64,000 nt of DNA from Cladosporium halotolerans. Its lineage: Eukaryota. The first letter of the stretch is position 1; each line of letters opens with the position of its first letter. The DNA lies in assembly GCF_011745625.1 (NCBI RefSeq), contig NW_027191461.1, positions 124,001 to 188,000 of the forward strand. The letters run 5' to 3'. Under the pieces are notes generated by a model. It saw only the letters and a list, made by a program, of their open reading frames with translations, searched no databases and was not told the DNA's origin. Shown in pieces: positions 1-64,000 of the stretch. A program made the translations under genes and the position numbers.

Positions 1-2
1 CA

Positions 3-371
3 TTTGTACTCGGATCACCAAAGAACGGCATTATTGCTAAACGGCGCGACATCACACGAGCAATCAAGTCGATCACTCAAAGGCATCTCAGGAAACAAAG
101 GTCTTTCTCTGGCAGCTTGAAGTCTCAGCGCAGTTTCCGAACCTTCTCCTTGGAAAAGCCAAAGGAAATAAGTGCAATCGAGTGCAAACGCGCGCAGCAC
201 CGAGCGAAGAGGGCGCAGCGCATGGCGGGGCGGTCTGCCCAGGGGCACCTCAGAGCACCGCCGGCTCTTCTTGCGAAGAAAGCGTCTTTCGAAGGCAGCG
301 AGATGCATTTCTTCGGCGAGTTCAAGGCCAACCCTGGGCCGTGGGACCACTATGGATGCGTCGTGTCGTAA
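3..371 (+). CDS. 3' end of a possible gene entering from the left edge; basic tail ending in CaaX-like CVVS
   Basis: Frame is open from position 3 to TAA at 369-371 (FVLGSPK...PWDHYGCVVS*). No start lies in the window and no family is recognised. Confidence 0.4.
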   Translation, partial: FVLGSPKNGIIAKRRDITRAIKSITQRHLRKQRSFSGSLKSQRSFRTFSLEKPKEISAIECKRAQHRAKRAQRMAGRSAQGHLRAPPALLAKKASFEGSEMHFFGEFKANPGPWDHYGCVVS

Positions 372-849
372 AGGGGCAATGAGAACTGTTCGGTTTGTGC
401 ATAGCGCTGTACATAGGTCATGATATTACGATCCTTCCCTCGACTGCTCAGAATGGCTTTGGGCATCAAGCCCTCACGCAAATTTGCTCGCTTAAGAAAG
501 TCAATGGCACGATTCGTGTCGATCTCGTCGCTGCAGGGTTGTCGAGGTTGATTAAAGCTCTCCTAATTCTCCGTCAAAGCGGACCGCTCCTTGGACCCGC
601 TCCGCCGCTCTACCCCACGGCACTGACGCACTGCCGAGCGCCTTCGACTCCAGCCACGTGCGGCCAGCCAGACGGATCCGGCTTCCCGATCACCGCCTAC
701 CTTCCGCCTAGGCATCACAACACCGACGCATTCATATCCGGCGCAAGTACTTTGCAGCCAAGCCAGCAGCCCGCATCGCTGTACAGCAAGCTCCCTTCCA
801 GAGTTGCACAAGTTCCAACATCCTCCCTCAGCCCAGGCAACCTCCAGCC

Positions 850-1656
850 ATGAGCTCAACAACATCCCCTCACCAACTCCTCCTCCTCGCCGACCACCTC
901 AAACTCTCCCTCCTCGAGCGCCAGCGCGCCGTAACCCTCAACCTCGAACCCAACAAGCAAGACGCCCACATCACCCGCTCCCTCACCTCCCTCCAAGAAG
1001 GCCTCGAGCACCTCGAATCCCAGCACGCAGACCTCGGCGAAGCCGACGACAACAACTCAGACCTCACCAAGCTCCGCAAGCAATATAGCGACCTCTACGC
1101 ACAATTCCATGGCTCCGCGCCCCCAACACCCGCGTCACGAAAACCAAACAACCCGGCTCTGAGCGACGACTTCGCCGCCGCGCAGGAGCGCCCCGGCCCC
1201 GGCCGGCGGAACAAGAGCGTGCGGTTCCGCGACAACCCAGACGAGCAAGAGCAAGAGCGAGAAGACCCCGCCGAGGCCGCGAACCGCGCCGCGCTCTTCT
1301 CCGACCAGGAGCGGTACACGGACGAGCCCGCGGCGCCGAGCCAGGACGAGCTCTCGAACCAGCAGATCCACGACTACCACAAGCAGGTGCTGCGCGAGCA
1401 GGACTCGCAGCTCGACACGCTGGGCCAGAGCGTGCGGCGGCAGCGCGTGCTGGGCATCCAGATGGGCGACGAGATGGACGAGCAGAACGAGCTGCTGACG
1501 GACGTGGAGGGCGGGGTGGACAGGCATCAGGGGACGCTGGATAGGGCAAGGAAGAGGTTGGGGAATGTCGCGCGGAAGAGCAAGGGGAATTGGAGCTGGA
1601 TTACGATTGCGATTTTGATTTGCGTGTTGGTGCTGTTGATTGTTGTGCTGAAGTGA
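850..1656 (+). CDS. SYN8: Syntaxin-8-like Qc t-SNARE
   Basis: Single-exon 268 aa ORF with an N-terminal helical region, SNARE motif (EQDSQLDTLGQSVRRQRVLGIQMGDEMDEQNELL) and C-terminal TM anchor (WITIAILICVLVLLIVVLK). Confidence 0.85.
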   Translation: MSSTTSPHQLLLLADHLKLSLLERQRAVTLNLEPNKQDAHITRSLTSLQEGLEHLESQHADLGEADDNNSDLTKLRKQYSDLYAQFHGSAPPTPASRKPNNPALSDDFAAAQERPGPGRRNKSVRFRDNPDEQEQEREDPAEAANRAALFSDQERYTDEPAAPSQDELSNQQIHDYHKQVLREQDSQLDTLGQSVRRQRVLGIQMGDEMDEQNELLTDVEGGVDRHQGTLDRARKRLGNVARKSKGNWSWITIAILICVLVLLIVVLK

Positions 1657-2124
1657 GGGGACACGACGATCTTAGATGGCGTTTTAGCTTGTTCTGTTTG
1701 GGCGGGCATTTTGTACAGAGATATCCTGGAGTTTGTTGTGTTGGGTTTCGTATATCTAATGTTAGACGGCTACGGGTACTCCAATAATACTCTAAATGCC
1801 ATTTCATGCCAATATTCACAAGGGTTGATTAAGGTGGATCTATCTTCCCCGCTGGTCTAACAAGCCGAGGTTTATCGGTGGGATGGATCAAGTTGCCTTT
1901 GGAGACGGCTGATAGCACACGAATCGGCACCCCAGACGTCATGATCTTCGGTCTCGCATAAGCTGACTCGGCGGGCGAGTTGTCACTTCGAATATTTGTA
2001 TACATGGCTCGCCGTGGGCCGCCTTGTGTAAAGCATCGTAGACAAGATTGATCACTCAAATTGAGAGACAATAACGAAGTCTCTTCCAACGCTTACTCAA
2101 ACAAATCTTATCAAATCAGCTAGA

Positions 2125-2932
2125 ATGCATCTTGATCTCGAAGAAAAGGTCATTCTCGTCACAGGTAGGCTGTATAGCAACAAATCCCAGAATCACTATC
2201 GCTGAACCCAACTCCTTCCCAGGCGGCACCAAAGGCATCGGCCGCGCCATCGTCTCCTCTTTCCTCGCCGAAGGCGCAACAGTCCATTTCTGCAGCCGCA
2301 CCGCTGCCGACCCAGACCCCTCCCACCCCGCCGACCGCGCCATAAGCGCCACAGTCGACGTGTCGCAGCCCTCGCAAGTCGCCTCCTGGGTCACGTCCTG
2401 CGCCTCGCAAAGCGGCCGCATCGACGCCGTGGTCGCCAACGTCAGCGCGCTCGCGATCTCCACCGACGACGCGGCGTGGCAGGGCGCCTTCGCCACCGAC
2501 CTCATGGGCACGCGCGCGCTCGTTGACGCCGCGCTGCCGTACCTCGAAGTCTCCAAGGGCAGCGTCGTGACCATCGCGTCCGTGTCCGGCCGCGTGCTCG
2601 ACTTCACCGCCCTGCCGAGCCCATACGGGCCGATGAAAGCGGCGCTCATCCACTACACGGCGCAGCTGGCGCGGACGGGGGCGCCCAAGGGGATCAGGGC
2701 GAACACGGTTTCGCCGGGGAATATTTATGTCGAGGACGGGGTTTGGGGGAATGTGGAGAGGGAGCAGCCGGATTTCTTCAAGAAGCAGTGGGCGGAGAAT
2801 CCGCTGGGCAGGATGGGGAGGGCGGAGGAGGTGGCGGATGCGGTTGTGTTTTTGGCGAGCAAGAGGGCGGGGTTCGTGACGGGGGCGAATATGCTTGTTG
2901 ATGGAGGTTTGTCGCAGGGGATTCAGTTTTAG
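2125..2932 (+). CDS. Short-chain dehydrogenase/reductase (classical SDR)
   Basis: Exons 2125-2164 and 2223-2932. Splicing intron 2165-2222 (GTAGGC..CCAG) restores VILVTGGTKGIG (TGxxxGIG). Also has YGPMK (YxxxK), IRANTVSPG and VDGG. Confidence 0.9.
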
Positions 2933-3380
2933 AAGGGGTGAGAGGTGAGAATTGTAGTTTTGGCTGGTATCTATCAGGTACAGACTCTAAAAATGTGGAA
3001 ATTGACCTGGAGTTGCAGTCCCTGGTTTTCCACGAGAGATCGATTCGACCTGCACGTATCAACACTTCCTCATCGATCAATCAAGAGCGGCGGTTGACCG
3101 CTTCGTTGTCAGTTGATCAATTTGAAGTTTGAACAGATCTGTTTGGGCGTTGCATGGTTCAGAGATGTGCAATGTCGTTCACTTGAAATGAAAGAGGGAA
3201 GCGCAATATTGCGGACGATGTGGGGCGATCGGTCTGTTATGCAAGAGTATTATGCATGATGGTGGATAAAGTGGATGCATGCCAACGGTCAACCATCGCT
3301 TGGCTCGAGAACCTTTTCCTAGGAAGCGAGTGCCCACCGTCTCAAAATGCCAGTTGGAAAGGTCATTCGTACTTCACCCA

Positions 3381-4488
3381 ATGATGGCCTCCCATCAGAA
3401 TGAGCCCCCGGCGTTTTCGGATGAAGAGTACCATATCCGTCATTCGAATGGCCACGATGAGTCCAGGCAAATATGGTGGCCTTTCATGCAAAATCTGGGC
3501 TGGGTAAGGGCAATCACAAAGGCAACTTTTCAAACAAGCGTTGACCACCCAGTAGAATCGAGGATGGTACGATCTACCGACGTACATGGACCATTCGAAG
3601 TCTCCAGGGATGCTCCTGATCTTTCCAAAAGGTGGCCAGAAGCCAGTGGGCCACATAGCTGCCACAGTCAACTCCAACTCCACAGGTTGGGTCAGCTTGT
3701 TCGTAGTGGACGAGGCTTACCGAGGCAAAGGGCTCGGCCGAGCTTTGTGGGAGGCTATGATGGAAAATTTCCACACATGTGGGACTAAGATCATTGGGCT
3801 CGACGGTGTTCTCGAGCAGAAAGGCAATTATGAACGAAAAGGCTTTGTTGAGTCTACTCTGGGTACCGTCAAGATCATGAGTCGTCCATTGGTCTGCAAT
3901 AAGGGCCTGCCCAACAATGTACAGGCTGGCCCTAAAGCAGAGATGGTGATCCTGGATCAGGTGCCGCATGATCTACTCGCAGAACATGAGTTGAGGCTCA
4001 CTGGCGTGCAACGGACCGAGCTGTGGACAGAGGAGAATTTATTCAGACGTCCGGATGCCCAAGGCTGGGCTCTCGTTCGCCGCGCACCGCCCCAAGGCGT
4101 AGACGATATCCTGGCGTGGACTGTGATACGACGCTGTTCGGGCGGTGCCCGCATCGGACCAGTCTATGCTGACAACGCGGTCTGCGCCAGGAGCGTACTC
4201 GCACAGGCCATGAACGCTGCCGATGTGGACTACATCAAGGCGTTGCCGCTTGAGAACGAGCCGATGAACACGTGGTCTTCGGAGCGGATTCGGCAGAAAG
4301 CGACCATGATTGCTGAAGTTTGGACGGGCAATCCAAATGCAGTTACGGTGTTCGAAGAGCTAGGATGGTCGTATGGTGGTGCAGATTACCACCGTATGTG
4401 GTTGAAAGGCACAGCACCAAAGGCACAGAGTGAGGGCGGGCTTGCGCAAAGGGGAATGTACGCTATCTTTGACGCAGCCATTGGTTGA
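3381..4488 (+). CDS. GNAT-family N-acetyltransferase with a second C-terminal domain (YitH-like architecture)
   Basis: Exons 3381-3503 and 3556-4488 (intron GTAAGG..GTAG joins LGW|NRGWYD in frame). Acetyl-CoA motif FVVDEAYRGKGLGRALW; also YERKGF and RIGPVYAD. Confidence 0.8.
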
Positions 4489-5297
4489 AGGCAAGTCGAG
4501 TCCCTAGGCGAATAGTCTTACTTCGGCTTGTATGGCATGCGATATCCGGGTTGCATCAGGATTGATCGCTCTAGAAATAGAACCACAGGCGAGTGGGACA
4601 TATCGGCTTCGTTGGAGGACATCGGGTCTGAAACAAGTGTTTAGCCTACCATGACGTATTCTGATATTGAGCCCTCGCTTAATGACAATGCATTTACCGT
4701 GCCAGGCAACGCTAAGGAACGGATGCTTGTGCAAAGCATGGAGACGTGACGATGGAAAGAATGCCAAGTCACGCCGAAAAGCTTCCGCCAACGAAAAAAC
4801 GACCGTGCCGTCTCTTCAACGTGGAGGATCGCCAACCGAGGCTGCGATCTTCAGGAACGGCCTCCGGTCGCAGATCTTACCTACTACAACAACGGGCTGA
4901 CGATTGTGCATCAAATCATGGAACTTCTGTCATGGGTAGACGCTTACTTTAGGGTCCTTGCATGATCACTGATCGGATTCCAAATGCTCGTGTGTAATCA
5001 CACGGAAATTGAGAATTGCCCTGTTCATCCTTATACTTCATGCATCATTTGCGAGCGCCACTTCCGTGCCGCCGTCGGGCGGTCCGGTCCCACTTGCGTA
5101 CCTATTTCTGAACACGAGAAGTAACAGCTCCATTTGTGCCAAGGCGATGGAAGTCCACTGAATGCGACTCTGCCGAATGTGACATCTTACTGCGTATATA
5201 TTGTGCTGCGGCTGACCCTTCATGCCGAGTATTATCAACTCGCAAAACAACACATCTCCAACAGCCAAAGCCATCAGCAAATCAGACGATTTTCACA

Positions 5298-5906
5298 ATG
5301 CTTCTCTCTGCCGCCGCCCTCATGCTCAGCTCTGTCTGCAGCGCCCTCGTCGTGCCCCGCGAGAACAACTCCTCTGAGCCGCAGCCTTCTCAGAAGTTCA
5401 TCGTCCACTCCAGGCCCCAGGGCTCGGACAGCTTCGACAAGTCTCTTGGATACCTTTTCGCTGAGTACTCCTACGGCGGTGGCTACTCTGCTACTCTGCA
5501 CACCGCGAAGTCGGACGCGATTGCCGGTGTCATTTCCGATGTCAACGATCCCGACAACGCCGCCCTCAACTTCCCCTCCGGCGACTACTCCCAGGGTTTC
5601 AAGCTCTCCGAACTGAGCGAGCAGTACCCCAACTCCCTGGCTCAGATCTACAGCGGCCAGGATGGCACCCCTGGCATGGCCATTGAGGATGGCCTGCTCA
5701 AGTGGAACTCCCCTGACGGCACTCCGATCAGCTGGTTCGGTAAGTAGCTGATAATCCTGTTGTACAAAGAGCTCCACTGACGATGACCAGCTTGCGAAAA
5801 CTGGGCTCTCCGTTGGGGCCCTGCAACTGCGCTTTTCTACAAGCGCGAGGGCACTGCCACCACTGAAGGTTGTGTGGATGTCGACCTCGTTGCCGAGTAC
5901 GAGTAA
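5298..5906 (+). CDS. Small secreted protein of unknown function (~185 aa, two C-terminal Cys)
   Basis: Signal peptide MLLSAAALMLSSVCSA. Exons 5298-5739 and 5791-5906 (intron GTAAGT..CTGAC..CCAG). C-terminus WFACENW...EGCVDVDLVAEYE*. Confidence 0.75.
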
Positions 5907-6152
5907 GTGTAGCTGCCGCACTGGACGGACTACGAATCTCGAAGCGATTTAGTCCGGCCTTCGTCTCGTGATACACGAGACATCGGTTTCTGGAGAGTGT
6001 TGGGTCGGCTTGGTAGAACGATCTAAAACAATGCTTCCGAGGTTCGAACCCATAGACAATAGATCATAGACCATGAATCGATATGCTCCTGGCGCTAAAT
6101 TCCAGGGGCTATTCTGAATACTGTGAAACGAGCCATTTCCTTGACAACGTCG

Positions 6153-6818
6153 TCATGGCTTGTCCTGGCCCTCTTCGATCCATGCCTCGAAAATCAGGTC
6201 GCCGGCCTTGACTTTCCGGAGTGGAGTTGTCTTCATGTTGGGAATTGGCGGGTCATCCCCCCGGTGATCAGGCTGCGCGGGTATCCAGGGCTGCGGATGG
6301 CTGACAGGCGCGTCTCCTTCTTCTTTGAGATCGATGGCTACAGTGAACGTGCAGCCTGTCGGCAAAGGTTTCAAGATGGTTTCGCAGTTGGTGATTTTGC
6401 TCATGATCGCACGAAACTGCTCCTCCATATCGACCGTTGGAAGTACATCTACCTTGTCGCCGTGGACATCGATTCTTTCCAGGGGCGTGTCGAGGTCACT
6501 GGCGGGCACAGCTGGGAAGCGTGACGCGTCGAAAACAAAACGCTCCATGGCTTGGTCGTCCTTACTGAAGATGACTACAGCAACGCTGGCTACGACTCCC
6601 TTCAGCAGCTCTCCTTCGACTGCGGTGATTGCGTCGTTTATCCACTCGCAGACTTTAGGATGGCGGCTCTGACGTACTGGATGATTGTATTTCCGTGCCG
6701 TGAGAAAAGAAGTCCTTGGGTAGATTGACCTCTCATAGAGAATCGTGTGGATCGCAACCGTGAGGAAGTCTGTGAAGGCGGCTACCAGTGCCCGGAACGT
6801 GGGCTCTTCCCCTGCCAT
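6153..6818 (-). CDS. REV7: HORMA-domain protein, DNA polymerase zeta subunit Rev7/MAD2B
   Basis: 221 aa with FLTVAIHTILYERSIYP..F..ARKYNHPVRQSRHPKVCEWI, ERFVFD and LPTGCTFTVAI, typical of Rev7. Confidence 0.9.
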   Translation of the reverse strand: MAGEEPTFRALVAAFTDFLTVAIHTILYERSIYPRTSFLTARKYNHPVRQSRHPKVCEWINDAITAVEGELLKGVVASVAVVIFSKDDQAMERFVFDASRFPAVPASDLDTPLERIDVHGDKVDVLPTVDMEEQFRAIMSKITNCETILKPLPTGCTFTVAIDLKEEGDAPVSHPQPWIPAQPDHRGDDPPIPNMKTTPLRKVKAGDLIFEAWIEEGQDKP

Positions 6819-7364
6819 TGCGATATCCTTCCCTGCGTCAATGTAGGCGGCACGATCTGGTTTACAGCAAAGCCTGTAGGCCGACAGTGTCCAAAATGCA
6901 TATGACTGAATTTTCCATGATGGTGGAGCGGATGTCGTTCACTTCGATGTTTGGTGGAAGGAAGCTGGGATGTGGCGTCAAGTGGATGCCTCAGGCGCGC
7001 AACGGCTTCCGCCCACTGCAGTTGAGAGTGACCAGTTTTTTCACCTCACTGAAAGCACAACCACGTGTCAACCCTATAAGCTTCGCAAAGGAGCTTTCTC
7101 GAAGTCTAATCAAAGCAGTGTATACGCTTACAACGCATATTGGTGTCCGAAGGACCTCGGCGCCAAGAATCCGAACACCCCGCGGGCGACAACGACGTGA
7201 TCCTCACAGCAACGAAATTTGAGGACGAACAGCGAGTCATCTGTGGCCGAAGCTTCGAGCTGGACCTCTCACTACCGTCCCGACGACACCTCGAAAGTAC
7301 ACATTCTATGTTGCACTGCCTGTCCAGCGGGCACTAGCAGCTTAGCCACACCCGGACCCGAAAG

Positions 7365-10300
7365 ATGGAGGAGCAGCTAGTGCGGTTGCTTACCGAAACA
7401 CAGTCTCCCAGTGAAGGGCCTAGGAAGGACGCCGAGCTGCAACTGAAGCAACAATATGCGAACCCAGACTTCCCCATCGGACTGGTGCACATTGGCCAGC
7501 ACAGTGAAGTGCCGGTGCAAGTTCGCCAAAGCGCCCTCCTGTACCTGAAGACCTTTGTCCTGGCATGCTGGTCACCGCAATTTGAAGACTACAATGGCCA
7601 CTACTCCGCCGATGAAGGCAGGAAAACTCAGATTCGCCAAGCGCTGCTGGACATTGCGCTTAGCGGACGTGACGAGCGGAAGATCAAGAGCGCAGCCAGC
7701 TTGGTTGTCAGCAAGATCGCCACCGTCGATTTCCCAGATGACTGGCCAGATCTCCTTCCAACTGTGTTGAACGTGGTCGCGACAGGCTCCGATGGACAGT
7801 TGCACGGCGCTTTGAAAGTTCTGAACGAGCTTGTGGATGACTGCTTCAATGAAGATCAATTCTTCAAGGTTGCCCGTGATCTGGTCAAAGCCGTTTACGA
7901 TGTTGCAATTGCCGAACAGAGGAAGCCGATTCTGCGTGCACTCGCAGTATCTGTTTTCAGATCGACATTCGACACTTTGGAAATGGTGATGGAAGATCAC
8001 AAGGCCGCCGTGAAGGGCTTTGCGGAGGAGACGCTTAGCGGCTGGATCCCCTTCTTCTTGTCGATGCTGAAATCTCCGCTACCTCCTGCTCCTTCAGAGG
8101 ACGTAGAAAGCACCGACGCGAACGTTGCGGAGACCTACCGTGGCGTTGTCGCTCTCAAGCTCCAGGTCGTCAAAGTGCTGATGCGGATACGAAGCATTTT
8201 CCCGTCTACTCTTTCACAGCAAAGTCCCGAGCTTTTCTCCGCTACTTGGAGCGAGCTGTCGACTCTTCAAGCACAGTACCACCAAATGTACATTGAAGAG
8301 GATCGTCAAGGACGTCTCGAAGATGCGGACAGCTTACCATACACTCTCGACTTTCTGGTGCTTGAGGAGCTCGATTTCATGCAAGCTTGCCTCAGAGCAC
8401 CGCCTGTCCGTAAAGAACTTGAACAGCAACTCCAGAACCAGAACAACTGGGTCACAGAAGTCATGAAAGTTGCAGTAGCTTACGCGCAAATCACAAACGA
8501 GGAAGAAGGATTATGGGAGATTGACGTCAACATCTTCCTCTCCGAAGAAGCCAATGTGACTGCCAACTACACGCCGCGTACCGCTTGCGGTGACCTCGTC
8601 ATCAAATTGGGAGAGTGGCTCAATGCAGCAACCGTTGAAGGCTTGCTTTCTTACACTAGGCAACTCTACATGGAGAACTCGAGCTGGAAGGCTAAGGAAG
8701 CGGCTCTGTACCTTCTTAATCAGCTATTGAGTGACTTCCAAGACGTGGAGAAGAGCATCGGGCCCGAGTCTGCCAATGGGTACGTCGACTTCATTAAGCA
8801 CGCCTTGCAAGAAGAAGAGGCTTTCCTCCGCGCTCGTGGCTACTTGGTGGCAGGCAGCCTGACCAGAACCTCTGGTGATGCCCTCATGCCTGTTGCCACC
8901 TCATTCATGGAAGCATCGCTACACGCAATTTCTAACGACGAATCTGAGGTTGTCAAGGTGTCTTGCATCCGTGCGTTGCAGTACTACCTTGCCGCCCTGC
9001 CGCCATCAAGCACTTTGTCGTTACAACCGGCCATCGTCGCGGCTCTCAACAACTTCCTTACTTCTCAGGATCTCAGCGATCTTACCGACAGTGATGATCT
9101 CCTCATCACAGTAATCGAGACCCTGCGCGACGCCATTTTGCTGGATACTCGGACATGTCTTAATGGCGGTGGAATCGACCTGCTCTTCACAGTTGCTAGC
9201 CAGGGGGCAAGCAACTTCCAGATTGCACTCCTGATCACAGAAACATTCGAAGAAATCGCAAGCACAATCTCGGCTACCGGCTTCGAAGAGTTTGCTCAGC
9301 TGTCTGCCAAGGTCTTGTCGTCTCTGATGGGCGCATTCGACGTAGCCTCGCTCACGGAAGAGGACGCGCTCGCAAATCTTGCCGCCGAGCTCTTGTCGGT
9401 TCTGGCTGGAGAGGGCACAACGCCGTTGCCGCCGAACTTCGTGGCCACGTCTATGCCCCGCTTGAACAGGCTGCTTCTGGGATCTCAGGATGAAGAGCTT
9501 CTCAAGTCTGCCACCGCTGCTGTGAAGAACATGCTCATCCATGACCCGGAGCAAATGTTCTCGTGGCAGGACGAGGCCGGGAAGGGCGGACTCGAGGTCG
9601 TGCTGATCATTATCGACCGGCTGCTCAACCCTGCTGTGGACGATAATGGCGCAGCTGAGGTCGGTGGCTTGGCTGCGGAGGTGGTCGAGAAAGCCGGAGG
9701 AGAGAGACTCGGCCCCTACCTGGTGCAGCTGCTGAACGCAGTGGCTGCTCGACTCAGTACTGCCACTCAGGCACATCTCATCCAGAGTTTAATCCTGGTA
9801 TTTGCGCGCCTATCGCTGATTTCGGCCCATGAGGTGGTCAGTTTCCTGGCGGACGTGCAGATCGGGGACCAGAGTGGCTTGCAGGTGGTCATGAGCAAAT
9901 GGCTGGAGAACTCGGTCAATTTTGCTGGATACGACGAGATCAGGCAGAAGTAAGTGCATTCGCGACGACGACTTCAGAAATCTCATGCTAACCATGAACA
10001 GCGTGATCGCGCTCTCCAAGCTATACGACCTCCAAGACCCCCGCCTCGCCAGTGTACAGGTGAAAGGCGATCTGATCGTTCCTCAATCCGACCGCATCAT
10101 GACAAGGTCGCGCGCACGCGCGCAGCCTGACCAATACACTATGGTATCAGCCCAGCTCAAGATTATTAAGGTACTCGTTGGCGAGCTCCTTTCCGCCTCT
10201 GGTCCTCGCACACTCGACGCCGGCGCAGCAGCCGATTTCGACGAGGAAGGCAGTGACGACGAAGATTGGGAGGACGATCCCAACGATTTCCTTGACCTCG

Positions 10301-10494
10301 GCGCAGGCATGACCAAGTCGCAGCTCATGGCGCTGGGCGCGGAAGATAGCGCCTCGCTGAGAGGGCGGGACGACGAGACGCAGAATCTCCTGCTCGAATT
10401 CTTCCGCTTGAAGGGAGCGAGCCCGGAATTCGGGCAGGTCTTCAGTGCGCTCACGGCGGAGGAGCAGGAGAAGTTGAGGACGATGGGCCCGTGA
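7365..10494 (+). CDS. KAP114: Importin-9 / karyopherin-beta Kap114
   Basis: Exons 7365-9949 and 10002-10494 (intron GTAAGT..GCTAAC..ACAG). IBN_N-like N-terminus (KIATVDFPDDWPDLL), HEAT-like helices, C-terminal VKGDLIV..IMTRSRAR..PDQY and an acidic DDEDWED loop. Confidence 0.88.
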
Positions 10495-11123
10495 TGAGAT
10501 AACACTTATTGATTTTATGTTGATGATGGATTGAGGGACGACAGCGGGATAGAGCATTCGCGTGCATAGCGCGGCATAGCTTGCTGCAGGTAGTTTATGA
10601 GATGCTTTTTTCACTCGCCCGTTGAACGAATCGTGATGTAAACCTACCGCAGTGCTCTGTCCCTGCCCCTGGAGCGTATCTGACATGCATGCGGTCACGC
10701 GTTCTAGAAAGCTTCCACGTTGTCGCTGATCGCGGACACCACATGGTGGCGCAGCTTAAATCGCGCGCCGCCTAAATCCACCCCGCCGCGCTTCCCCGCT
10801 GAGCGGCAACGAGTGGGCCGCTAGCGCGCGACTGCCTCGCTTGCCTACGCCATGGGCTAGCTTGCGGCGAAGCAACTGCGGCCCCAAGCCCTCGTCGCAT
10901 GCTTGGTCGAGCGCCCCGAACTCTCTCTCTTCACGTCTGCAGACCTCACGTTTGTCTCTCCCCAACCGCGCGCGCCGACCAACCACGCGAGCACCCTGTC
11001 TGCGCATTGACTGCCGCACCGACTCCGATACCAGTACGCCTGCTGCTCATACCCTCGGCCAGCCCCGCGCATACACCTCGCATGCCACTGCACCTTCGAT
11101 AAAGGGAACGGGTCCGCGACTTG

Positions 11124-14100
11124 ATGGCCCGCAAGGCGAGGCAGAGGATCAGCTATGGTGCGTACGCCCGACACCTAACCGTGAACTGATTCCGCACGCA
11201 TGCACGTCGCATGCGATGCGGTTGTGACACCGATCGCCCGCTTACTGATCACCGCGCACTCTGCTGACACTGCTTCAGTCCTGCCCCTCGCCAACCAAAA
11301 GGGCGGACATAGACTAGGCGTCAACGGCCTCGCGGTCGATGCCGAAAGCTCTACCCTGTAAGTTCTCCGCTCTGCGCAACATTCGCGCGCTCTATCTCCG
11401 ATGTTGACGACTGCATAGATATTCCGGTGGTCGTGACGGCGTCATATGCGCCTGGGACCTCGGTCTCGACCTGAATGACAGCATCACTGAACCTGCTCCC
11501 GATTTTAAGCCTCCTCCCACCGTCTTCCGCCAGCAAGTCCAGGCGCACACGCATTGGATCAACGACATTGCACTCTGCCAGTCAAATCAGGCGCTCCTCT
11601 CTGCTTCGTCCGACATAACAGTCAAGCTATGGCGACCCGCAGCGACTGACGGTACTCCGCCGCAATCAATCGGCCTCCACAGCGACTACGTGAAGACTTT
11701 AGCCGTACCCTCACCTACGAGCGATTGGGTCGCGAGTGGTGGTCTGGACAGAAAGATCTGCCTCTGGGATTTGAATGGGGCCGGGCAAAAGCTATGCATA
11801 AACGTTGGCGAGGATGAAGCTGGAAGCCTGTCGAGTAAGGAGAAAGGAAGCGTGTATGCACTGGCAGCCACGAACAATGTGGTCTGCAGCGGCGGCCCAG
11901 AAAGCACGGTCAGGGTCTGGGACTCGAGGACTGGCAAGCGCATAACGAAGCTCGTTGGCCACACAGACAACATCCGCGATGTGCTTGTCAGCCAAGATGG
12001 AAGCACAATCCTGACGGCGAGCAGTGACCGAACCGTCAAAGTGTGGAGCACGATTGCTGGACGCTGCATGTACACCCTCACAATGCACGACTCAAGCGTG
12101 TGGAGTCTGTTCTCGCAGGATCCGGAGCTAAATGTCTTCTACTCTAGCGACAAGAACGGCATGGTGGCCAAAACTGACACCAGAAACACGATTGAACTGG
12201 ACGAAGGCCTCTCTGTTGCCGTTTGCCAGGAGCACGAGGGAGTGCACAAGGTCAAAGCCGCAGGAGGTTACCTCTGGACTGCGACAAGCAGACCTAGCAT
12301 CAATCGATGGGCCGATATTAATACTGAAGGTGCCGAAATTGACGTGCCCGATAACTACACCTACAAACCTCACCGTTCCAGCATCTCGACCAATGTCTCG
12401 AGATACTCGAGCCCTCCGAATCGCAAAGAACCAAACTTGCCTTCTAATGGTTTAATGAAGAAGATCCCACTGAAGCACGTGCTACGACTGAGCAACGCAG
12501 CTTACTTCCCGACTCCAGTCTTGACGGACAACGAGACAACCGAAACGAATGGCCCTCCCGGTGGCCGTAGATCGACTATGGAGAGATCAGGGCAAGAGCT
12601 CATCGTGTCGCAGCCTGTACGCGAACAGCCAGACTACGCCATAGAAGGCCAGAACGGCTTGATCAAGCACGTCATGCTGAATGACAGAAGACGCGTTCTC
12701 ACGCTTGACACAGCGGGTGAAGTTCTCATGTGGGACTTGCTCAAATGTGTGCCTATCCGGTCGTTTGGCAAGCGTCATATTGAAGACGTCCGTGACGAGG
12801 TTGCTACTAACGGAACTGTGGCAAACTGGTGTACTGTCGATACACGAACGGGAAGCGTTACAGTCGTCCTGGAAGAGAACAATTGTTTCGACGCCGAGAT
12901 GTATGCTGATGAGCTGGATCTGGACGAGGAAATCGAGTTTCGCGATGATCAACGGATCAACCTGGGCAAATGGGTCTTGCGTTATCTATTCTCGAACCTG
13001 ATCACCGAAGAGATTCAGAGGGACCAGGTCTACAGGAACCAACTGATGACTGCGCAAGAGCAGCAAAAGCTGCAGCGGGAGAACGCCCCAGGAGCGATAC
13101 AAATTCCCCAAGCAGAGACTAATGGCTGGCACTCCGAGGCTTCAGGCCCGCCTTCAGCATCAACAGTGAAACCAACGAATGGTTTCTCAGCTGTGCAGAC
13201 GCCTGGTCTTGCTATTGGACAAGTCACTCCAGGGATACCCACGACCTCTAATAACAAGATGACAGCTGCAGCTCAGGCTCCGTCGGAAGCTGGCAGCGAA
13301 GGCGAGCCTCTCGGCAGGACCGTTTCGCAATCATCTCGAAAGTCTACAGACCGCCACAGCGATTACTTTTCCGCCGCTCGCGCGCCCAACCCTGACGTGA
13401 CTTCGCCTGGACCTGCGAAGATCCCCGTCACTCCTGGCGAAGGCAACGAGGAGCCCACTACGCCATCGGAGGGCGCAGCGGGTGCGACGTCAAAAGACAC
13501 TCCTAGCAAAGAGGGCCTCTTTGGCAAGAAGTTCCGCATGGGAATGAACATGTCGTTTAGCGGCATGAAAAAGATGGGTCGACAGCCGCAAGCTGCAGAC
13601 AAGGACAAGCCTGCGCCCGTGGAAGAGAAAGAAGAAACAGACGACTCTCGTTCAAGCAAGACAAGCAACTCGCGCGTTGTCGACGACAACCTGCTGGGGA
13701 CTGTTCAGAAGATTCGTTACTCGTATGAGGACTCTCTTCAGGCGCAATACCAGTCGCAGCTTGCTCGTGAGAATGGTTTGCCTGTTGCTATCAAGCCTCT
13801 CGAGCTACAGTCTGCCATCACTCCTTCGCTGCCCGCAGAGACACCAGTGCTCAAACCACCCCTCAACACTACGATCTTGATCCAAGAAGATCGCCCCGAA
13901 GCCGGCGGCGTCGCAGATCTCTTCGAGGGGACTGTTGGCGCTCTCGGAGAGATGTGCGATCTCGTGGAGCAGGCAGCACCCATGTGGCTTGGCGAGGTTC
14001 TTCTCAGGAACCAAGTCCCACACAAGGATATCCTTAAGATTAGCTTCGTGCTCGAGCCATGGTCGCAGGAGGGCAGCCTTCATGCTCCGCTACCCAGCAT

Positions 14101-14550
14101 CGCTGCTGACGGGAACAATCGCCTCAATGCTAACAGAATGTTGAGGGCAAAGAAGATCTTGGCGTACGTAGCGGAACGCATCGAGCCGCAGGCGAGTGAG
14201 GACGAGAAAGAGGGCGCGCTCAAACCGGAAGAGTACCTTGAACTGTGGTGCCAGAACCAGGTATGTCTCCATTACAGGTCTAAATCTACGGATCTGTGCA
14301 AAGCTAACGTACTTCCCTCTTGTAGATCGTACCGGCCAACATGACCCTGGCTACCATCCGCTCGTCCATGTGGCGTGGTGGAGGCGACGTCTTGCTATAC
14401 TACAAGTCCAACGGACGCAAGCAGATCAAGCATGCGCTGTCGCCGCTGTCGCCAGCCACCCAGTCTGATCAGCCTCCTCCAACCACCAATCTCCCGTTCT
14501 CGCCTCCGCCAGCTGAGCAGCAGGCCGAAGAGACGAAGCCGGGCGCTTAA
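11124..14550 (+). CDS. WD40 deubiquitinase cofactor, WDR48/UAF1 (Duf1/Bun107-like)
   Basis: Exons 11124-11157, 11279-11357, 11419-14260 and 14326-14550, all GT-AG and in frame ([20 protein letters not shown]). WD repeats ([13 protein letters not shown]), [13 protein letters not shown], and C-terminal [21 protein letters not shown]. Confidence 0.88.
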
Positions 14551-14872
14551 TGAGCCTTTCCTCACGGATGCACCGGGCACTCGTCCGTGATTTTCTTGGA
14601 GGTCCTTTTTTTCTTTGCAGATGCATAGCGGTCGAACTGTTGCTTTGTGCATGATCGTCCCAGCATAATTGTGCATGTCGGAGACAGGCGGCTGGTAATT
14701 GTGTACAGATCGGCTACAAACCCAGGAAGTAAATTACGCATAGGTAATGCTTCACAACTGCGAAGCTAATTTGGAGTCTCCCCGGTATACGTAAAGTCCT
14801 CGTAGATCGTGATGTTGTGAGAGGTTGTAGCTCCTTTCCGGACGCAATGAGCGCATACTCTGGGTGACGGCT

Positions 14873-15193
14873 TCAGATGTATCTGAACATATTGTTCTTG
14901 ACGCTGCGCTTCATGGAAACGGGCTGTCCGTCCTCGAATTCGACGCCTGCCTCGCCGCCGTCGCCGGCCAGGCCCGACATCTTCTGTCGAAGCTCCTCAT
15001 CCATTTGCGCCATTGTCTTTTTCCCGCTGCCAGGCTCGCTGCTACTCTTCTGTTCGGCGCTACGCTCGTCGGCCTCGAGCTTTGCTTGCGACGGCGGCTT
15101 CTGGGAAGAGGAGTTGGACGTTGAGCTCGAGAGGCGAATGGAGTTGGTCGTGTGAGGAGCGAGAGCGGTGCGGCGGAGGATTGTTCGAATCAT
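14873..15193 (-). CDS. Small putative mitochondrial protein of unknown function (106 aa)
   Basis: ATG-initiated ORF with an Arg/Ser/Thr-rich, acid-free N-terminus and an ordered-looking C-terminus (GDGGEAGVEFEDGQPVSMKRSVKNNMFRYI). Divergent from CEF1. Confidence 0.7.
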   Translation of the reverse strand: MIRTILRRTALAPHTTNSIRLSSSTSNSSSQKPPSQAKLEADERSAEQKSSSEPGSGKKTMAQMDEELRQKMSGLAGDGGEAGVEFEDGQPVSMKRSVKNNMFRYI

Positions 15194-15478
15194 TTTGAAG
15201 ATAAGTGTTGGTTTGATCTTTTCGCGTGTACCTACGTTTTCACAACGATTTACTTGTGAAGCGGACGTCGTCTACTAATAGTTAAGAACAAGTTTGGCGT
15301 CCGAGCATCAATTGCATCACAAGCTGTCAGTGAACATTTGAACGAGCCGCTCGGCAAATCCCGCCCCCGAACATCGAACTTCTCCAGACTTGAGGGAACT
15401 TCGAACAACCCTTCCAAGCGCGACCGCGCCGACCGCACGACCGCACCACCAAACCCGCATCCAAACACCACCGCCAAC

Positions 15479-17824
15479 ATGCCGGTCGTCAAGGGCGGCG
15501 TCTGGACCAACATCGAGGATGAAATCCTCAAGGCCGCCGTGTCCAAGTACGGCCTGAACCAGTGGGCGCGCGTGTCCTCGCTGCTGGCGCGCAAGACGCC
15601 CAAGCAGTGCAAGGCGCGCTGGGCCGAATGGCTGGACCCGGGCATCCGCAAGATCGAGTGGAGCCGCGAGGAGGACGAGAAGCTGCTGCACCTGGCGAAG
15701 TTGATGCCGACGCAATGGCGGACCATCGCGCCCATCGTCGGCCGCACGGCCACGCAGTGTCTGGAGCGCTATCAGAAACTTCTGGATGAGGCCGAGGCGC
15801 GCGAGAGCGGCGAGTTGGGCCTTGGAGGGCCGGAGGGCGGCGAGGCTTCTGCGCCGAGTGCGGATGATGTGAGGAGGTTGAGGCCTGGCGAGGTCGATCC
15901 GGAGCCGGAGTCGAGGCCCGCGAGGCCCGATACGATCGATATGGACGAGGACGAAAAGGAGATGTTGTCTGAGGCTCGTGCCAGATTGGCGAACACACAG
16001 GGCAAGAAGGCAAAGAGAAAGGCGCGCGAGAGGCAACTGGAGGAGAGTAAGAGGATGGCCCAGTTGCAGAAGCGCAGGGAGCTGAAGGCTGCAGGCATCA
16101 ATGTCAAGGTCACCACGCGGAAAAAGGGCCAGATGGATTACAATGCCGACATTCCTTTTGAGAAGGCGCCGGCGCCTGGATTTTATGATACCCAAGAGGA
16201 GATGGCGAGGAACGAACACTCGAGGGAGATGTTCGATCCGAGGAAACAACAGCTGGCGAACAAAAGAAAGGGAGACGGGCAAGAAGCTGGGCAGGAGCCT
16301 AAGAGAAGGAAGAACGAAAAGGATAGCGGAGCTGCTGCGTACGCTGCGGCGGCGAAGGCAGGTCAATTGCAAAGGATCAGGGAGGCCGAGCAGAGCAGCA
16401 AACGGAGAGGACTGACGCTGCCTGCTCCTCAAGTCAGCGAGAGCGAGCTGGAAGATATTGTCAAGATGGGTATGACTGGCGATCGAGCGAGCACGCTGGC
16501 CGAAAGCGGCGACAACGATGCGACACGAGGACTGGTCGGAAACTATTCAAATATGGTTGGAAACACTCCGATCCGCACACCCAGAGCGCCACAGGAAGAA
16601 GACAGGATCGCCAACGAGCTCAGGAACGCTCGCGCGAGGACGGAAACACAGTCAGCACTGCTAGGCGGGGAGGCCACTCCCGTCTACGAAGGTCTCAACA
16701 CTACGGGTTACGAAGGCGTCGCCCCATCAAAACAGACATCCGCCACACCAAATCCTCTAGCAACCCCTATGCGACAAGGCATGGCAGGCGCGACGCCTGG
16801 TGCTGGACCCGGTGCAACACCTATGCGTACCCCGCGCGACAACTTCAACCTCAATCAAGAAGATGGCAGTATGCAACTCGTGGGCCAGACACCCCGTGAC
16901 ATCCGTCTATGGGAACAAGCCACCAGATCTGCCCTGCGCGGCAAGCTCTCCAGCCTTCCAAAACCAAAGGAGATGGACTTTGAGCTTGACCTCCCGGACG
17001 AACAAGTCGAGATCTCCGCCGCCGAGGCAGAGGCTCTACAACAAGAGGACTCGGCTGCCCGCGACAGGCGCAATGCTGCTCTCGCCGAAGCTGCCGCGCT
17101 CGCCGATTTCAAGCGCCAGACCCGAGTAGTGCAGAAAGGTCTGCCCAGACCCAAGGCCATCGACATCGACGCGATGCTCAAGTCCGCTCACGAGAACTCC
17201 GACCCAATCGCCCGCCAAATCGCCGAGGAAAGCGCCCTTCTGCTCGCCCACGACGCGCGCAAGTTCGGCGGCGCAAAAGTCACCGGCTCCGCTCGCTCCG
17301 CCATCGAGGCGCTTGACGAAGAGTCCATGCAAAAGGCGCAGATGGAGGTCATCCTCGAGATGGGCGCAGAGGCTTCGGCCCGCGCGCAGTTCGGCACCGC
17401 TTTCGCGCGCGAGTGGGAGGCCGCGCACGACGCCGGCGGCAAGGTCCTGCCCGGCCTCGCGGGCTACGGCGAGGACGAGCTCGACGAGTCGCAGCTGCTG
17501 ACGGAGGCGTTCGACGCCGCGCAGGACGCTCTCGCGGCTAGTGCGCAGCGCGGCCAGACGCTGGAGAAGAAGCTCGCGAAGCACCATGGTGGATACCTTG
17601 AGCGTAACAGGCGGCTGCGCGCTAAGATCAGCGAGGCGGCGGAATTCCTGGAGAAGACGAAGCTGGACTCGCATGTTGCGCGGACCGCACAAGTGGCGGA
17701 GGATGCTACTCTGCGAGACCGGTTGGAGGGGCTGCGAGAGGAGGTGAGCTTTGTGCGCAGGCGGGAGAGGGAGGCGCAGGAGGTCTATCGCGACAGGAAG
17801 ACAGAGCTGGACGGCCTTGCTTAG
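15479..17824 (+). CDS. CEF1: Pre-mRNA splicing factor Cef1/Cdc5 (NTC, tandem Myb repeats)
   Basis: Begins [48 protein letters not shown]; contains a TP-rich region; single exon. Confidence 0.97.
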
Positions 17825-18437
17825 AGTGCCTTGTTCCGGCAATTTGTAGACATATGTATCACAACGGCTATCATTGCCAGCACGGGTGGCCGCTTGACTA
17901 ACAGTGAGAACGGGTGTCAATTTGTTAGTGTGACAGTTCCAAAGGCAAACGAGGAATATGGGACACGACTTCTTTGCAGCTAGACATTTTGATGCGAAAG
18001 GAATGGCTTCAGCTACACCGACCGCATGATACGAGACAGAACACCAGTCTTGCGTTAAGGGCAGAGAAACAGGACAGTTGAGTTCAACACTTCTGAATAC
18101 TCAATACACTCGCATTATGCATTAAGTTCCTATGGCATATACAAAAGCTCCTCAGCACCTCATCATCCCACGAGAGAGAGGATGTTGTGCTGAAGAGCCG
18201 CTTTCGAAAGGTATCGGTGTTACGCAGAGAGGAGACAAACAGGTCTCAGCTAAATGCCAATTCGTTCCAAAAAGGCCACATCTCGATCTTCCAAAACCTC
18301 CGCCTCGACTTCCGTTCCAATTTCAATCAATCCATTCTGATCCTAGGATCTTCTTTCGAAGACTCACAAGCCTTCATCTGCACCTTGCGGCGCATCGGGT
18401 TCGCGATCTTCCGTCAGTCGACAGACTAGCGAGGCAT

Positions 18438-19647
18438 TTACGCGCCCTCGTCGTCGTCACCGACGCGGATGGCACCCTGCTGGCCGAGGCCCTCGCTCCA
18501 GAAGCCGCCGAGGTCGACGTTGGTCTCGGGGATGCTCTGGTGGGTGAACAGGAGCCAGGCGCCGAAGACGGGCTTGGCGAGGATGTCGAGGACGGCGTAG
18601 GCGATGATCTCCTGGTCAACGTTCATGTTGCGGGAGCCGTCGGCAATGCCCCAGACGCTGAGGAAATGTTAGTTTTGTTCGATGTTTGAGAGGCTGGATG
18701 CGGCCAAACTTACATAGGGTAGACAGTCCAGATGATGAGGGTGAAGCCACCAATGGCAGCGAAGAAGTTGCCAACCTTGCCACCCTTGGCGGAGGCGGCG
18801 TTGCGGCCGTGGACAACGAGCTGCCAGATGACAACGAGGTAGGCAATGCAGGCAATGGCGTACCAGCCCCACTTCTGGGCGGTCTGCTCAGAGCCGAAAG
18901 AGGCGAAAAGGCCGGTGAGGACCATGATGATGTCGGCGACAATGGCGATCAGGATGTTGGCACCGGGAAGACCAGCCAGCAGGGCGAGGTCGAGGAGCAG
19001 GAGAGGAGTGGTGACGGTCCAGTCAACGTAGCGAGCCCAGTAAACCTGGCGGTAGATGTCGTGCTCAGTGGACGGAACGTGCTTGTGGTGCTGCTCCTCC
19101 TTGGTGTGGTGCCAGCCAATGCCGTGGCCGCTGGCCATGGCGAAGTAGGAAAGGGCAGCGAAGGAGACGATGAAGGTGGTGAGGATGTGGTAAAGACGCT
19201 TGGACTGTAGGTACAAATGTCAGATTCAGGCGCGAAAAGAATACAATTATTCCAAACTTACAGTCGGGACGTTCCAGGCAAGACCAGAGAAGACGATGGT
19301 AGCGACGGTCATGACAACAAAGACAACCCTGAGCAATTGTTAGCAAATGTCGGCAGCCGAGTTCATGAGCTGCAGCAATGCTCCGGAGCTCCCGGAATGG
19401 GGTGCTTTTGCAACGCGGAGCTTCAAGACGCTCAGCGAAGCTACTGCCCATCACGGTGTGCTGACACAAGCTCTGCTTCACTGCAGCGCGGCTCTTGAGA
19501 GACATACCAAAGGGTCCTGTTGCCAGTGTCGGTGGCGCTCTCATACTCGGGGAGCGAGGGGACGACGGTAGGGATGGGAGCAACAGAGCTCGAGGCCAGC
19601 AGGCTCGAGGTGTGCGTGGCGAAGGCCTCAACTGGGTCGACGATCAT
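18438..19647 (-). CDS. Type-1 fungal rhodopsin, Leptosphaeria-rhodopsin-like light-driven proton pump
   Basis: Exons 19647-19508, 19328-19262, 19204-18714 and 18657-18438 join in frame. Helix C RYVDWTVTTPLLLLD (DTD motif); helix G LDILAKPVFG with the Schiff-base Lys. Confidence 0.93.
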
Positions 19648-21231
19648 GATGGCAGCGTAGTGTGATGGCTCGCTGGATGGGTTGTGGATGGGAGGATAGT
19701 GGAAGGGAGGAGAGAGGAAGCAGAGCTGCGGGTAGAAGAGGTGAAGGCAGGGTCGAGCTGGTGCCTAGGCGATGGGGAGGGGAAAGTCGCACCAGCGCAT
19801 GCTGCTTCTGCATCGCGATCGCAGGAGCGTGGCTTGCCGCTGGTTAGCGCGCATCATCATCGTCATTCGTGGCTGGCGCGTGTAGACGGCTCATAAGCCG
19901 TGCCTTGATCGCAGCAGCATTGGCGACATTGATGGTCGCATCGAGTTACCCGCTCGAAGCAGTGTAAGCTGCCGTCTCACGCTCGCCGTCGCGGCGAGGG
20001 CGAGATTCGTCTCGCCGACGGCCGGCCAGCGTGTTGCGGTGCTGGGAGACGGCGGCCGTGATCATGACGTGCAACACGGCGCAGCTCCAGACAAGCATCC
20101 AAGCTTCCCAGCTCCCAGCAGCTGTCCCCGCAAACAATGCAGGGATGATCAATCTGTCACCGCGCCGCCGTGGCTGCATCTGGCTAAGACTCTCCGGCTA
20201 GATCGTAAGTACCTCTGTATCCGTTCCTACAGCCAGTACGTACCGCCGGTCTGCGACCCTGCGACCCTGCGGCAGATGGCCAGGCGCCCTGGAATGCCTC
20301 GACTCCTCGTCGAGCCACACGCGAAGCGCTCGCGCGGGCACGCACTGGACGCCTTTCCCTACGCTTCGGCCGGATCCGCGGTTGGGGCAAAACATTGAGC
20401 GCTGCACGCCGAAAGGCAATGATGCAATGCGCCGTCACGCAAAAGGCTCTCGAGACACCGCGGGCCTCCGACCCCGGCTAGCGAGCGCAATATCAAGGCA
20501 GGCGAGAAGCTTGCAACGCCCTCGAAGGCGCCCTCTGCCGCCTAGCCGCCCGATGCACAACCACACCCAAGCGCACACACGAGGAAGCGCCGCTTTGGAC
20601 ATGGCGCCGCACGCGCACGCGCAGTCGAACGCTCGCTCGTTCGCTGCAGCCTCGCCAGCCTTTGACCGCTGGATTGGCAACGTGACGCTCCCCCTCCATG
20701 CGCGCTCCGCGCCGTCGCCATTGGCTCGCGCAAAGCCGCGCTCTTCACGCGCACCCTCCTTGGCCGCCGCGGGGGCGCAGGCATTATTGCATGCCCTCTA
20801 TGGCGCTGACGGCCGTTCGCCTGGTCGTCTCGTGATGAGCTCCAGGGTCGATTGTTGCCGCGTGTGGCTGGACAGGTGAGGTGTGGTGACATCGGTCAAT
20901 GGGCCGTGCGAGTAGCGTGACCGCCATGGCGGTCTGTCTTGCAGCCAATAATGTCGGCAAGTAAATGGATAGTTGGGTACCTACGAGGTCGGCCGAAGAG
21001 TGAGGTTCAATTAAAAGAAGAAGGTAATCTGAGAAGCATAAAACCATGGCGCCTCCGGATCTTGAGGAAGGCACGATGGTGAGAACGCGGAGCACCGCTC
21101 ACAATCACCGAGGTAAAGGTACATGTATCTAGAGTCAAAGCATTGGGCCAGAATGCGACATTCTGAGAACGGGAAATTAGGCATGCAATACATGTGCCGA
21201 CATCGCCGAAGAGCAATCAGGTAATGCAGGG

Positions 21232-22967
21232 CTATAATCTTGTCCCTAGATTGACATGCACTGCCTTTTCGTTCGAGTACGCCCTGAGACCTGCCTCACC
21301 CAACTCCCTTCCAATCCCAGACTGCTTGACGCCACCGAATGGGACTCTGTAGTCACTGTCGTTACTACTATTCAGCCAAACCATCCCGGCCTCGATCCTC
21401 CTCGCTATCCGATGGCCTCGCGAAATATCCGTCGTGAAAACCGACGACCCTAGCCCGTAGCTCGAATCATTGGCGCGCTTAACAGCTTCTGCTTCGGTTT
21501 TGAAGCTCGAAATTGTTACGAATGGTCCGAAGACTTCTTCGCGGTATATGCGCATCGAGTCGGTCACATCGCAAAATATCGTGGGCGAGACGAAGAAACC
21601 TTTGCCGCTGGAGGACGCCGGCTCACCGCCCGACACCAGTGTCGCGCCTTCCGAATTGCCCACATTGATGTAATCGAGAACGCGCTCGTATTGGGCCTTA
21701 GTGACTTGGGGGCCCTGGAAGGTTGTTTCTGCGAACGGGTCGCCCACCACGCTGACTTGCTGGGTCTGCTGCTTGAAAGCTTCGACGAACTTCTCGTAGA
21801 CGGATTCTTGGACGAGGATCCGTGAGGTCTGTGGTCATCATGATTAGCATGCAAGAACAAAAGGGAACGAAGTCCCGCATTCAGATGGACTGATTTTACT
21901 CACGGCTGAGCATACCTGGCCCATGTTGGACATGATACCAGCATGAGCCCACTTCACGGCCTGGTCAAGGTCTGCATCCTCAAAGACCAGCAACGGAGAT
22001 TTGCCTCCGGTCTCAAGCGTAATGTTCTTCATAGTGCCGCTGGCTTGCTTCATGATCTCCTTTCCTGTCGCCGTGCTGCCCGTGAAGGCAATCTTATCGA
22101 TGTCCGTGTGTTGCGCAATCGAGGTGCCTGCGACTCTTCCATAGCCGTTGAGAATGTTCACTACTCCAGAAGGAAAACCGGCTTCCTTGACTAGGTTGGC
22201 AAAGTACAAAATCGAGAGTGGTGTTTGCTCTGCTGGTTTGAGAACGACCGTGTTCCCACATGCCAGAGCCGGTCCCAATCTATATCCACCGTTAGTATCA
22301 ATCGATCTCTCTGCGCCACGATACTCATTCTGCGGACATACTTCCAAGCGGCCATGCCCAGCGGGTAGTTCCATGGTATGATCTGCCCACATACGCCGAC
22401 GGGTTCCCGAATTGTGTATGCCAGCTTGACCGCACTGTTGTCAATCGTCTGTCCATGGATCTTGTCCGCCCAGCCAGCATAGTATTTCAGTGTGCCAACC
22501 ACCTCCGCGATATCCTCATCTCGTGCAACTGTGTATGGCTTCCCGTTATCCCAAGTCTCAACAGTAGCTAGAACCTCCTTGTGCTGATCGACCAGCTGGC
22601 TGAGGTTGTACAGCAGCTGCCCACGCTCCGACGGCGGCAGATCGCGCCAATCACCATCGAATGCTGTCCGCGCAGCCTTCACAGCTTTGTCAACATCTTC
22701 GGGTTCGGCAGCGTGGACAGAAGCGATTTCGGTCTCATCGGTGGGGTTGATGGAGGTGATCTTGTTGCCTTTGCTCGAAGGCAGCCACTTATTGTTTATG
22801 AAAAGGCCTGTGGGCTGAGAGTATTTGATTCCATTTGGCGCAGTAAGGTCGATGCTCAGCGGCTCGGGTGTCGTTGCGAACCTCCGCCGCCAGGCATTGA
22901 AAGGTACCGCGAGAGAGGGTCCGCGGTTGAAGGACGGGCGAAGAAGGGCGCAAGAGCGAGGAATCAT
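21232..22967 (-). CDS. Aldehyde dehydrogenase (ALDH1/2 type) with a mitochondrial-type presequence
   Basis: Exons 22967-22342, 22279-21904 and 21828-21232. Motifs GQIIPWNYP, LKPAEQTP, FTGSTATG, LETGGKSP, catalytic GQVCSA, EEVFGP and PFGGVKQSG. Confidence 0.93.
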
Positions 22968-23460
22968 GGTTTGAAGAAATGGAAGGGATCGTCAGACCTA
23001 CTCTCCTGCATTGCTATCGCCACGGTGTGTCAAACGATGTTGGCCACAGGTCGCGCTCCTACGAGCAAATGTTGAGAGGTCTTGCGTAAACACAACAGCT
23101 ACACCCCGCGAGCAGTAGCGGCCTCGAGGCGGCGTCATGACGCCAAGAAAACCGCTATCATGCGAGGCAACATCACCCTGCAGCATCAGCGAGATTTGAA
23201 GGTGACACAAAATTGATTGTAGAGCAGAAAATTACTAACCGATTGACAAGAGGCTGAAGAAAAACACTCAAAGCGCCCAGGAACCTTTGCTTCGCTGCAA
23301 GAAACCAAAAGTTTCCTCTAGCCCGCTGATAGCCTCGCCTTTAGCTGTTTGCAAACTCACCTCACAACATTACCATTGAGTGCCAGATATCAGTAACCCT
23401 GGAGAAAAATCAAACCCGAGACTATCAAGAACAAATATTCCTCCAGGCCATTCGGACAAC

Positions 23461-24177
23461 ATGCCATCCAGCAATGCCGGCATCCCCAATCCAATCCCCG
23501 CTCCAGCAGCTCCAGACTCGCACATTGACCACGCCACCGCCATCGCATACTGGTCTTCCACAGAGCCAACAGTCAACGGAGTCCTAGGCGGCTACCCACA
23601 GGTATCTCGCATCGACCTTCAAGGCAGCAGCAACTTCTTCGCCAAACTCCGCCGCTCGTCCAAGACACACCCGCCCAGCGCCGGCAAGCTTCGCCGAGCA
23701 GCAGACTGCGGCGCAGGCATTGGAAGGATCACCACCGGCTTCCTGAGTAACGTCGCGGAAACCGTCGACATCATCGAACCGGTCAAGGAGTTCACCGACA
23801 AGCTGAAAGCGGGCGAGGGCGGCGTCGGGGAGATCGTGAACGTGGGCTTGGAAGGCTGGTCGCCAAAGGGCCAGTACGATTTGGTGTGGAATCAGTGGTG
23901 CGTGGGCCAGTTGACGGACGCGCAGTTCGTCGAGTACCTGCGGCGGGTGACGGCGGCACTGAGCGCTGGCGGGTGGATTGTCGTCAAGGAGAATCTGAGC
24001 AATCACCACCTGGGCGAAGACGTGTTCGACGAGCTGGACAGCAGTGTCACGCGGACGGACGAGAAGTTCAGGGCACTATTCACAAAGGCTGGGTTGAAGA
24101 TCGTGGCGACAGAGCTGCAGAGGGGCATGCCTAAAGGTCTGTTCGAGGTCAGGGCGTACGCGCTGCAGCCGGTGTGA
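23461..24177 (+). CDS. NTM1: Alpha N-terminal protein methyltransferase 1 (Ntm1/Tae1)
   Basis: Motifs TVNGVLGGY, DCGAGIGRIT, YDLVWNQWC, VKEN and DSSVTR. Confidence 0.92.
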   Translation: MPSSNAGIPNPIPAPAAPDSHIDHATAIAYWSSTEPTVNGVLGGYPQVSRIDLQGSSNFFAKLRRSSKTHPPSAGKLRRAADCGAGIGRITTGFLSNVAETVDIIEPVKEFTDKLKAGEGGVGEIVNVGLEGWSPKGQYDLVWNQWCVGQLTDAQFVEYLRRVTAALSAGGWIVVKENLSNHHLGEDVFDELDSSVTRTDEKFRALFTKAGLKIVATELQRGMPKGLFEVRAYALQPV

Positions 24178-24282
24178 AGTCTGCATGGTCAAGACTGTTT
24201 AATAGACGAAATGAAAGTTGTGGATGAATCAAATTCATGTCTCGCGCCTGGACTATCTAGGTTTACAATTTTTACTAATCGC

Positions 24283-26931
24283 TTACATGTAATCGCTGGC
24301 CTGGGCGCGTCCACCTCTTCCACCGCCCATGAGACCGCGACGCGAAGGATGAATGTTTTCCAACGGATCCTCCACCGGCTTCGCACGGAGAGGAGGCGGT
24401 GGAGAGCGTTCGACCGAGCTTGAGTTTCTGCGCCGAGAGGGCAGCGACCGCGGTGGAGGCGATCTGCTAATTCGCCTGCGGCGAGGCGGAGATCGAGAAG
24501 GCGAACGAGAAACTTCGGATGCGGATCTGGCGCGTCGGCGGGGAGGAGACCGGGAACGGGAGAGGCTGCGATCCATTGGTGAAGGCGATCTTCGTCCACC
24601 TCGTTGGCGGGGAGGCGATGGTGTTCGTGAATAGCTCCTTTCTCTGCCATTCCGCCGGGGCGGGCTCGGTGAACGGCTATAACTCCCGGATCTTGCGCGG
24701 CGCGGTGAAGGTGATCTTGATGCCGAATAGCTTCTTGCTCGACGTCGCGGTGGTGTGCGAGAGCGAGAATTGGACGGCGAACGGGTATAACGAGCGTCCC
24801 TACCACGTCGTGGTGGTGTGCGGGAACGGGACCGCGAATCGGAGAGCGACCGAGAACGACTGTAGCTTCTCGCCCTACCGCGTGCCGGTGAGCGGGAGCG
24901 CGAGCCGGACCGGGAGCGAGAGGAGTAGCTGGAATAGCTACTGTAGCTCGATCTGCTATTACTGCGTCCACGAGAGCTACGCGAAGGACTCCTTGCCGGG
25001 GGCAGGGGAGCTGGTGCAGGCTTCGGCATGTTCTTCAACCACTCGCGCATGCCTTCGGTGAGGGCGCCCATCCCAATCGCCGTAAAGAAATTGATGCTGA
25101 AGCGAGTATTCTTCGGATCGTCGGTAGGGAATATGCCAGTAAGTGCTGGTTGAAGCTCGTCGTCTTTGAGACGCTCGGTCAATTGTTTCATGCCGACGCC
25201 TTGCGCTAGGTCTTCAATGAAGATCTTGATGAAAATGCGAGATGAAGATGTGGTCTCCTCCTCGTTCAAATGAACGCTGTGCAAGACGTGCCAGCCGATG
25301 GCATCAGTGGATAGCAGATGGGCAAAGAATTGAGCAATGATTCGAAGTCGGTTCGTTTCGTAACGGTGGATTGTGTCGTAGTACTTGGCGAACATGCTTT
25401 CAAACAGATCCCTCCATAATCTGTTGAGTTTGCAAAAGCGCTCGCCAATCAGGCCGAAAAATTTGTTGTAGGTACGCTCTTGACTGCAACACTCGATGAT
25501 CATGCTGGGAAGCTCGTCTTCCCGTCCAGCAGGCAGATTGATACGCATAAGCTTATGGCATGCCTCTTCGAAGACTCCTGATGACATGATCGTCAAGTAG
25601 ATAGAGCGACGGAGGTTGACGAGGTCGGTATTTGACTGGTCTTTGATCTCCATGGCCTTCTCGGCTTCGTCCTCGCTCTCTTCAGAATCGCTCGCATCTT
25701 CATCCTCGTCGTCGTCGTCGTCTTCGCTTCCAGAAGCTTCGCCAAGAACCTCGGCCTTGAATTTGCGATACTGCTCTTCGTTTGCCTCCCATTCCGGATC
25801 AAACTTGAAGATGTTTGTGCCTTCTTCGGTATTGAGCTGATCTTCCAGACTGGGCGAATGTGTGATCTGGTCCTCCTCTTCCACAAGGTCCAATTCTTCC
25901 TTCAGTGCTGGATTGTTTTTGTATTTGTCTTTTCGGATTTGGAAAAGCACTTCAATCATATACTGCACCCTTTTGTCGATGTCTGCCTCGTGCAAGATGC
26001 TCCTGAACTGGTCGTATACAGCCAAAGCAATCTGCGAATTCATTTCCTCCATGTGTTGACCAACTTCTTTGGTCAAGCCGACTGCGATCTCCACGCTATC
26101 ATCCGTTGGTTTGTGTAGAAGCAAAAGCAAGATTTGAGCAGCAAGCATCTCGTGCGCTACCTGCTGATTTATCAAATGCGCAATAAAGGCGGTACTGCTG
26201 TGACAAACACTTTTGTCGTTGCGCTTGAAAGCCTTCCGGAATTGGGTGATGAGCCGGTTGATTAGAAGCTCGCCCACCTTGGGTAACTTCGTATTGACGA
26301 TTGCAACCATGGCTGCGTAGATTGGAGTGAAGGGCAAACTGGCGGCCTGCGCTTTCATGATACTCCTGCAAAACAGGCCTCGCCCGCGGATCAGGTTCTC
26401 GTTGAATAGCTCCGGCACGATGTGTTTGATATTTGACACATTGACCTTGTTGATCAACCCGTTGATACTCTTCTTGAGGGCTTCCCATGCCATGCGCTGA
26501 TATTCCTTGGACGACTTGTCGGTGATTTGCGCCTGCAGTGCCTTCAGGCGGGCGGGAGGTATGTAGGTTCCACCTGACCGCATGTTCAGAAGTCGATCAT
26601 ATTCTGCCTTCGCCGCAGCCTGTTTCTCGGCCTCAGAGAGAGGTTTTGCGGGCGCCTGCTCTTCACGGTGGCGGTCGTCGAGCTGTCGCTTCCTTTCGAG
26701 CGCGCGTTCGCGATCGACATCGCGAGGGAGAGGTTCTCTGCGCCGGGGCGGCGAGCGCGAACGAGAATATGAACGTCGGCGAAGGGATGGTGCCTCACGG
26801 CGTGGGGACGGCGAGCGCGAAGGCGGCGCACGCTTCCGAGAGCTGCTGTCTGGTGCTGTGATTTCTCCGTCGACCGAGGACTGGCGCGTCGCGGGCTCTG
26901 CAACGGCGGCCATGGCAGTTTCGGCACTCAT
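24283..26931 (-). CDS. CWC22: Pre-mRNA splicing factor Cwc22 (MIF4G + MA3, RS-rich termini)
   Basis: Motifs RSGGTYIPPARL, YQRMAWEALKKSINGLINKVN and RFSINFFTAIGMGALTE. First ATG of the ORF (MSAETAM) is at 26931. Confidence 0.96.
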   Translation of the reverse strand: MSAETAMAAVAEPATRQSSVDGEITAPDSSSRKRAPPSRSPSPRREAPSLRRRSYSRSRSPPRRREPLPRDVDRERALERKRQLDDRHREEQAPAKPLSEAEKQAAAKAEYDRLLNMRSGGTYIPPARLKALQAQITDKSSKEYQRMAWEALKKSINGLINKVNVSNIKHIVPELFNENLIRGRGLFCRSIMKAQAASLPFTPIYAAMVAIVNTKLPKVGELLINRLITQFRKAFKRNDKSVCHSSTAFIAHLINQQVAHEMLAAQILLLLLHKPTDDSVEIAVGLTKEVGQHMEEMNSQIALAVYDQFRSILHEADIDKRVQYMIEVLFQIRKDKYKNNPALKEELDLVEEEDQITHSPSLEDQLNTEEGTNIFKFDPEWEANEEQYRKFKAEVLGEASGSEDDDDDEDEDASDSEESEDEAEKAMEIKDQSNTDLVNLRRSIYLTIMSSGVFEEACHKLMRINLPAGREDELPSMIIECCSQERTYNKFFGLIGERFCKLNRLWRDLFESMFAKYYDTIHRYETNRLRIIAQFFAHLLSTDAIGWHVLHSVHLNEEETTSSSRIFIKIFIEDLAQGVGMKQLTERLKDDELQPALTGIFPTDDPKNTRFSINFFTAIGMGALTEGMREWLKNMPKPAPAPLPPARSPSRSSRGRSNSRSSYSSYSSYSSRSRSGSRSRSPARGRARSYSRSRSLSDSRSRSRTPPRRGRDARYTRSPSNSRSRTPPRRRARSYSASRSPSPRRARSGSYSRSPSPPRRNGRERSYSRTPSPPRQRGGRRSPSPMDRSLSRSRSPPRRRARSASEVSRSPSRSPPRRRRISRSPPPRSLPSRRRNSSSVERSPPPPLRAKPVEDPLENIHPSRRGLMGGGRGGRAQASDYM

Positions 26932-27268
26932 TGCTCCATCCGGTGTAGGTTGACAGGTCCACTGGGCAGAGCTGCGAGCCACTTGGTGCTGTTGGCGAAT
27001 GCGCAGAATAATGAGCGTCGCTTTCTGGGTTGTAAGAAGAAGGTCTGTCGCTTGTCGCGCTGTAGACAGCGCACGGGCCACACTTCGTCACTCTGGCTCT
27101 TGATTTGCTTCACTGGAGGCGAGAGCCCTTAAAACTTGAACAGCATCCCGAATATTGCAGACAGAATCTGACAAGTGAAAACTGACATCGATGCAGCACG
27201 TTTCAAGTGCAGCACTGAGATCCTGTCGCATTCGCCACTTCAGTTGTCAAGCGAACGGATTAGCCCAC

Positions 27269-27853
27269 ATGAACCGTCCACGCAACGGCAACCGCCAGCC
27301 ACGGGCACCTCGCCAACAAAGTGGCACACCCGGACATCACCAAGCTCGCAGACCACGAGAATACAATGCAAATGTGCCGACTCTGCCACAAGTCACTCAA
27401 GGCGCAGCGGTCTCTATAGTTCTCAAGCAAGATCAACCGACAGGACGCGAGGTCCAAGGCGTCGTGCAAGATCTCTTGACGAAAGGGAACCATCCACGCG
27501 GCATCAAAGTTCGATTGACCGACGGCCGTGTGGGTCGAGTCCAAAGGATGGCATCTGAACATCCTGTAAATGACCAACCGCCGCTCCCCCAGTCACCGGC
27601 TGGTCTCACTGCGAGGAGAGAAGGTCGGCAGCCACCCACGTATCGGGACATAAGATACGAAGAATACCCTTCGGAACCGCCACCCCGTACACTCCTAGAT
27701 TTTTTGCCCGAGACCGAAGATCGTGATGATAGCGCGACAGCCCAGACGGAACCTATTAATTTCTCATCTGCCACATCAAAGTGCCCAATCTGCGGCAACT
27801 TTGAGGGCGACGAGGCCGCTGTAACCCACCACGTAGAAACTCATTTCACGTGA
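27269..27853 (+). CDS. YwbE/DUF2196-like domain protein with a C-terminal CCHH (UBZ-like) zinc finger
   Basis: VSIVLKQDQPTGREVQGVVQDLLTKGNHPRGIKVRLTDGRVGRVQ matches the YwbE pattern; ends with CPICGNFEGDEAAVTHHVETHF. Confidence 0.8.
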   Translation: MNRPRNGNRQPRAPRQQSGTPGHHQARRPREYNANVPTLPQVTQGAAVSIVLKQDQPTGREVQGVVQDLLTKGNHPRGIKVRLTDGRVGRVQRMASEHPVNDQPPLPQSPAGLTARREGRQPPTYRDIRYEEYPSEPPPRTLLDFLPETEDRDDSATAQTEPINFSSATSKCPICGNFEGDEAAVTHHVETHFT

Positions 27854-29562
27854 GACGCAAGCCACTACAATGCATGCGAACGATGCTCTCGTGCCTTCCG
27901 CTCAATGACTAAGCACCGCGGCAGACTGCCATGAAATGAAACCAATTCGTTCTGCTTTCTCAGGCGCTTCGAAGTTGAGCTCCGACGCATCTCGCCGCAA
28001 ACCATGCATTAGTCGCTGTGACACGAATGGCGGCATGGTTGTGGGTCGGAACAGGCCTGCAGACCGGATTTCTGCATTTTGGAGCCATCATCTTCACAAG
28101 CTTCGAGAACTGGATGAAAGTGTCACGTTTTTGCTCCTCCGACCTGCGCAAAGAACAACGCCCATGGCCTCTACTCAATTCGATCACTATTGCGAACGCT
28201 TTATGCGCATCTATTCACTGTCTATTAGCAGCTCTTTGGCGAAACAACTACAGCTGTCCTGCCAAACGACCTCCCTCTCATGCGGTCGGTCCACTGCAGC
28301 TCACGCGCGTAGCCGTTGCAAAGATCATTGGTTCTAGACATAATGAGGCGACTTTGCTATGGTGTGCAAGACTTGACCTGTTCCTCGTGGGTCACCAAAG
28401 ATGACTGTCCGTATTCAAAAGCGGACGTAAGCCGTCATGCGCTCTGTTCGGTCGCTCAGCAGCTCATCATCGCAGTAGTGGTCTCCAGCTTCAGTTATAG
28501 CTTGGTTACAAACTTACGGAATGAGGCTTGCCTAGCGTGACAGTCCCGTTGTTTTGACAGCTTAGGTCGTGCATCTTTCCGGCCGCTGTCACGGACCGCT
28601 TCCCAGCCTCCCCGGCAATGTCGCTACCACACGCGCATTCAAACCGGCTCGCACTACCTTGAGCGCTCGTATGTGCACTCTCCAGGCTGATCAACCAGCT
28701 TTGACAGTACCCCCTACCTGGTTGGCCCGCCTCAGGCCCATGCGCTGTGCGCGGGCGATTGCGCGAGACTCAAGCATCCCCTCGCATGCTCAAGAGCTTT
28801 CACTCGCTACCAACCCAGTGTTGCAGGGAGCATAGATGCCGGCGTCACATAAACGAACGGGTTTCCATCGGGTGGCATGGCCAGCGCATAGGCAAAGGCG
28901 ATTGCCTCTGGGCCGTAAGTATGTTTGATGGTTCAGAGGCCGCTCGATTTTCGGTCACATCTTCCGCAACATCAAACTCGCTCAAACGTGGCTCTGACCC
29001 CGGTGTTGAAGACTGAGTAAAAGAAATACAAAGGACTGCATGTGGAGCCTGAGGAGTCTCCTCGACTTTTGTATTGCCCCAAATCTCTGGTCTACGCGGT
29101 CTTGCTGTTCGTTTCGCGGCTTCTACCAACGGGCGGTTTTTTTCTTCTTCTTTTCTGTGGCAGATTTGGTTTTGCGTTTTTTGGATTTCCCCAAGAATGC
29201 AAGTCCTGTCCTTGAGCTTCAAAGCTCTTCTTGCCGCTCACTGACCCTTTTTCTCAACCTCAGTCCGCTCAAGCAGACGTCGATTCTCACTGCAATCATC
29301 CGCTTTGAAGGCGCATGTCAAGACGAACAGCGTACAAGACCTCACCGCAAAGTTCAGGCGTCACTCTTGATGGAGTAGAGTGACAGAAGTGGCTTCACCG
29401 CTTCACAGCCGCTGTCATCTTGCTGTCGACCCTGCGTCTTCCCTGAATGTAAACCAGCGTTTTTGCAGCAACTGTCCGCTCCGCGTCCTCAACCCGCACA
29501 ACTACTGCGCAAAGCCTTACACTTCGACGTAACGCGCCCGACTACTTGCCATTACCCGCATC

Positions 29563-31141
29563 ATGTCGCAGATGCGCAATGCTCCATACTACCCGAACCT
29601 GCACGATCAGATGGCGGTGAATACATCTTGTGTGCCAGACACGGCATACACGCCGTACCCATTCACACCGAACGATCTTCAGAGCATGCCTTTCAGGTGG
29701 CATCCCTCTGTGTATCCGCAAAGACCGGACAACTATCGTCCCACCTACGGACAGCCTTTCCGAAACGCGATGGCTAAGCAGCAGCACGCTATCGGCGGTG
29801 CCACTTGGATGCCGCAAATTGACAGTGGCCATAAGAATTCTCAGTACCCGCCAATGCGCCATTCCGAGTCACAAACATACCAACAGCAGTCGGAGCTTCA
29901 AACGCAGCCTTCCTCCTTCTTTGATGAGCAGATGGAATATCGCCCGGAGCAGTCTGCACTTTTCAACCCGCTTGCAAGTCACGCATCATACAATGGCAGC
30001 CTACCTCGTCTAAACAATTCGGTGGCGCCTTTCGGAACCAGTCACGCGCAGCCCATCATGGCCGACGCTCGTTTCATGAACAAACGTGATGAGGCACCAT
30101 CCACGCTCCAGATTGTCACCCACGTTGATACTGCACAGTACCAGCCCGTTCGTCCGGAAGATTGGGGGACAGCATCAATCGAGTGCGGGCTTGACGGCGA
30201 TTATGACGATGCTCTGTCTCCAACGTCGACTACGGCAACAAGCCATGGACCATACACTCCAATTGGGTCGGACGGAGACGTTGGTTTCCCAGAACCTGTC
30301 CTACGTCGCATATCTCAAGACTTGAGCTCAAGCTTTGGCTCTACCGGTGAAGGCATGTTTGGAACCATGCATCGCAGCTTTGACATCCCGCCAAGTGGGT
30401 TCGTTCCAACTGTAAGCAATCCAATGACTTTGCGCGCTTCGTCGTTGAGCTTGCAATACGGCCATCATGAGGATACTCGCTATGCTGGGCTGCCGTTCGT
30501 GAAGGAGAACGTCGATGGGTATCCGGCCAATGATCGCCTCCGCGACAGCCGGTCTTTGATGGATCATGTATCCTTCCGTGATCTCGACGGTCTACCGTCT
30601 AACATTCCACTCTCGCAGATCAAGCGAGAGCCACTTTTGAACCTGCGCTCCAAGAGCAATGGCGAAATCTCTCAAACAGCTGCGAAGGATGACCAGAATG
30701 CCGACAACGAACCCTCGAGCCGTAGCAACCGCGACAAGTATCTCCTCGACATGCGTGAGAAGGGCTTCACTTACAGAGACATCAAGCGCCAAGGACGCTT
30801 CCACGAAGCCGAATCGACTTTGCGTGGACGCGTTCGCGTGCTTACCAAGGATAAGTCGGAAAGAGTCAGAAAGCCGGAGTGGAGCGAGAACGATGTAGGT
30901 TGCCGTCCCCGTCGCTGGTTGAAGAGGCTATCCGCGGAGCTGACATTTACCGCAGATCCAACTGCTTCGGCGTGCAGTTTCAGTGCACAAGAAGCGCCGG
31001 GAAGATGGGGCTTACGTACGCCGCCGTGACGGTAAGCTGCCGTGGAAGCGCATTGCGATCTGGGTGAAGGAGAACGGCGGAAGCTACATGTTCGCTCCTG
31101 CCACCTGCGCGAAGAAATACGATGACATTGGAGGTCGCTGA
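29563..31141 (+). CDS. Fungal Myb/SANT-like DNA-binding protein
   Basis: Exons 29563-30894 and 30956-31141 (GTAGGT..GCTGAC..GCAG). Long low-complexity N-terminus, then TYRDIK..EAESTLRGRVRVLTK..RVRKPEWSEND|IQLL..LPWKRIA..ATCAKKY. Confidence 0.75.
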
Positions 31142-31618
31142 GGAGAGGTCGGAATTGCTTTGCTGGTGACATTGCTTTCAGGGATATGTCATTGGGTTAC
31201 GGTTGTTTCCACAATCATGGTTGGAATTACAGGCGATCAACGTAGTTGGTTCCCAGAGCCAGCTACAACTCCTCACGGAGATGCATGTTGATTGGGAAGG
31301 CTCTCAGTTTGTACGATAACGAAGTTAGTGGAAACAGGTTACTTGAGCAGGATCAATAGAATAATAATGCAAGGCGATGATCATCATAAACCTTGGGTAC
31401 GCTCACGCAGGGAAGCTTGTCCATTGCTGTGATATCTTAGAAGAGTACAACAAGGTTCTCATCCTTCTTCTGTGAGCTGCTCTTAATTCCTGACGCATTC
31501 CTTCCACCCTTGATCTTTCTTTCAGGTTCCAAATGCACGCGTGTAGACGGTGCGCGTTTGACCCTCTCGTGCCTTTGCTTGAAGTCGCCCGAGCTCCCAG
31601 GTCCTCTCAATTGCAGCT

Positions 31619-32402
31619 TCAGTATGCCACGTGCCACAAGAACGGGCGTAATAGATCGTCTCTCATGACGTTAGCCATATGAGACTGTTGCAGCTCAACT
31701 TGTACCTCCCAGGCCTGCTTATGCTCATTCTTCGGCAATAGGATAGCTTCATTGTTGCCGATGTCCCGCGCAATCCTCCGAATCGCATCTGGCTCGCCCA
31801 TCCCTAGGCCCATGTCCATCTCGTACTCCTCAGAGTCTGGTGTCATTGTCCAGTCATGTACAATCAGCTGGGCGGCCGGGAGGTTTTGTGTCTTCGGATC
31901 AGCGTTCATAAGATTGATCCTCGAGCGGACAAGTAGATCCGATGCCGCTGTCTTCGCTGCGGAATGGATAATTGTAGCTGTACGCTCGATAGTCGACAGG
32001 TCGTAGTACATGCCGAGGGTGTTCATGCCCTGACTGGCAACTACAGGTACTTCAGCATTCCCCATCCAATGAGGGCCTAGTGGCGGCAAGAGGTGGCCGC
32101 GTATATCCTCGGAGAACGACACGGACGACGTGGAGGCATTGCCTCCACTGGTAGTACCGCCAGCTGCCCATCTTCCGCGCGTGAATGCCCGCCAGACAAT
32201 GGCGATGAGGACGTCACGTGCTGTGACGGCTTCTGGTGGCAGAACCCCAGTGTTTCTGGCTCGTAGCCTGCGGCGGGCGTTGATCATCTCAGTGGTCTCA
32301 CTGAGAATCTTGAGCTTGAAGCTGAGGACACCAGCTTGGTTGGCGGGCTGGGGGAGGGCACTAGAAATTTCATTTTTAGTCAGTCCACGCGAAAGTCCCG
32401 TC

Positions 32403-32443
<41 letters not shown>

Positions 32444-33064
32444 CTGCTGCTGGTAGATGTCCCGCGCAAGAGCCAGGAATGCGGGAGCTCCATTGCCCTC
32501 CGAGAGACGTGAGCGCGCCAGAGATACTGCCATGGCCTCCTGGTCCAGAGTGTCCTGGTCCAGCGCGCGGAGAGGCATGCCCTCAGACATCAAGCGGAGG
32601 ATTGTGGTCACTCCCTTGATGTCTGCAGCGGCATGGTGCAGACAGATGACCAGGATGAGGCCACCTTCGATAAAATTGGCCTGTATGGCACAGGCGCGTT
32701 GCTCTGCGGCATTGGAGGTACCAGAGCAAGGTAAGAGGCTCTCGCCGGTCATATGTCTCGGTGCAAAGCCATGCCGGAGGATCGTAGCGTAGCTTTCACT
32801 GGTGGCGCTGAGATCCGTGATCGATGCCGTAAAGCTATCGACCTCTTGTAACGTTACTCTGATGGCCATATGGCTCATTTCGTTCAGGTATACTTTCCCT
32901 GCAAGCATAGGGATCTCGTTGACAAGGCTCTTTACGGCCTTGTTGAGCTTCTCCACGATAGCGTTGATGGATCCATTGTTGGGTTTCCTTGGAAATGCGA
33001 ATGCGTATCTTAAGTACGTATGCCCAGCGGCTTGATCGAGGGTTGATAGGGTGAAAGTTGCCAT
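31619..33064 (-). CDS. Tri101-like CoA-dependent acyltransferase (transferase family)
   Basis: Single-exon 481 aa with LSTLDQ, IPMLAGKV, IQANFIEGGLILVICLHHAAAD (HxxxD) and DMGLGMGEPDAIRR (DFGxG-like). Confidence 0.8.
32402..32452 (-). repeat. CAG/CAA trinucleotide repeat encoding Q17
   Basis: 17 consecutive CAG/CAA codons in the acyltransferase ORF. Confidence 0.95.
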
Positions 33065-33882
33065 GTTGTCGATACTAATATCAGGAAAAATGGAGTGGCG
33101 GGTATGTAGGATGGCTGACGGAGGGGTTTTGAAGGTGTGAGGTTTGCAGTATTGACTGGAGGGGAAATTTGAGGTCAGGTCAAACTACGTCTTTGGACAT
33201 TGAATGCGGCAGGAACGACCTTCCGTGACATGTGATCGTAGAAGCGTGCGAGAAGCTTGGGGTGTATTGTGGACAGTGACACTAACAATTCATCAACGAG
33301 CTGCCGTCGCTCACAATGTAATTCGATCGTTTTTCGCGGCTGCCTGGAGACATTGTCAGCACCATCAAATTCTTGTTGTGCTCTTCGGTAGTTATTGACC
33401 TGCATTGGTCCCACCATCGTCGGTGAGGTGTGCTCGCAGAGACTTGTCTGCCCCAAAACATTAAGCCGCTCGCCGACTCGTGCGCAGCCATGGATTACCG
33501 GTTTGTAGTGTCAGTCGTATCCACGTGCCAAACCCTTCTTCAGCTTTTGTCACCACATCAATGTCTGTCACGAGCCTGCTGCCTTCGTTGCGGGCCCGGG
33601 GCGCTTACCTGACATCGTTTGATACACTGGTTTGGCGCAAAAAAGGACAATCGACAGTATCATCTGTTTGCCTACAAGCGACCAAGGCAATGTAAGTAGT
33701 ATTGGATAGGTGCAGTGTTTTGGCAGTTCTCGAAGGATTATACATCATGCCCCCTTGCCATGTTTTTGTTTTGCAAACAATGAGAATCTTGCGCGAGATG
33801 GGCAAGACCTGACGTTAGAACATCTTGGCAGTAGATGTAAGAGCGCATTCTGACCACATGGTTCCCATACTGCTGTGCCCAT

Positions 33883-35875
33883 TCACACCTTCGGTGGCAG
33901 AACGGTGGGTGGTGCAGGCCGGCTCGTTGTCCTGGGAAGCTCGGGTACGGTGGTTGTCGGCACACAAGCACAAGCGCTGCTGACCTGAGCGATAAGATCG
34001 TCCTTCTTTTTGCCCTTTCCACCGCAAGCCTTTTGCGCATATTTCGGAACCAGGTTCTTGTCATCATTTTGCCTGACCAAGAAGTCGCCGCAAAATTCCT
34101 CACTTTCTTCGGAGTGCCTTTCCAGGGCTTGGCTGCAGCGATTCTTCTTGCACACGGGAGCTATTGGGCATTCTTTACTTGTCATCTTGACAACGAAGGA
34201 GCCACGTTCGATTGTGTGGACGAAGATGAAGCCTGACTTGAAGTAAGCGTACGAGGACCAGGATCCCAGGAAAGCGACGGTGCCACCGCCCTCGTTCTCG
34301 TCATCTTCAGGGTAAATGTCGAAGAAGCCGGCCTCACAGATCCCCGCGCCTGTAGGATCCTTGGTCACCGAAGAAATATCCAGCACATTAAGTCCATTGC
34401 CGTAGTTTGATTGGTAGAGGTAGTCGCCGACGACGTATTGGTTGTGGTCGATGGAGCGAGTCTTTCCAGCATACCAACCAGTGTATCTTGGGTTCTCCAG
34501 GTCACGAATGTCAAAGATGTGGGTGGTAGGAAGACCTTGAGTCATCGGTCCAACATCCGCATCGCGCTCGTCAAATTCATCGTCCATGAAAAGGTATTCC
34601 TGGTTCATCACATCGTTGACGGCTCCTACACGAATGATCAGCTTTGCCGTGACAGAGATGCTGACCAGGAAGAGAACTCTCCAAAATCGCACTGCGTAAC
34701 AGGAAATCTTAACTTACCCTGGTGGATGTATTCAGCTCCAGGAAAGGTGGTGATTGAGATGATGTTGGTAGTATTGCCCACTTTATCCGTTACATCGTAA
34801 ATCGTGATCGTGTCCTATGCCGAGAGAATGTTAGCGTGGGCACTGTCACCGTCGGTCGAAAAATCACATACCTCATTGTATCCGTAACAGATATCACGGC
34901 CTTCGTACCTCTTGTCTGGACCTCGGTACACCAGACATTCCGCATCGTGCACGTATCCATCACCAGCCGCACAACCAGGGCTCCATGGATTGGCAGGATC
35001 GGTCATGTTAAGATAGATGAGCCCACCGCGGCAAGGTAGGTCTCCTCTGACCCTGATTGTTTCGTTACCGCCAACCGATCCGACAGCAATGGCGTAATTG
35101 AGTTCCTCGTTGACGACAATGTTGTGAGTACGACCGACGGGAAGCTCATCCCAGTGACCAGTGAGGTCGTCTTGCGTGAAGTTGGTCGGGCTCGCCGGGT
35201 CGAGAGTGAGCAGTTTTTTCATATCGAAGACTTGGACTCCGTGATGGATTGCCTCAGATCCGACCACAGCGTAGTCGCGGAGGATTCTGATCTCCCTCCA
35301 GTTTGATCCTTCAGGATCGTATTGGGGAAGGCGACCGAGATATATCATCTTGCCCTCGGAACTGATTTCGGCAAATGCAGTACCATCATATTGCCCAATG
35401 GCAACAAACTCTCGACCATCTGCGGATGTCCAACCCCAACTTGATGATCCACGCGCATGGTTACTTCCCAAGTCTGCATGAGACAGGAAGTGATACAGGT
35501 CGATCTATCAACGTCAGCCTTTGTCGTCCCACCCTTAATCCGTTTTTATATCTCACATTGTTGCATCGGAAGGTGTTGTTGGTGTCCCCCGGAATGGCTG
35601 CAGCAAAGCCATTCTCACAGGGTGTGTAGCCAAGTTCTGGGTAGCGCGAGCTATCCATTTGGCCAGCTGCAAGTTCGGCCTCCCATTGTGCCTTTACGCC
35701 CAATTAGTAAGAATGCGTGTCATTCTCTATAGCCGCGGGGTCGCACCATCTTTAAGCCCATTATGCGAGCATGGACAGTGCCATCAGCGTACTCAGCAGC
35801 GGAGCCCTGCCCGGCGGCCCTGCTCACGCCAATCATGGTGGAGCAGAGCGCGACAAAACAAGCGATACGAGCCAT
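33883..35875 (-). CDS. Secreted choice-of-anchor-B-like (LVIVD-type) protein with a Cys-rich C-terminal module
   Basis: Exons 35875-35747, 35691-35557, 35504-34872, 34814-34718 and 34625-33883 join in frame. Signal peptide; motifs GSSSWGWT, WREIR, THNIVVN, GYVHDAEC, YIHQG, MDDEFDE, IDHNQYV and GSWSSY. Confidence 0.8.
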
Positions 35876-37222
35876 TTCGAGAAGAACCAGACCTCGAAGA
35901 GCACGTGGTAGAAAGAGTCCGAAGATTGTCTGCGAGATGTGACGGCTATAGACTTGGAACACCCTAGCTCTTATACATTCCGGCCGTTACCTGACACTTG
36001 CCGAGAAGCACAGCTAGGCGTATTTGGCGGTGTCGAAGGTGGCTGAAGGTCAAGGCCCAAGACTCTGAGAGTCTGAAGCTGGACCGCCCACATGGCTTTG
36101 AAGACTGTACTCAGCAGAGTCTTGTGCTGATATGGATCCTTGGCCAATGCGACCTAAGGATACGGTATACTTGGGATGCGTACTTGGAAGTTGATAAAGA
36201 GAACCTTGGCATTTCCGTGCCGAAAGTCACGACGTAGTTTGCAATCGACTTCCATCTGTCGTCTGTCTTACTATCCTTAACGAGCGTTTCCAGAAATGAC
36301 GGTCTTGCGACCTGTGACTCATGGCACATAGGTAAGCGAGGACTTGCTTCCGCTCCTTTGGATTCTACAACTTTGCTTTCACAACACGCCATTAAGTAAG
36401 TGGCCAGGACGGGCACATGTCGTCCTGCTTATCAAGTCGCGCATTTGAGGCATCTGCGGGGCAGGCCTTGGAGTCTTGGGTTGTGAGCATCACCAACCTT
36501 GGCGATTGTCCAGCTTAGGCAGGTGGCAATGATCCCGATAATGGAAACCCCGTGTAGTTGTCGTCAGAATGGAAGTGGAAGTGTTTGCTTGAAAAGACTT
36601 ATTAGAGTTGATGGCAAGGTCTGTTAACTTCTCTCCACTTTTACGAAGTCGGCCGTGGTGCAGACGTCTCCGGCAAACGGCACGTGGCGTGGTGCCGGTG
36701 AGAGACGTTTCGTCTCTCACCTGTCTACAAATCACCTCTCGTCCCTTTTTGCGTGATATACATTGGCAGTGGGTCGTTGTTGTTACTGTTGAGCGAGGCA
36801 ATTCTTTCTCACCTCCAAGAAGCTGGCAATCACAAGCCTCTTGTGTTGGACTCGGGTTTTGCTGGCTTGAGAGAAAGCTCGGGATGTGGACAAGGGCAAA
36901 TGTCCGTGCAATGCGGATATTTACAACAGCGACAGTATACTGAATTCTGCAAGAACTCGAGAATATTCGTCGCACAGGCCGACAACAGACAGCAAAAGCC
37001 GTGAAGAGTGCATTGACCCCCATCGGTCATGTATGGTGAATCCTGGATCGGTTCTTTGATTGGTAGTCAAAGGCAAGGCTCGAGCAAGACCACCCACGTA
37101 TAACTATCTGATATATGGCAATGAGAGGCGAGTCTTGTACTGATATCAGTACTGTGCAATCCAAATGCATGTAGTCAGACACCGACGTGTGCATTCATCT
37201 TTACGTCGCCGTGGTCGCCTCG

Positions 37223-37246
37223 TTTAGCCGGACGATCGCGGCTAAA
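37223..37246. promoter_or_regulatory. Inverted XlnR/Xyr1-type site TTTAGCC-N10-GGCTAAA
   Basis: TTTAGCC (37223-37229), a 10 nt spacer, then GGCTAAA (37240-37246), about 190 bp upstream of the xylulokinase ATG. A further GGCTAA is at 37331-37336. Confidence 0.7.
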
Positions 37247-37438
37247 ACGTCATCAGCTCCACGCCGAAGGCCACGCTGGACGAGTGGCCACTCAGCTGGG
37301 GTGCAGCAACATAGGTGAGTCTGTTGAGAAGGCTAAGACCACGATAGCTGATTTTTTCCATCATATGTGATACACTCCAATTCGAACCGTAGCACTCACT
37401 GTTGAAGTGATTCTTTTACTCATACCTTACACCAAACC

Positions 37439-39411
37439 ATGGCGGGCAACGACGATCTGTACATGGTAAAGAAAACCTACAATGGCGTTGACACTCGAAA
37501 AATGCTAACATATGACGCAGGGGTTCGACCTCTCTACGCAACAACTCAAGTGTCCGACCTTCTTTCGGAACTTTTACTTAGAACACGGAACTGACAAGCA
37601 TTAGGCATCATTGTGAACTCCGATTTGAAGCATCAGCACGAGGCAAAGGTCGACTTCGATGCTGATTTTGGATCCAAGTATGGCATCCACAAGGGCGTTC
37701 TCACAAACCCAAGCGAGGGTGAAGTGTTTGCGCCAACAGCAATGTGGCTCGAAGCTGTCGACCTAGTGCTTCAGCGTCTCAAAGAGGAAGGCGTCGACTT
37801 CAGTAAAATCAGGGGCTTGTCCGGCGCTGGCATGCAGCACGGTACAGTGTTCTGGTCAAAGGAGGCCGAGAGCTTGCTGTCGAACCTTGATTCAAGCAAG
37901 ACGCTTCTGGAGCAGCTGGAGACGAAGCAGAAGAGTGCCTTCGCGCACCCGCACAGCCCCAACTGGCAAGATGCTAGCACGCAAAAGCAATGCGACGAGT
38001 TTGATGCCCAGTTGGGCGACCCAGAGACCCTCGCGGAAATCACCGGCAGCAAAGCACACCACGTTCGTTATCCTTGAAGTGTATTCCTCTAGTATTTCTG
38101 AAGCTCGGACTAACCATAGAACAGCGTTTCAGCGGACCTCAGATCAAGCGTTTCCGCACCAAGTACCCAGACCACTACGAGAATGTCTCCAGAATTTCTC
38201 TGGTATCGTCTTTCTTGGCCTCCGTGTTTTTGGGTGAAATTGCTCCGATTGATATTAGCGATGTCACAGGCATGAACCTCTGGCACATTGGCAAAGGCGA
38301 CTGGCATGATGAGATGCTCGCACTCACTGCCGGTAGCAAGGACGGAGCCGCCGACCTCAAAAAGAAGCTCGGCGTTGTGCACGAGGACGGTGGCAAGACC
38401 TTTGGTAACATCAGCGAGTACTTCGTCAACCGCTTCGGTTTCAGAAAGGACGCCAGTGTCATCGCTTTCACTGGCGATAACCCGTCGACAATCCTCGCGC
38501 TGCCCCTGAGGCCATCTGATGCCATGGTGTCTCTGGGCACTAGCACTACTTTCTTGATGAGTACCCCGGCCTACAAGCCAGACCCAGCCTACCACTTCAT
38601 GAACCACCCGACTACTGCTGGGCTCTACATGTTCATGCTGTGCTACAAGAACGGCGGGCTGGCGCGTGAGCAAATCCGCGACTCTCTCAACACCTCCGCC
38701 ACGAACCCCACCAACTGGGATACATTCAACGAGACTGCGCTGGCCACGCCGCCGCTCTCGCAGAAGAGCGATGCTGACGACATGCGTCTGGGACTCTACT
38801 TCCCCAGGCCCGAGATCGTTCCCAACATTCACTCCGGCCAGTGGCGATATGCATACAACCCCAAGTCAGGAGACCTCAAGGAGCTTGCCGCAGATTCGGT
38901 GCCCGATGACGCCCGCAACATCGTTGAGTCGCAGATGCTGTCCCTGCGCCTGCGGTCACAGAACTTGCTCAAGCCTGAGCCGGACCAGGAGACTGGAGCC
39001 ATGCTCCCGCCGCAGCCGAAGAGAGTCTACCTTGTCGGTGGTGGTAGCGCCAACCAAGCCATCGCACAGCTCTGTGGTGAAGTCCTTGGCTCCACCGAGG
39101 GCGTCTACAAGCTCGACATTGGTGGCAACGCTTGCGCCCTGGGCTCTGCGTACAAGGCTGTTTGGGCGTGCGAGAGGAAGGAAGGCGAGACCTTCGAGCA
39201 ACTGATTGGCAGCCGCTGGGACGAGGAGAAGTTCGTGAAGCGGATTGCGGGAGGCTACAAGAAAGGCCTGTTCGAGAAGTACGGCGATGCTGTCACGGGT
39301 TTCCATAAGATGGAGAAGCTTGTGGTGGAAGAGGCTGGCAACGCGAAGTCGCCGGCTACGGGCGGCACTGTGTTTGCCAATGAGAAAGGTGCGGGCGCTA
39401 TCGCGAAGTAG
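37439..39411 (+). CDS. XKS1: D-xylulose kinase (FGGY family)
   Basis: Exons 37439-37465, 37521-37551, 37605-38062 and 38125-39411. Motifs [54 protein letters not shown] and VGGGSAN. Confidence 0.93.
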
Positions 39412-39967
39412 AACATCCTTGACGGATGGACGAGTTAGGTTCGCCAGAACAAGAATTGATTAACGTTAGATCATGACCTGTGAAATTCGACTGCTTTGAA
39501 CTCCCACGCAGATGCAATCATTTCAACTCGAACGCTAAGTGCAGTTGCAATCCAAATGCCAAATCGACGTGTTCATACATCGAGTTTCATGCAGAATACT
39601 GTACCCAAGCGATTTTTCTCACGTGTCTAAAGTCGTTGAGCCTTGCCTTCCTTAGATGGTTCCTGGTAACATCGGCATCCTCATGACTCCCTAGTTCGCT
39701 CAGTTCCCGCTTAGGAGCGACACTTGACTAGATGTCTTTGTCCTCCCTTGCGATTTGTGGAAAGTGTCTTGACGCCGAGTGAACGGGCACACGGAAGCCA
39801 TGGCCAGCAATGCGTAGCAGATCGTAGGTCGGAGCTATTCCATTGCAGACAAAGGCGCTTATCCGCGATCTGGAGGACTAAGGCAAGGCCTTATGTCCGC
39901 AATGTTGGCAGCAGTGGCCTGAAGCTATTCCACTGTATACAGTGCTCTCGATGCTCCTGTTCCAGGG

Positions 39968-40388
39968 CTAACGCTTGCTTGTTCCCCAAGCGCCGCCGCC
40001 GCCGCTCTTTGTGTCTTCCTGTGGCTTGTACGCAGCCGGCATCTTTTGCGCATCTCTAGCCAGGAAAGCCTTTACTTCTGCCGCATTGAAGGAGGTGTTT
40101 GGCGGCGTCTGGGACGGAATCGAGGTTGTGGCGCCCGCGCTCTCGGTGCGTCCATTGCTAGCCTCGCGACTTTGGCTCGCGCGCTGCGCCCAGAAATTTG
40201 CGGGCGCTTGTGAAGGCTTCTGCGTTGGGTTTGTATGCTGGGCTGGCGACGAGTTGCCTGAGCGGTTCTGGAGAGTTCGCGAACCGCTTTGCTGCTTTGA
40301 GCGCGCTTGCCACACGCTGAATCTGTTAGCGTATGCATTTTCCAGGATGATCCATGGAGAGTACGTACTTCTGCGGCTGGCTGGCCAT
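39968..40388 (-). CDS. Small low-complexity hypothetical protein; 3' end uncertain
   Basis: Exon 40388-40369 (MASQPQ), a GTACGT..GCTAAC..CAG intron, then VWQARSKQ..FNAAEVKAFLARD..GGAWGTSKR*. The GTTAGC at the stop could instead be a donor, but no further exon was found. Confidence 0.6.
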
Positions 40389-40738
40389 TATTAGTATTAT
40401 AGTATACGTTGTTATGCGAATGGTGGTATTGGTCAAGAAAGGGTGGTGGAATATGACGATCCCCCGACGTGAAGCTCGCGCAGCCTCGGCCCAGCTGCTG
40501 TGATGTGAAGAACAAAATAGAAATGATTCACGGAGATAAATCATATGCAACTTTGTAATGCAAGTTCTTTAAAATTATATTTCAAGCATGCTTTCAAACA
40601 AAACTGATTTGCCTTCACTAGACGATGGTCCCTGTCTGCTCGCTTCTTTGGGCCTTCTGGGTATCACAATCCGTAACGCCGTATACAAAGTACTGCCCTT
40701 TCCCTCCCCATGTAGCCTATCGCTCATTGTCGATGGAC

Positions 40739-41493
40739 TCAAGATTTCGTTCTCATGTCTTCGTCGACTTCACGAGCTTCATTGACTAGCTCTTCAATGT
40801 CCTCAGGCTTGAGCGCAGCAGCAGACTGATCTAGGTCTACGACCACGTTCTCCAATCCCTTCACCAAGTCTTCAATTTCTTTTCGTTGCTGCAACACTCT
40901 TTGTAGGATTTCTGCGTTCTCGGCTTGCAAATCTTCCTGCCGCGTTTGCAAAGACAGGGACTGTTGCGAGAGGGATGGCGCTAAGTGTGACAGGTACAAT
41001 TGCTGAGCCGGGAGCGAGTGTGGCCTGCAAACACATCGAATCAATGTTTGTCCAAGTCTGGTGTGAACCATGTTGCTACTTACGGCACTGGCGCCTGCAC
41101 AGGCTCACCATTCGCCTCTTCCTCCGCCTTTGCCTTACGCTTTTTCGCATCTTCTATCAGACCATCGAGCTCGTTGAGACTGGGCACGACATTGCGCTCG
41201 GCGAGGATTTGCTCAAAGTTGATGCGCATGCTCGCGCCCAGTCTGTCCGTAAATTGCTCGTGAAGGTGTCGCAAGCTATCGGGCACTTCTTTGGCGGGCG
41301 TAGGGAAGCATGACGCGAAGTTATTGTAGCTGCACGTCTTCAGCACGTGTGTAATGGCATCGCCGTAGAGCTTCTGAAGGGCAGTCGCTCGTGGGCCTGG
41401 CGCTGCTGCTACGGGCGGAGGCGGCACTGGAGACGGTGACCGTTCGTTCTCAGGGGCGGGTGCATCTTGCATGGATTGTTCGTCGGTCGCCAT
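40739..41493 (-). CDS. NNF1: Kinetochore MIND/Mis12 complex subunit Nnf1
   Basis: Exons 41493-41084 and 41024-40739. Motifs PGPRATALQKLY..CSYNNFASCFPT, ERNVVPSLNELDGLIEDAKKR and PHSLPA, followed by a C-terminal coiled coil. Confidence 0.8.
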
Positions 41494-42699
41494 GTTGCAC
41501 AATGTTTTGGCGCGTCCGCAGGAGAGCGTGGCTGCTCGCGCCCGCCAATTGTCCCAGAGCGTTTCGAAGTCGCGCGACCCTGAAAGTCAACAAAGAACCA
41601 CAGTCTAGCGGCTTCGTGCATAGGTCAGCCATCGCGTTGCCAACGTGCTCCACCTGGCGCAGGAAAACAACCACATCGACTCGCTATTACCAAAATGTTG
41701 AAGCAGACTTTCCTGCCAAACTACGATTGCACTCGCACGCCTAAATGTAGCGATACAGCGAGCGTGTCGGTCGATTCCACCAGAGGTTACTCAGGCCAGG
41801 AGGCCTAAACTTCCATTGGTGGTTGCAGACATGAACGGTCGACAGACGGTCCTGGCACCACTGGCAACACCTCTGTTCTGACACACTTCCTACATCAAAC
41901 CCTCGCTCGTCGGCAGCCTATCCTACACCTCAAGGAACACCGGTGGCCAACATTCGATGCCAAGATATGCTGTTTTTCAACCATGGCGCAAATAGCCGCC
42001 CGATGTCCTCGCGCGCGGCTGAAGACTTTCGCTATGTCTAGAGACTGCTACCGATCCCAATATAGCACCTCTAGCCGCGATACACAGACTCGTCTGCTGC
42101 CCTGCAGATGATGACGTTCTCATTCAGGTACCCGCCGTCAAGAAGCCATTGAGCGGCCTGCCTACATGGCCGCAATCTATGGCCCAGGTCGAATAGCGCC
42201 GGGCTCGCGGCTATCTCTCGTTTCATGTCCTTCGTTGATGCCTTTTTCTGGACCGCAACCTCAGGATTCTTCGAAGCGAAGCCTTTGTCGGCCAGTTTCA
42301 GTTGTTTGGCGCCCACGCATGGCATCTTGAAACGTTCGCAGGGTTGTTTGATCGACGGCGTGAAAGGTGGGAGGCCTTTGGAGGCCGTTGCCTCAACCTC
42401 TATAAAGTGACCGCCTGGCCACCGTAGGGCGAAACATCAGAAAGGCCATCAGCAGCAGACCAACTTCGTTCTTCCTATTTCCTTAGTTTCTTATTTCCTT
42501 GCGTCTTTCCTTTCACACCGTCTTAGTCTGGCACTTGGCGTTTGAATCCGTCTTAATCGGTAATCGTTTTTCCTTCCGTCTCTCTTTAACTTGTGCTTGA
42601 CGCACAAGAGCGCCTGGTCTGCGCTTTCTCTCTATCACCAGTTGAGCGGCCTTTTACGACTTCCATTCACGAACCGCGAAGCAATCCAAGCTTGTATAC

Positions 42700-43710
42700 A
42701 TGCCCTTGTTCAACGAGCTACCGATCATGCCCAAGGAGCCAAGAGCTCCTACTTCTTTTTCTGTGGAATCAACAACCGCACCATATCCACAAGCTACTGG
42801 TACCAACACGCAACGAAACGCCGCGATCTGGACTACGTCCGACGATGAGATCCTTCTACGCGCCCGGGCATCTGGACTCAATTGGCAGCCAATCGCAAGC
42901 AAGCACTTCCCTAACAAGACCGCCAACGCATGTCGCAAGCGCCATGAGCGTTTGATAGAGCGTCGACATGTAGACGACTGGGACAACCGAAAACTCGAGT
43001 TGCTTGCCCAGGAGTATCTCGCCTGCAGGAAAGAGATGTGGGAAGTCCTTGCCGCTCGTCTCGGGGAGCGCTGGAACGTCGTTGAAGCAAAGGTAACTCT
43101 ATCCTTCATGTCAGGATTGACAATTGCTTACCTGCCAAAGTGCATGGAGAAAGGTCTCAAAACTTTGCAGATCACAGCTCGCACAGCATCGCGCAAAGCT
43201 GCAGCGGATCAGAACCAAGCCTTCTGTGAAGATCGAGTTATTTCAGACCACAACAGCGACTCAGGCATTGTGCTGTGTTCGGGCTCCGAACCTGATATGG
43301 AGGTAGAAGAGAGCGTACCTCCTTCCAGGCATGGCGCGAGCGCGTCCTGGTCAGCGTCCTACAGCAGACAACACCATCATTTGAACCAGGAACACATCCG
43401 CTCCCGAAGCCTCCCTTTGCCCCTGCCACAGCTGCCGCAGTATCAGCCTCCACCTCCGCGCACGTCAAAACTCGATCGACAGGGCATGGCTAGGCCAGGA
43501 GCTATTGCCGAAGAAGAAGCTGCCACTCAATTCGGAGCAGCCAATTTGCAACGACCTGCTTTCTTTATTCAACGATACTCGCCGGAGACTCAGCAACGGA
43601 TCAGTATCCAAAGCGTGCTGTCGCCAGCAGAACCATCTGACGGCTCTTCCGGACACGAAACATCAATGCATTACGGCCATGACATGAGAGAACGTGAGCA
43701 TAGACGTTGA
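42700..43710 (+). CDS. Myb-like DNA-binding protein
   Basis: WTTSDDEILLRARASGLNWQPIASKHFPNKTANACRKRHERL, then WDNRKLELLAQEY..MWEVLA..WNVVEAK|CMEKGLK. Probable 48 nt intron at 43093-43140. Confidence 0.85.
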   Translation: MPLFNELPIMPKEPRAPTSFSVESTTAPYPQATGTNTQRNAAIWTTSDDEILLRARASGLNWQPIASKHFPNKTANACRKRHERLIERRHVDDWDNRKLELLAQEYLACRKEMWEVLAARLGERWNVVEAKVTLSFMSGLTIAYLPKCMEKGLKTLQITARTASRKAAADQNQAFCEDRVISDHNSDSGIVLCSGSEPDMEVEESVPPSRHGASASWSASYSRQHHHLNQEHIRSRSLPLPLPQLPQYQPPPPRTSKLDRQGMARPGAIAEEEAATQFGAANLQRPAFFIQRYSPETQQRISIQSVLSPAEPSDGSSGHETSMHYGHDMREREHRR

Positions 43711-44311
43711 TCGTGTTGATCGTTGATCTCATCCTTTTCCCACGTTCGTCCATTCATTCAAACACCCGGAGTTGCGTTTGGCAATGTACGATTATTTTTC
43801 CTCTGATTCTGGCCTCAGCGTTTCCCACACTTCCATGTATAATAGATTATGAGTTGCAATGCCTCCAATGCCAGTGCCGGTGCCAATGCCACTACCAATA
43901 CCTCCAGTGCTTGCTCGCAGATGGCATCAAACGAGAAACCGCCTAGCAAATGCCCATCATCTGATCCGAGGATTTGAAGGGCTAGCAAACAACCTTGTCA
44001 CCCGACCTTGCTGATCCACGCGTTCACGCACTAAAATAAAAAGCTGTCGTGGCCGGCGTCGTAGGGCATTTGTAGGGCACCCGAAAGGCGCAGCCGCATC
44101 GTCATCAGTGCGCTACACCCCGCGCCCAATAACATCGACTTGACAACGACGGTATATCCCAGCCACGTGCGGTTACCGGGCAAAGCAGTTAACGCGCCGA
44201 CGCTATTCCCTTCCATCATTAATACCGAGCGCGCTCTTAATCTTTGTTACGTGGCAACTCCGATGGTTGCGTCGCCGGTCGACCGTTAGACTTCTCCTTG
44301 TGCCTGCGTTC

Positions 44312-45850
44312 ATGCGGCTTCCGACGCGGCGCAGTTTCACACGCCCGGGCATTGGGCTATGTGGCAGCACAGCCCTCGCCTCTTCACTTCACCATCCGCT
44401 CGTTAGACGAAGTAGTCTTACACGCCAGACGCATGTCCTTCTTACCGCCGCCGCCTCTTCGCGCCATAAGAATCCCCCCGGCTCCGGTCTGAGATCGCCG
44501 TTACAGTGGTCTCTCATTGCTCACCAGGCTCGCGACCCGACTTTCTCTTACACTCCTGCAACTGTTAGCACGATGGGAGAATCTCAGCAAGTGCGGGCAC
44601 ACTCGCATGGACATGGACACCATCACCACCACCATGACAACACGTTCCTTACAAGCGCGAACCGAAGCGACCCCGGTGTCAAGATCACAAGAGTTGGATT
44701 GTATGTCAACCTGGGCATGGCGGTCGCGAAGGGAGCTGGTGGATACATATTCAACTCGCAAGCGTAAGACTTCCTCGATCGATGGGTTGGAAGAAACTGT
44801 AACATCATAATGGAGAACTGACACGGGGCATACAGATTGACCGCAGATGCCTTGCACGCTCTGACCGACCTGGTCTCCGACATCATGACCCTCGCTACGA
44901 TTTCCTACTCCCTCAAGCCCGCGACCTCGCGCTTCCCAACCGGCTACGGCAAGATCGAGTCCCTCGGCGCCCTCGCAGTCTCTGGCCTCCTGCTGTCCGG
45001 TGGCATCATGATCGGCCTGCAAGCAATCATGGCCCTCAGCCAGCAATTCTTTCCAGAAATCGCACACATCCTTTCACACCTCGAAATCTTCGGCCACGGA
45101 CACTCGCACAGCCACGGCGCGGAGAACTTCGGGCCCAACATCAACGCCGCGTGGCTGGCCGGCGGCAGCATCCTGATCAAGGAGTGGCTGTACAGGGCGA
45201 CGATGAAGATCGCGACCCAGAAGAGGAGCTCGGTCTTGGCTAGCAACGCATACCACCACCGCGTGGACAGCCTGACGGCGTTCGTGGCTCTGGTGACTAT
45301 CTCGGCGAGCCACTTCCTCACCAGCGCGGCGTGGCTGGATCCGGTTGGTGGTCTTGCGATCAGCGGTATGATTGTTCAGGCGGGCTGGGGAAACACCAAG
45401 TCCGCTATGTTGGAGCTGGCGGACGTTGCTATGGACGAGGAGGTAAAGGAGAACGTGGAAAAGGCCGCTAAAACCGCCTTGCTCGCTCAAAGTAGCGGAG
45501 AGGCGGAGGTCAGGGGCGTACAGGGAATCAAGAGCGGGCAGAACTTCCTCGTGGACCTCGAGGTCGCCGCGCCGAGCATCTGGACTGTGGGCGATTTGGA
45601 GGCGGTGGAAGCCGCTCTGAGGGAGAAGGTCTCTGCCGATGTCAAGGGTGTTCGCAGGGTCACTGTCCGCTTCACTACCGACAAGAGCGGAAGAGAGCCC
45701 TTTGCTCAGGAGTTTGTCAAGGGACGGGCGAGCGATGCGGAGGAAGAGCATGATCACGATCACGACCACGACCACGACCACGGTCACTCGCATACGGCGG
45801 GCCAGTCAACCTCTACGCAGGCCAATGGCTCCGCCACCAAGAGAAAATAG
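44312..45850 (+). CDS. Mitochondrial cation-diffusion-facilitator metal transporter (Mmt1/Mmt2-like)
   Basis: Exons 44312-44763 and 44836-45850. Arg-rich presequence, His tracts, SQALTADALHALTD, FPTGYGKIESLG, ASNAYHHRVDS and LDPVGG. Confidence 0.88.
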
Positions 45851-46520
45851 ATCTTTGGATATACACGGCTAGGCTTTTGGCGAGCCTGGCATCTGTAAAA
45901 ATACAAAAGAAAATATTTGGAAAGTCCATGCAACGACCTCACATGACTGGAGCGACGTTCATTGATGAAGGGGCTTGTGACGCCGCAACCTGTCTCCAAC
46001 AGCATAGCGTATCGACGTACAAGTCATTTCCGCGTGGTCACCGCAATGGACAGCTGCATACTCACGGCGTACTGAGGGGCTTTACCCGCCTCTCGATGGC
46101 AGACATCAGGGTGGCACCATCGTGGTAGCGCCGCCGGGCTTGGTGGCTCGGAGCACGGATGGAGTCTTGTATTAGCTTGAAATCACCTTGCAGTGGACCA
46201 AAGCATTATTCGAGCGTGCTCTTGTTTTGGATAGCAACTTTTGAAGCCACTGATAGATACATAGTTCGGATAGATGGGCATACGGTACAAGTTCTGTGTC
46301 TCCAATTCCATATTCATCATGGTCGGACAACATACTCAAGTGTAGTCCCGGTAGCATCCTTGCCTTCTACTCATACAGGCCAGTTCCGCAAATTATGCCC
46401 CTTTGCACACATCCAACTCCCAAGTGCCCACCCATGCTCCTGTTTTGTTGTTCCAGCCAGCTGATATACTTCATTGCAAATCGAAGGCAACCTGCAGTGG
46501 TCATAGATTCCTCCCTCTGC

Positions 46521-48582
46521 CTACGGCGCCTTGGTACCCGACGCGCTCTCACCATCCCCTTGCTGCTCCATAGCCTTCTTCAGCGCCTCCCTCTCCTCCC
46601 TCACATTCACACTCCTGCGCCTGATCTTCTCCACATCCCCAAAGACAGCCGGCACCAGCTCCTTCTTATTCACCTTCCCCATCGCATTCCTCTTAATCGC
46701 CTCCACGACCGCCAAGTCCTGCGGGATCTTATACGCGACCAGCTTGTCCTTCAGCGCGCGGCGCAGATCCATCGCGCCGAACGGCTTCCCGCCCTTGCCC
46801 GCCGTCTTGCCCTCCTCAGACAGCACGACGACGGCCGCGACCTTCTGGCCCCACGCCTCGGACGGCAGGCCCACGACGGCGCACTCGCTGACGGCCGGCA
46901 GAGCGAGAATCTCGCGCTCGATCTCCAGCGCCGACACCTTCTCGCCGCCCGTCTTGATGATGTCCGCGCTGCGCCGGCCCTGGATGAAGTACGCGGGCCC
47001 GCGCGCCCAGGGGCCCGACTTCCCCTGCCCAGACCCCTCCACGGCGCGCCGCACGGCTATATCGCCCGTCTTGAACCAGCCGTCGGGCGTGAACTCCTTC
47101 GCCGTCGCGGCGGCGTTGCGCCAGTACTCCTTGAAGATCGTGGGCCCGCGCAGCTGGATCTCGCCCTGGCGCTCCTTGCCCGTCGCGGGGTCTGCTTCCG
47201 CGCCGAGCGGGATCTCGGCCTGCGCGCCTGTCGCGTCGTCGGTTTCGACGAGGCGGGCTTGGACGGAGGGCAGGGGCCAGCCGACGGAGCCGTCGATGCG
47301 GTCGACGTCGTGCAGGCCGCAGGAGAGCGCCATGCCGACTTCGGTCATGCCGTAGCGCTCGAGGAGGACGTTGCCGGCGGACAGCTCGGTCCAGCCGTCG
47401 CGGGTGGGTTTGGGCAGGGCGGCGGAGCCGGAGATGTTGAGGCGCAGGTGCTCGCGGGAGATGGCTTGCTTGGTGGCTTTTTGCAGCTCCGGGGAGAGAG
47501 ACGGGAAGGTCTGCAGCATGCGGGCCCAGATCGTGGGCACGACTGTGAAGAAGGTGATGGGCGGTCGGGGGTCCTTGTTGGTGCCGTTTGCTGCGCCGTT
47601 CGTGCCGTTGGATTCCAGGAAGGGCGCGGCGAAGCGCTTCCAGACGTTGTCTACGTTGAACGGAAACATGAATTCGATGCTGCTGCCGGCCAGCAGCGGC
47701 GTGAGGAGCGCATTGACCGTGCCGTGGATGTGGTGGAGCGGTAGAACGTGCAGAAGGCGATCCGACGTAGAGTACTCCCAGGCCTCGAGCAAGCTGTGCG
47801 CCTGAGCGGTCAGAGTCGCATCCGACAGCATGACACCCTTCGGTCGCGCGGTGGTGCCAGATGTGAACAGCATCATGCCGCCTGCCGCCGACTCGGTCAT
47901 GCCAGTGAGCTCGACATCGAAAGTCTCGTCCGATCCCTTCTCTAGCTTCTCCAATTGAACAAACACCAGGGTGTTCTCCAAACCCTCCTTCAGAACCTCC
48001 TGTGCCTGCTTCGCATATTTCGCGGACGAAAGCAGCGCGAGCGCTCCGCTGTGGTCCAGGATGTATCTCAATTCACCCGCGGGAAAAGAAGGTGCCAACG
48101 GTACGGCGATGGCATTGGAGGCTAGGGCAGCGAGGAGAGTGACTGAGAGCGAGACTTAGCTTTTGAAGGCGACACCAAGAGGCATTGGAAGACGTCTTCC
48201 ACAGGCGATCCGCACCTACATAGTCATAGCCATTCTCCACCATGAAGGCGATTCGCTCGCCGGCAATGCTGCTCTCATCCTTGCCCGTCTCTTCCAGCAG
48301 CTTTTCTTTGGCACGCGACACATCGCGTAGCAGTGAGCCGTAGGAGAAAGCGACGTCGGAGTCGTAGTTGACCACGGCGGTAGAAGAGGGATCGTGCTTT
48401 CGGATGGCCTCGAAGAAAGCCGAGCGCTGGATAGCAGCCATTGCCTGACGTGAAGCAGAAAACGCACGTGAGTAGCGAGGCGCGAACGAAGATGCAATTA
48501 CTGGTATAGACGCAAGGCGCAAAGGCCGGTGGTGTTTAGGCAAAGAGCGAATGCAGGTTGCCAGAGGGCGACGGGCCAGCAT
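46521..48582 (-). CDS. Acyl-CoA synthetase, malonyl-CoA synthetase (ACSF3/MatB)-like
   Basis: Exons 48582-48216 and 48142-46521. Motifs FTSGTTARPKGV, LPLHHIHG, ERYGMTE, WFKTGD, GRRSADIIKTGGEKVSALEIE and RNAMGKVNKK. Confidence 0.85.
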
Positions 48583-49537
48583 GGTGAGGGTCAAGAGGAG
48601 AGGAGCAGGCGGAGCTGACACGGCATGTCATCCACCTCGCATGCACCGGCAGTTGGTTGGCGTGGACAGATTTCGGGTATCGCAATGGTCGCTGCTGCTA
48701 ATCGCTAATCGCTCTTCAAGCACCACCGACGGCTTCGAAGAAAGCTGGGGCGGGTCGCCGAAGCCGCCGGGCGACATCGGCTCTCCCCACAACTCCGGCG
48801 AGATGTGTATTGACTGAGGATGCGACGAGGTCGTCATCGGGGTGAAGTAATCCCGGCGGACTCGTGAGAGGCATATTGTATGTAGGCATGCCTTTCGCAG
48901 GTGTCCGTAAATGCAGGGTGAATAGCATGGATTATTGGCGGATGAAACCAAGCGCCATACATAAGCCAATCTCAACGGGCGGCAAAAGATGTCTGTCAAT
49001 CGTGGCCTATGCAGCCATGTTGAAGCAGGGAACCCTCGACTTGCTGAGATGCACGACATCCAAGCCCCTGTGTCTTCGTGTCTATAACGAGAACTAGAAG
49101 CTCGACATCGCTGAAGTGTGGCACAGACTATGGCCTGGTTTCAGGAGCCACTATTGTGCAAGGGTATCCCGCGCTTACATACCTAGATCCTCAGCGACCA
49201 TTGTTGAGCCACCAGCGCCTGTGAAAGGGGTCGCGTGCGCAGGTACGATGATGTGGACGCGTTGCAATACGCAACGATCATTGGTAGAGTACGACTACAA
49301 TGTCAATTTCACGCAGTGGAACAATAGAGCCGGCGTGCGAGGTTGTGTCAAAGGATGCGTACGCATATTATAAGTGGTATCACTCGTTCGTCAAACTAAT
49401 ACGAAAACATCGTCCAATAATCTCCCGTGACTCGTCGGCGCGCCGTCACGCAGTGCGCCAGACGGGGTATCGTGTTTCTTGCAATAATGGCCAGCACTGT
49501 AGAGCCATACATTCTCGTCTTCAAACAGACAAACAGC

Positions 49538-50546
49538 TTACACCGACTCGGCGGCGCGAGCGGCGCTGTTGTCGACCTTGCCGCGCCTCTCGCGGCCCTT
49601 GTCGGACCAGGGGAAGTGGGCGACGGGGATGATGAAGAAAGAGTTGCTGGGGTCGGCAATACCGGCAAGGGCGTTGTACCTGGAGAGTTGGTTAGACGTT
49701 GAACGGATCGACAGCAGATGTTGAACGTGTGAGCTTACCAAGCAATGAACGCAGCCAGGATACCAAATGCACCACCAGCCCTCAAGCAAGCAGTGTCAGG
49801 GTGCGCGCCGTCATGCAGGAGGTAGGCAATTCCGAGCATGAGAAAGGCCAAGTCCAGGGTGAAGAAGAGCAGGAAGAAAGCGACGGTTGAGCGCAGGGTG
49901 CAGATAAGCATGAGGAAGGTAAAGATGAACCATCCCATCAAGTACAGGCCGAAAGAGTTCAGGAATGGATCAGCAGATTCGGCCTCGAGAGTCGCCATAA
50001 TCTGGAATCCACCGGGGGTAAGGATAATAGCGGTGCCAAGCCAGAAACCACCGTAAGACGAAAGTGCAGTGGCACCGAAAGTGTTACCGACAGCCATTTC
50101 CCTGTAGTACAATTAACAATGCGTCCAGAGGAGAAGTTTGACTTGCTATCAACTCACCACATGCCAGCGAGAAGCTGGACAAGACCGCCATAGGCGAAAG
50201 CAGCACCAACAACGATGTTGGGCTCCGAAAGACCGCGAGTACCAAGGTTGATCAGGGACAGGACGAAAGTGGTGAGGGCGAAAGCGCTCAGACCCAGAGG
50301 AGCTGGGTTGGCGAACTTGCGGCCCTCAGTGGGCTTGTAGAGACCAGGCTGGAATTCACCACCGAAGGCAGGAAGACGGACGGAGTCCCCAGTGTTGATG
50401 TGAGCGAGTGGGTTTCCGCCGTAGTCATAAGGCTTGCGCTGCTTAGCCTGCTGGTTGGTGGCATGGTCATAGTGGTCGGTGTGGCCGTTGACCGGAGACT
50501 CCAACGACTCCTTGTTGATCTCGTTCTGCTCCTGAGCCGTCGACAT
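49538..50546 (-). CDS. ADY2: GPR1/FUN34/YaaH-family acetate transporter (Ady2/AcpA-like)
   Basis: Exons 50546-50158, 50101-49739 and 49679-49538. Signature FANPAPLGLSAFALTT, YGGLVQLLAGMWE, NTFGATALSSYGGFW and AWYNA. Confidence 0.9.
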
Positions 50547-53222
50547 TGTGGCGGTGTTTCCCTTGCGGCAGCGGTAGGTAAAGTATGTGCGGGACGGAAG
50601 GTGCTGTGCTTGGCTGGGCGTCGCCTTATGTATTGGCGAAGGGTGAGCTGCAAACACAAACAAGCAACGATGAGTGTAATATGCGAAACAACAACGGTCC
50701 CTCGCGAGCGGGACGAGTATACACTATATACCTTTGGCGCTCGCACTACTGAGCAGTCTCCTCCTCCGTCGGCCAAGCACCCTAGTACGGGGTGTGTGGG
50801 GAGACATCGGTTCTCCAATGTTTGGAGAAGCTAGCAGGGCATGGTGGGGACGGACCAATGGAAGATGGTGATGATCCTCTTGCCGTCGGTTCGGCAAATA
50901 TCAGAATTGCTGACGAGACAGCGCCGGGCGAGCACGCCTCGCACGCTTATGGCGCGCGCAGATCGCCGCACGCCGCACCATCCGGCTCCGGCGCCATTGA
51001 TCTGGCACAGCGCATTGGTGTTGCAGGCCAGTTGCCATGCAGAAGGATGCCCGCCGCTTCCTAGCGAGGCGATAGCGGCATGGAGCGTGCTGGCCGCGGC
51101 CGCTCAGGCTAGGGCCGCACGAGGGCAGCGTTGACGACTGGGGGGAGCAGAGGGCCCTGGCACACCGGGAGGCAGAGCGTGGGAGCGTCGCAAGGGCCGC
51201 ACGCCTCGCGGTCAGCCCAGCACTCGCCAGCAGACGCATTGCTTGGGGACGACGGGGATCGCTCGCTCCCCACGAACGCTGCGGAGCATCCATGACGCGC
51301 CGCGGTCGATGGTGTGGACGCGGGCAGCAAATCATGGCGATGGCAGAGGGCGGCGAGCCGCCTGATGTCACCGGCGGCGGCCATCGAGAGCTTGATCGAG
51401 CCAGTGGGCGCACCGCCAAGCCCGCCGCATTGCTTGTCTCGACATGTGTGAGGCGGCGTCAGCGCCAGCGCCCGTTCGCGCGAGAGCTCGCGGAATCTCC
51501 GGCAGCGGTGCGCGTGCGCTGGAAACATTCCATGAGCGCAACGGCGGGCAACGCTGGCTTGCGCAAACAACCGCCCAAACGCCCTCACCGCGCAAACAAC
51601 TCGAATCCTCCCGTCCGTCCAGTGCGACCGGAGCCCTCAGTGCCCCCCACCCGGCCAGTCTGTGCGCGCCGCCTGGCCCTCTGTGCCTCCGTGGAGTCCA
51701 TAGTTTGTTGCGAACGTGTCGTGCGTGTGTCGTCAACCCTGCGACGATCCGCCGGCTGCCGTGCCGTCAGACAGTTGCTGTCTTGCCAGCTGCCACAACT
51801 CGCGGTGCTCGCCAGCGGTCGCCTGCGCGCCGCTTACTGCTTTCGTGGCGTCCGATCGTCCGTGGCCCGTCAACCGAGGCCTTTCATCTAAGCTTTGCGG
51901 GCCACAATTTCATTACATGAGAGCGCTTGGACTGCCCGTCCGTTCGCTCCCGGCGGCGACGAGACGCGACAAGACGGAGGCTTGTAACCGCGACCGCACG
52001 CGCTGCACGCATCCCGGTCGGCGTGCGCGGTCAGCAGCGCGCGGGCATTGGTTTTGTCTGTGACATCCTGGAGTTCGCCGCCGGCGTCGTCGGCAACACG
52101 CTCGGCGCGCTGGCCCGCCCTCACGCGGTCGGCGGAGCGGAGCACAGGGCCTGAAGGGCCTCCCACCCTGCCTGAGCTGTTCTCAATTGTGGAGCAAATA
52201 TACCACAGCGCTGGCACCGAACGGCCTGTGTCTGAGAAGAGTTCGAGCCCGGCCTGCAGCGTCTCGGTTCCTTCTCGCGCTCTTCACCTCCGCCCACAGG
52301 ACCCATCGAGCCATCCACGCATCCCCCACAGCGTGCGCAAGCTTGTCTCGACCTGCCTGCAGGGTGCGAGCGAGGGTCTCTTCGCAGACTAAGGCACCTT
52401 ACTCCTTTCGCGGGCCACTTCCAGCGCCCCTCAAACACGCTGGCCGTCTCAACCCAAATCCTTCGTCGGTGGCTCGACGGCCTGAAATTGCATGCTCGAT
52501 AGTGCTGAACGCCACCAGCGTCTAAGCAAGCGCCTCAAGTCTTGCCTTTGTGCTTGTCGCCTCGCTGCTGCAGCCCGACGCCGCGACGAAGCAGCCGGCA
52601 TGTCCTTCAGCGCGACGGCTAATTTAATACAAATCCCATTATTGCGCTGGACATTTGGCTTTCAGGCTGCAACAATTACTCCGCTTAGCCGGCCTCGCGT
52701 GGTGGGGTGAGATGCGCGACAAGTCAAGCGAGCGCGTCGCTGAGTGCTGCGCTCGCCCTGCATTGCACGTCTGTCAAAACATCGTCACATTCTCACAGTC
52801 CCATGGCGCTCATCTCGTGCCTGCACGAGGACAGGACTATAGCATACTTCCATCGGACAACGTGCCGGCATCCGCGCTCGGCGCCCTGCAGACATCGATC
52901 GAGAATGACTTTGGGGTACCTGGGGACAAACCACACCCTCGGGGTAGCGGCGCGGCTGACGTAGAGTTCGATCGACTCCACCCTATCGTCTTCTAGGGAA
53001 CATTCGCCAATGACGACAGCATGCCGATGCCAATGAGAAGATCGGGAACCGATGAAGAATCACACGACTGCTACCACGGAGCATGACCCGAGATTGGTTT
53101 TCACAGGTACGTATCTCCTATGTTTACGTCCTGTCGATTACCACGTCGTCTCCTGATCGCGCATTGAGTTCGCCCGCATTGCACTTCACTTCTCCTTTCG
53201 AAGAATGCATCAACAAACCCTC

Positions 53223-54150
53223 TCAAGCAGCGGTCACACCGGCATCTGCTGTCCACGTTGCGCCATTGACGATCTGCGCAGCATCGGAGCTCAGGAAGAG
53301 CACGACCTCAGCAACCTTGTTTACGTCGCAGATCTCGATTCCTCCCCAGTCAGGGACTGTCGGTGAGAAGTCAGTTTGCTGTCAACATGCTCATCACATC
53401 TGGCTTTTCAACTTACAGTTGCGCCTCATGCGCGCAATTCCGTCCTGGTTGCAGCCCTCGGTCGAGAGCGTGAGCGCGATGTTGGTGTCCATCTGGCCAG
53501 CGGCGACGGCGTTGCAGCGGATGCCTTTGGCGCCGTAGTATGCAGCAGTGTTCTTCGTGAGGCCGATCAGACCGTGTTTGCTTGCGGTGTATGCCGCGCC
53601 TACGAAATCGCACCGTTAGTGAACTCACTCTCACGATCGCAGCTTCTTGGCCTCTAGACTGGCCACCTTGTGCCAACATACCACACGTAAACCCTCTGAA
53701 GCCGGCAATGGAAGCAATGTTGACAACGCTGCCCGTCTTGCCCTCCTCAAGCCACTTCTTGATCGCCCTCCCACTGATCATCGCCGGCGCAGTCAAGTTC
53801 AAGGCAATGACCTTGTCCCACATCTGCCTCTCCATCTCCGCCACAGCGTCGAATCGATCAATGCGGCCGGCCGAGTTGACGACAAAATCAATGCCGCCGA
53901 ACATCTTCTCGCCCTCGGTAAACATATTCTCCACGTTCTCATCCTTGGTGATGTCCGCCTGCAGCACGAGCGTGCATTCCGGGTACGCCGCTGAGACCTT
54001 CTCCTTGAAGTCCGCGATCAGCTCCGCGTTGATGTCGGCCACGACGACGTTGGCTCCAGCGCGCAGGAAGGCCTCCGCAATGGCACGGCCGAGCCCACCG
54101 CACGCGCCTGTCACCAGGGCGGTCTTGTGGGCGAAAGGTGTCTGGTTCAT
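53223..54150 (-). CDS. Short-chain dehydrogenase/reductase (classical SDR)
   Basis: Exons 54150-53682, 53599-53417 and 53356-53223. Motifs VTGACGGLG, VNSAG, VNIAS, YTASKHG, IRCNAV and ADAG. An upstream in-frame ATG at 54216 is an alternative start. Confidence 0.88.
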
Positions 54151-55065
54151 GGTGGACGTCGTGCGTGGCTGCTTAGCGTCTGCTGAAGCTGGCGAGTCGG
54201 AGTGGTCTCGCTTCATCTAATGGGACTTTGTGCGAGGCGATATGTTCTTGTTGATCAGGGGAAATACGGGAATTTTCTCTCAATCGTAAGTCTGATTTGC
54301 CTAGAGCAAGTGCCGCTACGACGCTGGTTACAAAGCAGGAACAAGCCGAAGACGAGCTGCCCTAAACACAGGCAACTCGCAAGATTTATGTTGAGTCGCA
54401 CATTTTCGCGCCGGCACTCCAGGCTACCCGGAGACCCCGATGCCTACAGCACAACCTTTCGCCTCCACCGGCTGTGGAACTCCTGATGGCCTGCGATGGG
54501 TCGCACAAAGGCTGGCGGTTGTATCCACCGCTGTCCATAGGATCACATTGTACGAGCGTGCGGTATAGGGCTGTGCTGGGCCGATTTTCTCGCTTCGCTT
54601 AAGCGAGTGGGATTCTCGCCTCGTAAGTGGCTCGTATCAGCTCGGAGGACGCGCTTCCCGGTCGGCGGGCAGGGATTCCTGGTGAACCCCGCGCTTTTGT
54701 GGGGCGATGAGGCTGCTTGGAGAGAGCTTGGTGCGGGTGCCTGACCGACAACTGCCGCTGTCAACACTCGATACATGATCTTGTCTTTTGTATCCGCGAG
54801 CATTGTAAATACCCATCACGGCGTTGAAGCTGAGTGGAAAGGCTGATAGTCTTACTCTTGCAGTCTGCGACCAGCTACCGCAGAAAGGATCCTCATCCTG
54901 CGCCGTGACGCAACCATCGCGACAGAGCTCAGCTCAGCCGTACGCTCAGCCAGGTAGCACTCGTACCTCCATCATCCACCGTGCCAACATTCCCACCCAA
55001 CAAGTAACATCTTATAATTATCCTCACACCAACATCACCTCACAAATTCCACCCCGCCGCCCAAC

Positions 55066-56703
55066 ATGACCGCCGGCTCCGAAACCAAACCCGCCCCACC
55101 CCAAAACCACACCGCGCGCACCTACTTCGACCACTCCTCCGCCCCACGCACCAACACCGACGCCGTCCTCGTCGACTCCCTGCGCAGCGAATACCCCAAT
55201 CTGCACCTGACCATCGTCCCCCAGTCCTCCTGCAACCTCCTCACCTTCGCCAGCGCCGGCAACGGCGGCCTCGCGGCCATCGACAAAGAGCCAGACCGCC
55301 TGCGCTGGAGCGTCTTCTCGCCGCCCGCGACGCGGCTGGACGGCGACGACGGCGCGCTGGCGGAGCACGTCAAGTTCGGCAAGTTCCTGCTCGACTGGCA
55401 GGGCAAGGAGTACGTTGTCTTCGTCGCCGAGGGCCGCGACGGCGGCAGCGCGTACCCCAGCGTCACGAACCAGTACGTCCTTTCGCCTTCCGTGGACGCG
55501 ACGGACCGCCTGCTGCTGGCGGCGGGCAGGTGGGCGAACGAGCTGCACGGCGAGGTGTGGGTGTTCGACGGCGGGCGCTGGCTGAAGTCCGCGCAGCTGT
55601 GGGAGAGCGTCGCCAAGGCGAGCTGGGACGATGTGATTTTGGACCAGGACATGAAGGATGCGATTCGCGGGGACGTGGATCGTTTCTTCGACAGCAGGGA
55701 GACGTATGAGAATCTGAAGGTGCCGTGGAAGAGGGGCATCATCTACTACGGTCCGCCGGGGAACGGCAAGACGATCTCGATCAAAGCCACGATGCATGCG
55801 CTGTATGAGCGGAAGCCTGCGATTCCAACATTGGGTGAGCGATCTTGAAAGACATATTCACGAGGACTGAGCTGAGTTAACCAAACCGCAGTGAGACACA
55901 TTGTTCCCGATCATCCTCGTGAACTCAGCCGCCCTCCCTACCCCATTTGAAAAGGCCAGCAGACTAACACCCCCCACCCCCAGTACGTCCGCAGCCTCTC
56001 CTCCTTCGCCGGCCCCGAATACAGCATCAACGCCATCTTCGCCCTCGCCCGGCGCAGCGCCCCCTGCTACCTCGTCTTCGAAGACCTCGACTCGCTCGTC
56101 TCCGACTCCGTGCGCTCCTACTTCCTCAACGAAGTCGACGGCATCAAGCGCAACGACGGCATCCTCATGCTCGGGTCCACGAACCACCTCGACCGCCTCG
56201 ACCCGGGCATCGCCAAGCGCCCCTCGCGCTTCGACCGCAAGTACCTCTTCCCCAACCCGGGCGGCGCCCAGAGGACGGCGTACGCGCGGTTCTGGAGGAG
56301 GAAGCTGGAGGGGAACAAAGAGGGGCTGGAGTTTCCGGACCGGATGTGTGGAGCCATCGCGGGGATCACGGGCGGGTTTTCGTTCGCGTATATTCAGGAG
56401 GCGATGGTGGCGAGTTTGTTGGCGATCGCGGCGAGGGGGGAGAGGGATGTTGCTGTGGAGGAGAGGAGGGGGTCGGCTGATCGCGTTGCGGGCGACTTGG
56501 ACAGATTGTCGGTCGAGGACCGTCGGGCTGCTCTGAGGTGTGCGTGTGGGGTTTGCAATGAGGGGGAGGAGCCGGATTTGAGCGGGCTGGTGCTTTGGAG
56601 GGAGATTCAGAAGCAGGTTAAGATTCTTAGGGAGGAGATGGGGGATGGTGGGGACGAGGAGGATGCTGCTGCTGCTGCTGCTGCTGCTGCTGGGAGCGCA
56701 TGA
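55066..56703 (+). CDS. Single-module AAA+ ATPase (fungal family of unclear function)
   Basis: Exons 55066-55833 and 55984-56703. Walker A GPPGNGKT, Walker B YLVFEDLD, FLNEVDG, and SRH GSTNHLDRLDPGIAKRPSRFDRKY. Confidence 0.88.
55834..55983 (+). other. [D1,2] stwintron: internal U2 intron 55835-55891 nested in the donor of a 93 nt external U2 intron
   Basis: TTG|G-[GTGAGC...GTTAAC..CGCAG]-TGAGAC...GACTAAC..CCCCAG|TAC. Only two-step excision gives the in-frame join PTL-YVRSL. Confidence 0.8.
56665..56691 (+). repeat. (GCT)9 microsatellite encoding poly-Ala
   Basis: Nine perfect GCT units just before the AAA+ ATPase stop codon. Confidence 0.9.
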
Positions 56704-57289
56704 TGTGAAGCATGTGTTGACATATCAGAAGATGGTTGAGAAAGTGCGCACAGAAATGATGAGATAGATCGGTGATTGCATGGCGGATGGCTGGCATATG
56801 AGAGAGGAAGAAAGGCTCACGGCACACGTTTAGCTTATGACATGATGACTGACATTGAAACGGAACGACTTATCAGCATTATACGGCGATCACGGAAACA
56901 TTTGACAAGGATCGCAGGCTCACTGTGGAAACTTGATTGAAAAAGTACAAATCATATCATTCATGTCCTTCGCGTTCAGTTCATGTCCAATTCGTACCCA
57001 ATCCATTCTTCCCAATGCCTCCCGACATCGAAGTAGTCAAGCAGACCGGAAATCCAGAATGACATCGGAACCGCCTCGTGACGGCCGATCATCGCAAAAA
57101 GCCACTTGCACAGTTCCCTCCAAAAACAGACCTTTCTGGCCCCGTCCCCTTCCCTTCCCTTCCGCCCTAAACGCCATCGCTAGAAGTACGCACAGCACAG
57201 ACAAAGCAATCCACACTCCCCTCCCCGGGGCACGATCGTCAAAAAATATTCAAAAAAAACTTCAAAAAACACCTCGGCGTCCTCATCCA

Positions 57290-59098
57290 TCAAAAGCAGA
57301 ACATCACGCCGTGCGCCCCCACGTTGTCGCCGGCGTCCTCCCTCTGCACCTCGCGCGCCTTCTGTCGGCTCGCGGCGCTGGGGCTGTGAGGGCTGGCGTT
57401 GGCGGCGCGCTTGCCGTCCTTGGCCGAGCCGGCCGTGCTCGTCGTCTTGACCAGGTCGAGGCCGTTCAAGCCGCCGCCGCTGGCGTTCCGCTCTTCCGCG
57501 GGCGTGATGGCGTCGTCGTCGTGCGCGCAGGAGCCCGAGGACGACGTCTCGGAGAAGATGGAGGAGGGGGAGGTTTGCTGCTCGGCGGGGGCGGGCTCGC
57601 TGTCGGTCTCGGTCGGAGAAGTGGTCGCGTCCTCTTCTTTGTCGAAGTCGTGCGCTTCGTAGGTTGGGGGTTGCAGGCGCCAGTCTTCGAGGCGCTCGGC
57701 GCGCCAGTTGATGCGCATGCGCTTGCCGTTGCAGATGACGATGTCGCTGGCGCGGACGGCGTCGGCCATGAGGAGGGGCGCGCAGCGGCGGACGTAGCGG
57801 CGGACTTGGGTCGAGGTGCGCACGTGGGGAGGCTGCCATTTTCCGTCGGGGCTGAAGTTGGTGGGCGCGGTTTCGTAGACGTTCTGGGAAGTGGATAATG
57901 CGGAGGAGGCGGTGGTTGTTCGAGAATATGGAGGGCGGCTGGATGTGGAAGTCGTTGTGGGAGTGAGTGGATTGTGTTCGTTGAAGTCCTCGCGAATGGC
58001 GGAGAGGTCGATTTCTTCCTCTTCTCGCACAGGTGCGCTCAAAGGAATCGTCTCTGTGATCTGTTCGGGAGCTGTTGCGGTAGTGGCATTTGAATTCGCC
58101 TCGTTGCCGTGCTCACCAAACGAAGGACACATCTGCTGCAAGAGGCGCTCCTGCTCAGCGATGACCTCAGGGTTGGTGATGTCGTTGTTCGCAGGCGCTT
58201 GCGGTCGTCGCCTGCGGCGAGGTACTGTGCACTGCTTCGAAATATTCCGCTCATCGATCGCAGGAGCAAGATCGATACCAGCGCCGATGTCGTGGATCAA
58301 GTCAAGAATCGCATCTTCGCTCTTGTGCGCCAGCAAGATCTGATCGGTCTCGAGACGCAACCTCATGATAAACTGCTCCTCTGCTCTGAACAATTGAGGG
58401 TCCTTCTTATAAGCCTTGTTCTGGGCAGCCTTTGGGATCAGATGAGCGAGCTTGCTGTTGGGAACGAGCACTTCGTGGAAAGCGTCAGGAGCCAGACCGA
58501 TCTCTGCGTGCTGCAGGGTGTAGGATCGCAGCAGCCTGTGCGGTTTGCCATCTTTGGTGACGCGGTGAAAGTTAAGCAGCGTCCCTCTGACCTCGACGAA
58601 AATGTCCCTCCACTCGCTCTGCGCAACGCCATGCAACGGGCTGACGGATTCCATGTTGACGAGCATCCTGACGCCGGCTGACACGGTGCAACTGTACTCC
58701 GGCAGAGCCTCCCTGCCGCCATCGTTGCCTCGCCGTGAAACAGGCTTCCGTTGTGCGGCAGACGCGTAGCTCGGTGGGCTGTCCGAGGCCGGCGAGCAGG
58801 TCGTTTGGAATGAGTTGAAGTAACTCTGAGCCTTTCGCGCGGGTCTCGTCGTTGCCGTTCCAGCAACGCTATTAGTGTTTGGATCTTGCGGCGCAGCTGG
58901 CGCCGCCGACGGAATCGTGCCTTCCGTTTCCAAGATTGTCACAGCCAGCTGGCTCAAGACTTGAGCTTGGCCCTGGCTCTCTGAGTTCGCCATGTGAGCC
59001 GTTTGAAGAGACCGCTGTGCGAGGTGCAGCTTGTGCAGCTCTTGCAGTCTCCGTGCGATCTCGTCCCTGCCAGCTTCGATTTCAGACCGGGACAGCAT
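57290..59098 (-). CDS. Fungal PH-domain protein with PY-like motifs
   Basis: 602 aa single-exon ORF with PPSY, LPEYSCTV, EWRDIFVEVRGTLL, RSYTLQHAEIGLA, RLRLETDQILL, AGIDLAPAIDER and PPTY. Confidence 0.75.
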   Translation of the reverse strand: MLSRSEIEAGRDEIARRLQELHKLHLAQRSLQTAHMANSESQGQAQVLSQLAVTILETEGTIPSAAPAAPQDPNTNSVAGTATTRPARKAQSYFNSFQTTCSPASDSPPSYASAAQRKPVSRRGNDGGREALPEYSCTVSAGVRMLVNMESVSPLHGVAQSEWRDIFVEVRGTLLNFHRVTKDGKPHRLLRSYTLQHAEIGLAPDAFHEVLVPNSKLAHLIPKAAQNKAYKKDPQLFRAEEQFIMRLRLETDQILLAHKSEDAILDLIHDIGAGIDLAPAIDERNISKQCTVPRRRRRPQAPANNDITNPEVIAEQERLLQQMCPSFGEHGNEANSNATTATAPEQITETIPLSAPVREEEEIDLSAIREDFNEHNPLTPTTTSTSSRPPYSRTTTASSALSTSQNVYETAPTNFSPDGKWQPPHVRTSTQVRRYVRRCAPLLMADAVRASDIVICNGKRMRINWRAERLEDWRLQPPTYEAHDFDKEEDATTSPTETDSEPAPAEQQTSPSSIFSETSSSGSCAHDDDAITPAEERNASGGGLNGLDLVKTTSTAGSAKDGKRAANASPHSPSAASRQKAREVQREDAGDNVGAHGVMFCF

Positions 59099-59785
59099 GG
59101 TGAAGTGAAAGCCGGCCGGTAGAGGCGACCGGGTCGTTTTCGGTCAAGTGATGTCCTTGCACCTTAGGCGGCGCGTGGTGTCGGTGAAAGTGTGGGGAAG
59201 TGCGCGTGGTCGATCCGGAGTGGTGGGACCCGCCCAGGTAGTCAACGAAGGCTCATTGCATGCGTTGGCGGTCGTGAAGTTGTGTCGTCGATATTCCCTG
59301 ACGGCAGAGGACGGTGTTGCCAGACGCTGAGTAGTCCGCGAGCGACAGGGTCAGGTGTTATTGAAAGCGAACAAAAGGGCCAGAGCAGAAGACCCCTGCA
59401 GGTGGGCTTGTGCAGGGCAAAGTAAGAACGGGCGGAGAGGGTGGCGGATGCGCGACTTCGAGATCTCGCTTCCTGGGCGAGGCGGGCCGGAGTGCAGCAG
59501 GTTAAGGTGCAGTGAGCAAGCGCTTTTTGCTTGGGTGAGATCCGCCAGGCTGCACGGCGTTCCTCGCGTGGTCTGGTCGAGTGCGTGGCACGCGTGGCCG
59601 TGCGGACTACCGACTTGGTGGAATGTTCGGCTCGGTGCGGTCGGAATAGGGTAGCTGAGGAAGAATGTCTGGTTCCCGCAGCTTTGTAAGACAAAGAAGA
59701 GGATGACCGATTCGCACTCGCGAAGGACCAAGTATTTCTTTCAGGTCTGGCCGGTCCTCAGTAATCGAAGCAAGCTGGCGGCGAG

Positions 59786-59818
59786 TGTTTGTTTGCTTGT
59801 TTGCTTGCTTGCTTGCTT
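59786..59818 (+). repeat. Imperfect (TGYT)n tetranucleotide microsatellite
   Basis: tgtttgtttgcttgtttgcttgcttgcttgctt in the intergenic region upstream of the PH-domain gene. Confidence 0.8.
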
Positions 59819-61634
59819 ACTCGCTCTCGTGGTGGGCGAACGCCAGCGTCGAGCAGTGGGCTAAGGTATCTTGCGCGCGGCGGCATGTGCCGGGTAGCAG
59901 CCACTGTGCCCAAGAGCGCCAGGGCACGGGGCCTAGATCAGGATTCCTCGCCAAGGCGACGCAAGCGAGGTGCTGTCTCAGCGGAGGAGCGCGCACCGTC
60001 GGCGGGTGGCGCAGGTCCAGCTCGCTCTGGGGTCTGGCCGCTGCTGTCGGGCTGGTGAGGTGGCCTGTCTGCTTGGCCGGCGAGGTTGAGACGATAAGGT
60101 GAGCAGTCAGCCGCTCGTGGAGAGGTGAGGAGACGGCGTGCGAAGATATCGCACACGCAGCTGGCCGATAAGCACCCTCTAGTCTCTCGTGTGTGCTCGT
60201 ATGTGGGAAGCAAAATCGGACGGACTGCCGAATGCGGATTGCTGGGCTGGGCGGACAAGCAAAAGCAGAAGCGACTGGGCAACGGGCGACAAACGTGGGA
60301 ATGCGTGTCTGTGTGTCTGTCTGCTCCTGCTGCTCTGGGCGCCGGGCGTTGGCGGCGAGGAAGGCGAGCCGCCTTTTCTTTTCTCCTGCTGTGCGCGGCG
60401 GCGCAAGGGCCCGCCCAAGAAACATGTGAAGGCCGCATTCTCCAGCGTTCCCCACCGCCCATGATCCGCGATTACCACATGGCCTGGCGCGAGGCGGCTG
60501 GCAATTCGCCCGGCCATGTGACGCTCTCCACCGCGCGCTGCCCGCACCCCAGACTGATCGTCGGGGAAAACAAGGCGGGGTGGAGACTTTTGTGTGCCGT
60601 CGCCCGTCTCCAGCCGGAGTCTCCACACCGCACGCAAAGCGCGCCCGGCATTTGCCAGCGAGCGAAGAATTCTCAGCCCCCGTCACGCGAGCCGGGAAAC
60701 ACGTGAGCTCACCGCACGTGATCCAGAGGAATACGAGCAGCACGCAAGGCGCTCACGCGTCTGCCACACCACGGAAGCACACAAGCTTCGCCTGCTCCCA
60801 CGGCGCGGAAGAGAGGCTGTGTGGCCTGGTTGCACGGCCCTGAGCTGAGCTGCGAGACAAGGGCGAGTGGCGGTGCGGGCCACGGTCAGCATGAGATGCC
60901 TTACGTCAAAGCCAACGGTCGCGCGCGCACGTGCGGGCGGAGCAACTCTTTTGGGGATGTCTCAGGTGGAGCTGGGAACGCTCTCTGGCAGGACATCAAG
61001 CTGCGGCCATGAGAGCCGTGAACGGGTTGGTCGTAAGCTTGAGAATAGAGCTTGACGCATATGCTGCTCCTCTCGAAAAGGATAAGCATGAACACAGTGC
61101 CTGAAAGCGTCGTTGCGAATGGATTTAGACGAGTCAATACGACAACGCGGCCATTGTCTCAATTACATACCCAATTTCAAGCCAACCGCATCAACACAGC
61201 CCAATACAACACTGGCGTTCGTGACCAAATCAGAAATCTCTCATCATCAAAGCAGCCTCAGAAAATACACCTGCTGGTCCTTCCAACTCCGCGCCACGAG
61301 AAATAAAAAAAAATCATTAAGTAAATAATTCATCATCCCTCCCAAGGCATCGAACAGCCCTCCTATCCTCCAACACAACAAGCCCGCAATACTGTTGTTC
61401 GTAAGTCAAACTGACTCGATCGCTCGCAAGGCGAAAAAGTCACTTTTCACTCCATCCCGCATAGATACGAGAGGCGCATGTACAAGTCCGGCGGCACGTG
61501 TGCAGCGTCGAATCAATCAATGTAGAGCAGCGAGATGGCCGCGCGCGCGAGCTTATGCCCATAGACGAACCACATTGGTCCCGCTAGACAGCAAACCTCC
61601 AGCCAACGTGCGCGGACGGCCGTCGCTGCACACC

Positions 61635-63388
61635 TCAAGCCGCGGCGACGGCCGTAGTGATCGTGTTCGTCCTGCGCCTGCGCGTCTTGCCCTGGCCCTC
61701 CGTGCGCTGGTTCAGCACGTCGCGCAGGGCCTCGTCGTCGCGGTCTTTGTCGACGTGGTGCACTCTCACGTGTCTGTAGTGTTTCGTCCGTGTCAGCAAC
61801 AAAAACCCCACTAGCGCATGTGACTCGATTAGATGATCACCCACCGCTGTAGATTGTCCGGCCGCGGATACCTGTGCTCGCGCTCCGGGCAGAACGGGCA
61901 GATGTAGCCCGGGCTGTTGTGCACGAGGCCGTGGCGGATCATCTCGTTCTTGCGCTTGAAGCCCTTGCCGCCCTCGGCGCGCGAGCAGCCGGCGACGGGG
62001 CAGTAGTGCGGGCGGCTTTGGCTGTGGACGTTCTTGTGCGAGCTGCGAGGGCGGTCGTCAGTCAGTGTTTGCGGTGGATCTGTCGGTCACGCGGCGTGGG
62101 CGGCTTACTTTAGGAGGTATTGCGTTTGGAAGGTCCCCGCGGTGCAATTGGGCACGTCGCATTTGTAGAGGCCTTGGATCATCATTGGAGCGGGTGCCGG
62201 GGGCAGTGCGTGCATGCCGGGAGGTGGTGGGAGTAACGGCCGAGGAGCGTTCTCTGATACCTGGCCGACGTCGATGGGAGTTGTGTGATTTGTGCTGTAG
62301 CCTTCGGTGCCCGAGCTATGGTATCCTCCGCCGCTTTCGCCGCTTGACGAAGCCGAGTGTAGAGTCGGTATCATCGGAGGCATGCCGTCTGCCATCGATG
62401 GCCGGCGGTGACTGTATGGTCCGAATCCCGGGTAAGCTGGCGGCGACGCATAAGCTGGACTCTCGCCGAGCGTGCTCGTCGGAGAGCGTGCCATTACAGG
62501 CGGGAAATAGGCTTGGGGCGAAGTCTGGACGCTGGCTGGATACGGGTGGTTGGACAGCACAGGGGACTGGGCGTTGGCAGACCCGAAGGACTGACGGTGA
62601 TTATGAGAGAATGCCTGTTGCCGTGGGAGCTCTTGCGTCGCGGCTTCGGCTAGCTCAGTGAGGGTACTTGTCAATTGGTGAATCGAGGGCAACCTTTCGG
62701 CTTGTGGAGATGCAGCAGACGGCGACGGAGGCTCGAATGGAGCGAGATTTTGTTCGACCGCTCCGTGGATTGTGTGCTTCGAAAGAGTCGGCGAAGAGCT
62801 TATTGACTCTCTCCTTAATCCTGCGGGAGCTGCAGTGCCTGAGTCCGAGGTCTTTAGCTTTAATGGCGAAGCTAAGCCAGAGCGTAGTGGAGATTTTTCT
62901 TGAATGGAGGATGAAGCCTCAGCCTGCATGGAGTCCGCCCTCGTCCGCGATGCGAACTGTTTCGATGCGATGATGGGGTCACTTTGAGCCTCTACCGACC
63001 TCAAAGTTTTGGCATGAACAGCTTGCGTGGTGCTTGATTCGCTAGACGCAGCGTCATCATGCGGTTTCGGTGCATCCTGAGCTGTCCGGTGCTCAACAGG
63101 GGCTTCTCCAGCTAGGGGCGGCTCATCTGCTTTGTCCGTCATCATAGGCATGATGCTTGAAGCCGTTTTCTGTGGCTTGGAGGGTGCCTCGACGTTAAAG
63201 CGAAAAATCAGATTCTGCGAGCCAGTGAGGACAGCCAGTCCGGGATCGTATCGAGGATCTTGCGGCGATGAAGATTCCGATGATGAGTAAGACTTTGCTG
63301 AAGGTTCTTGAAGTTCGATTCTGACCTTTACGAGTTCTTCGTTTCTCGGAAGTGCGTGCTGGTCGTCGTAGTACTCGCACTCTGGCAT
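61635..63388 (-). CDS. C2H2 zinc-finger transcription factor (three C-terminal fingers)
   Basis: Exons 63388-62109, 62042-61845 and 61773-61635. Fingers YKCDVPNC..LLNSHKNVH, HYCPVAGC..EMIRHGLVH and YICPFC..NLQRHVRVHH. Start taken as the first in-frame ATG after an upstream stop. Confidence 0.85.
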
Positions 63389-64000
63389 CCAGAGGTCTGG
63401 ATGAGCGTGCTTAGCTACGTTGTCGCTGTCGCGCACAGGGCCTATCCAGACAGCAGGTAATTAAGGGGTGGTAAAATGATTTGACGGCTTTGCGTCTATG
63501 TACTTTGTCAAGAGCCCATATAGGCGTCGGCAGCTGGGTGTATTAAGTCGCACGTGACGAGCTGTGTAAAAGTTGATAGAGTGATTCGGCAGGATACTGT
63601 AGGTTCCTACGTGAATGTCAGTCTGCTAGTATTACGACTATATCACAAGCGTTTCGTAAAGCCGCAAAATAACTATATGCATAGACTAGACGAGATGCGA
63701 TGGCGTGTCATTCGACGCGTGTGCTTGATGCACACCGCTAGCATTGTCCAGCTACTTTCAACGTGAAGAAGGACAAAGGAAGAACGAACGAAGTTCAGGT
63801 ACGGTAGAAGAAATACAAGCATCACAATCGCATGCTCATTGACATAGTAGGACGAGAGACGTACCAGCACATGTCCCACAGCGGGTCCAAACAGCCAGAC
63901 ACGTCCTCCAGTCAAGCTTCGCAAGAGCGCGGGAGCTCTCAGTCGGATGCTGGCACTTTCGAGTGTGGCTCGCAAGAAAGTGGACTGCGCAATGCGTCGC

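Follow-up and report, generated by a model that had tools for sequence, protein, structure and literature searches.

A probable [D1,2] spliceosomal twin intron in an AAA+ ATPase gene of a Cladosporium-like dothideomycete

The 150 nt located at positions 55834-55983 of the window, as the whole 64-kb stretch of DNA analysed is called here, are best explained as a [D1,2] spliceosomal twin intron (stwintron) hosted by an AAA+ ATPase gene of a Cladosporium-like dothideomycete, a reading to which a probability of roughly 0.87 is assigned. An ordinary 57-nt U2 intron (GUGAGC...GUUAAC...CAG) would be set between nucleotides 1 and 2 of the donor of a 93-nt external intron. The same reading had been proposed in an earlier note on this DNA, and is now backed by a match to the published [D1,2] pattern at 55834-55983, by the joint found in RNA-library contigs, and by 119 of 120 homologues.

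The gene opens on the + strand at ATG 55066, and its first open frame ends at TGA 55846-48. From 55951 to the stop at 56701-03 (+), the same genomic frame is open again. The parts of the gene and of the element are the following.

55018..55848, + strand: open reading frame covering exon 1 (from the open reading frame list)
55951..56703, + strand: open reading frame covering exon 2 (from the open reading frame list)
55066..55833, + strand: exon 1, 256 codons, carrying the N-terminal domain and Walker A (GPPGNGKT), with end ...AIPTL
55834..55834, + strand: G1 of the split donor of the putative external intron, and 5' end of the putative stwintron (from the sequence)
55835..55891, + strand: putative internal intron, 57 nt, with donor GTGAGC (55835-40), branch element GTTAAC (55876-81) and acceptor CAG (55889-91)
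55892..55983, + strand: remainder of the putative external intron, 92 nt, in which TGAGA (55892-96) completes the donor G/TGAGA
55984..56703, + strand: exon 2, 239 codons plus stop, beginning YVRSL..., with Walker B (VFEDLD), the remainder of the AAA domain and the C-terminal tail

The two exons make up a gene of 495 codons. The N-terminus of exon 1 agrees with the homologue consensus MTAG..., and exon 1 alone has no Pfam match. Exon 2 matches the Pfam profile PF00004 (AAA) with an E value of 6.6e-10 over profile positions 45-130 of 131, which is the second half of the domain. Walker A, Walker B and the profile match assign the product to the AAA+ ATPases. Both TTG 55831-33 and TAC 55984 are in frame with ATG 55066, and the 150 nt in between begin with GG, not with GT. 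The external intron, 1+92 = 93 nt in all, features a perfect ACTAAC (55964-69, within GACTAAC 55963-69) located 11 nt upstream of the CAG at 55981-83. GC content is lowest in the internal part (0.47), intermediate in the external part (0.58) and highest in the exons (0.64-0.66). Reading through the element encounters the in-frame TGA at 55846-48 and two further in-frame stops, three in total. After a single splice from 55835 to 55983 a surplus G would remain, and the product would have 165 out-of-frame residues. The in-frame TGA and the frameshift had both been described in the earlier note and were reproduced on recomputation; its coordinates and motifs (TTG, G, GTGAGC, GTTAAC, CAG, TGAGAC, GACTAAC, TAC) proved exact when checked again on the sequence. 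At the other end of the gene, eight GCT codons in a row (poly-alanine) are found at 56667-56690, just before the ATPase stop, in a C-terminal tail which is variable among homologues.

The mature joint was inspected in the 120 best-scoring exon 2 homologues long enough for full length. The motif P[TS]L-Y[VI] is unbroken in 119 of these, which bears out the TLYV continuity anticipated earlier, and the residues flanking the joint are nearly identical to ...IPTL and YVRSLSSFAGPEYSIN... of the window. It follows that TAC 55984 has to come directly after TTG 55833 in the mature message, all 150 nt being taken out. The sole exception among the homologues listed is P0001, a Cladosporium fusiforme model and the closest public protein bearing a species name, which reads ...ERDPQ-YVRSL and is devoid of the four residues VPTL featured by the 90%-identical P0124. 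To judge from the sequence, the gap probably results from a gene caller retreating to an upstream in-frame GT, the GGT start being unusable. Two canonical in-frame GT-AG alternatives, absent from the earlier note, are present in the window. One is a single intron spanning 55835-55954, which would add 10 residues; the other starts with a 42-nt intron (55835-55876), which a 14-nt micro-exon separates from a 93-nt intron (55891-55983), and would add 5 residues. Both conflict with the homologues, none of the 120 having inserts of 5 or 10 residues at the joint, and with the RNA joint described below.

The published five-motif pattern of [D1,2] stwintrons (Model A; PMC9024468, section 2.1) was searched on both strands of the 64-kb window. 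One match was found, exactly at 55834-55983. The mean number of matches in 100 dinucleotide-preserving shuffles was 0.11 (maximum 1); as the single match falls where the gene needs 150 nt removed, it is regarded as beyond chance. The 5' hybrid motif is formed by G55834 and GTGAGC (55835-40), one of the 24 Model A donors. The internal branch element GTTAAC is located 35 nt after the donor (25-80 are allowed) and 7 nt before the CAG (4-20 are allowed). It fits the published degenerate motif, which is DYTRAY in Model A, and is not the optimal CTRAC. The 3' hybrid motif is CAG/TGAGA, and joining of G1 to T2 and following residues after the first splice would yield GTGAGA. The external intron has in turn its own branch element ACTAAC, and CAG as an acceptor of the HAG type set by the model. 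AG is followed by T at only two sites within the element. With AG 55875-76 the intron would be 42 nt long and the resulting donor, GTTAAC, a poor one; with AG 55890-91 the donor is GTGAGA. When all GT, GC and AG sites were tabulated, no single GT-AG or GC-AG intron able to remove these 150 nt was found.

The start of the element could be read in close relatives, by searching with exon 1 plus its read-through for ORF calls running into the intron. P0121, 94.5% identical over exon 1, reads ...AIPTL-GE..., P0122 and P0124 read ...VPTL-GK..., and P0123 reads ...IPTL-GM. All four relatives reaching the junction thus have Gly followed by Glu, Lys or Met, as encoded by G+GTGAG, G+GTAAG and G+GTATG, respectively. 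PTL-G needs the extra G, because an ordinary phase-0 donor would give Val. The ORF calls of these relatives end inside the intron, and their element can be deduced for the first 6-7 nt only. The 46-residue tail of P0121 is compatible with a branch element, TAG and TGAGA at homologous places, corresponding to a 54-nt internal intron, a fit shared by 64 of 500 shuffled tails. Back-translation showed that the read-through tails of P0122 and P0124 stop upstream of the 3' hybrid motif. P0121 and an 89%-identical homologue of the neighbour gene are both on contigs of 13,696 nt, which suggests that they lie on one genomic contig with conserved gene order. The neighbour gene itself (57293-59098, - strand) is an uninterrupted frame of about 600 codons, the homologues of which are called PH domain-containing protein by some sources. 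It has close unnamed relatives at 96% and 89% identity; the best named match is from Cladosporium sp. NU13 (62%), and other Capnodiales-like fungi are near 45-48%. By these values the window lies close to the Cladosporium species sequenced so far, yet outside them.

A search of sequencing runs listed 23 of them. Assembled contigs of three RNA runs (X15, X16, X17) and one DNA run (X4) were aligned to positions 55400-56400 with a minimum likeness of 90%. The X4 contig comes from another isolate. Over the 692 nt from 55400 to 56091 it shows 8 substitutions and no gaps. Two of the substitutions, T to C at 55902 and G to A at 55893, are inside the element; the latter changes the regenerated donor from GTGAGA to GTAAGA, and both hexamers are on the published donor list. 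An assembly error adding one G, as contemplated in the earlier note, would reduce the element to an ordinary 149-nt GT-AG intron beginning TTG/GTGAGC..., and this single canonical intron, with good donor, branch site and acceptor, would restore the frame. The GGG at 55833-35 is nevertheless to be taken as real, since the X4 contig, assembled independently, has no gap there. The four relatives translating PTL-G similarly need the extra G, and the AG/TGAGA junction would have to be a coincidence. An error of this kind is hardly credible. In the same DNA run, a 32-nt contig corresponding to 56062-56093 (Walker B codons, PCYLVFEDLDS) has a word depth of 445, versus about 10 in flanking contigs. 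This 32-mer occurs once in the 64-kb window, and could be common to numerous paralogues, or to other organisms present in run X4.

Contigs of the RNA libraries X15 (659 nt) and X17 (359 nt) skip exactly 150 nt, from 55832 to 55983 with a slide of 1. The skip equals the joint 55833/55984, that is, an apparent GG-AG excision. This is the ACATTG/TACGTC joint that had been predicted, here found in a relative sharing about 96% identity with the window; the two contigs use no alternative in-frame sites, the usage of which would have spoken against the original proposal. X15 and X17 are two runs of one study and count as one source, and DNA carry-over in the RNA library is possible. The X16 contig (RNA) spans only 56000-56174, a part of exon 2 away from the joint. 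X15 differs from the window at 23 of 647 positions and X17 at 8 of 359 (about 3.6%), and the contigs are consequently assigned to a close relative, of another strain. Most of the changes are at third codon positions in both exons (15/18 in X15, 4/4 in X17, 9/14 of the exonic changes in X4), an excess denoting a gene under purifying selection.

That difference of about 3.6% leaves room for a further explanation, according to which the RNA contigs derive from an intron-less relative, and the copy in the window is either a frameshifted pseudogene or is spliced at other sites, such as 55835-55954, which are GT-AG and in frame. A protein of the same clade, P0005, indeed reads straight through the joint, on a 5.3-kb contig that may be DNA or RNA. 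The substitution bias seen in both exons points instead to a gene under selection. Having only 3 non-third-position changes in 647 nt, the organism of X15 and X17 is closer to the window than P0121, in which the G+GTGAG start is present. The lack of 5- or 10-residue inserts in the 120 homologues and the perfect ACTAAC 11 nt before the CAG at 55983 add to the evidence against this explanation, the probability of which is judged to be very small.

Under the stwintron reading, removal of the element would proceed in two steps. The internal intron would be first taken out by normal intron definition, and G55834 would be fused to UGAGAC, creating the donor GUGAGA right after UUG. The external intron would be then removed by using ACUAAC (55964-69) and the CAG at 55981-83. 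The end product is ...AUU CCA ACA UUG/UAC GUC..., or ...IPTL-YVRSL..., the joint seen in the RNA-library contigs of the close relative, and links Walker A of exon 1 to Walker B of exon 2. The 5' splice site recognized by the spliceosome is an invariant GU, rarely replaced by GC or AU. From the need for GU at this site, and from the intermediates of other [D1,2] stwintrons, we infer the inside-out order. The anatomy of the motifs, together with experiments on stwintrons of the same type, is what points to this order and to the intermediate. RNA reads and RT-PCR on Hypoxylon sp. CO27-5 confirmed excision in two steps, through a detectable intermediate, for 31 of the 36 sister [D1,2] stwintrons predicted in this fungus (PMC8469720).

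One could alternatively envisage that the spliceosome takes the non-canonical GG at 55834-35 as 5' splice site and removes the 150 nt in one step, the internal signals being incidental. The mature joint does equal that of an apparent GG..AG intron. Neither a splicing intermediate nor a one-step mis-spliced form was found in the X4 and X15-X17 contigs, and absence of the intermediate is in keeping with one-step removal; assembled contigs drop rare forms. The invariance of GU, which is established spliceosome biology, is hardly compatible with the use of GG. A complete five-motif internal intron at permitted spacings is moreover expected just 0.11 times per 64 kb, the X4 change maintains GTRAGA, the relatives maintain G+GT, and other elements of the same layout have been found to be spliced in two steps (PMC8469720). 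One-step use of GG is accordingly deemed most improbable. Occasional one-step mis-splicing of [D1,2] stwintrons, in which the internal donor is joined to the distal acceptor, is reported for Xylariales (PMC12403724), and in the ATPase gene would put the product out of frame. That one-step mis-splicing tunes the output of the ATPase gene, as the earlier note had suggested, is speculation.

A rapid maximum-likelihood tree was computed for 49 rows of the N-terminal region. In it, P0121 is the partner of the window (support 99), and the two belong to a group of 13 rows (support 81) in which P0122-P0124 and P0001 are also found. P0003 is placed in the sister group (support 99); its longest contig (80,351 nt) agrees in length with the 80-kb contig of locus L001, to which this protein probably corresponds, and L001 has no intron at the joint. 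More distant relatives, 44-68% identical over exon 2, are encoded by 80 metagenome loci. Intervening sequences at the L/Y joint were found in none of the 80, and at least 75 read straight through; L045 ends short of the joint, and L051 and L053 are too diverged. Some short contigs in this set may be transcripts, long ones are DNA (L001 on the 80-kb contig, L048 on a 45-kb contig). The downstream neighbour gene had no matches in the 80 loci, so that orthology of the intron-less loci is not backed by position. The joint position appears occupied only in the clade of the window, since the intron is found in 0 of the 80 distant loci, and gain or loss both fit. The instance is conserved over a clade of about 80-95% protein identity.

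Across the family, no fewer than four distinct intron positions are found in the stretch from Walker A to Walker B. An intron is found inside Walker A in P0125-P0128 and in L002, L003, L015, L017-L023 and others, as signalled by ORFs ending in GPPG-K.. and by tblastn HSPs breaking near query residue 89; the gene in the window is without it. Six homologues 54-65% identical (P0134, P0157, P0183, P0194, P0198, P0203) read ..PT-V[SCG].., like a phase-0 GT intron, one codon (3 nt) upstream of the stwintron position of the window. In the tree these six are scattered over three places, and intron sliding or independent gain may account for their position. Another recurrent position, some 6-7 codons past the junction, is featured by P0144, P0145, P0148, P0160 and others, as well as by L034 and L068, in which ORFs end in YV[KR]xLx[RG] and HSPs break at query residues 119-121.

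The element includes a perfect 10-bp inverted repeat, the arms of which are listed below.

55857..55866, + strand: 5' arm of the inverted repeat, TTCACGAGGA, inside the putative internal intron
55914..55923, + strand: 3' arm of the inverted repeat, TCCTCGTGAA, inside the putative external intron

A repeat of this length was reached in 1 of 300 dinucleotide shuffles. The arms enclose the internal branch site, the internal acceptor and the remainder of the external donor, and form the main stem of the predicted MFE fold; both X4 substitutions in the element (55893 and 55902) are in the loop, not in the arms. The global structure of the 150 nt is not unusual, the MFE being -26.8 kcal/mol (z -0.72), with 43 of 200 shuffles folding at least as well. 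Terminal or near-terminal inverted repeats (TIRs of 45-55 nt, NTIRE-9/10) were looked for in the element and not found, the only notable repeat being the internal one of 10 bp. Sister copies were similarly sought by blastn of the element against the 64-kb window and the 80 loci, and only chance matches of 11-15 nt were retrieved. It is conceivable, and rather doubtful, that the whole twin intron had been gained as a unit at an unoccupied position in a Cladosporium-like ancestor, by propagation of the type known so far only in Xylariales, the 10-bp repeat being a worn-down remnant of the symmetric structure that propagating elements have. If so, stwintron propagation would reach Dothideomycetes, and a connection with the introner-like elements of Capnodiales would be possible.

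Several families of known elements can be compared to the one described. In Hypoxylon sp. CO27-5, 36 sister and 81 sequence-unrelated [D1,2] stwintrons are known, and 288 sequence-similar ones are found in 14 Xylariales. As in the [D1,2] stwintrons of Hypoxylaceae and Xylariaceae, the element has G plus a full donor, an internal branch site, HAG/T plus the donor remainder, an external branch site and HAG, fits exactly the Model A formula, and occupies an intron position absent from more distant relatives. The non-canonical GGU start, unseen by automated annotation, is likewise a trait of the [D1,2] type (PMC8469720). In contrast, the host belongs to Dothideomycetes, being Cladosporium-like, and not to Sordariomycetes, sequence-similar sister copies are missing from the 64-kb window and the 80 loci, and long terminal inverted repeats are lacking. 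The 10-bp repeat is internal, 23 nt and 60 nt from the ends, whereas NTIRE-10 of Xylaria stwintrons is near-terminal (PMC12403724). Stwintrons conserved across fungal classes are the [D5,6] type in a reticulon-like gene, the [D2,3] type in bioDA, and the stwintron of lipS (PMC6616335, PMC5639578, PMC9024468). The nested U2 intron that breaks an external donor, and the clade-conserved arrangement, are common to these and to the element in the window; the donor is split 1/2 here versus 2/3 or 5/6, and the gene is another one. In Dothideomycetes the stwintron of lipS is missing throughout, and that of bioDA is confined to Botryosphaeriales (PMC5639578).

Other stwintrons are known from Aspergillus and related fungi, the [D1,2] type occurring in hundreds in Xylariales. 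In recursive splicing at the ratchet points of long animal introns, a first splice regenerates a 5' splice site, which is used by the second splice. Regeneration and use of the 5' splice site at a new junction would be shared by the stwintron. In recursive splicing, however, GU is wholly downstream (AG/GU), whereas here G is upstream and U is downstream, so that the site moves by one nucleotide, and the introns involved are tiny (57 and 93 nt). Capnodiales introner-like elements, as presented in PMC8469720, resemble the element in belonging to a related lineage, in occupying a new intron position and in having an inverted repeat, but are canonical single introns with many near-identical copies, while no copy of the element was seen in 64 kb. 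In the literature searched, no paper dealing with both a stwintron and an ATPase was found, and the stwintron papers whose text was searched name no AAA ATPase; the only item in which a stwintron and Cladosporium occur together was a 2014 review. The example is well supported and clade-conserved; it belongs to a known but rare kind, its mechanism holds no surprise, and lineage and gene appear to be new for [D1,2] stwintrons.

A working AAA+ ATPase would be made only if two nested splicing reactions excise exactly 150 nt which resemble a forbidden GG-AG intron. Standard gene callers are unable to model a twin intron of such appearance, and an example documented beyond the Xylariales and Aspergillus systems is useful for correcting annotation. 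The gene may also serve as a test bed for the origin of nested introns at new positions, and for the frequency of mis-splicing.
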